From the NCBI GenBank assembly GCA_964252035.1, contig OZ176212.1: DNA of 64,000 bases; one strand, given 5' to 3'. This document shows positions 1-64,000 of the stretch, piece by piece. The position numbers and the translations under genes are program-made. This stretch comes from Podarcis erhardii (taxonomy: Eukaryota). Below the pieces are notes generated by a model that searched no databases, was not told the DNA's origin, and saw only the letters and a program-made list of their open reading frames with translations. Position 1 is the first letter of the stretch. Each line of letters opens with the position of its first letter.

Positions 1-993
1 CATGTGCAGAAAGACATTTGCTATGTAACATTTTTATCAATAGTAATGAAAGCCTGCTCCCATGAGCCATGTGGAACTTTGAGGTAGGCTTTATTAGCTC
101 TGGCATCACATTAAGCCTGGTTATCTCCCCTTGAAGCACTGAAATAAGCCTGGCAATAAAACCAAATCGATAATGAAGATAGTGTTGTCTTTTAGCCACA
201 AGAGACAGCAGTTCTGCGGCTCATTTGAGGATGGATTTCACCAAGCAGCGTCATTCTCCCAAAAAGTCAAGCAGGTTGTGCATGTTTGAGGAAGGAACAT
301 TCAGATTGTGTTTCTCTGACTTGTATTTTATGAGTGGAATTCTTCCTAAAATGGATAACCTTCCTGTTATAATCCCCTGCACCAGAAAACTACACTTTCC
401 GATAGCTATTTATACCGAAATGCATAAGGCAGTCATTTGCTTAAGTTTTACTTGATGTAGGCAGAGCTGAGATGGCAGCTGAATATGGGATACAGCATAG
501 CTTCTGATCTGCCAACCACACATTGTGGAAGTTGGCTTGGATTTTGGCATCGGATTCCAACCGGGTTATTATAAATCAAAATAACAGCATGCACATAGAT
601 GACAGCGGGGAAATTAGGTGGTGGAGGGAGAACGATCACACACAAACCGGTTTCTGCGATTTCATCAGGCACTGCCCACCAGAACCACCCCTACTATGAG
701 CCATGGCTCAGGTGGTGGATTGGGAGAGACAGCAAATAATGCACCTCTCATAATCTGCCTGTCAGGCCCCCAACCTCCCCTGTGGCTGTGGCTGGCTCCT
801 GCAACACGGCTGCCACCAATTGTCCCTCCAGGTCATGGCTGCTCTTGCCCACCTGGATTGATCAGCTCCTAGCAAAGTAGAGTCACCCTCCAGAGCCCCC
901 ATCTCATGCCTCCATTTGAATAAGGGGTCTTCAAGTTACTTTAAACAATATTACGAATGAAAAGGCACAGAGATTGTCACCATGCTTATTTCT

Positions 994-999
994 TTTATT
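994..999 (-). terminator. Candidate polyadenylation signal (AATAAA) of the PACSIN-like gene
   Basis: TTTATT on + at 994-999, about 1.2 kb past the stop codon; supported by position only. Confidence 0.35.
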
Positions 1000-1149
1000 T
1001 TCCAAAACCTCCAGGTGAGCTAAAACGTATTTTTAAAACATTCACTCTCATAAGCTCATCATATTTCACGCCCCCCTCTTTGTTATGCTTCTTTGGGTGA
1101 AGTCAGAGATAACGGCTTCTAGTCTGGTTGCTTCTTTCATGCCCCCCCT

Positions 1150-1200
1150 AAACAAACAAACAAACAAACAAACAAACAAACAAACAAACAAAAACAAACA
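1150..1200. repeat. (AAAC)n microsatellite
   Basis: About 12 tandem AAAC units. Confidence 0.95.
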
Positions 1201-2179
1201 GGAATCTAGGCAGGTGAAGGCAAGGCCAGTGTAGTAACGCTCAGTATAATATACTGTATGGTTGAAGCCACTTCTCCAGAGAGTCCACGTGGGATTTTTT
1301 AAAATCAGCAACCCTATGTTACGTGGTCCTCTCCCTCTGCCCTTCGTGACTCATTATGTGGCTGTTTTGTTTGATAATCATCTCAACAACCCCAAAAAGC
1401 ATTTCCTCAAGAGACTCTAAGACGCCTTTCTTATTCTGATTTTCAGTCCATCCCGGGATTTCCAGAGGTGTTGTCAAGCCCTTGGGGGCAAAGTGCTCTC
1501 TGGCTTCACCATCCGAAGGAGAACTCAGAGGCACCTTGATTTCTTTGGCATGTGTGTGTCACTGACGCAAGGAGAGGGAGTGGTGGTATCTGCAGCTTGT
1601 GTAGGTGTTGTGCACGAGTTGTGCATGGTGTGCCATTCAGACCGGACGTGTGTGTCTGGTTATGGGTGTGTGCTTTGCGTTTGTTTTAAGGAATTTGTTC
1701 CCCACGTTTTATCCCAGGTGGTTTCCATATCCTTACCTATTGGCAGGGCTACCCCACCCACCCAAAGTCAAATGCTGTTCTCCCCTGAATTGATTATTCA
1801 GATGGAGCATCAATGGGCTTATTTTGCATAATAATATAAGTAGCTAGAGGGAGGGGCAGGAAGCTGTGTAGACCTTAGAAGCCCCACCCCACCCCACTCA
1901 AAGTTCCATGCAGCCCCACCTACCAGCCCACCCAGCTTCTGAGATTTCACCAGCATCACTCACATGTCTTTTCAGGGCATCTGTATGGACTGAAAGTTTT
2001 GCATCCATGTGGATTGAAAGTTGTATGATTATTAAAAATAAAGCAGTCTCTAAGGAAGCTGAATTTTGCACCACTTTGGGCTGGCAACATGGTGCGATTT
2101 CAGAAGTGCAGAATAAACATAGCCCTAATATTGGTGTATGGGTGCATGATTCCCTCCCCCCACCCCCTAACCCATCGAG

Positions 2180-15350
<13,171 letters not shown>

Positions 15351-18300
15351 GGTGTCACCTGTAGAGGAAAAAGGAGTCATAGGTCAAGGTGTACAGCCAA
15401 AAGCATCAAATAAATAACATCATATGGATGAAACCCCACTTCCTGGCTTCTGTCTCTTTGTCACATTTGAGTGTGACCAAGAACAGCAATCAGGGTGGGA
15501 CATGCTCAGTTCTCAGTATCTGTCAGGGAACTTTATGGAACAGGCTGCAACTATGACATAGGCTGTGTACATACTGTACATACCATACATTTAAAGCGCA
15601 TTCCCCCAAGAATCTTGGGAACTGTAATTGGTTAAGGGTGCTGAGAACTGTAGCACTGTGAGGGGTAAACTACACTTCCCAGAATTCTTGGGGTGGGTGG
15701 GCTTTAAATGTATGGTGCATATGCAACCATAGTTGGGGAAGATCCTTAGACTATGGATCCCACTGACTGAAATATGATCCTTTCCACTGGTGATTCTGAG
15801 GATTGAGGCACTGAGGCAGCTGGGAAATATTAGACCCTGGACTTAATACCCTGCTTTAGACAGCCATCTGCGTTACTTCATTTGCAAAGCACTCAATTAA
15901 CACCACCATCCCATGCTTTATGACTGCTTATGTATTACTGATAAGCAGTTTGCCCACCTTGTTTTTTTTTTACTCTGTGCATGTGCAGTTTCACATTTTA
16001 AATCACAGCAGCATCATAACTACAGGAATAAAATGGAGTTTGCACCTGCTGCCCTGAGGCTAGGCACATTTACTTGGGAATTTCTAAACTGCACCCTGCT
16101 TCCTTCACTTCCTTCAGGTATAAAACAAGGTGGAAGTACCAGCAATAAGGAAAACTATTGTGAATGGAACATAATCCTTTCCCTGAGGAGGACAGCTACA
16201 CCCATTTTTGCCAAGGGCAGGTGTGGTTAACCTGTGACCCCACAATGTTTTGGGAATCCCAACTTCCATCAACTCCAGCCAACATGGACAATGATCAGGG
16301 ATGGTGGGAGTTGCAGTCCCAGAAACATCTGCAGGGGCCACAGGTTCCCCACTCTTTACCTCGGTCAATGATACACCTTAGGACTTGTAGCCAGGATGTG
16401 GCCAGTGGGGTGCAGTACCTCACTTGAAGAGGGTTCTGTGAATCATATTTATGGGTCTGGACAATTTTTATTCCAAGAGAAGTCAGTTTTTATTCACCCT
16501 ATTGCTTCAAGCTGTGCAGTATTAGTACCTGTAATAGAAGAGCATAGCATAAGCGCCGCGTGCAGCAGGTCCCAGGTTCAATCTCCAGGTAAAAAGAACA
16601 GGTGGCAGGAAAAGGCCACTATCTGTGATCCTGGGCAGCCAGTGGCCTGACTCAGTATAAGGCAGCTTCATGTGATGTGTTAAAAACACATTTAAATCAG
16701 CAGCAGATGGTGCCACCACCTCCACCCTGCCAGTGGTAATAGTCCAAATTCCACCCACATGACCTGCCCACCTATGATTCCCTGTCCTGACTCAGGATGT
16801 GTTATTCCAGAAGATCACAACCATCATTTCCAAGCTTTTGCCATTGGGAGGGGGGTGGAGATTCCCTTTAGCTATTATGACTGTGCTCGTGGCAGGGGAT
16901 ATGGGATCCCTTAAGGAAATTACTATTAAGGAAAGCACAGCGTTCATCATAAAGGCTTTGGGACGTAAACATTACCCTCCCCCTTCTTTTTTGCAGCTAA
17001 GCTAATGCTAAGAATTTGATGAGGTTAAGAATCAGGCAAACTCTACAGCTTGGCACGGGGATTGTAGAAGTTCACGTTGCTTAGGAAGGAATTACTGATT
17101 GATTTTCCATTCATGTCTTTGAGGCCCCTTCCAAGAAATGTGGCAGCCCCACCTAGCGGGGAAGGGTGACTACAGCCTTGCCTTAAATAAGAACGGCTGA
17201 TTTGGTTTCTTCCAAAACCAAACTAGTTCTAATCCAAGCAATGAAAATCACATACATGGCCACAACAAAAAACAACTCCTCAGTCTTCTGTAACCCCTTT
17301 TCAGCATCATCCCTCCACAAGAATTTGCCCGTTAAATACCGGTATATTAGCATCCTAATCCCAGTATTTGTGTATAGGCATAGCAGAGCACCTCCAGCTT
17401 CTGCCTTTCTGAGCAGTACTGAGTTGCTGAATTAGCATGTATCAAATAGGAAATTAACAATGCAGTGAACTTAAGTCATGGCCAGCACACTGCCCTCTTC
17501 CCACTTTGTTGCTCACAGGGCAGATGAGCCTACAGCAAAGCACAGGACTGTCGGCTGACCTCCATCTTTCGGGTGTGTGCACACAATATGTTATTCAAGA
17601 ATCACAGTATTTTTTTCTAGAATCAGTGGGAAACAAGTACTTGTTTTTTTCTGCACAGTAAATGCACAGTCAAGATCTATTGTGGGGGGTTTTGTTTTGG
17701 TCCTGAAAAGTAGCACTTTTTGAGGAACCAGCTTCATTCTGAAAACAAATGCTCACTGCAGCTTGATTCTGCATTGCCCTGCAGGGTGTCCATATGAAAA
17801 CAGATGTAAGTGGTCCTGGCCATAAGACCCAATGATGTTGTGGGTGGAATTATACAGAGATTGCATCCACCACATCCTTCACCATTCGCCTGAGGCATGT
17901 GCAGGGAGGAAAAGGCATGGATAACCTAATCAAGAAAAGGAATTTCAAATGTGGGTCAAGCAAGCAGACTCACCCTTGTAGACAACAAGTTCTAGAATCA
18001 ATCTAGACTGAAAGCAGCATGTTGAGGATGAGCATGCATGATTCAGGATAGTTTGTTGTTGTTTTTAAAGACGTTTTCTTGCTTCAGATGGGTTACTGTG
18101 TATGCAGCCTTAATGGGCGAATCTGCACTTATACATACATAAATATACACTTATACATATAGAGCATGTTCAAATCTGATGCAAATTTGTGTAATTTGCC
18201 TGTGCCAAGTCTTTTAAGTGCCATCTATTCCGGGGGGGGGGGGGGAGAGAAGAAACAGACCTTCTTGACTTATTGGTAGAGGGGAGGAAGCTGTTTGCAC

Positions 18301-21300
18301 AGAAAGCTCCTTTGGGCTCTCTTGATCTGTTTGAACACGGTGGCAGTGTGCACAGGCGCCTGACTCAAATTTGCATCACATTTGCACATGCTAATGTAGA
18401 AGGGCAGATTCACTGGTGGGTGGCCAGTGGCCTTGTGCTTTGCTGCATGCACAGCTGCCCGGTAAGCAACAAAGTGGGAAGGGGCAGCAGATCTACGGGT
18501 TGAGTGTGAGGGGAGCTCAGCACAAAAAGCTCCTAACTGCACCCTTTTGGACAATTTAAAGGGAAAACCAAGGGCCTTCATTTTCTCTCTGTAAAATGAG
18601 AGGCAAAATGCTAGCTGAGGAGTAGCAGCTAACCTTGCTGCTACAATTCCCATTTCCCTATTGTTCCCAAAGGACACTGTTGGGTTTTGTGTGTGTGGCT
18701 TTGCTTGGCTGCCTGTTGTGTGTCCCTCCCTCCCTCTACACACACACACACACACAGTTCCCAAATAGCCTGCCAAGGGATTTTGGAATGCATCCCTTGA
18801 AGAAGAGGGGGGGGGGGGACTGATTCGCTGACGGCACTTTTGTCTTTAACTGCGAATGGAAAAGCAATTTCAAAGGAGGGGGTGTAGGATGGAGAGGCTG
18901 CAGACGGTTGAGGGGGGAACGGATGGACATGTGTTTGCAGTTAGCTGGGACCGCAGGCAGGAGAATAAATGGCAGATTGCAGAGGAAGGCAGCCCGGGCG
19001 CCACATTGTTTGAGGCATAGATTTGTAAGGGAGAGGCGGCCTCAGAGGAGCAAATCCATGAGGTGCTATGTTTAGAGAACTGCACCCTCCCCCAAAAAGT
19101 TTGAAAGTGATCTTGCCTGCCCTCCAATCACAAACATTAGCTTTTAATATTGAGGTTTATCACAAATACTAATCAGGGGTGCAAGACCTGGCAAAACTTA
19201 GGAGATGCTGAGATTTTCTAGGAGACAGATGGGAGTACTGAAACCTGCTCTCTGACCCAAGGCGCCATCTCATTTTTTGACACTAGACACAACTAGGTGT
19301 GTCACACAATACCAGAGGGCAGATCTGGAGCAATGTTCTGCTAACTTTTTTGTGCTCTCCACTGCCGCCTTTAGCTGCTTTGAAGAAGAAAATGAGTACT
19401 TTGCTGAAACAGCCCATCTCTAAAACACACATGGGAACTTAAGCGCATGGCAAGCATCGCCCTGCCTAGAAACCAAGCAGGTACCTGTCACATGGAACAT
19501 CAGCTGACCTCTCTGTGGGGCTCTGAGGAACTGGACAGGGAACTTGCTGGACTTCTGGCCCTCTACTCTTGGCTCACTTGGGCTCCTTGGCCACGGTGGG
19601 GCAGGCCTCTGAGGGTGCACAAGTGGGATAGGTTATGAGGCCATCAGTCGACAGCAAGGGAGGCCCAGTGATGAGGAAAGGATGCGGAGTCCAACTCAGA
19701 TGCTCCCCAGCAGGGTTGGGCTAACAGTAGCAGGGTGGGTTGGCGGGTGGTTTGTTCACATGAGTTGTTGGGAGAAGGGGTGGGCCAAAAGAGCTGGTAG
19801 GCCCGTTCAAGAACCGAGCAATAGGTCTGTGCTATGCTCTTCTTGACTTGTTCAGTTGTACCTTGGGTTCAAACTGGGGGACCCAGTGCTTGTAAAGTGT
19901 GAGTTGCTCCACCCAGCTAAAGCTCCTCTTGCAGCCCTCCTAGTATCTATGATCCTGAGGTTGACGTGTCTGATTCCTGTGCTGCTGTAGCTGAGTGGTT
20001 TAAAGAACTGCTCTGGGGCAACTGCAGCATTGGTTTCAACCAGAAGGCTCTTTTGCCCCCAATATGACTTTTAAAAAAGAGGTATGCAAAAGTTGAGAGA
20101 AGCTATCATAGACTGCCTCCTTCCCCCTCAGTCCAAGTGCAGCTGAACCTGCTTCCCAGTCCCCTGCACTTGTGCATAAGGGCGTAAGAGCCCTGCTGGA
20201 TTGGACCCACAGGCAGATCTCACTCCCACAAGCAGGCCAGGAGCGCAGCAGCACTGTCCTGTTGTTGTTCTCCAGCAACTGGCATTCATTCAGAGATCCA
20301 CTGTATATTCATTCAGAGGCACATGCTCTGCCTCCACAGTCATGGGCAGTAATGCTTCTGAATCTCAGTTGCTGGAAACCACAGGAGGAGGGGAGAGGGC
20401 TCTTGTGGTCGGGTCCTGTTTGATGTTTTCCCACAGGCATCTGGGTGGCCACTGTGAGAACAAGATGCTGGACTAGATGGGCCAGTTGCCTGATCCCACA
20501 GGCTCTAATGTTCTTATGGCCATTATGTCTAGTAGCCATTAATAGTCTTATCCTCCACGAGCTTCTCTAATTGCTTTAAAGCCAAAGGTGGTCATCACCA
20601 AATCTTGTAATAACAAATCCCTCCGTCCAGGCTTGCACTAGGTGTGAATAAATCCTTCATTTGTCTCTCCTGAATCTCCCACCATTCAGCCATTGGATGA
20701 TCCTGTGTTATACTGTAGTATTACAAAAGAAAAACTTATACGCATTTTTATAACTCAGTAACGTCTACCATGCTCCTCTTTACTTGCCTATTTTGTAAAC
20801 TAAAGAAGAGCAAATGTTCTCACCCCTCCTCACAAGGGAGTTTTGCTGGCCTCTTTGTGACGCTTTCTAAATTGCTCAATATCCTTTTCAATGGGCAGCA
20901 ATCGGAACTGTATGCAGTGGGCACTTACGGACTGCTGCAATTTTCAAGTGGGATTTCAATCACATACTGGCAAATTCAGATTGCTTAATTATAGTTGACT
21001 GGTGGGAAGCCTTGTGTAAGAAACATGGTTTCCCGGCCCCACACAAAGGGTGGGATGATGCTTGCTTCGACACAACGTTGTCTAGCCTCCCTGCAAACAA
21101 ATCTGAGTGAATTCTCAACAAACAGGTTGTTGTGGAAGCACCCAGTATTTAAAGTATGGCTGTTCTATAGACTTGTATAGAGGCATTACGATATAGGCAG
21201 TATTCAATCCCTTTTTAATTAATTCCCAGCATGGAAGTTGCCTTTTTCACAGCTGCCTGCTGCACCTTGGTACAAGCTGTTTCCAGATTATCTGTTTACT

Positions 21301-24300
21301 GGACATTCATCCTAATTTTGGCTATTTATTGAACATTCATTCTGATTGGTTTGGAGGGAGCTGGTGTCAAGCAACTGTTGTCCCCCCCCCGCCCCATTCT
21401 CAATAAATTTTCTCATCACTTTCCATATTGCAAAAAGTCCATTGTTCTTGGGAAGCAGGTTTGTTGCACGAGGTCCCCAAACTAAGTTGTTGTTGTTGTT
21501 ACACAACCTGAATTTGGCAGTATTGGACCAACTCCTACCGAAAAAAACAGTGACAATCTAGAAGCACCCAACATTTTTTCGTTGAATTATTTTCTATGAC
21601 CCTAAGAAACTTGTCCTGATCCATGACTTCCAACTCTGATCCCAGCAGTGTATATGTGGATTCCCAGCCCCCAGCCCAGTGCACATCACTTTACACTTAC
21701 TTATACTGAACTGCACATGCCACTGAATTTCCCATTCATCCATTTTAGAGACATCCTTTCTGTTTTTACCACCCTAAATGATTGAGTGTTGTCAGCAGGT
21801 GCAGTCTTCCCCCATCAATGCATTTCCATGCCAAGAAAGTCTGCATCTGTTGAACTGCTACCATGCTGCAATGCAGCTGTTCAAGGTGCAGGGTGGAATT
21901 GGCATATTTGTAAGTACTAGACACTACTGGATATTCTCCATCTTAAGCACAACAGCTCTGAAGAATCCTTTATCTTCAGAGTTTTGTCTTGCTGAACCTA
22001 TTCCTACCTCAGGCCCCCTTATCAAGCTGGTGGGGGGGAATACACTTCCTCCGTCCTCCCTTCCCCATGGCCTCTAATACACTAAACTTTTCTTCCCCTC
22101 CCAGCACTGGGATCCAGCTCTGCGATTTCATTTCATCTTGGCTCCAGCTGGTTTTTCCACATGCCGAAAGAAAGCCCAGGAAAAATATAGAGGAGGATAG
22201 GAGGAAGGCTCAGCTGGAGTTGGCGGGAGTGGGCCTGAGGAGGACGGCTTGGGGTATGTTGTAAGGAAACAGGCCCTCCTCCACTGGCTTCACCGGCTTG
22301 TGTTTCCATCCAAGAAAGAGAAGAATGGGAAAGAAAGACGAAAAATGGGCAAAACTGCCAGATTGTGGCTGTCTCGTTCCTTCCCCACAGGAGGGTTGGG
22401 GTGGGCGGGCAGTCTGCAGGGGCCGCCATATCAGTCCAGGCCAGGTTTCCTAAATCAGTGTCCACCCACCCATTTTTCCCCAGATTGTTCCGAACGCCTG
22501 AATGATCAAACTGGGGGATAGCTGGCATCCCAACAGGGACGACCGAACGGTCCAGGGTGCTTTTCATGTGTCTGATCCAGTCCAGCTCAAGTTAGTCACG
22601 GCTAACTCGTTCCATTGGTTTTGATGGGCCTGAGTCACATAACTAATGTTCAGTTGTTCCCCTTGCAAACCCCCTGCCAAAAAAATTAACAGCTTTCCAA
22701 ATAGCTGCCTTCCAGGCACCTGCTACATCTCAAAAGTTCTCCACAGCCACTGTCCCCGCCCCCCCAAAAACAAGCACCCACCTCCTCCAATGTTATAATC
22801 GCTGTGTTGTGAACCGCCCTGTGATCTTTGGATAACGGGCAGTATACAGATTTAATAAATAGAAATAAATAGTAAGTAAGTAAGTAAGTAAACAAACAAA
22901 CAAATAAGTCCCCACTAAGCCAAACTGCATAGAGCTATTAAACAATGACCAACACTCCACAGAGTTTCTCCAAACCACCACAAACATTTTATAGCTGTCT
23001 TCTTGAAAACTACACATTTTGTGCAAAGAAGTCCCAAACACCTTTTTAGTTCTTTTTTTTTTTTTTGTACCTTACATGGTCCTTGAGAACCCCCGAGATT
23101 ATCTCTCGTTGTACCCTCACTCTTGGCCCCACCAGGACCTCCCTCCACAAATGGATCCAACAAATTATCTAGGCCTCATTTATATCCCCAAATGTCAACT
23201 TTCGCAAAAGGACCGAGGTGTATGTGTGTGTTAATGAAATCCACAAGCCTCACCCTGCTACCAGAACTATAGCTCATAGTATCACAAGCGCCAGACCCCA
23301 CCCGCACAATATCCGCCACAAGCATCTATGCTGTGCTATCTCTCGGCCTAACCTACTTCATGGGGTGCTGTGAGGATGAAACGGGGAGGGGAGAGAACCA
23401 TGTACCTGAGCTCCCTGGAAGAAAGGGCTGGAGATAAAACGTTCAATAAATACAATGTAATAAATGCTATAATCCTACAGCTGCCCATTGGGTCTGCAGG
23501 TGCAGAAACTCAGTCTTTATATCCTCTTTAAACAAGCTCTACTGTCCCCCCCCCCAAAAAAAAACCCCAGTTGGTTCTCTCCTGCAAAACAGGCCTGTTT
23601 TTGACAAACTGGGAACAATTCCTAGGGAGCTGATTGCATACATATCTTAGGGAAGTATATGAATTCGCATGGGACCCTCACCTATGGCATTCCCATAACG
23701 CCATTTCTCTCCCGCTTGGAATAATCTCTAGAACACCCACTGCCTTTCCTTGCAGTTCTATGGCACCCGCCAACTTAATTTTTATGTCCCCTCCCCTCTT
23801 TATTTTTCCTCCCCAAACACCCACGGAGCAATCCTGCTTCCTATTGGGAATAAAGGGAACTTACCCTGGGGAGGGGCCCCCATCCTGCCTCTCTCCCTGT
23901 CCACTCTCTCTGTCCCAAAGCAACAGATGGTGTCCAGGCAGCTCGGCAGCGAGTGGGATGGTGGAGGGGAGAGGAGAGTAAATTGGGGAGTGTGCCAGGG
24001 GAGGACTTAGCTGTGCCACTCTCCCCTCTGTTGCTGTCTCTCTCACATTCCCTTGCTTACTAGTTCTCCATCCGTGCCTGCCACACTCACTAATTCATAG
24101 CACCTCCCTCTAGCTAACACTCTCCATCTCAGCCACCTCATCTTACTGTTTATTCATCCATCTCCAAACACTCTTATTCCCTACTAATATCTAACCTAAT
24201 CTCCATTCTTCTTCCTTCCTTTTGATCTATCCATCCTCCCATGCCCAAAGACATATTTTCTTATTTCCTTATCATCCCCATGCCTCAGTTCTATGTGCGC

Positions 24301-25182
24301 TTACTCAGAAGTAAATGCAACCGAGTTCAGTGGGAATGTACCACCAAATAAGTACAAACAAAATACCCTTGTGGTGCCTTACAGACTAACCAATTTAATT
24401 GCGGCTTATGCCGCAATAATAAATCTGTCAGTCTTCAAAGTGCCACGAGGCTCTTTTTTGTTTCAACTGCAGCAGTGCTCACATAGCTACCGCTCTGGGA
24501 TTTGTCTCAAAAAAGTATGCATGATCCAGTAAAGACACACGTCCACAATTGCTCCAGATAAACTAGCGTGTGCCACGTTCTCCCAGCTCATGAAAATACG
24601 ATTTAAATCATAAACAATTGTATAATGCCTATTAACTCTTCATCCAGTGTTTTAATCCTGCATAAGGTTAGCCATTCCTTTCTTTCAAACACTCAGGGGA
24701 TCTTCCTAAGTATCAGTCACAGCTGCTGTACCTTTCAAAACCAAATTTATTCTTTTTCTCATAGTATATTATGGCTGCACGGACAAATGGTTGTGCTCAT
24801 GGTAGATCTGAGGTCCAAGCAAGCTTGCCTTCTTTACCTCATTAATCCTAACAAAAAAATGCCATGAGGCTGATTTGTGACTATTCCTATATTTCCCAAT
24901 GACAAAAATGGACACTGAGAACTAGTGCCTTGGTGACAAGGAAGGATTTGAACCCAGTGCACTATCTAGCAGCCTGCATCAGTTCTCTTCACATAACACA
25001 CATATCATTTTACACTCATTCACTCCTTCCAGATTCCCCTCAGCCTTTCTCCCACTTTCTTCTCTCCATCAAGTTAATTCCCCGTTTGCCCATTTCGCAC
25101 TCGGTTCTTTCTTTCACTTGCATCCATCCCACCTCAGTGGCTGCTCCTTTGCCATTCGCACACACCAGTTTGATTAACTCAC

Positions 25183-25360
25183 CCTTTCCCCCTTTCTCCT
25201 TCTCTCCTGCTTTTTCTTTCATGCCGCCGCCTCCAGTCCGCAAGAACCCAGATCTGGAAAGGGGGTCGTTGCTGGTGGAAGATGGATTTAGGCCTGGAAA
25301 AATTCCTGGCTGGGGAATGTCAAACTTCAGAGGGGAAGAGGGGGAGAACTTCTGAGGCAC
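25183..25360 (-). other. Candidate upstream first exon of the PACSIN-like gene
   Basis: Strong donor AAGG|GTGAGT at 25183/25182. ATG at 25222 (GGCGGCGGCATGA) would splice in frame into the acceptor at 15358, giving MKEKAGEKEKGGKGDT-MSVIY. Confidence 0.35.
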
Positions 25361-27943
25361 ATGTTTGGGTTAACCCTTTGCTGCTAAGCCATCGCTTCTA
25401 ACTCAAACATATATCATAGTCCCACAATGTTGGGGGTACTGCCATAGGTAAGCTCATAGAGCAGTCTTCCCTGCACAGTAGTGTCCCGGGCAGGCAGAAA
25501 GTTGTTTCCTACGTGCTGTCCCAGCACATTCCTGGCAACTCCACGCCCCGACAGCTGCCACAGCTGCACCCCTGGGTCTTTTCCAAAACCTAAGGGGAGA
25601 GTGGCTTTTCTAATCCAGGAGGACGACATAGCATACATATGGGCAGCAGATTCTAAATGTTTTACTAAGGTGGTGGTTGTGGGGGGATGTTTCTCATCAA
25701 CAGACCTTTGCCAAAGGATCTCAGAAGTTAAGATCTTCGTACGGTACATGCTACATTTTCAGGTAGCAAATGAATCAAAAGTTCTATGGCCCCAAATACT
25801 GTAAGGCAGGAAAAACCTACAAATTCTACAACTAGGAATGGCAGGGGGATTTGAATTCACAAAATGCAAACCATCCTTCAAAATCTGCACTTCTCCAAAT
25901 TTTGCAATGTAGTTCTCCAGTCATTTGCACAAAAATGTATATACCTGGGTAAAGCATGCATATAAATACACACATTAGTGAAAATAATGTGCAAAGGTAC
26001 ATTATCTGAGGGGAAACTGCTGTGCAAAAGTGTCTATATTAGAGGAAAATTGCATACAAGCAAGTGTATATTAAGATAAACTTGTGCTAACATGCTGATG
26101 AATTTTCCATAGGACTTTTCACCCAGAAAAGAATCACAGAGAGTTGTGGAAATGTAGAGACCTGAATTTAAGATTGGAAGAATGAGAAACAGAGAGAAAC
26201 CAAAATGGGCATGTTCACCCATCCCTGCCTACAATCCAAATCACTGATTGGTGCAACGGGAATAAATTAAGGCAGTAAGCAAAAAATATTTTCTTTGCAA
26301 ACATAATCCCGGTTGTAGTATCTGAAGTGTGTGTGTGTGCATGTGTGTGTTGGACTTCAGAGTGTTTTCTCTCTGGGGGGGGGGTACACTCTGGGCTTTT
26401 GGGTAGAAGCCCCACTTAGCAGAACGATTAGCAGACCTGGCTTACCTCATTTTGAAGTAATACCCATCACCAGCTTAAGTGGGGGGAAGGGGAGGGGGAG
26501 GGCATAGCACCATGCCAAGTCTGGAATCTAAAATTACCTAACTGCAACTGAAGGAGGAAAATGGGGACATCTGGAACATTAGGAGCAGAGAGCAAGAGGT
26601 GTATAAAAAAACGGGGGAACAGGAGCAGCCAGTTCCAATGTCTTTGGGTGTTTCATCAACTTACCACAGGCTGTCATTAATATAAAACAACTTACCCTTT
26701 TTTTCTCCACAGTCATAAGGACTAGGCAATTACTGTTTTTGTACAAATGAAAGCTTAGCTTCCCGAGATTCCAAATGCTGTATAAGTTGTTGTATTCTGT
26801 GCATTGGCAAGATAGCCTCACAGAAGTCTAGCCCTCCCTGTGCATTGTTGTCACCCGACCGCTGTAGATAAAACAGTGTGACTATCACAAGAACCCACTC
26901 CGGCTGTTGGAGGTCACTACAACGAAACAAACAGAAGTGAGGGGGGTAGCCCCACTCTGTCCTTCCGGAGAAAAACTGGGGGAAAGTAGGATGCCACTTT
27001 GCCTTCGTTCTGCTTCTTCTCTTAGACGCATCCTATAAATATCGCCCCCCATCCGACTCCCACACCCATCTCTTGGCTCAGCCTCTGAGGGCAGGAATTA
27101 ACAAACTGTCTATTTCGGGGCCATATCTGGTTTCAGCTGCGATTTTGAGGGCATGAACCACCCAAAGGATGGGCTTGCTCAAAGACTACGAAGAAAATGA
27201 CTGGAACTTTCTTTTTTTGGATGCTATACCAGAAATTCTCAGGAAGTGGGCAACATTAAAAGGGCCATGAGTTTTTCAGGGACCCAGATATAGCAGAGAG
27301 AAGGGAGTCAAAGGGTTGTGACAGATAAAACACATTTGTTTTACTTCCAGCTAAGATAAAATGGGGTCATACAGACCTCATGGCACTAGACGTTCTGGAA
27401 CCTGGATATATCTGGTAGAAGGGGTCACGTTGTGGTTGTTATCCTCCAAGATTTATAGAAAGCAGTATCATTTTCCCGTACACGGCTCTATGATGAGCTG
27501 GCAGTCTACGGCTGGGCACGTTCTACTTGGTACTGTGGTTGGCATTCAAGATGGAAACTGAGAGTTTCTCTCAAGCCACCTGCCAAATGTTTGCAGCCGC
27601 AATGGGAAGCCTCCTCCAACACATTGCTAAAGATGTGCAAATTCATACATTCCTCCCTGGAACAAAAGAGGAACCAGCACCATTACACCTCAGCAATTCC
27701 TACAAGAAGTGCTAAATGCTAGTAACATTTGATTGTAGTAGAGTTGCCACATGTCCAGACATATCTGGAAAATTAGCAAAAAAAAAATGTCCTGGAAAAT
27801 CCAGACGTATGGCAGCCCATGTCCTCAGAAAGAACTCAAAAATATATTTCACTTTTAAATATGGTAACCCTAGGTTGTAGTCAACACTAGTCCTACTCAG
27901 AGTAGACCCAGTGGCGCTAATTAAGATGGTTTAGTTAAGTTTA

Positions 27944-28291
27944 GGGACACGGGTGGTGCTGGGATCTAAACCACTGAGCCTAGGGCTTGCCGACTGGAAT
28001 CCCCGCGACAGGGTGAGCTCCCGTTGTTCAGTCCCAGCTCCTGCCAACCTAGCAGTTCGAAAGCACGTCAAAGTGCAAGTAGATAAATAGGTACCACTCT
28101 GGCGGGAAGGTAAACGGCGTTTCTGTGTGCTGCTCTGGTTTCGCCAGAAGCGGCTTAGTCATGCTGGCTACATGACCTGGAAAAACTGTCTGCGGACAAA
28201 CGTCGGCTCCCTTGGCCAGTAAAGCGAGATGAGTGCCGCAACCCCAGAGTCGTTCGCGACTGGACTTAACTGTCAGGGGTCCTTTACATTT
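27944..28291 (+). mobile_element. Sauria SINE, near full length, with 14-bp TSD
   Basis: Diagnostic GAGCCTAGGGCTTGCCGA...AGCAGTTCGAAAGCACGTCAAAGTGCAAGTAGATAAATAGGTACC...CAGGGGTCCTTTAC. TSD TTTAGTTAAGTTTA at 27930-27943 and 28292-28305. Confidence 0.92.
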
Positions 28292-29391
28292 TTTAGTTAA
28301 GTTTACTCACCTCATTGCATCTACTCTGAGTGGAACTAAGGCAGTGCTGGATTTATGTATAGGCTAAGTAGGCTGAAGCCCAGGGCCTCCTGCTCCCCAC
28401 ACAGTGGAGGGATTCCTTCTTGTGATCTGGACACTATGTTCATATTGCACTAGCTTAGTTTTCAGCGTCAAGCCAACTAAGTGAATAGTCATCTCCACTT
28501 TGTGCCATCAAATTCCATATATCACTGTTGTTACTGTAGTTTTAACTAATACAGTTATGTATCATCTTTCCAATACTGTAATTCCCATCTCGCCCCAGGG
28601 TGGTTCCATAGATAATAAAGAGCATTTCTATTTGCAAATTGAATGGTGTAAATAAAAGTTCTTTCTGTTGTTGCTTGTCTTGTTATACAGCTGATCCAAA
28701 TCATACATCCCTCTCCCCTTAGCATGTGCCCAAGACGACTTATTTTGGGGTGCATAGATGTTCAGTTCCCACCCATTTACAATAATCTTGCCTGCAAATA
28801 TGGAACCGAAAGAAACCAGGAACCATCTTCACTTCCATTGTAGATTAAGAAGACGTCAAAGATGCAGTCATGGTGAGAGAGAATATGGCATAAATTTACA
28901 GGAAATAATGTTACATTCAGGAGGAAGGAGAGGGAGCAAAACCTGAGACAAAAGGGCAAGGGAAGACCCAATTCTGGTACTGCAGATGGAGATTTCAACT
29001 TGGGTCTTGATTTGAGTCTCACCTCTTCCACAGGCTCCCTGTGTCACCAGGGCTCAATAAATCTGAACCTAAGGAGAGCCTGCTGGGTCAGGTCAGTGGT
29101 CCATCTAGCCCCGCATCCTGTTCTCAAAGTGGCCAGTGAGATGCGTATGGAAAGCCCACCAGCAGGACCGGAGCACAAGAGCACTCTTCCCTCCTACCTT
29201 TCCAGGAACTGGTATTCAGAATAGCAACAGAAGTGGCTATGGTAGTCAGGACAGTGCTATGCTTTAAGAAAAGGTACAGTCTGAAATTGCACATGTTCAG
29301 AGTATCACTTTTTTAAACTCTTTGTATTTTGCTGTAACATAGCAATGCAAAAGTCTTGCAAAACATGGAATGGTGGCAAGAGAGATCTTAG

Positions 29392-29524
29392 AATCAGAGT
29401 TGGGAGGGATCACGAGGGTCATCTAGTCCAACCCCCTGCAATGCAGGAATCTTTTGCCCAAAGTGTGGCTCAAACCCAGGATCCTGAGATTAAGAGTCTC
29501 ACACTCTACCGAATGAGCTATCCC
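29392..29524 (-). mobile_element. tRNA(Lys)-head / CR1-tail SINE
   Basis: Minus strand GATAGCTCATTCGGTAGAGTGTGAGACTCTTAATCTCAGG, followed by the CR1-type tail CCTGCATTGCAGGGGGTTGGACTAGATGACC. Confidence 0.7.
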
Positions 29525-30134
29525 AAAATTGCATGCTTCACAATGCATATGGCCATGTAAAAGGGTGGGGTGTTCATATTAATACCATTAAATCCAGGGT
29601 TTAAAACTACTGAGATTACCCACTGCTCTTTCAGCAGCAGCAGCAGCAGCAGCACTTATTTATTTTCGCATTTTTATCTCACCTATTTTCTGGAGCTCAA
29701 GGTGGAGTGCACTGTTTTCATTTACTAAAACGTATATATACCGCTTGCATGGGCGTAGCCAGGATTGGTTTTTTTGGGGAGTGGGGAGCAGAATCGACGT
29801 GACTGATCAGTTAGATAAGTATTTCTATTGTTTTACATGATCTGGGGTGGGTGGGGCAGCTGCCCCACGCCCATGACCGCTTGGTTGTATTAAAGAAAAT
29901 AAAACCTCAAAGCGGATCTCCTCCCCATTTTATAGTCACAACAACCCTGTGAGGAAGGTGAGACACTTTGACAGGCCGAAGGGAGCTCGCTGGGCTTCAG
30001 GGCCAAACAAACATTTGAACCCTCGACTCCTTGGCTACCAGCCAAAATTGCTTCTCTATGCAGAATCTCCCGCCACTAAACAATCCCGCAAATACCACCA
30101 GCAGAACCCCACGCCGCCTTCCTCTGCCTCCCCT

Positions 30135-30330
30135 CCCTTGCGCACGCGCGCCCACTTACGAGAGGGGAGGGGCAAGGCCTGCGTTCCATTTCATCAGCTA
30201 TGCGCACGCGCAGGACGGCGGCCGCGCGCGAAAGTTGACGAGTTCGGAGTCTGAAGGTGTGGGCGGGGCGAAGCGGGAGTATAAAAGGGCCACGTGCGGC
30301 CAACCTTCTTCCTGTTTCAAATGGCGGCGT
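30135..30330 (+). promoter_or_regulatory. CpG-island promoter with TATA + TCT/TOP initiator
   Basis: NRF1-like TGCGCACGCGC at 30139 and 30201, E2F-like GCGCGAAA 30226-30233, GC box 30261-30268, TATAAAAG 30280-30287, E-box CACGTG 30291-30296, pyrimidine initiator CTTCCTGTTTC at about 30308, YY1 AAATGGCGGC 30319-30328. Confidence 0.8.
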
Positions 30331-31366
30331 GCAGGAGATCGCAGGTACTGCGCGATACAAAGGCGGGCGGGCCGGCCGAATAACTGGGTTGCTTATTCCT
30401 TATTGGTTTCTCTGTACCCCCGCCCGCTTCTGCTGCTAGGCTCTGTTGCGGGGGAGAGGAAGAGGTTTAGAATCAGAGCTGGGTGGTGGGGTTGCAGAGA
30501 CGGCGTTAGGGTGCAGATAGGTAGAGAGGGACCCATAGTGGAAAGGGCATGTAGGGCTTGTGTGGGGAATAAACTGGAATGTAGCAGTAAAGAGGGAAGG
30601 GGTTGCGGTAATGCTAAAGACTTGTATAAAGATGCTGACTGTTTAAAGTCAAAGGAGGCTTGATGAGGCTCAGCAGCGTAAGGGAGAATAGCTTTGTAAA
30701 AGGGTTTAGTTAAGGGCCGTAGTGTAGTTAGCATGGGCGTAGCTGAGGGGGGCAGGGAGGGGCAGCTGCCTCCCCCAAATCAATAAAAATACATGGCTAA
30801 CTGAGGTTCTGCCCCCCCCCCCCGGCAAAAATCCTGGCTATACCTGTGGTAGTTAACGGGGGAATTTGTGGGGGGTAGAAAAGGGATTTTGACTGAAACT
30901 GGCAGACAAGGGTGTATATAGGGACTGGTATAAGAGGAATGTAGTGTGCTGTCAGGCAGGATTCTGGAAGAGTGCCTCTAGTGGCTTATTTTACTAACCA
31001 GCTTTCCCTTCCTACAGCAATACTTCTTTTTGTCTATCTTCTGCTTAAAATGGAGCATCCATCTTGGGCCTCCAGTGACCCGATGAACTTGTGGTGCTGG
31101 GTAAGTGTTGCCCTGCCGAATTTCAGACTGTTGCCCTGGGAAATCCTGAGCTACTGTAGAAGGTTTTCTGGGCACTTCAGTTAGATAGTAAAGAGTGAAA
31201 CGCCATCTCCCCCTCTAGTGTGCCGGTGCATTCGTTGGGGGTTCCATGCAAGGTCTGGCAAGTCCTATAATTATATGGGCCAAATTTCCTTCCATTGGAG
31301 ATTGGGGTGCATGGTAAACCAGGAGAGCATTTCTGTGTGTAGGTGGGAGTGCTGTGGCCACAGGGT

Positions 31367-31451
31367 TCCTCCAATGATGTTAGCACTGGGCGCGGATTGC
31401 AATGACGATGACAGTGCCCCCCATGCCTTTGACATCATGGGGGACTGAGGA
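31367..31451 (+). ncRNA. SNORD88: C/D box snoRNA SNORD88 (HBII-180) family, copy 1
   Basis: C box ATGATG at 31374; guide AGCACTGGGC antisense to 28S GCCCAGUGCU; D' CGGA; C' ATGACGA; internal hairpin CCCCCATG/CATGGGGG; D box CTGA 31445-31448; terminal stem TCCTC/GAGGA. Matches my recollection of human SNORD88A/C, and its position beside ACP4 fits. Confidence 0.9.
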
Positions 31452-31941
31452 GCAGAATCCCTGTTGATCCCGAGAGGTTGAGGTTGTGGGGAGAAGGCTC
31501 TGGTGGGATTAGGTCTGTGTGTTGAACTTTGAGACACGTGTATGCAGTTGTGGCAGCTGGGACTTCCTGCAGAGGATACAATGGCAAAACACTGGAGAAT
31601 GAAAGCCTCCTGCCACCCTCGGTGGCACTAGTTGAATTTTGTGAAAATCTTTTGGGATGCTGTTTTTCTCTGCTCTCATCTTCTCATCCAGGTGTACAGC
31701 ATAGCTTTGGATAGGGGGGGTGGTGGATTGATATAGGGAATAGTCCCGTGCATTCCCAGCTCCTAACTATACCTTTATTGTTAGGTGACCCTGATGATGT
31801 ACCCAAGATGAATATCTGCCTCGCAAGTTGAATCTAGGTGCTTCAGTGGCAGCCAAGGCTGGTGAGCATTCACTTAATGACAAGTCGAAAGAGGGGTATT
31901 GGAACAGAGTTAGTGCAGTTCCTAGAAGTGGGACATGAGAT

Positions 31942-32027
31942 ACCCCAATGATGTCAGCACTGGGCTCCGATTGCTGTGACGATTTGGGTGCCTTCTGGGG
32001 ACTTGACACTCCAGAAGACTGAGGGGT
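31942..32027 (+). ncRNA. SNORD88: C/D box snoRNA SNORD88 (HBII-180) family, copy 2
   Basis: C box ATGATG at 31948; guide AGCACTGGGCT; D' CCGA; C' GTGACGA; hairpin CTTCTGG/CCAGAAG; D box CTGA 32019-32022; terminal stem ACCCC/GGGGT. It lies about 95 nt upstream of a 3' splice site at 32120, the usual intronic position. Confidence 0.92.
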
Positions 32028-34107
32028 TCTGGATCTGAGAGTCCCTACTTGGCTGTGCATTTAGTGTGTCTGCAGAGGGACAACGATGGTCTCCTAGTAT
32101 TAATGCTCTCACTCCATCAGCTTGTAAAGCATGAATGGCTTAGGAATGACACAATGCAGCAGTTGAGCTTTGCCTATTGTTTAGAGCTAAAGTTTGTGTG
32201 TGTTACAGCTTATGGAAGTATGGGACAACGTTTCTGTTAAGCTGGAGAAATTAAAAATTTTAATGGTAAGGGGCCAGTGTATCATGCTGTCCAGATTGCT
32301 CCACCACCACCCCGTTTTAAAGCTGCTTAGAGAATTGGGAATTTGGAGTGGAGAAGCAATACCCATGACTTGCTAAAACTTTTTAGATATTGAAGTTTGT
32401 TTTGGGGGTCACCAGCATGGTGTCCTCCAAATGTTGGGCTCCTGTTAGCCCTCACCAGCATAGCAAATGGCCAGGGAGGGTGGAAACTGCAGTCCCAGCA
32501 ATAGTGTGGAGTATCATGTTGGCTACTCCTGAAATTGTGATGCACCTAATTTCTTTACATATTCTCTCTTTTTTAAAAAAAGAACTGAGTGGCAGGAAGG
32601 GAAAATGTGCTTGCAGGCATGAAATCCAATATGTGTAGTGAGTGATCTGTGAAACTGAAATTAGGCTACACCTTGTGGATAGTGTGCAAAAAAGTCTTGC
32701 CAACATGGTTTGTTGCTTTCTTTCTCCAGATATGGGAACACCTGAGCTCTGCTCTTGCAGGCAGGAAGATGCAACTGGTTCCGTGCCCTGACGGCTCACA
32801 GGTAGAACGGGGCAGGAAAGGCAGAGGAAAGATTATCTGGGCATTGAAAAACACAGTGGTTGATCCTTAAGGGTTATGCCAAGGTTGTGTTTGCAAGACA
32901 GGGGTCAGTCCTCCCATTTCTTTTGAGAGGCAGGAAAGTTGTACTTCACTGTATGTGCTTTGTAGCGCTGAGGCATGTATCAGGGAGCGACTTTTTAAAA
33001 ATTAACAGCCTTTAAATTTGGAAGCAAATGCTCTCTTACTGGATTTGTATTCCATGGGGCTAAAAGGCTTAGTCTGCTGGGGCTGGGCTGAGGGAATAAC
33101 TAAAGTTCCTGAATAAATTTGTACAGGCATAGTCCCATTATTCCAGAAGAACTTTACACTATCTCTGACCGAGGTACAGGGCCCTTCAAGATTCAGTCAG
33201 CAGCCTTTTAAAAGCACCATCATATCCTGTTTGGGCTTTCCCTAGGCACTGCGTTGCTAATTCATGTGGCATATTTCTTCCCACCCAGCCTCAGCCAAGC
33301 TGGATGCCCGCAGCAAAACGAAATGGATGGGTTTCTCCCACAGTCTTGAAAGAATCTCCTGGACTATCAGCAAGTCACTGATACATATATATTTTTTTGA
33401 TCCACTGATTGTTTTCCCATTGCCTTCCATCATTTAAACAGCCTTTGCGCACACACCTTTCCCCCCAACTCTGCTTGATCACCAGCCTCCAACTCTTTCA
33501 AGCAAGTTTCTTGGTTTCAGAACCAAGTAGCTTGGCTCTTCGCTGCAGCATTCTATTAAGAGCAGTTGAGTTGAGCTTCCATCAGAAGCAGGGATTATTC
33601 CATCAGCTTTGCCAAAATATTGGCAGTATCAGGCACCTCCTACCCCTGAACTGTGCTAGTTGGTCATTAAAAGAAAAACTGTTTAAGGATTGATACCTGA
33701 GTTTAATTTCTTTCCTCTTCCCTCCTTGTCTGTTTCCCTTGTGTGTTGTGTTTTTAAGATTGTAAGTCTGCAAGCAGGAACTGCCTTGCTTTTATTGATT
33801 GCATATAAGCCATGCTGGTAACCTCCTTGGTTGAAGAGCAGGGTACAAATGCTCTAAATAAATTGATGATCATAAGCCATACACACCCTCCAAAGCAAGG
33901 CTGTTTGTTTCACCTTGGATTCTGAAGCAGCATGAATATCTTTGGGGATATTTGCCAAGAATGCTGCATTTTGCACAACCTTGGCATGTACTCCTTTCAA
34001 CTTGGGGAAAACAAAACTTGGATTGTATGCCTCCAGGCAGGGACAATGTTATTCTGTGCAGCATTTACTTTTTCCAATAAAATGTAGAAACGATAAGTGG
34101 TTTTGCA

Positions 34108-34398
34108 TTGTTGTCGTTTAGTCGTGTCCGACTCTTCATGACCCTGGGGACCAGAGCACTCCTGGCACTCCTGTCTTCCAATGCCTCCCGCAGTTGTAGC
34201 TTCAAGAACACTGTCCAACCATCTTGTCCTCTGTCGTCCCCTTCTCCTTGTGCCCTCAATCTTTCCCAACACCGGGGTCTTTTCCAGGGAGTCTTCTCTT
34301 CTCATGAGGTGGCCAAAGTACTGGAGCCTCAGTTTCAGGATCTGTCCTTCCAGTGAGCACTCAGGGCTGATTTCCTTCAGAATGGATAGGTTTGATCT
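34108..34398 (-). mobile_element. BovB (RTE) LINE 3' fragment
   Basis: Translation RSNLSILKEISPECSLEGQILKLRLQYFGHLMRREDSLEKTPVLGKIEGTRRRGRQRTRWLDSV is the RTE/BovB C-terminus; ends in an AACAAC-type tail. Confidence 0.9.
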
Positions 34399-34534
34399 TT
34401 TTTTATTTGCATAGTTGTACTTAATGTTTTTCACATGCAGGCATCTTTTTGGCAAGGTATGGAAAATCTGGCCATCCAGATGTTGATCTACCACAGATGT
34501 CTTTTGTGGGGAACCCAAAGCATTAAGCACAACT

Positions 34535-34662
34535 TAGGTGGTCGGAGCATGGTGCTGATAACACCAAGGTTGCAGGTTCGATCCCCATATGGGACAGCTG
34601 CATATTCCTGCATTGCAGGGGGTTGGACTAGATGATCCTCAGGGTCCCTTCCAACTCTGATT
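34535..34662 (+). mobile_element. tRNA(Ile)-head / CR1-tail SINE
   Basis: GAGCATGGTGCTGATAACACCAAGGTTGCAGGTTCGATCCCC followed by the CR1 tail GGGGGTTGGACTAGATGATCCTCAGGGTCCCTTCCAACTC. Confidence 0.72.
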
Positions 34663-34824
34663 TTAAAAATTCGTGGTTTATGTCTGTCAAGAGCAGATTA
34701 CATACTAAAATGAAAAGCATGGGGCCCTCTAAACAATGGAGGCATAAGAATTTCCTTGCCATGCCATATTTTCCTGACAGAAAGGTACACACAGTGTAGT
34801 ACTCACAAGCATTGCGCTACTTGC

Positions 34825-34830
34825 TTTATT
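34825..34830 (-). terminator. Candidate ACP4 polyadenylation signal
   Basis: AATAAA on the minus strand about 190 nt after the stop codon. Confidence 0.5.
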
Positions 34831-35020
34831 TTTAAGTCTCCTAATAATTCCCTACAGTAAATGTGCCTCTTGCCGGTGCTGCCTGGACCATCAGCTTCTG
34901 TGGATGGAGTCTGAGTTTGCCCCCCTTGGCTCCAGCCACTGGACCACACTTCACAGCATGTAGAGGCTGTTCTCTCTTCCCATGAGGGCGATTGGTGGTT
35001 GCCATGAGCCCATCTTCCCA

Positions 35021-38000
35021 TCACCTCCTCCAATACATGATGCCTGCTCCTATTAATGCAGTGCTTAGCAGGCCTACTGCCACAGCCAGCACTGTTACGG
35101 TGTGCCCTGCAAAAGGAATTGAGCAGGTGTGAATGGGAGAGTCAGTGCGAACCTCTGCCCAGGGGGAGGGAAAAGACCTTGCATTACCTGTGCCTGCCCG
35201 AGGGTTTTGGCATTCGGCATCCCAGTCCAGCGGGATGACTGCCTTCGTAAGATGAATGAAGAGAGGCAGTGGGCAAGGTGTGGGGCAGTCAGGCAGGGCT
35301 AAGGTGTGGGGCTGGTGGCTGCTTTCGTTCCGATAAAACATGGATACACTGAAGGAACTGGAAAGATGGAAAACACAGGAGCTTAGTAAAGGTTGCACTC
35401 TTCACCTCCCATAAACCCGCACTGCCAAACGTTGGCTCTGATATTTGGTGCTTTCCTTCCTGCAGTGTCTCTCAAAATGTTTCGGTACTGTCTCAGCCTC
35501 TTAACTATGCTGTGCTTTGTATTAATGCGTCAGCAACTGCAAATGTGCTGACAAGTCGCTGGGAGGCAGCTGTTAATACTGCAAGGGATACTAGGAGCTT
35601 GCAGAGAGAGAGAGAGAGAGTCCCTCCAAATGGTGTACTCCTTGGTTTGGAGAGGACAACTTTTAAGAAAGGGTAGTAATAATAATGTTTCCTTATATCA
35701 AAGTCAGAACTAAAAATTAAATTAAAAAGCTGGACAGAGAAGACTTACCGTACTCCAAAAGGTGGCTTTTAATTTTAAAAAACAAGGGAAAACATACCAC
35801 GGTTTAAAACAGGGAGCCTTTCCCCAGCCCTGCCTGGAGAATACTGGGGATTGAACCTGTGTAATCCTTTGCATGTGAAGTGATGTGTCTACCATTGAGT
35901 TGTGGGAGGATAGCGGAGCCACAAAAGGAACGGGGGGGGGGGCATGTATAAGCTGCTTTTTCAATAAGTAAAAATTTCAGTTCTTCATGCAAAAGCAATT
36001 GTGCATAATTTGTTCTACTGGGCACAGAGTTACAGAGGAAGCTGAAAACCTGAGCACATTCTGTTCCCTGGGATATTGCTGCAAGTTATAAGCCTTTTAA
36101 GCTCACCCTCACAAGCCTTGAAGGCTGGACATTTTTTTGCTTCTTAAAATACTGCCAGCATTTTATTTCACCAGGATGATAAATCATCAGTAGTTCATCA
36201 GCACCTGTGCAGTTTTTACATGCACACCAAACCTTTCTCTGTGATGGAGAGCAAATTCAACACCCAGCAAAACAAGAGAAACTCTTCCTGCCCCACAGAT
36301 GGAACCAGACTTACTTATTGCTTTCCTGGTAGAACTCGAACCCATGACAGGCAGCATAGGGTGGAGGGGGACCTTCATAAACGCCCAGGGCTCCTTGAAG
36401 AGCGATTAAGGTGCTGTCATGCTAAAAAGTAGGTGAACAGGAAAAATGTAGCCAACATGTTTTTTTGTTTTACATTTTACAATATATTGCTATGCCCCCC
36501 CCCCACTCCCTAAAACATGCCATTTTTTCATGTGCAGACTAGATGATATTACTTTGCTTCCCCCTCATCTTCATGGAGGGTGCTATCCAGGAACTTCCTG
36601 TTTCCCCTTCATGCGATAAGTTTGTTCCATAGTTTGCAGGCTTAGTTTTATAGTTGTAGTTTTAGAGAGACTATTTTTAGCACTTTCAAAAACGACTGCA
36701 GTGAAGCCACTAAAGAGCCCAAGATCCTTCTAAACAGGCAGACTGCTATACACACTTAACCCCCCCCCCTCTTCCCACATGGTCCCCCTGAAGTCTTAAG
36801 GTGGGAAAAGACTTACAGCAGAATACATGATCATCTTCAGGGGCAGATCTCTGCACACTACTTTGGAGAAGTTGCTCAGGATAGCGCCAAGTAATATCCC
36901 TGCAAGGTGGGAGAGAGACTGTTGACTGAGGGGGTGTCCTATGGTATGTCAAAGAATAACTGACCAACAGGCACAAAACTAGCAGCTCTGCAAATAATTG
37001 GGGGTCAAGGGGGTGCCGTGTTGCATATGAAAATGAGAGTCATGCAAGCACACACATGTGCTGCGCACTGGGGCATGTGCCATCAATAACAGTTGAAGGG
37101 TTGAGTAGAAGAAAAACCATAGTAACAAAAAAAGAAAAGCACAGAAATGTCATGGCCCCCACACCAATTGGTTAGGTATGGATCTGTGGAGGACAATGGG
37201 GAACACATTGAACTGGAAAATAGTGAATTTTCAGGTGCCGTGTGAACGGGCCCTCCTCAGTTTTTTCCCCCAGTACTGTGTTTTGTCAAAGCAGCGTTAG
37301 AATGTTAATCCTCTAAAACTGATTGAAATTTACCTCCAGTGAATCGGGCCTTCTCCTGGCTTGCATGCATTCCCACATGGGCTTTGACATTGAATGCTTC
37401 CATCTCTGAAAGGGTGGCCAGGACCTGTGGTGTGGCCCAGCTAGGCAAGGTCAGGTTGTGTGTTTTCTGCAAGGAAAGAAAAAACACTAAAGAAAGGTAT
37501 GGTTGGAGGCAAACTGGGGGGAGGCTGTTATGCAGTGCAGTATTCCTACCTGGCAGAAGAGGGAGTCGTGGACCCTCCAAAGGCCCCTCAGGGTCAGCTG
37601 TTCCTCTTTAAGCCCTGTATGGTTTGCCATCTCTCTCATAAAGCCCTGGGAAGGGAGGGAAGGGGGAAGAAGAATTAGCTAACGGATTGGAACTTCAATG
37701 TGCTTTTCCTGGAGGAAGCTAGTTCCACTATCCTACATGGTCTTACTAACATATGTCCACGCAAACTGACATAGGCCTGAATGTTGTAAGTGAAGTGGTG
37801 TGGCTTCCAAAAACTCACTTCCATGTAGGGTTGGCACCATAATTAGACCCATTATGGATGGTATTCAGTGTTTGTTTCACTCAAGACTACACCCATCAGA
37901 GTTAATAAACATGACTAAGTTAGGCCTAAGGGCCCCTGCCTTTCTCAAATTTGTATATATTTTAAAACTATATGTATATGAACCTCTTTTTTGTTTATTT

Positions 38001-41000
38001 TGGGCTGTGTAGAGTTTTTTGGTCCCGAACATCAGTTTTTTCTGTGCAATGGGTGATTCCCATGATAGTTTCTTAGATTTTTTGAATGTGCCCTCAGGCC
38101 CAACAAGGTGCTATCTGGGGCTGATGGGGGTTGTAGTCCAAACCAGCTGAAGGGCACTAGGGTTGGCAAAGGCTGCTACAAGTGCTTACCTAGGAGTAAT
38201 TTATTTTTGAATAAGCATGCTTGCATTACACCACTGGGCATTTTTAAAGCATTGCTTTTTTATCTTGTATCTGTTGTTGTTACTAATGTTTTTTATTACA
38301 ATCAAAAGCTTTAGCTTTAATTTTTTGGAACCACCCCGGATTCTTGCCCCGCAAAGTGGTATATGAATATTTTAAATGAATAATAAAAACACTCAGATTG
38401 GGTGCTAGACTGGCCATCAGAGATTTCCAAAAGTAAACAAAGGGCTGCCTTGAGCAAAAGAAGGCAGTCAGTTTTCTTGTCGATGGCAATGCAAGACAAG
38501 ACAAGCGAACCTTGTATAATGTAATTCACTCTGCAGGGAATCCTGGGAACCATGATTTTCGGGGGGTGTGGGGTGTGCATGCTTTGGATCCCTAAAGAAT
38601 CAATCATGAGTTACATTTCCCAAGATTTTTTTGGGTAAAAGCCAGGTCAATTAAAGTGGTATAAAACCTGTTTTAGTTTGTAGTACATATATATCCTCTG
38701 AGTGATCAAGGCAGAGAACAAGACTCCCCCTCCGGATGATGCATTCCTCTTACAATGGGTGTAAAGAGTTGGATTGATGAATTGGATGAAGAAGAAATCC
38801 TGACTTTGGAATCCATTCCTCCCTCCTAGCCAACCCCACCTTTCCCTGATACCTTCCAGGTCTCCATTTTAGCCTGATAGCTTGGCAAATTAATTGTTTC
38901 TCCCATCAGCTGTTGGTATCGTAGGCAGTTCCGGGTTGGCGGCTTCAGCAGCTGTGAGGTGAGGAGTAGGAAAAGACAGACAAATCTGATTCTTTGGGAA
39001 AGCTGACCCCTCTTTCCTTTCCCATATGTAAACTATGGGGCTACACTTCAGAAGCAGGAACACTGGTTGAATCTCACATCCATATACTCCTGCTTTGCTC
39101 AAAAAAGGCTGCTGTGTAGAGCTGTCTTCAGCAACCTGGAGTCAGACAGATATTTTGGCCGACCATTCCCATCAGCTTCTGACAGCACAGGTGGTTGATG
39201 GGAATTATAGGTCAAAATATCTGCCAGATTACCAGGCTGGTGTAGTGGATTGAATGCTAGACTTCATGACACCGGTCTAAATGGTAAATATACTTACTAA
39301 GTCTCTGTCCCAATTTTTAAGCTTGACCAGAATGAAAATGCAGGGCCTAGACGGAACTCATACAGAAATGTGGCAAGACATCAAAATAAAAGAGCCAGAA
39401 AGAAATTCATTCTTGATAAAGTTGGATTTCATGAAGTGGCATTCCCCTTTTCAGGAAACACTTCCCTCAGCTTCTGTATTAAAAAATACATTTGTTTCAT
39501 GCATAGACCATCTTGCAATGGAAGACTAGTAGGATGGTGTTCAATAAAAGCAATATAAGAAAATGCCACGTAAATCCAATACAAAGCCGAGAAGCAGCTG
39601 ATAAGAACCAGTAAAATCTGGGCAAGTTGCGAAGGATTACCTTATCATACTTAGTAGGCACAGTGTGGATGGGAACAGGTCTCCAGCTGATCTCTGGATC
39701 TGAGCTTGGATAGAGCCCCATCAGGTTGGCTTGGGCGCTCATTAAGGTGCGGTCGTAATCTGTGCTGCGGATATAGATCTAGAAAGCGGCATAATGGTTG
39801 GTTGGCCTCAAGGCGGGTGAAAACCTTGGCTGTCCCCGAGTGCTGGTGGGGCTATTTATCCTGTCCTTGGGACCCTCAAAGCCCACACATCTCACTGACC
39901 TCCACTACACCCTCTCGAGCTGCTCTGGCCTGGCTGGAATGTGTCTTTGACCTGTGAAGCTAATGTTGCTTGATTGCCTGAAGGGACAATAGAGTTGTGT
40001 TGGTGGGAGTGTAGAAGGTTTGGGCTTTTGTGTGGCTGGAACACAAGCCAGTGTTGTGTATTGGAGTAGGACATGGGAGACCAGGGTTCAAATTCCTACT
40101 CAGCCATGAAACTTACTGGGTGACCCTGGGCCAGTCACCATCTCTCAGTCTAAACTACTTTATAGGGTTGTTGTGAGAATAACATGGAGAGGGGAAGATC
40201 TGTGTATGCCTCATTGAGTTCCTTGGAGGAAAGGTGGGATGTAAAAATCAAAAGCCTCCATTGTGCACTTGGGCCTCTAGAGCCACCCAGTTTCCCCCTC
40301 TTGCTTCACCCACCACCCATTAGCTTTTTAAAAGGTGGGTGGAGCTGGTGTTATGGGTTTGGATACATTTTGGGGGTGCTGCTGCTGCTTATTTTTGCAT
40401 GTCAGCTAATACTTAAATTGTTGCATGCTTTATATATATTTATTACTGTATTCATATTTGCTGCCTTGTGAATTCTTGGGTGCTGGTGTGGAATATATAT
40501 ATACAGTGGTGCCTCGCAAGACGAAAAGAATCCGTTCCGCGAGTCTCTTCGTCTAGCGGTTTTTTCGTCTTGCGAAGCAAGCCCATTGACGGCTTAGCGG
40601 ATTAGCCCTATTAGCGGCTTAGCAGCTTAGCAGATAAGCGGCTTAGCGGCTTAGAAAAAGGGGGGGAGGGAAAAAACCCCGCAGGAACTCGCAATACATT
40701 TTCATCTTGCGAAGCAAGCCCATAGGAAATTCGTTTTGCGAAGCACCTCCAAAACGGAAAACTCTTTCGTCTAGCGAGTTTTCCATCTTGCGAGGCATTT
40801 GTCTTGCGGGGCACCACTGTATTGCCTTTATTAAATAAGCAAACGGATATTTACCTCCTGTGGTTTGTAGGATGCACTCAGGAAGCCAGCATATCTCTCT
40901 CTGAGGAATCGTCCCAGTGCCTTCTGTTGCAAAATACCTACCTGCAGCAGACAAAAGGGAAAAGGCAAGGGGGGGGGGGAGAGAGAGAAAGATCTGAAGC

Positions 41001-43219
41001 GTCCTCCAAAACAGGGCTGTCCCATTGCTCCAGTGCAAAGCGAAGGCTGAGATCAATCGCCTTCACTCACACGAAAACTCCAGTCATGGAAATTCTGGAA
41101 AGTGCCTTTCTCCCCCTTCCCCAAGTTGTGGCTGAAGGTGACCATGGGGATCAGCAGGGCAGAAAACAGGTGGAGCTTGAACCAATGGCAGGGAGAGCCA
41201 GCCCCTGACTGGTTGTAAAGCAAAAAGGCAGCCAGACAGGGGCAGTGCCCCATTTGCCTCCAGTGCCCATCCCACCCCTCTACACACACCCCCAAGCCCC
41301 CACCTCAGTGAGTTGCTGGAAGCCTTGTGGCCAGGGTGCCGCTTTGTGGGGATCCGTGGGGTAGGTGCCCAGAGGGGATCGGTCACCATGGCGGTACACC
41401 TAAGAAGGAAGTAGGGGGTCAGAACAGCAACATACAGCAAACCGAGTGATAGTTTTGGCCTCAAATTTCTAACCTACAGGACCAGGAATCTTTTTGGACT
41501 TTTAAAATATCTTCAGGGCTGTCACATGGAAGAGGAAGCATGCTTTTTCTCTCTCCTGCTCTTGAGGGTAAGACTCGAACCAATGGCTTCAAGTTACAGG
41601 AAAGGAGATTCCGAGTAAACATTCAGAAAAACTTTCTGACAGTAAGAGCTGTTCGGCGGTGGAACAGTCTCCCACGAGAAGTGCTGGACTTTTCTTCCAT
41701 GGAGGTTTTCTAAGCAGAGGTTGGATGGGCATCTGCAATGGATACTTTCGCTGAGATTCCTGCATTGCAGGGGGTTGGACTAGATGACCCTTGGGTCCCT
41801 TCCAACTCTTAAGATTCTATGATTCTATGATCCTGTCCTGCAAAATGGGACCTACTGTGATTTACCTTTAATATTATTCCACCTCCACCCCCCCCTTTGC
41901 TATCTAGTTCTCTCACACACATGCACAGAAACAGACACATGTTTTCCCTTTCTTTAATAGATGGCATTGCTGGAGGGTCAGTCTGTAAACCAGAAACAAG
42001 ATGCCTGCACCAGTTCATTTATAGGTGAGGGGCAAAGAAAAGAAACCACAGCCACTTTAAAAATTTTACTTTTGAGTTTACGTGACATGCACCAAGTGTA
42101 TTGCAAAATAAACAAATATGTACTTATACGGGTATTATTATAAATTATGCATCCCAAATATAAAACAACAACTCTGTTTTATAGCATCTAGTGCTATAAA
42201 AACTACCGCTTTAAAGAAATTAAAAATACAAATTTCTAATTTCTCCTCTTCAGATCTGATTCATTCAAAAGAACCATCCTATGTGTGTGAGTATATATAT
42301 ATATTTCATAATAGGCCTAATACTTATTTTTCACACTATCCCTTTAAAAAGCTCCCCTCTCATCCCTTAAGGGTGTATTCCTAATACCAAGCCTGCAGTC
42401 TTTCGGGCACTTCTGTGGAATACATTTTCATTCAAAGTAGCCAGGGATTGGGTGAGTCAGGGTAAAGTAATTAGTATGTTATTACCCTTCTTGAGGCTAA
42501 ACAAGCTATTAGTCCGATCAGTTAAAAAAAAAGGGTGTGTGTGCCAGCATCAGGTATTTGACAAAGTGGTCTTAAGTGCATGGAAACTTATGCCACACTA
42601 AGTGTTAGTTTCTAAGGTGCTACAAGTCTCTGGGTGTGTGATGTGTCTCTGTGCCCAGCGCAGACCCAGATCTGTGGTGCCCTTCTGGTACAGAACTGTC
42701 CCACCCACCATAATAGGGTTGTAACCATGGTTAGACAGACTCTGACTGGATCCATTGACATGAAAGGGCACGACTAACTTAGGGTCCATTAATTTCAGTG
42801 GCGTTTGACCAACACTGGAAAAAACACAAAGTTTTGGCGTTTTTCAATAGCCAGTCTCCTTAATGTTTTTCTGTGTTTTTAGTGTTTAAAAACACAGTGT
42901 TTCCCCCCCCCTGTTTTAACAATGTACACCACCTTGATATTTTATGATACAGGGTACTGACATACTTTTATAATTAATTAAATATCAAAGTCATTCATAC
43001 ATACACACACAGAGAGAGAGAGTGGTACCTCGGGTTACAAACACTTTGGGTTACAGTACCTCAGGTTAAGAACTTTACCTCAGGCTGAGAACAGAAATCA
43101 CGCAGCGGCGGCACAGCAGCAGCGGGAGGCCCAATTAGCTAAAGTGGCACCTCAGGTTAAGAACGGTTTTAGGTTAAGAATGGACCTCTGGACAAATTAA
43201 GTTCTTAACCCAAGATACC

Positions 43220-43270
<51 letters not shown>

Positions 43271-44767
43271 GTAATTGAATGTCAGTTCTAAGCCACCTCA
43301 GTAGGATTTATATCCTGAAAGTTGGGATATAGCAATATATGAAATGAAAGAGAGGCAACTCACTGCTTGGAGCAGAATGCACCCCCTTCATTCCCGACTC
43401 AAGGAATCCAGAAGCTCTGCTTCCCATCTCTGACCCCGTAGACCTCACACCATAGCTGTCAACCGTCCCTTATTTGGCGGGAAACTCCCTTATCCCAGCA
43501 CCGTGTCCTGCTGCTGTCCCTTATTGATGATGTCCCTTAAATTTCCCGGGTTTCATGCTTAGGCTTGGGAGGGAAGCAGCGGCTCGGGGTCCTCCGCTGC
43601 GAGAGAGAGCGCACGCACGAGCTGCCACGTCTCCATCTCTCCCTTTTCCCCCTCAGGGGCGCGTCGTGAGGAGATGGGTGGCAGCAGCGGCGGCTGAGGA
43701 GGCGGCCTGAGGGAAGAGGAAGAGGAGGGGATGGGGAGGGACGCAGAAGGGCTGCACTTCAGTGGCCACGCCGCCGCCGCAACCACCTCAACCACCTCAT
43801 GCCGGGCTCACGGGCGGCGTGGGTGAGAGTCTCTCTTCCTCACCCCCTCTCTCTGGCGAGGAAGGGCCGATGGAACTCCTCGCACCAGGACGACGGCAGC
43901 CCTGACATGCTGCTTAGCATACCCTCCAAGCAGTGCAGCATCTTAATGTAGTGATTTGCCCCTCTGCATCCCTTTCATAACTCTATTTTTATAAATCATT
44001 TGTCCATCCATATTTCAAATTTTTGCTCCAAGTTTTCTGTCAATCCTACCAATGTATGTAACTCTTTACAATAGCTTTTCAAATAAATTATAAAGTTTCC
44101 CCATTCTTTATTAAAGGGGTCAGTGGCGTAGCGTGGGGGGGCAGGGGGGGCCGGCCGCACCGGGTGCAACATCTGGGGGTTAGGGTTAGGGGGCGCAAAT
44201 CCATGGGTTAGGGGGCGCAAATTACTTGCCTTGCCCCGGGTGCTGACAACCCACGCTACGCCACTGAAAGAGGTCCTCTTCCTGGTTTCTAATTCTGCCT
44301 GTAAGCTTTGCCATCTTGACGTCGTTCATCAGTTTTGTCTGCCACTCTTCTTTGGTGGGAGTTGTAGACCCTTAGGATCATCTAGTCCAACCCCCTGCAA
44401 AACACAGTCAGTCACAGCAAAAGCAGCATGGCTTCATCAGTGCCGGATTTATGTATAAGCGAAGCAAAATCCCTTATTTAGGCTGCTGATCCCTTATTTT
44501 CGAGGCTGCTGGTCCCTTATTTTCAAATCTCTAAGTTGACAGCTATGCCTCACACTCCTCCCAAAGTACCCTGGCTCCTTTCCCTCTTGCTGTGCAGCAC
44601 TAGACTCCTGCTCCTTTCCGGAGAACCCAGGCGCCCTAGTTCCTGCCACCCACCCTCCTGTGTACCAGCGTGACGAAGCGCAGCGTCCTCTCTTGGGCCG
44701 GCGTGAGAGGCAGAATATCCTGGATGAGGAGGAGAATCCAAGGTGCCAGGGCTACAGAGAGCCTCAT
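35021..44767 (-). CDS. ACP4: Acid phosphatase 4 (testicular acid phosphatase, histidine acid phosphatase), 398 aa, complete
   Basis: Eleven exons: 44767-44666, 41399-41304, 40941-40855, 39778-39641, 38951-38853, 37645-37550, 37466-37334, 36899-36817, 36421-36315, 35357-35188, 35106-35021; total 1197 nt with consistent phases. Signal peptide, catalytic RHGDRSP and HD (YSAHDST) motifs, C-terminal TM helix. [35 protein letters not shown] and AHVG match ACP4 rather than ACP2/ACP3. It is adjacent to SNORD88 as in human. Confidence 0.95.
40504..40819. mobile_element. Tc1/mariner-pogo-type MITE with TA TSD
   Basis: TIRs CAGTGGTGCCTCGCAAGAC / GTCTTGCGGGGCACCACTG flanked by TA; interior contains (TTAGCGG)-like tandem units. 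Confidence 0.85.
41525..41831 (+). mobile_element. CR1 LINE 3' end
   Basis: Ends GGGGTTGGACTAGATGACCCTTGGGTCCCTTCCAACTCTTAAGATTCTATGATTCTATGAT, the CR1 (ATTCTATG)n tail. Confidence 0.88.
43019..43223. mobile_element. Tc1/mariner-pogo-type MITE followed by (TG)n at 43222-43268
   Basis: AGTGGTACCTCGGGTTAC...CCCAAGATACCACTG; interior similar to 63796-64000. Confidence 0.75.
43451..44547. mobile_element. Non-autonomous hAT-type element with 8-bp TSD, in ACP4 intron
   Basis: 13-bp TIR CATAGCTGTCAAC / GTTGACAGCTATG; perfect TSD CCTCACAC at 43443-43450 and 44548-44555; subterminal TCCCTTAT repeats at both ends. Confidence 0.85.
44121..44266. mobile_element. Nested hAT-type MITE
   Basis: TIR CAGTGGCGTAGCGTGGG / CCCACGCTACGCCACTG; 8-bp TSD AAAGGGGT / AAAGAGGT (one mismatch). 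Confidence 0.85.
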
Positions 44768-46031
44768 GTTCTCCGCCACCTGGAAAAAGAACTGTTGGAG
44801 GGAGGGAGGGAGGGCAAACTCTTCCGTTATATAGGCCCATCCTCAGACCCTGTAATTATCTCTCATTTTCCTTTGCTGACAGGTCAGATCTAACAGGCGG
44901 CACCACAGAGCTTGTGTGTGTGTTAGTATGTGAGAAGAGTGTTGGTTCCCCCTCCCCCCGTTTTACACCTGCCAGTCCCCTTAAAACTGCCTGTTTGTTA
45001 AATGGGGGGAGGAGATTCACTTGCCATGATGATTACAACTCCCAACCAAGACATTACGTCTTGCCTTCTCCACCTGCAGAGAAAACATCTGAGCCTGTGA
45101 TAACCAGTTGCCGGGTTTGTTTCTGGCCGGGGTCCTGTGTGTTTAGCCGCTGGGTGTCTGGCAAAAATTCAGCAGGTAAACCCTTTTGCTCGCACAGAGA
45201 TGTGCCGGAGGAGCTTCTCCTGATGGATTTCTGCCTGTCCCGCAAGCATTGTAAGTTGAGGAGCTTTGCCCAGGGGGTCAGGAGTCAAATCATGTCAGGT
45301 CGTTGTTACCTGACAACAAGAATTCAGTTTGCGGACTCCTCCAACCACCTGAAGGATGTGGGACCATATAGTCACCCCCAGACATTAATGAGTCCAGTTT
45401 TGCATGGCTGATGCCAGCCTCCCTATTGGTAGATCAACAAACAAGTTCACCTTGACGCCATCTCGCCAGACAACTAGCCTAAGTGTCTTGTTGATTTACA
45501 CCTGGTCTCCAGAATTTGATGTTTCGCAGGAGATGGCCTCAGCAGAGGTGGAGGTATATGTGACAGAAATCTGTCTTGACTTCGGCTCGCAGTTCACAAG
45601 TAAAACCTCCAGTGACAAAACGTTCTAGTGGGGAGTTCTCCTGTTCCAGTCAGTCATCACAACATCGCCACAGTGTGTCAGCATTCTGGGCTGCATCCAA
45701 CCAAACTAGAGTACAATCGTGGACATGTATAGATCTAAATTAGTCATGTCCATCAATTTCAATGGGTATACTTTGATTAGAAGTTACTTGGCTGCAGCCC
45801 AGAATGTGGACTGACTGGAGGGGAATGGAATGGAGTGTCGTTGTGGAGGGTGTTGCACACTGACCGGAGCAGTGAACAGGAGCACCCATACTACAATATT
45901 TTGTTGCAGGTTTGACTTGTGAACTCTAGAGTTTGACCCTGTGTGGTCATTGAATGCAGTGTCTTTTTCTAAACCCTTTTTGTACTTCTGCAAACTTCAG
46001 TGTTCCTCCAAGCCTGCTTATAGCTCCTTCT

Positions 46032-46259
46032 CAAAACAAAATAAAAAAATTCCTTCCAGTAGCACCTTAAAGACCAACTAAGTTAGTTCTAGGTATGAGC
46101 TTTCGTGTGCATGCACACTTCTTCAGATACACAGAGCTAGAACTAACTTAGTTGGTCTTTAACCTAGAACTAACTTAGTTGGTCTTTAAGGTGCTACTGG
46201 AAGGAATTTTTTTATTTTGTTTTGACTATGGCAGACCAACACAGCTACCTATCTGTAAC
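46032..46259. mobile_element. Penelope-like element remnant (inverted terminal segments) with minimal hammerhead ribozyme
   Basis: Inverted copies of AACTTAGTTGGTCTTTAAGGTGCTACTGGAAGGAAT; TSD TATAGCTCCTTCT at 46019-46031 and 46260-46272; hammerhead core on the minus strand at 46093-46130. Confidence 0.8.
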
Positions 46260-47024
46260 TATAGCTCCTTCTATAGTTCTTGGCTGTGGACAGTGCTGTT
46301 TGGGCATCAGCACTGAACATCAGAATAGAGAGAATGTTTTGAAGCCTTTGGTGGCAAAGGAGGTGCCATTTCCCCTTGTTCTTCAGTTCAGTAATGGCAG
46401 GACCAGGCATGAATTATTTGGATAATTTGTACCGGACCCAGGATTTGACTTTTGTAAATGCAGAATGTGGAATTAGGTGGGTGAAGGTTTGTTTGTTTTT
46501 GTAAGGTACATTTGATGCTAGCCGTTCACTGTGGTTGTTAACAGAAGAGCCTTTGAAATACTGGATCTTTCTGCTTCCTTATTTCATCTTATAAAGGAAC
46601 ATCAAGGAAGGAGCTCTGGGCCGCATCAAAATATTGGTTCCCCCACAGCTTGTAAAAGCTGCAGTCCAGATGGAGAAACCTCTTGCCAAGGGAATGACGG
46701 GGCAGCCTTCCTGCATGGTGGCTGTTGCTACAAACTGAAAGAGAAGGGTTTGGGTATGAAAAAGAGCAGGAGGGGGAAAGTATGTTCCTACTTTTTAATT
46801 GCTAGTTTGGAATCCTGGTTGGGGAAAACTGAGTAATAAGTTGTTCTGCGTCCATAGCTGCTGCTTCAATGCCAAGTGCTGAAAGCAAATGTTGGAAATG
46901 AGTACCAAAGCTACTAGTCCACAAGAATGTTCAGTAGCTGTTCCACACATATGTATATGAGAGGCTGCTACTAGCCATACTGTGTATACGGGTGTGGGGA
47001 GGAAGTATTCCAGAGCTTCCAGTA

Positions 47025-47276
47025 CAGTGGTACCTTGGTTTAAGAACAGCTTAGTTTATGAACAACTTAGATTAAGAATGCTGCAAACCCGGAAGTAGGT
47101 GTTTTAGTTTGTGAACTTTGCCTTGGAATAAGAACATGTTTCGCTTCCTGTTGAGTGTGTTCCATTTGTAAATTGAGTCCCCCGCTGCTATGGGAAAGCA
47201 TGCCTTGGTTTAAGAATGCTTTGGTTTAAGAACGGACTTCCGGAACGGATTAAGTTTGTAAACCAAGGTACCACTG
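47025..47276. mobile_element. Tc1/mariner-pogo-type MITE with TA TSD
   Basis: TA|CAGTGGTACCTTGGTTT ... AAACCAAGGTACCACTG|TA. Confidence 0.87.
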
Positions 47277-48645
47277 TAATTAGGCTCCAACCCCTCCTGC
47301 ACCACCAGCACTTTAAAAACTTGGTAGGCCAGGAGGAGAAAGCTAAACCCTGAAAAATCTCAGTGCTGCAAACCCTAACAAACCCTACAGCAATAGGGTC
47401 AGTTATTTTGGTATTATTCTGGCAAATCAGTTGGAGTGTATGATGATGATGATGCCAGAAAATATTTCAATCTGTGTTCATTTAATTTTATAAACAAACA
47501 TACATAATGGAGCAATAGCAAAATATAGGTCAATTAACAACAGAGTTGGTGCAAGGCCAAAAACCTAATACAAAACCACCATTGGAAACGGAGCAACTGA
47601 ACAAAGGAGAAATGCAGCCCCATGGAAGGAATACCATTATCCAAGTTCAGTTACCATGAGTTTGAGCTGGGATAACATTGTTTTCTCTTTTTATTTACAG
47701 CAATTCCACATTTCTCTAAATTTGTCAGGCCCCTTTGTTTTCCTTAATGCTTTCATCTTGTGTGTTATTTTTTCTTCTGAAGCGATTGACCACGTTTCTG
47801 GATACCAAACTTCCAATGAATTCAGCCTTTTGCTGCTTTCGCAGTGGTTGGCTGTAAGATTACCAAGTCTTTCAGCATAACTTTCCCCTTTGAGTCATCA
47901 AACGTATATTTTCGTTATGGTACTACAGGGACACTTGTTATTTTCACTACAACCGACTAACTTGGCTACCACTCAGGAGTTCAAAAGGGCTGCAAATATT
48001 TGCACATCAAAAAGAGGCTGCAGCTGCCTGCAAACTGAGGTTGCTGCTTTCTCCTCTCCCACCCCAATAGATGGCCTTTCCTGGTCAGTGCCCTTCCAAC
48101 TTCCGGCCTACGTTCAGGAGAAGCCTTTGCCCCGTTGCACCAGTTGCGGCTCTCCGATAGTGAAAAGGCTGAAAACTGACAGGCAGAGATCAGAGACAAG
48201 ACATGGGAGCTTTGGGGTTCTCCAGCATCATCATCACCCTCCTTTTCCTGGGAGCAGCAGGTCAGTTCCAGCTATCCAGGACTTAGGGCTGTCTCTACCA
48301 TTAGGTAGAGCCAGGCGACTGCCTCAGGCAACAGAATGTTGGGGGCCGGGAATGGCAGCAAGGTGTGGAAGGGCAGAGCTGTGTGTGCCACATCCTACGA
48401 CCTGCTCTAGGTTGTCCTCAGTTAATGGGGTGTGGTGGAAGACAGTGTCCTATGGCCAGCACAGAAGTAACGCTCAACAGCCATTTTGGTTGTGGAAAAT
48501 CTTGTCCTTTGCCCCAGGCAGAAAAAGTCTTGTTCAGGCCTTGGTCACTCCTTGCTGGCAATAACCTCTTTTTTGGTTGGCTGTTTCTGATAAATCCTGT
48601 CCCTTAGGATTGCCATATTTCAAAAAGTAAAAACCAGGACACCCT

Positions 48646-48781
48646 GTGTATCTGAAGAAGTGTGCATGCACACAAAAGCTCATACCAAGAACTAACTTAG
48701 TTGGTCTTTAAGGTGCTACTGGAAGGAATTTTTTTATTTTGTTTTGACTATGGCAGACCAACACGGCTACCTATCTGTAAC
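48646..48781 (+). mobile_element. Penelope-like terminal repeat fragment
   Basis: Near-identical to parts of 46032-46259 and includes the hammerhead segment at 48648-48685. Confidence 0.8.
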
Positions 48782-49603
48782 CCTAAAAGTTGTTATTGTT
48801 GTTTGGTTTTATATGTACCCTGCCCATCTGACTGCATTGCCCCATCTACACTGGCTGACTTCCGACAAATTTGAAACCACAGTAAAACATCAAACATTAA
48901 AAACTTCCCTGTACAGGGCTGCCTTCATATGTCTTCTGAAAGGTCACATAGTTGTTTATTTGCTTGACATCTGATGGGAGGGTGTTCCACAGGGTGGGTG
49001 TCACTACTGAGAAGGCCCTGTAACCTCACTTCTCGCAATGAGGGAACTGCTAGAAGGCCCTCGGAGCTGGATCTCAGTGTCCGGGCTGAATGGTTAAGAA
49101 ACTAGCTGTCATGTCTACTGCACTAGCTATAGTTTCTGAACGGTCTTCAAGGTAGCGCTACACATAGCACATTGCAGTAGTCTAACAGACTAGTTAACTA
49201 GACTTAAGAATTCAGCTCTCTTTCCATGTCATTTCCAAGTGACGAGTGGATGCATCTAGTCTCTAGCACACTTTCACATGCACAAACACTAGAGGCCCAA
49301 TGCAGCCTACCATTTCAGATGTTGCAGCTCCGGAAATGTATTTTGACAAGTTGATATTGTTTTGTAAAAGGAGGAGGTTCAGTGAGGTGTGGGGCAAGGG
49401 CAGCTGGCAGAGAGATAAGCAGGGCTGGCAAGCAAAGCGAGCAGGGGTGGCAGCACCTAATGAATTGTATAGTCAAAGGGTCAAATAAGTTTAAAAAACA
49501 TATCTTTTGCAGACAGGGAATACAGCAATAACTTGATCAAAGGGGATTCTTTCATTTTCACAGACGTGCAGCTGCAGCAACACACACACCTCTCTACCCC
49601 ACC

Positions 49604-52600
49604 ATGTCTCTATCTCACACACATGGTCCCCATTTTCTCTTGATTGTCTTGGTATTGGCTCACCTCCTTTCCCCCTTTCTCACAGGGTCTGCTGGCGATA
49701 CTTTTGATCTCACAGATGCCTTGGCTGACCCAGAAACCCCCCAGAGCAACCAGCAATTAGGACGTGAGTAGGGACTGTGCAGAAGAATGTCAGTTGTTGT
49801 TGTTTCCTCGAAAGAGAAGATTTAGCTGCTTTAACAGCCATGGCCTTCTCCAACAAATAAACCTGGAAACTGTAGTTCCCCACCTTTTACTCAATAGACT
49901 CAAGATATTAACACCCTGGCCACTTTAAATTACTTTTGATAAACATCAGTTTCAGTTGGATACCTACTGGGGACCTTTGGATAGCATCTATCAATTTGTA
50001 TGTGTAAATTAAGATGGATGTAGTGGTGCTTATAGTATAGTTAATGTGAGCTGACAGTGGTGTTTTGTTTTCCCCTTTCCTCCCCCCCCCCCATTTCTAT
50101 CCCCCCTCCCCACTTTTTTATAAATTTGCAATAAACAGATAAAATAAATAAATACTATACCCTATGGAACTAGCAGAAATTGAAGAGGTCAAGGTTCTTC
50201 TAACATGGAGTATAACTCTCATGTAGCCGTGATTAAATGCATGGGACCTGTAAGAGGTGGGGGTGGGAAAGAAAGGTGGCAACTTTATGCAGAAAATTAA
50301 ACTGCCGCTGAGTTGAGGAGTATTCGGAATGAAAAGGAATGTTTTTGACTTGGGATGAGTTTTTCTGGCTTGCTTTCGCCCTATCCAGAGTGTCAGAATG
50401 AGGCCCGGGACATTGTCTTCCTGATGGATGGTTCATCCAGCATGCGGGCATCAGAATTCCTGCAACTGAAGCTGTTCATTGCACTCGTAATGAAAAGTAT
50501 TCCCCATAATGTGCAGGTCAGTAGGGGAGATGGGCAAGAGGGCATGGTGTCAGCTCCCAGAGTTGGTTTAAATGTTGGAAGATTCAAGACAAACACTAGG
50601 ATTCTTGCAATTTTCATGTGCCTTGCTGCCGGGCACATACCACTGGGGTAAAAGAGTAGGATTTTGTGGGGGAAAGAGCAGGCTGCACTGAACCTCAGCA
50701 TGACCCCTTGTTCCTGATCAATTGAGTGGGGTTTGGCTGAGAAGCACAAGGGCTCAATGCCTCCAAGTCCCTTGGGAAGCCATGGCTCTGACCTTGCACA
50801 CTTCACTCCACCTGGGGGGTGTAGGAGTTAATAACAAAGGATGTGGTGGCTGCGTTATTGGATACTTTGGGGTTACTGTTCAAGGGCAGCAAATTGTCAA
50901 ATATTTAGTTAATTATTATACACATATCACCATAAGGGGTTCCTATTTGGGTTTTCGGCCTGAGGCAGCAAAACGCCTGTCTCTATTTAACACGAACAGT
51001 AACCAGACCTGAACTGGGGGAAACGATGAATGTAATCCAAAATGGGAAGAAGGCAGCTGGGTAGCCACTGGCCCCCAAACAGATTGATCGTGGCAGCTGT
51101 TAGCTGATTTAAGAATCAGGCTGCTCCTCCTGTCTGGCACACCTGCTTAAATACAAATATCACAGAGGTTAAGAAGAGCCCTGCCTGGTCAGGCTAATTT
51201 CTTGCATTCAGAGGCATACTGCCTCCGACAGTGGACAGTAGAGCATAGCCATTGTGGTTAGTAGCCGTGTCCTCATTAATCTCTCTCTGTTCTCAGTTTG
51301 CCCTCCTGCAGTTCTCTAACCGCTTTGAAGAGCATTTTGACTTCAGACGCTTCAGCAGAGACCGGGATGCCGACCTCTTGATCAGTGGAATCAAACAGCT
51401 GGGAGGCGGCTCCCATACGGCCTCCGGGATCAGAAAAGTGGTGTGGGTATCTTTGCTCCCGTTCTCTCCCCCGCCTCCTCTTTTTTCCCCCTGCTGGTGC
51501 AGAAATTCAAACAGTGCTTTTCCTACCATGGAGATGCAGCAATAGTGAAACGCAGAATGCTGTTACTTGCCACACTCACCGCCAGCCTTTCTCTCTCCTC
51601 CCGCTTTTAGGAAAGAGCTGTTCACCACACAAAAAGGAGCTCGCCCCACAGCCAAGAAGTTCCTTGTGATAGTGACAGACGGGGAGAAAACAGGGGACCC
51701 TCTGGAGTATGCAGATATTGTTGAAGAGGCCAACAGAGCTGGAATCACACGCATTGCGGTTGGGGTGAGAGCAAACATACCTGCCTATGTTACTTATTTA
51801 AGTTGCATGTTTCAAGGGCCAACCCTTCAGCTAAATTGGAACTCTGGGGGGCAGCTTACAGTGACAGTACAAAAGCAACAAAACCTCAGGCTGGTGTACA
51901 AAACTAAAACCAGCAGCAGACTAAATGGGCAACTAGAGCAGATCAGCAACCATTAATACTAAAAGCTGCATGTTCCCCACCTCTTGCTTTACCTCATCTG
52001 TAAAATGGGAATAACTGTGGACCTAATGCCGTGCGCCTTCTGGGGTAGTTTGTCCACCTTTGGTCCCCAACCTGCATTCAGCTCTCACCTGTGGCTCCTA
52101 GAAGCTGTCAGCATGAGGCAGCAGCCACACCCTGGGAAATGGCTTTGACTGGCCAGATATCTCTGGGAGAAGAAAAGGCTAAGGAGTTAACCCTACACAA
52201 ATTCAGAGTGGAATCCCCAAGATGGTTAGATTTGCCTTGTACGCCTCCCTCCAGCAACTCCTGCAGCCAAGCTGGTGTCAAACGTATTGCTCTGCTTTCC
52301 TTTGGCCACGTCAGTGAGGCCAAGAGGGAGGCCTTGTTTTCTGGGCAGCCCAGGACCTCCAGACACACTGCCCAGGCTTGCGCCCCAGGGAGGTCACTTT
52401 GGTGCTGCTATTGCTGCAGTTTGACTCCATTGTTTCTCAAGGCAGATAGATGCCAGCAGGAATGGAGTAAAACATACCCCAAAACCATAAAGCATTTTTG
52501 CCAGATTTCAGAGTGATCAAGCTAACCTATCCACCCCTGTGTTGTATATGAGAAAAGGCTCATACATGGTCCTTGGAGGGAGTTGGGGCTTCACCTTCCT

Positions 52601-55090
52601 CCAGCACAGACCTCTCAAGGTGTGCCCTGGTTGCAGGTGTAGATTAATCATTAACTCACCCCAAACCCACAGAGCCTCTGTCTGGGAGAGACTGATACCC
52701 AACTAGTAGTTTTTGCAAACTGGGCAGGTCCCAATGGCCACCACAATTGTTTTCCAGGTGGCTTTGTGGTCGGCAGCACACCTATTACCTGAGTCCTCTG
52801 GGTGGCGGTTCCCCTCAGCTCTCTTCTCCCTGTTTACTTGAGGCTGTCCCCATTTTCTGAGACCTCTCTTTGGTATAAAAGAGCCCACGAGCTCCCCAGG
52901 CAGAAGGCCACAGGAAACACACTTTCTCTGGGGCCTTGTTTGTAAGCAGCCATCCCTGAACCCCAAAGGGCACCATGCAGTGAGCACACCACCCTTTTGG
53001 AAGTGCAGGGTCATATTTTGAACATGACAGCATACGGATAGACAATTATGGTTTTCTAGTGCATCTTTAAACAAAACCACAAACACTCTTTTAAGTCAGG
53101 AGAGTAAATGAATGTGGCAGATTAAATGACTACAGCACCCAGCAGGCATGGCAGAGCCTTCTGCAAGGGCCCAAGGAGGGAGCGGGACACAGGAAGTGAT
53201 GCACATTGGGGCATTACAACCACCTGCCTCTTTCCATCTATGGAAGGTTGGAGGTGATGCGTTCTGGGCCATGCTGTCCACTCCTTGCCGTGTCACTGAG
53301 GGAAAGACCTGAGCTTTGGTGAACCCCGCCGTTCCTCTCTTGTCTGCCTCACACCACATCCAAAGTACAGCACAAACTGCCTCTTGGTGACTTTTGTTTC
53401 TCCTGGAAGGTTGGCCTGGGATTCACGAGTACAACTGCCCAGCGTGAGCTCCATGCCATGGCCTCCCACCCGCCCACAGAGCATGTCATTGTCGTGAGAC
53501 ACTTCTCAGGCCTCCGGGAATCCCAGGCGGAGCTGAAAGATAAGATTTGCACCAGCCACGGTACAAGGATTAGGGGACTGGGGGGTGAGGGAAAGGGGAA
53601 GGGGGGAAGCAGCAACCTGTGAATTTGGGAGGGGGGCTGGAAAAGACCTTGTATATTCTGCATTACTGTGGATGTTGATATTTATTTTTTTAAAGTACAC
53701 AACGCCATGTAAATACTTTTGTGTTTCTACATTCCATAACAAATCTGTGGAACTCACTGCCACAAGATGAGGGTGAGGGCCACACTTAAGCACCTTTAAA
53801 ATGGAACTGAGTAAATGCAAAAAGGATTGAGGATGAATCGGTGCTAATCAGCTGTGGAAAATGTTGATTTTTTGATGTTTTGTGGTGTTTTTATATTTTA
53901 TCAGCAGCCGCTCAGAGTGGCTGGAGCAACCCAGTCAGATGGATGGCATATAAACAATAGAATTATTATTATAATAATAAATTATTATGGTAGCTAAACG
54001 GAGTCTCCATCAGCGGAGGCTGATCCTGGCTCTTAGTGGCTCTGGCTCCACTTAACTGTTGGCCTCTCTGCCTTCCGTTCTGCCAGTTCCAAGGGGTACC
54101 ACTCACCATCTCCATGTTGTATGGGTAAAACACCACCAGGAGGAGGTGTGGGGTTGTTAGAAGAGAGATTGCTTTCACATCCTGCTTGGAAGTTTGCTGG
54201 AGGCATGTGCTTGGCCACTGAGAGGAAAAAGGTGCTGGTCTAAATGGACCTTTGGCCTAATCTGCAATATGTGTGTTATAATCTGATCCTCACCAGATTT
54301 CTAACCATGCTAACCATGCAATGAAACCACATACAAAGGAGAGAAGGGGATATATCAAACAGCACAAACTTATAAGAGTGGTCGTTTTTTGTTTTTAAGC
54401 AGCCTTTCATAGCTGCTAATTATAATTATAGAATTAGAATTATACCCTACCCATCTGGCTGTGTTGCGCCAGCCACTCTGGGCGGATTCCAACACATATA
54501 AAAACATACTAAAACATCAAACTTTAAAAACTTTCCGATACAGCGCTGCCTTCAGATGTCTTCTAAAAGTTGTATGGTTATTTATCTCCTTGGCATCTGA
54601 TGGGAGGGCATTCCCATGTAAGAAAGGCAGAAATTCAGCCATATTGCGTCGCCTGCCCCAAGCAGGGATCGGGATTTTGAAAGCTGGTTACTTTTTGCTA
54701 TTGCTCCGCTGCTAAAAGACACTTCGGCCCTGACTTCTGAAGACAGTGGGTGAATCGGCCCTTAGTAGCCATATCTGGGATTGTGAGGCAGGGCTTCTGG
54801 GTTCAGTGGAGGTGGGACAGAAGAGGCTTCAACCCCAACGCTTCTGAATTTATGTATTAAGCACTAGAAGACGGCAGTCGACCAAGGATGCGGCAACAAC
54901 CACGTAATGGGAAATGGTGCTGTGTTTATCTCTAGGTGCAGCTGCTCCACGGCCTACGGTGGTGCCCCAGCCCTTGAACACCTGCTCAGATCCCCAGGTG
55001 CTGCAGAAACTGGAGCGAGTGCTGAGTGGCCTTGATCAGGTGAACACCAAACTGAATGCGCTGGCTGCCAAGCAGGGGAAATGTGGCTAG
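49604..55090 (+). CDS. Secreted stand-alone integrin alphaM/X/D-type I (vWA) domain protein with C-terminal Cys-flanked coiled coil, 297 aa
   Basis: Exons 49604-49763, 50389-50516, 51297-51442, 51611-51764, 53410-53560, 54936-55090; total 894 nt, phases consistent, Kozak CCACCATG. Signal peptide MSLSHTHGPHFLLIVLVLAHLLSPFLTGSAG. I-domain motifs DIVFLMDGSSSM, GGSHTASGIRKVVKELF, VTDGEKTGDPLEY, ELKDKIC. The terminal exon reads GAAAPRPTVVPQPLNTCSDPQVLQKLERVLSGLDQVNTKLNALAAKQGKCG* and is followed by AATAAA. The I-domain exons are near-certain; the first and last exon joins are inferred. Confidence 0.82.
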
Positions 55091-55258
55091 GGTTCTCAAC
55101 GCCTGAGATGGGCAGTGGATGGAGGCAATGTGGTTTGGGAAGGAAGGGGAGAGAAGGACAAAGAAGATCGAAGGGGAAGAATGTCAGATCCTGACACATG
55201 GAGGTCCTTCCTCAGGCGCATAGCTTTTTAATCTGGTTTCTTATAGGGTGCAGAAGTC

Positions 55259-55264
55259 AATAAA
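55259..55264 (+). terminator. Polyadenylation signal of the I-domain gene
   Basis: AATAAA about 170 nt after TAG 55088-55090; a second copy lies near 55420. Confidence 0.6.
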
Positions 55265-58229
55265 GCCTGCTCACCAGTTGGGTCCCTGCTGTTTCTTACT
55301 TAAATTGACTCCACATCAGTGCCCAATAGGCTGCGAGAGCTCTTGTCATTTCTACTAGAGTAATTTATTAACTTACGAGCTGCCTTTTCCTTGCGTGTCA
55401 AGGCGATTTACAGGCCTGCAATAAAAGCAGCTAAAAACAGCTTTTCTTTAAAAAAATGTAATAATAACTGGAGATAGGTTTAAGAATGATACACAGTGAA
55501 TACCCAAGGAAGAGATCTTTTCATCCAGATGGAAAAGCTTGTTGAAACAAAAATTGTCTTCAATTGTTTCTGGAAAGATACCAGTGGGCGCCTGTCGTAT
55601 CTCAGCAGGAATGTAGCTGCACAGACTGCCCTGCTCTGAGTTCCTAGGAGAGAGCATCTGACATTTTGGAGACTTGAAGGGGTAACTCTGTTGCAGAGTG
55701 ATGTACGCGCTGCATATGTGTGTGTAGCTATTTAAAAGGCTGCCTTCTCAAATAAGACTGAGAGTTATTTTGATTTATATCCCACACCCAACCCAAAAGC
55801 TCAAAGTGAAAAATACAAAAGAAGCTCAGCAAAACAAAGATGCTGGCAATGCTTTCTCACAAGTAAGTCCCACCATGTTCAGTGGGGCTTACACCCAGGC
55901 AGAGGTGTACCTAGGGGGTTGCTGAAACCAGCCCCCACTGGGGGCGCACAAAAATCACCTGTTTCTAGTGTTGTGACACTGCTGTCACTGCAAGATCAAA
56001 CATGGGAGAATATCTTTCTCACATCGTGGTACAAAGGTGTGTGAATCTTTTCGCCCTTCCTCCTCACTTCTCCCTCCCTCTGGACGCTTTGAGTACTTGG
56101 CTTGCATAAAGTGTAAGTGATTCCTGATGTGGCTACCGCACTAAAGTGATTTCCCTCCCTAGGAGCGAGTGCCAATGCATCTCCTTGCCAAGGGTGTACA
56201 GAACCCTAGATATGCCTCTGCTTCTGGGTCGGTGTATATAGGAGGAAATGTTACATAGCTGGGGTATATCTTTCTCCCCATCTGTCTATTGACACTCAGG
56301 GCAAAAGTAGACATTAAATTGTTTGTTGGTTAAATTTATTAGTCACTTGTCGCTTGAAGGTCCCCAAGCAACTTACAAGAAAGAAAAATATATACTAATA
56401 CATAATACCATGGTGGGAAAGGGGGATAATATAATACATTATTATTTTGTATAAAATACTGTAACACTAATGGAAAAACAAAAACAACACACCAGCTGTA
56501 TAAATAGTAAGAAACAACATTAAAAGTGTTCAAGTAGTAATCAAAGCAATACTCCCACCCAATAATTAGCTAATAAAATCTCAGACCATAGCAATTACCC
56601 TGTTTTTGTGCAGTTTTTGGACAAATTTTCAGCACAGGATCCTGATCTAGATCTTGGGGAGCTTTAAAATGTCTCTGGTCCTAACCTGGATCCTAACCTC
56701 CATGCTGGCAAATGTGCGTAAAAAGACTCTGCATTTGAAAGACACAGCTACACATCACTGTTGTGTAGTTCAGAATGTCATTCGAGGAAATGAAACTGGC
56801 AGGAGAATCTGGACAGGCATGAAAGAACCACTTCATACATCACCCAGTTCATTTCTCAAGTTCACGGCCGCCATAATGTGGTGACGGCCACTAATTTATA
56901 TATCTTTAAAAGGCAGATTAGTAAATTTAGTAGAGAATAAGGCTATCCCTTGCTGCTATTCATGAGGGCTACATACTACCTCCAATGTTTGCATTGAGGT
57001 TTTCCCACAACTGCTTTGAGATTTATTTATTTTTACAATCAAGTGGTATATAACTTGTATGGGATGAATGGTATCAGAAGGAACATGCCCATGATTACTG
57101 GGGAAGATGAGGAGGAGAGTGCCCTTGCCTTCATGTCCTGCTGGAACAGGAGGCTCAGAGGGTCTGCGGTCTGATCCAATCCAAGCACATTCATTCCTAA
57201 ATAACGACGATACAGCTTTTGAGCATGGACAGAGTGACACTTTCCCATTGAGGAAGCATAGGCTGTGCGCACACACCCCTCTACACTTGCACTGCTGGTT
57301 TGGGAAGTAGTGTACACACAGTCGCATCTATCCTGTAGTTTCTTGTGAAATACTGTTTTGATGCATTCCCTAGCAAACCAGCTTTGAGTCAAATGGAGAA
57401 AAAGAGCAATCCAGCTTTCTTTTAAGCTAGTAATGCGATTGCAGTGACAGGCAACCTCACTTTCTATCCAAATCTGCAAGCAGGGTTGAAACTCCACATT
57501 TTACCTAACGAGGCTGAATGGTTTCCCACCAGTTTTTTCTTTATACACTTAGATCCCCATTTGCTCCAGATAGGGAAAGGCTGTAGCCCAGTGATACAGC
57601 ACATGCTTCACATGCAAAAGATGCATCTCTTAAACCCTGAAGAGCAGCTGCCAATCGGCTTACACAGCAGCATGCTAGGTGGACCCAGAGGTCTGGTTTG
57701 GGACAAGACAGATCCCTATTCCGCTGATGCTGCATTCTGAATAAGCTGCTGGGCTTAGAACCCAAATACAACTCCTAAGCCAGCATGGTGCAGTGGTTGG
57801 ACTAGAACCTTGGGAGACCAGGGTTCGAATCCCCACCCAGCCATGAAGCTCACTGGGTCTTCCTGAGGATGATATGGGGAGGTGGTGTGTACTACACCAG
57901 CACCTTAAGCTTCTTGGAGGAGAGGTGGGATATAAATGCAACAAACGATGCCCACCCATGCTCCCTGCTGCCTGCACGAAAGGTACAATACCTAAATCTT
58001 TGTTTTGCCAGACGTAGTATCATAGAATCTTAAAGAGTTGGAAGTCAAAATTTATGTCTGTATGTTTAGTTTGTATGTTTAGTTTGTACAGTATGTTTTT
58101 TTTTGTAATCTAAGTTTAGAGGTGTATGTATCTATGTATAATATGTTTGTTTAGTGTTCTGGTTTGTGTTTGTAAGTATTGCATTTATTAATAAAATATA
58201 TAGAGAGAGAGTAGGAAGGTAGCCTCCCT

Positions 58230-59050
58230 GCCTATCCGGCCCAGGAGCCGGGCAGAGTCCCAAGCTGGCGCGCTCCTCCTACTCCTTCCCCGCCCCTTAA
58301 AACTGGCTTTTCTTTTAATGATAACTGCGGAGGGGCGTGGAGGAGGCAGCAAGCAAAAGCCGAGAGGGCAGGCGGACTTGGCGCGGGAAGCTACACCCAC
58401 TTTCCCCCAGCGCCGGCTTCTCCCTTTCCTGTTGTTCCCGCAGCGAGCCTCTTCCCCCCGTCTGATCCAGGCGGGGGAGGAGCAGGGGCAGGAGCAGGAG
58501 CGGCCAGCCAGAGAGCGCGCTAGCTTGGGACTCTGCCCGGCTCCTGGGCCGGATAGGCAGGGAGGGATGCGAGACTCTTCCGGGGGAGGCGGAGCCCGGC
58601 CGCCTTCCTGCTTCCTGCCCCGCGTCTCTCTCGGCTGCTGCCTGGGCTGGGAGAAAGGCGACTTCTCCGAAAGAAGGAAGCGCCAAGAGACCCACACGCT
58701 CCTGCTGCGCACAGGCGGGGGGATCCTCCGGAGCCGAGCCGGATCCGCGTCCAGCTTCCAAAATAAAGCCTCCGGTCTGCAGGGAACCCCAAAAGGTAAG
58801 TAGAAAAAGAGGGGGCGCAGGGGTCAGGATCCCCTCCAACTCTCCGTCCCGCCCTCCCTCCGGCACCCCCAGCCACCCAAGCAGGAGTCCGACGGCGGAA
58901 GCACCCTGCTGCACCACCCTCGCCGCCCTGCCAAAGGGGCGCAGCAGAAGCTTCAGCCCGGGCAGATCTCGGCACCCGCGACGCTGCATTCCCGAGGTCC
59001 CAGCACCCCGAGGGGAGGGAGAAGGGCTCGCTCACCCTCCACAACCCGCA
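58230..59050 (+). promoter_or_regulatory. CpG island / promoter and first exon of RABEP2
   Basis: Dense CpG and GC boxes; strong donor AAAG|GTAAGT at 58796/58797. Confidence 0.75.
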
Positions 59051-60469
59051 GCAGCAGAGCCAGGAGAGAGAGAGAGAGGCACAGACCCGATGGGCTTCCC
59101 TAATACGACGCACCTGCTAGGATCTCTTGGGTCAGGGAGCCGGGGGTGGGAGAGAGAGAGAGCCACCCCAGGGCCCCCCCCCCAAAAAGCTGCTAGGAAA
59201 GGTCCTAGGAAAGCTGCAGATTAGAAGGTGCTCTGAGGCACAGGGGGTCCCAGACACAGCTAAGGGGGAGAATTTTGTGGGGCCCCCCCCAAGTCCCACA
59301 CTACCTCAAGGATCTCCTCAGAAAAGAAGGGGAGACAGCGGTGAAGCCCAGGTCTCTGCTGCTGAGAGTGGATGTATCGCCCACAAGGTGATTTCAGCAG
59401 GGGCTTGGCCACCCCCCCAAGCTGGACTCACCTGTGGGAAGCAGGCTTTACCTCAGAGGTTAATCTTTCTTTGGAGGGCAAGGACTGGCTGACGGACCAG
59501 CATGACAGAATAGCAGGGCCTTCTAGAGAAAAAACTCTTCTGCCTGGCAACAGCAGTCGTTGGGCTTACATGAAGTCTGCACCCAACAGGACCCTCAGGC
59601 TACCAACATTCTTGGGTGGGTGGGGGCAGCTTGCAAGCTTCTCAAGGGCCTGGGCGTCCTCTTATCTCAGGCCACTGGATTCTGGACACAGTTCAGAGCA
59701 GATAAGTGAGTTCCACAAGGCACCCAGGGGCATCTTCCCAGTTCCAGTCTCCCAAGGAGCCCTCCAGCATCTCCTTACAATCCAGGCCATCAAACACATC
59801 CCAGTCCCTGAGAGGGCGGGGTCTTCCCAGCCTTCTTCAGGGTCCCAAGACAGACTGGAGACACATGGTCCATCCTGAGAGTGAATCTCCCAAGTTCCAC
59901 GTGGAGATTTTGCGCAGCATCCTGGCAAGCTTCAGGAAGGGTTACTTCTTCACCTCTATCAACCTGACACAACCATACCTCTACACTTTCATCAGGCAGG
60001 ACCATTGCAGGTTCCTATGGCAACGACTAGGTCCAGTTCCAGGCTCTGCCTTTTGGTAGCACACATAAGATGCTCTCAGGGGAGTCAGGACCAGAGCCCA
60101 CAGACAGTGCACCACACTCTTTTGGTCCTTCAAACCCTCCTGACTTGTCAAGAAGTTCTCAAAGGGCTCTCTGGCTAAGAAGATGCATTTCCCTAGCTTA
60201 CACATCAGCCAATCTCCATTTCCCAGAGGCCTCAGTTGCACACTCAGTGAGGCAGGGGGCCATAGCCTCCAGAGCTTCCTGGGAGATGGGACCTCTAGAG
60301 GAGATCTGTAGGGTAGCTATCTCCTCGGTCCATCGCTACCAGATCAACACCTTTGCATCAGAAGGCACCCTTGGGTAATGTGTCCTGCAAGAGAGTTCAG
60401 CACTCCTAGGGAGACACAGTGCAGGATGTTGGAGAACAGGGACCCACCCAGAGATGCATTGATTTTCAG

Positions 60470-61150
60470 CATCCCAAGCCAACATTGGCTCCCAGTACAT
60501 TTCCGAGCACAATTCAAAGTGTTGATGCTGATCTTTAAAGCCCTAAACGGCCTCGGCCCAGTATACCTGCAGGAGTGTCTCCATCCCCATCGTTCAGCCC
60601 GGACGCTGAGGTTCAGCTCCCAGAGTCTCCTGGCGGTTCTTCCATTGCGAGAAGTGAAGTTTCAGGGAACCAGGCAGGGGTAGTGGCACCCACCCTGTGG
60701 AAAGCCCTCCCATCAGATGTCAAGGAAATAAACAACTACAGTCGTACCTTGGTTCTTGAATGCCTTGGTACGCGTACATTTTGGCTCCCAAACGCCGCAA
60801 ACCTGGAAGTAAGTGTTCTGGTTTGCAAACGTTCTTTGGAAGCCGAAGCTGCTGCAGCCAATCAGAAGCTGTGCCTTGGTCTTTGAACGTTTTCGGAAGT
60901 CAAATGGACTTCCAGAACAGATTCTGTTCGAGAACCACCGTACGACTGTATGTGACTTTTAGAAGACATCCGAAGGCAGCCCCATACAGGGATGTTTCAA
61001 TGTTTGATATTTTACTGTGTTTAAAATATTTTGCTGGAAGCCGCTGGAAGAGTGGGTGGGGCAACACAGTCAGATGGGTGGCATATAAATAGTAGTATTG
61101 TTGTTGTTGTTGTTGGCATATAAATAGTGTTGTCGTTGTTGTTGTTGTTG
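60470..61150 (+). mobile_element. L2-clade LINE 3' fragment interrupted by a MITE
   Basis: HWLPVHFRAQFKVLMLIFKALNGLGPVYLQECL is an L2-type RT C-terminus; (GTT)n tail at 61098-61150. Confidence 0.75.
60739..60948. mobile_element. Tc1/mariner-pogo-type MITE with TA TSD, nested in the LINE fragment
   Basis: TA|CAGTCGTAC ... GTACGACTG|TA. Confidence 0.82.
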
Positions 61151-62180
61151 TCAGGCCTCCTCCTCCTTGATCAGAGAAATTGCGATTCTTGATTTACCAT
61201 GAATTTCTGTTTTTCTCAACTGGAGGATGCCATTACCTTTCTTTTCCCCCTCGTTTTGTCCACAGTAGGCAAACAGCCAATGACAGAACAGACGTTGTGG
61301 ATTCCCGGAACGTGGGTTTCCCCACTTTGGCGAGCTGACGACTAGGGATCCAAGGGGGAGGCTCTGCCTTCCATGGAAGAGCCTCTGATCCCTGCCTATC
61401 AGGTGCCTGCAGCCGGGCAAATCCCCAGCCAACTGGCCTCCACCACTCAAGAAGAACAGGAATTCACGGTAAGTGAAGAATTTCCATACCTCTAAACTTC
61501 AAGCCACCCACCCTGACTATCAGCAAGAAACAAATGACAAAAGGAGGGGATGGGGGTTTTTGTTGGGGGGGAGCAAGCTGAATGGAGAAGAGCCTCTCCA
61601 GTCATCCTGCAGCAGTAATTAGCAGCACTGTATTTTGGGGCAGGGGGCGGGAAGGCACAGTCCGAGCTTGTCCACTGCTGTATCCAGTTCTGCGCAATGC
61701 AGTTCCTAGGCTTCATTTGAAGCTAGGAATTGTAGCAAGATGCCAGTCAGAGGCTACCTGGCAGTAAATAATAAAGACAAGACAACCTCTGAGTATGGGC
61801 AGAGTGTGCATGTTGAAACTAGAGCGCTCAATCCACAAACAGGTCTTTCCTGAATCAAACCAAGGAGCTTGGAGGCTGGCTCGCGACCACTCACCTTTTG
61901 TTTCACAGGCACGCCTAAGGCCTTGCCAGGAGCAGTGAAAGCACCATTTCGGCAGCCGCTGTGCCGCCTTCACTTCAAGTCTCTTCAGAATCCCTCAGGA
62001 AATGTCTATCAGAGACTGAAGATGAATAAGTAGCCATCTTCGTTGGCTCCGCTGGGATATTTTCGCCTATGTCCAGCAGCATACAATAGATTTTGAGCAT
62101 TCCCGTGTTTTTACTCGGCTGTTTCTGGGCTCCGCTCAGCCTTCAGGGAACCCGAAGCAGCAACAGCAGCAGCAGCCAGG

Positions 62181-62690
62181 ATGGAAGGTATGCCTCCCCT
62201 CTGAATGGCAGGCAGGGAGAGAGGGCGGGAAGATGGGAAGCCACGCCCCTCATGGTTTCACCCTAGAATGGAGCTCTGGGTTGTGTAACATGGGGAGGGG
62301 GAGTCATAGGTCACAGTTAGAGTTAGGGTGCTTGGGTCAAGGGTTAGAAAGTTAGCAGTTTCAGGTCAGAGTTCACAGGGCATTGGGGACTTAACAAGTC
62401 CTGGGTTCAAGTTAACTTCAGTTCTGTATCCATATATATATTTTTCCGCTCTTCCCAAGAACCTCAGCAGGTGAAAGATGTGGGGGCCCCTCCAGGCCTG
62501 AACCTCCCCCGAGATCCAGACCCCCAAAAGACCATCCAGATACTGCAAGCCCAACTGTCAGCTGCGTTGGCCGAAGTGGAGACCGTCCGAGCTGTGGCTG
62601 CCGTAAGCGAAGGAACGAAACATGAGGCCGTGGACGCTGTCCGGCGCCGGTGCCAGGAGGAAGTGGCTTCCCTGCAGGCCATCTTGAAAG
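62181..62690 (+). CDS. RABEP2: Rabaptin-5 beta (RABEP2), first coding exons; gene continues beyond the window
   Basis: ATGGAAG|GT at 62181-62187 (phase 1), then exon 62460-62690 encoding EPQQVKD...LQAQLSAALAEVETVRAVAAVSEGTKHEAVDAVRRRCQEEVASLQAILK. This matches RABEP2 (RQCQEEVASLQAILK) better than RABEP1. Confidence 0.88.
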
Positions 62691-62827
62691 GTGAAGGGCC
62701 TCAAGGCCTGGGCGCAGCAGGGAAGGAACAGCAGGGACCTTCATTTGTTCTTATTTATTTTTTCTAACATGCCCTCAATCCCAGCAGATTTCAGGACAGG
62801 GTACAATGATGAGAAATATTATGCGTA

Positions 62828-63791
62828 CAGTGGTGCCTCGCAAGACGAAATTAATTCGTTCCGCAAGTTTTTTCGTCTTGCGAGTTTTTCGTCTTGCAAA
62901 GCACGGTTTCCCATAGGAATGCATTGAAAATCAATGCGTTCCTATGGAAACCGCCTTCAGACCAGGTCCGGGGACAGTCTGTCCCCCGACCTCTTCTGAA
63001 GGCTGGGGGGGGGGACAAGGGCTTTTCTTCCCACCCCCAGCATTTTAAAAAACCCCGGGACAGCAGAGGACTTCTCCACTGTCCCGGGGTTTTTTAAAAT
63101 GCTGGCGGGCGCTATCCCGGATGGCTTTTGAAGGCAGGCGGGGGGGAGCAAAGACTTTCACCCCCCGCCAGCCTTCAGAAGAGGTCCTGGACCTCTTCTG
63201 AAGGCTGGCGGGGGGCAAAAGTCTTTGCTCCCCCCTGCCTGCCTTCCCGGGGGCTTTAAAATCGCCCCGGGACAGCGGAGAAGTCCGCTGTCCGGGGCGA
63301 TCTTAAAATGCTGGCGGGCGGCAGCGAAGCCTGTCCTGGGGCGATTTTAAAGCCCCCGGGAAGGCAGGCGGGGGGGAGCAAAGACTTTCGCCCCCCGCCA
63401 GCCTCCAGAAGAGGTCCAGGACCTCTTCTGAAGGCCGGCAGGGGGTGAAAGTGTTTGCCCCCCCCCGCCTGCCTTCAAAAGCCGTCCGGGATAGCGGGAA
63501 GCGCTTCCCTGCTATCCCGGACCACTCTTAAAATGCTGGCAGTGGGGAGCAAAGCCTTTCGGCCCCTGCCAGCCTTCCTGGACCTCTTCTGAAGGCCGGA
63601 GGGGGGGGGGAAGGCTTTGCTCCCCACCGCCAGCATTTAAAAGAGGTCCCCGGAGATTTCCCTATGGGCTTTCTTCTTGCGAAGCAAGCCCATAGGGAAA
63701 TTCGTCTTGCGAAGCGCCTCGAAAAACGGAAAACCCTTTCGTCTAGCGGGTTTTTCGTCTTGCGAGGCATTTGTCTTGTGGGGCACCACTG
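62828..63791. mobile_element. Long MITE of the same family as 40504-40819, with palindromic interior
   Basis: TA|CAGTGGTGCCTCGCAAGAC ... GTCTTGTGGGGCACCACTG|TA; terminal regions shared with the 40.5-kb copy. Confidence 0.85.
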
Positions 63792-63795
63792 TATA

Positions 63796-64000
63796 CAGTG
63801 GTACCTCAGGTTAAGAACTTAATTCGTTCTGGAGGTCCGTTCTTAACCTGAAACTGTTCTTAACCTGAAGCACCACTTTAGCTAATGGGGCCTCCCGCTA
63901 CCGCCATGCAATTTCTGTTCTCATCCTGAAGCAGAGTTCTTAACCTGAGGTACTATTTCTGGGTTAGCGGAGTCTGTAACCTGAAGCATCTGTAACCTGA
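63796..64000. mobile_element. Tc1/mariner-pogo-type MITE, truncated by the window edge
   Basis: TA|CAGTGGTACCTCAGGTTAAG, inserted directly next to the previous MITE. Confidence 0.75.

What the first reader, a model, noticed from the sequence alone, without database searches (positions are those of the whole stretch)
49604..55090. Secreted, stand-alone leukocyte-integrin I-domain protein with its own oligomerisation tail
Seen: four exons (128/146/154/151 nt) encode a complete alphaM/alphaX/alphaD-type I domain. They are preceded by a signal-peptide exon with a perfect Kozak and followed by a terminal exon (hinge + coiled coil + stop + AATAAA). All phases join into an open 297-aa frame with no stops or frameshifts. 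I found no beta-propeller, thigh/calf or TM exons, and there is no room for them: ACP4 starts 4.8 kb upstream and the RABEP2 promoter is about 3 kb downstream. Knowledge: these exon sizes correspond to ITGAM I-domain exons 6-9 (131/146/154/151 as I recall), and the MIDAS (D67-S69-S71, T137, D168) is the metal site binding iC3b, ICAM, fibrinogen and microbial ligands. Inference: an integrin I domain was exon-shuffled into a soluble multivalent vWA protein, converging on matrilin architecture. It could act as an opsonin, decoy receptor or matrix cross-linker. Automated pipelines would probably label it 'integrin alpha-X-like' or a pseudogene.
Basis: partly seen in the sequence, partly recalled or inferred. 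Interest (0 to 1): 0.92.

Follow-up and report, generated by a model that had tools for sequence, protein, structure and literature searches.

The report
Secreted stand-alone integrin I-domain gene

Summary
The correct model has 7 coding exons and 289 aa.

- **Domain:** the core is an alphaM/alphaX-type I domain (E 1e-48 to CD11b I-domain chains; predicted fold 0.9-1.0 A rmsd to them). Its four exons match those of a bird integrin gene.
- **Not an integrin:** the window holds no propeller, thigh/calf or membrane-span exons.
- **Conservation:** about 20 squamate orthologs (geckos to snakes, 282-308 aa) lie in the same slot between an ACP4-like gene and RABEP2, with the same exon plan. dN/dS is about 0.32.
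- **Transcription:** two intron-less transcriptome contigs show the spliced mRNA.
- **Diagnostic changes:** all 19 copies replace the Glu that docks integrin I domains onto the beta subunit. All gain a Cys opposite the N-terminal Cys. Nearly all keep two Cys flanking a conserved 3.5-heptad helix.

It most likely acts as a beta2-independent, disulfide-linked, multivalent metal-dependent binder. Pipelines already call it 'integrin alpha-M-like'. I found no paper on it, and its function is untested.

The parts
48203..48260 (+). Coding exon 1 (58 nt, phase 1): conserved signal peptide MGALGFSSIIITLLFLGAAG. The 5' UTR extends upstream to at least about 48115.
   Evidence: tblastn of Zootoca/Podarcis orthologs; sequence and donor GT at 48261; a homologous exon in 7 loci; the 5' end of the gecko-like mRNA contig L008 aligns to 48115-48260.
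49604..49685 (+). It is the 3' end of intron 1 (pyrimidine tract plus AG at 49684-85), not conserved coding sequence.
   Evidence: The in-frame ORF is kept only in Podarcis and meets stops in other squamates. All annotated isoforms and all species join at the 49686 acceptor.
49686..49763 (+). Coding exon 2 (78 nt): the mature N-terminal linker with the conserved FDLxDAL motif.
50389..50516 (+). Coding exon 3 (128 nt): start of the I domain, with Cys47 and the metal-site motif D59-x-S61-x-S63.
51297..51442 (+). Coding exon 4 (146 nt): I domain, including Ser127 (the alphaM T209 position) and Thr129.
51611..51764 (+). Coding exon 5 (154 nt): I domain, including metal-site Asp160 (alphaM D242).
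53410..53560 (+). Coding exon 6 (151 nt): end of the I domain and helix alpha7. Ile234 matches alphaM I316, Cys235 replaces F317 and His238 replaces E320.
54936..55090 (+). Coding exon 7 (155 nt including TAG): Pro-rich hinge, Cys255, a 3.5-heptad amphipathic helix (258-285), Cys288 and the stop.
   Evidence: dN/dS of the tail is 0.30.
55259..55264 (+). AATAAA polyadenylation signal in the 3' UTR.
   Evidence: An equivalent AATAAA lies near the end of mRNA contig L008.

Best explanation
This is a genuine protein-coding gene found across Squamata.

**Origin (inferred).** It arose when the four exons encoding the I (inserted, VWA) domain of an alphaM/alphaX/alphaD-type leukocyte integrin were copied into the interval between ACP4 and RABEP2. 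There they acquired two 5' exons (signal peptide and a short N-terminal linker) and one 3' exon (Pro-rich hinge plus a Cys-flanked amphipathic helix).

**Shown.** The 289-aa product has an N-terminal signal-like hydrophobic segment. It has no membrane span and no propeller or stalk. Its I-domain fold is nearly superimposable on CD11b. It has a largely intact metal-binding site (MIDAS: D-x-S-x-S, S/T, D). It lacks the Glu that integrin I domains use to dock onto the beta-subunit I domain.

**Inferred.**
- The protein is secreted.
- Cys47 and Cys235 clasp the two ends of the domain, as in classical VWA domains.
- The tail forms a parallel coiled coil, covalently fixed by Cys255 and Cys288, so the protein is a trimer, tetramer or higher oligomer of I domains.
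- The oligomer binds acidic-residue ligands of the CR3/CR4 type (iC3b/C3d, fibrinogen, denatured or microbial surfaces) through Mg2+. Avidity replaces the allosteric activation that the beta2 subunit provides.
- On this reading it is a humoral counterpart of complement receptor 3/4.

My confidence in the gene and its architecture is about 0.9. For disulfide-linked oligomerisation it is about 0.6, and for the immune or opsonin-type ligand set about 0.35.
For: - **Frame and splice sites:**
- **Domain identity:** Pfam VWA E 2e-36. PDB best hits are alphaM I domain 1e-48 and alphaX 5e-44, against alphaL 4e-27, alphaE 3e-23 and alpha1 2e-13. The AlphaFold model has pLDDT above 90 over residues 50-240. 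It matches CD11b I-domain structures at TM 0.96 (normalised to the target) and rmsd 0.9-1.0 A.
- **Exon sizes and boundaries:** they match those of a bird integrin gene.
- **No other integrin exons** in the window.
- **Orthologs:** 282-308 aa in about 20 squamates from geckos to snakes. The synteny His_Phos_2(-)/gene(+)/Rabaptin(+) and the 7-exon plan hold in 7 species.
- **Selection:** dN/dS is 0.32 overall, 0.28 for the I domain and 0.30 for the tail, with Fisher p from 1e-8 to 1e-16 for deep pairs.
- **mRNA:** two intron-less transcriptome contigs (SRR6291277, complete CDS plus UTRs plus AATAAA; SRR6291286) carry the exons joined in frame.
- **Single origin:** the stand-alone clade has support 95/93, and its internal topology follows squamate phylogeny.
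- **Diagnostic residues, 19 stand-alone copies versus 120 sauropsid integrins:** F317 to Cys in 19/19 versus 0/120. E320 to His/Arg/Gln in 19/19, while 114/120 integrins keep Glu. The N-terminal Cys is present in 19/19. The metal site is kept in 17/19.
- **Tail:** every a and d heptad position is hydrophobic in all 18 species, the flanking Cys are present in 17/18 each, and a helix is predicted at 258-285.
- **Topology:** the only strongly hydrophobic segment is N-terminal. The best 19-residue window elsewhere scores 1.33 or less on the Kyte-Doolittle scale.
Against: - No protein-level, tissue or binding data exist.
- Secretion, disulfide pattern and oligomeric state are inferred from sequence only. 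No signal-peptide predictor or multimer model was available.
- The metal-site Thr (alphaM T209) is Ser in 14/19 species.
- Hemicordylus has lost three metal-site positions (D59H, T129M, D160A). Crotalus adamanteus has lost D160 (to G) and T129 (to M). Metal-dependent binding is therefore not indispensable everywhere.
- A dN/dS of 0.32 shows only moderate constraint.
- The tail matches no known coiled-coil family.
- The AlphaFold model resembles closed, low-affinity CD11b structures more than open ones: rmsd about 1.0 against 2.5-2.9 A. The conformational state of such a model is not reliable evidence.
Confidence: 0.7

Rival explanations
1. Same protein, different job: a matrix adaptor in the manner of matrilins or WARP. 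It would cross-link collagens and proteoglycans through its VWA domain and oligomerise through the tail, rather than act in immunity.
For: The layout of signal peptide, one VWA domain, Cys and a C-terminal coiled coil is the minimal matrilin layout. A language-model feature search with the tail listed matrilin clusters first, but at low scores of 0.44-0.49, which is a lead only. Loss of metal-site residues in two lineages is easier to tolerate for a structural protein.
Against: The domain is 45-50% identical to CD11b/CD11c I domains and far from collagen-type VWA domains (per-domain E about 1e-8 for collagen VI). There are no EGF modules and no hit to Pfam Matrilin_ccoil. CD11b/c-type I domains are promiscuous receptors of immune ligands (established knowledge).
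Confidence: 0.2
2. Soluble decoy or antagonist. The secreted I domain competes with cell-surface CR3/CR4 for iC3b, fibrinogen or ICAM and so dampens leukocyte adhesion or complement-driven phagocytosis, rather than promoting uptake.
For: It has the same ligand-binding face as CD11b/c but lacks any module known to recruit effector cells. Recombinant I domains act as competitive inhibitors in mammals (established knowledge).
Against: A decoy does not need covalent multimerisation. Yet the tail and its Cys residues are as constrained as the I domain. No data favour either direction.
Confidence: 0.2
3. One reading: a six-exon gene starting at ATG 49604 and encoding 297 aa, with the signal peptide in the same exon as the linker.
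For: The frame is open from 49604, with a CACCATG context. The extension is hydrophobic and is also open in Podarcis muralis.
Against: AG at 49684-85, preceded by a pyrimidine tract, is the acceptor used in every annotated isoform and in all seven species. The conserved signal peptide is at 48203-48260. The extension is closed by stops in other squamates. The 5' end of mRNA contig L008 aligns to the upstream exon.
Confidence: 0.04
4. A decaying or non-functional duplicate (transcribed pseudogene), or a mis-modelled fragment of a full-length integrin gene.
For: Pipelines name it 'integrin alpha-M-like'. Some models are odd: a fusion to RABEP2 in Protobothrops and long 5' isoforms in Podarcis raffonei. 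Two species have degenerate metal sites.
Against: The frame is intact in about 20 species spanning crown Squamata. dN/dS is 0.32, with highly significant pN below pS. The added exons are conserved. The gene has its own stop and poly(A) signal, and the mRNA contigs are complete. The window has no propeller or stalk exons, and the flanking genes are fixed.
Confidence: 0.03

Closest known systems
I (inserted/A) domain of integrin alphaM (CD11b, CR3) and alphaX (CD11c, CR4)
   Same: 45-50% sequence identity over the whole domain. Predicted fold within about 1 A of CD11b I-domain structures. DxSxS...(S/T)...D metal site, the alpha7 Ile (alphaM I316) and the N-terminal Cys are kept. Four exons share boundaries with an integrin gene.
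   Different: Not inserted in a beta-propeller. No thigh/calf domains, membrane span or cytoplasmic tail. The Glu that engages the beta2 I domain (alphaM E320) is replaced in all 19 copies. F317 is Cys in all copies. T209 is Ser in most. It has its own signal peptide, N-linker and coiled-coil tail.
Matrilins (especially matrilin-3 and matrilin-1/CMP)
   Same: Secreted. VWA domain(s) followed by Cys residues and a short C-terminal coiled coil that, in matrilins, makes disulfide-linked trimers or tetramers. Here the likeness is in architecture.
   Different: No EGF modules. The tail does not match Pfam Matrilin_ccoil. The VWA domain is of integrin I-domain descent, with integrin exon structure.
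WARP (VWA1) and other single-VWA secreted matrix proteins
   Same: Signal peptide plus one VWA domain, with multimerisation through C-terminal Cys residues (WARP from established knowledge).
   Different: WARP has FN3 repeats and no coiled coil. No close sequence relation was seen in any search here.
Collectins, ficolins and other coiled-coil- or collagen-necked soluble pattern-recognition oligomers
   Same: Functional analogy only: low-affinity recognition domains made multivalent by an oligomerising neck and secreted into body fluids.
   Different: The recognition domain is unrelated (C-type lectin or fibrinogen-like versus I domain). There is no collagen stalk here.
Teleost secreted proteins with integrin-I-like VWA domains (for example Sardina 'cartilage matrix protein-like' P0100; Alosa P0045; the VWA+ZP protein P0111)
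   Same: Non-integrin proteins whose VWA domains score close to integrin I domains.
   Different: They are multi-VWA proteins with FN2 or ZP modules, and they lack the squamate tail. The two used as outgroup in the tree (P0100, P0045) fall outside the sauropsid integrin plus stand-alone group.

Membership tests
Integrin alphaI (inserted) domain, alphaM/X/D subgroup (domain-level membership) | VWA fold, with closest sequence and structure relatives among CD11b/CD11c I domains | tested here: met
   Pfam VWA 2e-36. PDB alphaM 1e-48, alphaX 5e-44, alphaL 4e-27. Foldseek top hits are all CD11b/c I domains, TM 0.92-0.96 (normalised to the target) and rmsd 0.9-1.0 A.
Integrin alphaI (inserted) domain, alphaM/X/D subgroup (domain-level membership) | MIDAS metal site: D-x-S-x-S, Thr (alphaM T209), Asp (D242) | tested here: met
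   In the window protein: D59, S61, S63, S127 (a conservative Ser at the T209 position) and D160. The site is kept in 17/19 orthologs and is degenerate in Hemicordylus and Crotalus adamanteus.
Integrin alphaI (inserted) domain, alphaM/X/D subgroup (domain-level membership) | Four-exon structure of the I domain as in integrin alpha genes | tested here: met
   128/146/154/151 nt here against 131/146/154/151 in a Chamaea integrin alphaD-like gene, with the same boundaries.
Integrin alpha subunit (whole-receptor membership) | Seven-bladed FG-GAP beta-propeller flanking the I domain | tested here: not met
   No FG-GAP hit in the protein. tblastn of five full-length integrins hits only the four I-domain exons in the 64 kb.
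Integrin alpha subunit (whole-receptor membership) | Thigh/calf Ig-like domains, membrane span and cytoplasmic tail | tested here: not met
   The protein ends 54 residues after the I domain, with its own stop and poly(A) signal. There is no hydrophobic segment beyond the N-terminus. The mRNA contigs end the same way.
Integrin alpha subunit (whole-receptor membership) | Invariant Glu after helix alpha7 (alphaM E320, alphaL E310) that binds the beta I-domain metal site | tested here: not met
   His, Arg or Gln in 19/19 stand-alone proteins, against Glu in 114/120 sauropsid integrins.
Matrilins | C-terminal Matrilin_ccoil domain (PF10393) | tested here: not met
   No hit with the whole protein at E up to 1, nor with eight isolated tails at E up to 10. 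Only a weak feature-space lead, 0.44-0.49.
Matrilins | EGF-like modules between the VWA domain and the coiled coil | tested here: not met
   A 17-residue Pro-rich hinge only, with no EGF Pfam hit.
Matrilins | Disulfide-linked trimer or tetramer formed by the tail | not testable with these tools
   The heptad pattern (a = Leu, d = Val/Ile, hydrophobic e positions) and the flanking Cys are conserved. No multimer prediction or experiment was available.

The most novel reading that the evidence does not exclude
Squamates have a humoral version of complement receptor 3/4. It would be a secreted, covalently oligomerised CD11b/c-type I domain, freed from beta2 control and fixed in one affinity state by a new Cys47-Cys235 clasp. 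It would circulate and bind iC3b/C3d-coated, fibrin(ogen)-coated or microbial surfaces by avidity. That would be a class of soluble pattern-recognition or complement-fragment-binding molecule not described in any vertebrate.
Probability: 0.3. Interest if true: 0.8.

Novelty: new variant of a known kind. Interest (0 to 1): 0.6.

Why it matters
Integrin I domains are known only as inserts in membrane receptors, where the beta subunit sets their affinity allosterically. This gene is a natural experiment, stable across crown Squamata. The same domain has been cut loose, given a secretion signal and an oligomerising tail, and stripped of the residue that couples it to beta2.

- It is a clean, datable example of a new gene made by exon-block duplication plus capture of terminal exons.
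- If it binds CR3/CR4 ligands, it adds an unknown humoral arm to reptile innate immunity or complement handling.
- It offers a naturally soluble, multivalent I-domain scaffold that can be compared with engineered I domains.
- Every prediction can be tested with ordinary expression and binding assays.
- For annotation, the name 'integrin alpha-M-like' is misleading, because this is not an integrin subunit.

Tried and rejected
- **Origin of the tail.** A database search restricted to residues 236-289 found only the same squamate family. Smith-Waterman against shuffles gave no significant match to the integrin segment after the I domain, to a whole integrin, or to RABEP2 (z at most 3.8 once, mostly below 2). 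Pfam on eight tails found nothing. The Atlas feature search gave only weak matrilin leads.
- **Origin of the N-linker.** No significant similarity to the integrin segment before the I domain.
- **Exhaustive profile search.** The top 150 were swamped by multi-VWA proteins (collagen VI-like). It showed only that no non-squamate 'single VWA plus tail' protein scores 241 bits or more. Clustering at 50% could hide close relatives.
- **Last word-index search.** The turtle integrin query returned only turtle integrins. The tree therefore lacks mammalian alphaM/X/D/L/E, and the relation to named mammalian paralogs rests on PDB E-values.
- **Time of origin.** The tree puts the stand-alone clade sister to all sampled sauropsid integrin I domains (support 91/80) on a long stem (0.36). 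The AU test does not reject a clade with the squamate integrins (p 0.318). The date relative to the sauropsid radiation is unresolved.
- **First AlphaFold run.** With 18 sequences it was poor (pLDDT 53). Adding 24 I-like VWA domains (20 integrin I domains and 4 teleost domains) fixed it (pLDDT 81).
- **Literature.** Searches for the pipeline names and for reptile I-domain evolution found nothing on this gene. The SRR accession is not in the held papers, so species and tissue of the transcript contigs are unknown.
- **Absence outside Squamata.** I could not test this by synteny, because no tool fetches tuatara, turtle, bird or crocodilian genomic DNA without a protein already in hand.

Full report
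**Observation.**

AATAAA lies at 55259.

Its best solved relatives are CD11b I domains (E 1e-48), then CD11c (5e-44). They score far ahead of CD11a (4e-27), alphaE (3e-23), alpha1 (2e-13) and single collagen VI VWA domains (about 1e-8). This is far beyond chance.

**Correction of the 5' end.**

Orthologs begin MGxxxxFxxTLLFLGAxES. tblastn places that peptide at 48203-48262 in the window, not at 49604. The sequence there reads gacATGG...GCAGCAG|gtcagt.

Joining 48203-48260 to 49686 gives a 289-aa protein of the same length as the annotated Podarcis muralis product (P0027) and nearly identical to it.

- All seven orthologous loci I fetched have this two-exon N-terminus and the same seven-exon plan: about 52-61/78-84/128/146/151-154/145-151/155-212 nt.
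In Eublepharis, Rhineura and Elgaria it meets a stop within 5-13 codons.
- The 5' end of an mRNA contig aligns with 48115-48260.

**It is a gene, not a fragment.**

A search of 5.8 billion proteins returned 21 hits. All are squamate and almost all are 282-308 aa. Pipelines name them 'integrin alpha-M/X/D-like' or 'hypothetical'. They cover Gekkota, Scincoidea, Cordylidae, Lacertoidea including Rhineura, Iguania, Anguimorpha and snakes.

In seven genomes the gene sits on the plus strand between a minus-strand His_Phos_2 (ACP4-like) gene and a plus-strand Rabaptin (RABEP2) gene. The window is collinear with the P. muralis locus at 91-98% identity. This places the ACP4-like CDS start near 44.8 kb and the RABEP2 coding start near 62.2 kb.

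Five full-length integrins hit only the four I-domain exons anywhere in the 64 kb.

Two intron-less contigs assembled from sequencing runs show the spliced mRNA:
- SRR6291277, 1162 nt: 88-nt 5' UTR, complete 298-aa CDS, and a 3' UTR with AATAAA.
- SRR6291286, 961 nt: 5'-truncated.

Both carry the exons joined in frame up to the tail and the stop.

**Selection.**

Nei-Gojobori estimates on eight species give dN/dS 0.32 overall.

| Region | dN/dS |
|---|---|
| I domain | 0.28 |
| Tail | 0.30 |
| Signal peptide + N-linker | 0.46 |
| Hinge | 0.44 |

pN is below pS with Fisher p from 1e-8 to 1e-16 for deep pairs, and p 0.015 for the two Podarcis sequences.

**Origin.**

In a bird integrin alphaD-like gene the I domain is encoded by exons of 131/146/154/151 nt, the last split 34+117 in that model. 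The boundary residues are the same as here...Q|F......V|(K/L)E......G|VG......(E/H)|G. The four exons were therefore copied as a block.

The N-linker and tail show no significant similarity to the integrin sequences flanking the I domain, to a whole integrin, or to the neighbouring RABEP2. The tail alone finds only this family.

In an I-domain tree, the 19 stand-alone sequences form one clade (95/93) whose branching follows squamate phylogeny. It lies on a long stem (0.36), sister to all sampled sauropsid integrin I domains (91/80). The tree is rooted on two teleost I-like VWA proteins. An AU test does not reject grouping it with the squamate integrins (p 0.318).

A single origin no later than the squamate ancestor is supported. 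An earlier origin is neither shown nor excluded. No non-squamate protein with this architecture appeared, but absence was not tested by synteny.

**Anatomy of the protein (289-aa numbering).**

- **Residues 1-20:** hydrophobic signal-like segment. This is the only strongly hydrophobic stretch; the best 19-residue window elsewhere scores 1.33 or less.
- **Residues 21-46:** linker with a conserved FDLxDAL motif.
- **Residues 47-238:** I domain.
- **Residues 239-256:** Pro-rich hinge, predicted disordered.
- **Residues 258-285:** helix.
- **Residue 288:** Cys.

With 40 sequences the AlphaFold model has pLDDT above 90 across the I domain and about 76-80 in the tail helix. Foldseek ranks CD11b and CD11c I domains first. 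The TM-score (normalised to the target) is 0.92-0.96 and rmsd 0.9-1.0 A to closed forms, against 2.5-2.9 A to open or ligand-bound forms. I do not read the conformational state of a predicted model as evidence.

**Diagnostic residues.** This compares 19 stand-alone sequences with 120 sauropsid integrin I domains; alphaM numbering is from my recollection of the human sequence, checked against the known sites D140/S142/S144/D242.

| Position (alphaM) | Stand-alone | Integrins |
|---|---|---|
| Metal-site D59 (D140) | 18/19 | 120/120 D |
| Metal-site S61 (S142) | 19/19 | 120/120 S |
| Metal-site S63 (S144) | 18/19 S (1 Thr) | 120/120 S |
| Residue 127 (T209) | Ser 14, Thr 5 | 119/120 T |
| Metal-site D160 (D242) | 17/19 | 112 D, 8 E |
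| Residue 234 (I316, alpha7) | Ile 19/19 | Ile 117/120 |
| Residue 235 (F317) | Cys 19/19 | Cys 0/120 (F 113, I 7) |
| Residue 238 (E320) | His/Arg/Gln 19/19 | Glu 114/120 |
| N-terminal Cys47 | 19/19 | 118/120 |

Most proteins have exactly four Cys: 47, 235, 255 and 288. Snakes add a second Cys before the helix, giving CxxC.

Hemicordylus (D59H, T129M, D160A, no terminal Cys) and Crotalus adamanteus (T129M, D160G) have degenerate metal sites.

**Tail.**

Across 18 species, all a positions (264, 271, 278) are hydrophobic (Leu; one Val at 278). All d positions (260, 267, 274, 281) are Val, Ile, Leu or Met. Two e positions (261, 268) are also hydrophobic. Several b, c and g positions are invariant charged residues (K263, E265, D272, K277).

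Leu at a with a beta-branched residue at d, plus a widened hydrophobic face, is the pattern associated with tetramers or higher states in model coiled coils (Harbury-type rules, from my own knowledge). This is a hint, not a result.

**Mechanism proposed.**

Shown:
- a secretory-type N-terminus;
- an I domain of CD11b/c type with a mostly intact metal site;
- loss of the beta-subunit docking Glu;
- gain of a Cys opposite the N-terminal Cys;
- a conserved Cys-flanked amphipathic helix.

Inferred:
- Cys47-Cys235 closes the domain as in classical VWA domains. In integrins I assume, from memory and untested here, that the N-terminal Cys pairs with a Cys elsewhere in the alpha subunit.
- The tail makes a disulfide-stabilised parallel oligomer.
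- The oligomer binds CR3/CR4-type ligands through Mg2+, with avidity replacing inside-out activation.

Whether the outcome is opsonisation, decoy inhibition or matrix cross-linking cannot be decided from sequence.

**Comparison with known families.**

At domain level this is a member of the alphaM/X/D I-domain group: fold, sequence, metal site and exon structure were all tested and met.

It is not an integrin alpha subunit. The propeller, the stalk and membrane span, and the docking Glu were all tested and not met.

It resembles matrilins in architecture only. It has no EGF modules, no Matrilin_ccoil match, and its VWA domain is of integrin descent.

**Novelty.**

The gene is already in the databases under misleading automatic names. 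I found no paper that describes it. I rate it a new variant of a known kind: a naturally secreted, probably oligomeric integrin I domain. It is interesting mainly because it is conserved, cleanly interpretable and directly testable.

Noticed in passing
window 2180-15358 (-): ORF translations here look like a PACSIN/syndapin gene, with F-BAR-like segments and a C-terminal SH3-like '[11 protein letters not shown]'.
   Followed up: no
window 47890-48564 (+): A 224-codon ORF overlaps coding exon 1 in another frame. Podarcis raffonei isoforms X1/X2 (P0025 453 aa, P0031 365 aa) translate the equivalent ORF and join it to SAGD.... It is probably an artefact of alternative 5' models and not a conserved coding region.
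   Followed up: partly
window 58000-60000 and about 62200: A GC-rich stretch (GC 0.58) lies upstream of the first RABEP2 coding exon, which collinearity with P. muralis places near 62.2 kb. It is probably the RABEP2 CpG-island promoter.
   Followed up: no
Residues 24-32 of the 289-aa protein (window 49686-49763): The mature N-terminal linker carries a strongly conserved FDLxDAL motif (F26 and A31 invariant; D27, L28 and D30 nearly invariant) of unknown function. It has no similarity to the integrin segment before the I domain.
   Followed up: partly
P0012 (Hemicordylus capensis), P0019 (Crotalus adamanteus): Two orthologs have lost metal-site residues (D59H/T129M/D160A, and T129M/D160G). Hemicordylus also lacks the terminal Cys. 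This may reflect lineage-specific relaxation or a metal-independent function.
   Followed up: partly
P0021 (Protobothrops mucrosquamatus, 498 aa): This annotated protein fuses the first I-domain exons of this gene to RABEP2. It is probably a read-through or gene-model error, and it fits the conserved adjacency.
   Followed up: no
One search hit list (P0189-P0307): Turtles have a very large set of distinct alphaD/alphaX/alphaM-like integrin proteins. The 120 best hits to one Chelonoidis integrin were all turtle sequences, with many per genome. This suggests a lineage-specific expansion of this integrin cluster.
   Followed up: no
P0100, P0045, P0111, P0178 (teleost proteins): Teleosts encode non-integrin secreted proteins whose VWA domains score close to integrin I domains: 2xVWA+FN2, multi-VWA, and VWA+ZP. 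They may be relevant to the ancestry of the I domain.
   Followed up: no
L009 11265-11360 (Chamaea fasciata integrin alphaD-like model): The last I-domain exon is split by a 94-nt 'intron' in the annotated model (34+117 nt). The downstream part of that model translates to low-complexity sequence. The model is probably a pipeline work-around for an assembly error.
   Followed up: no
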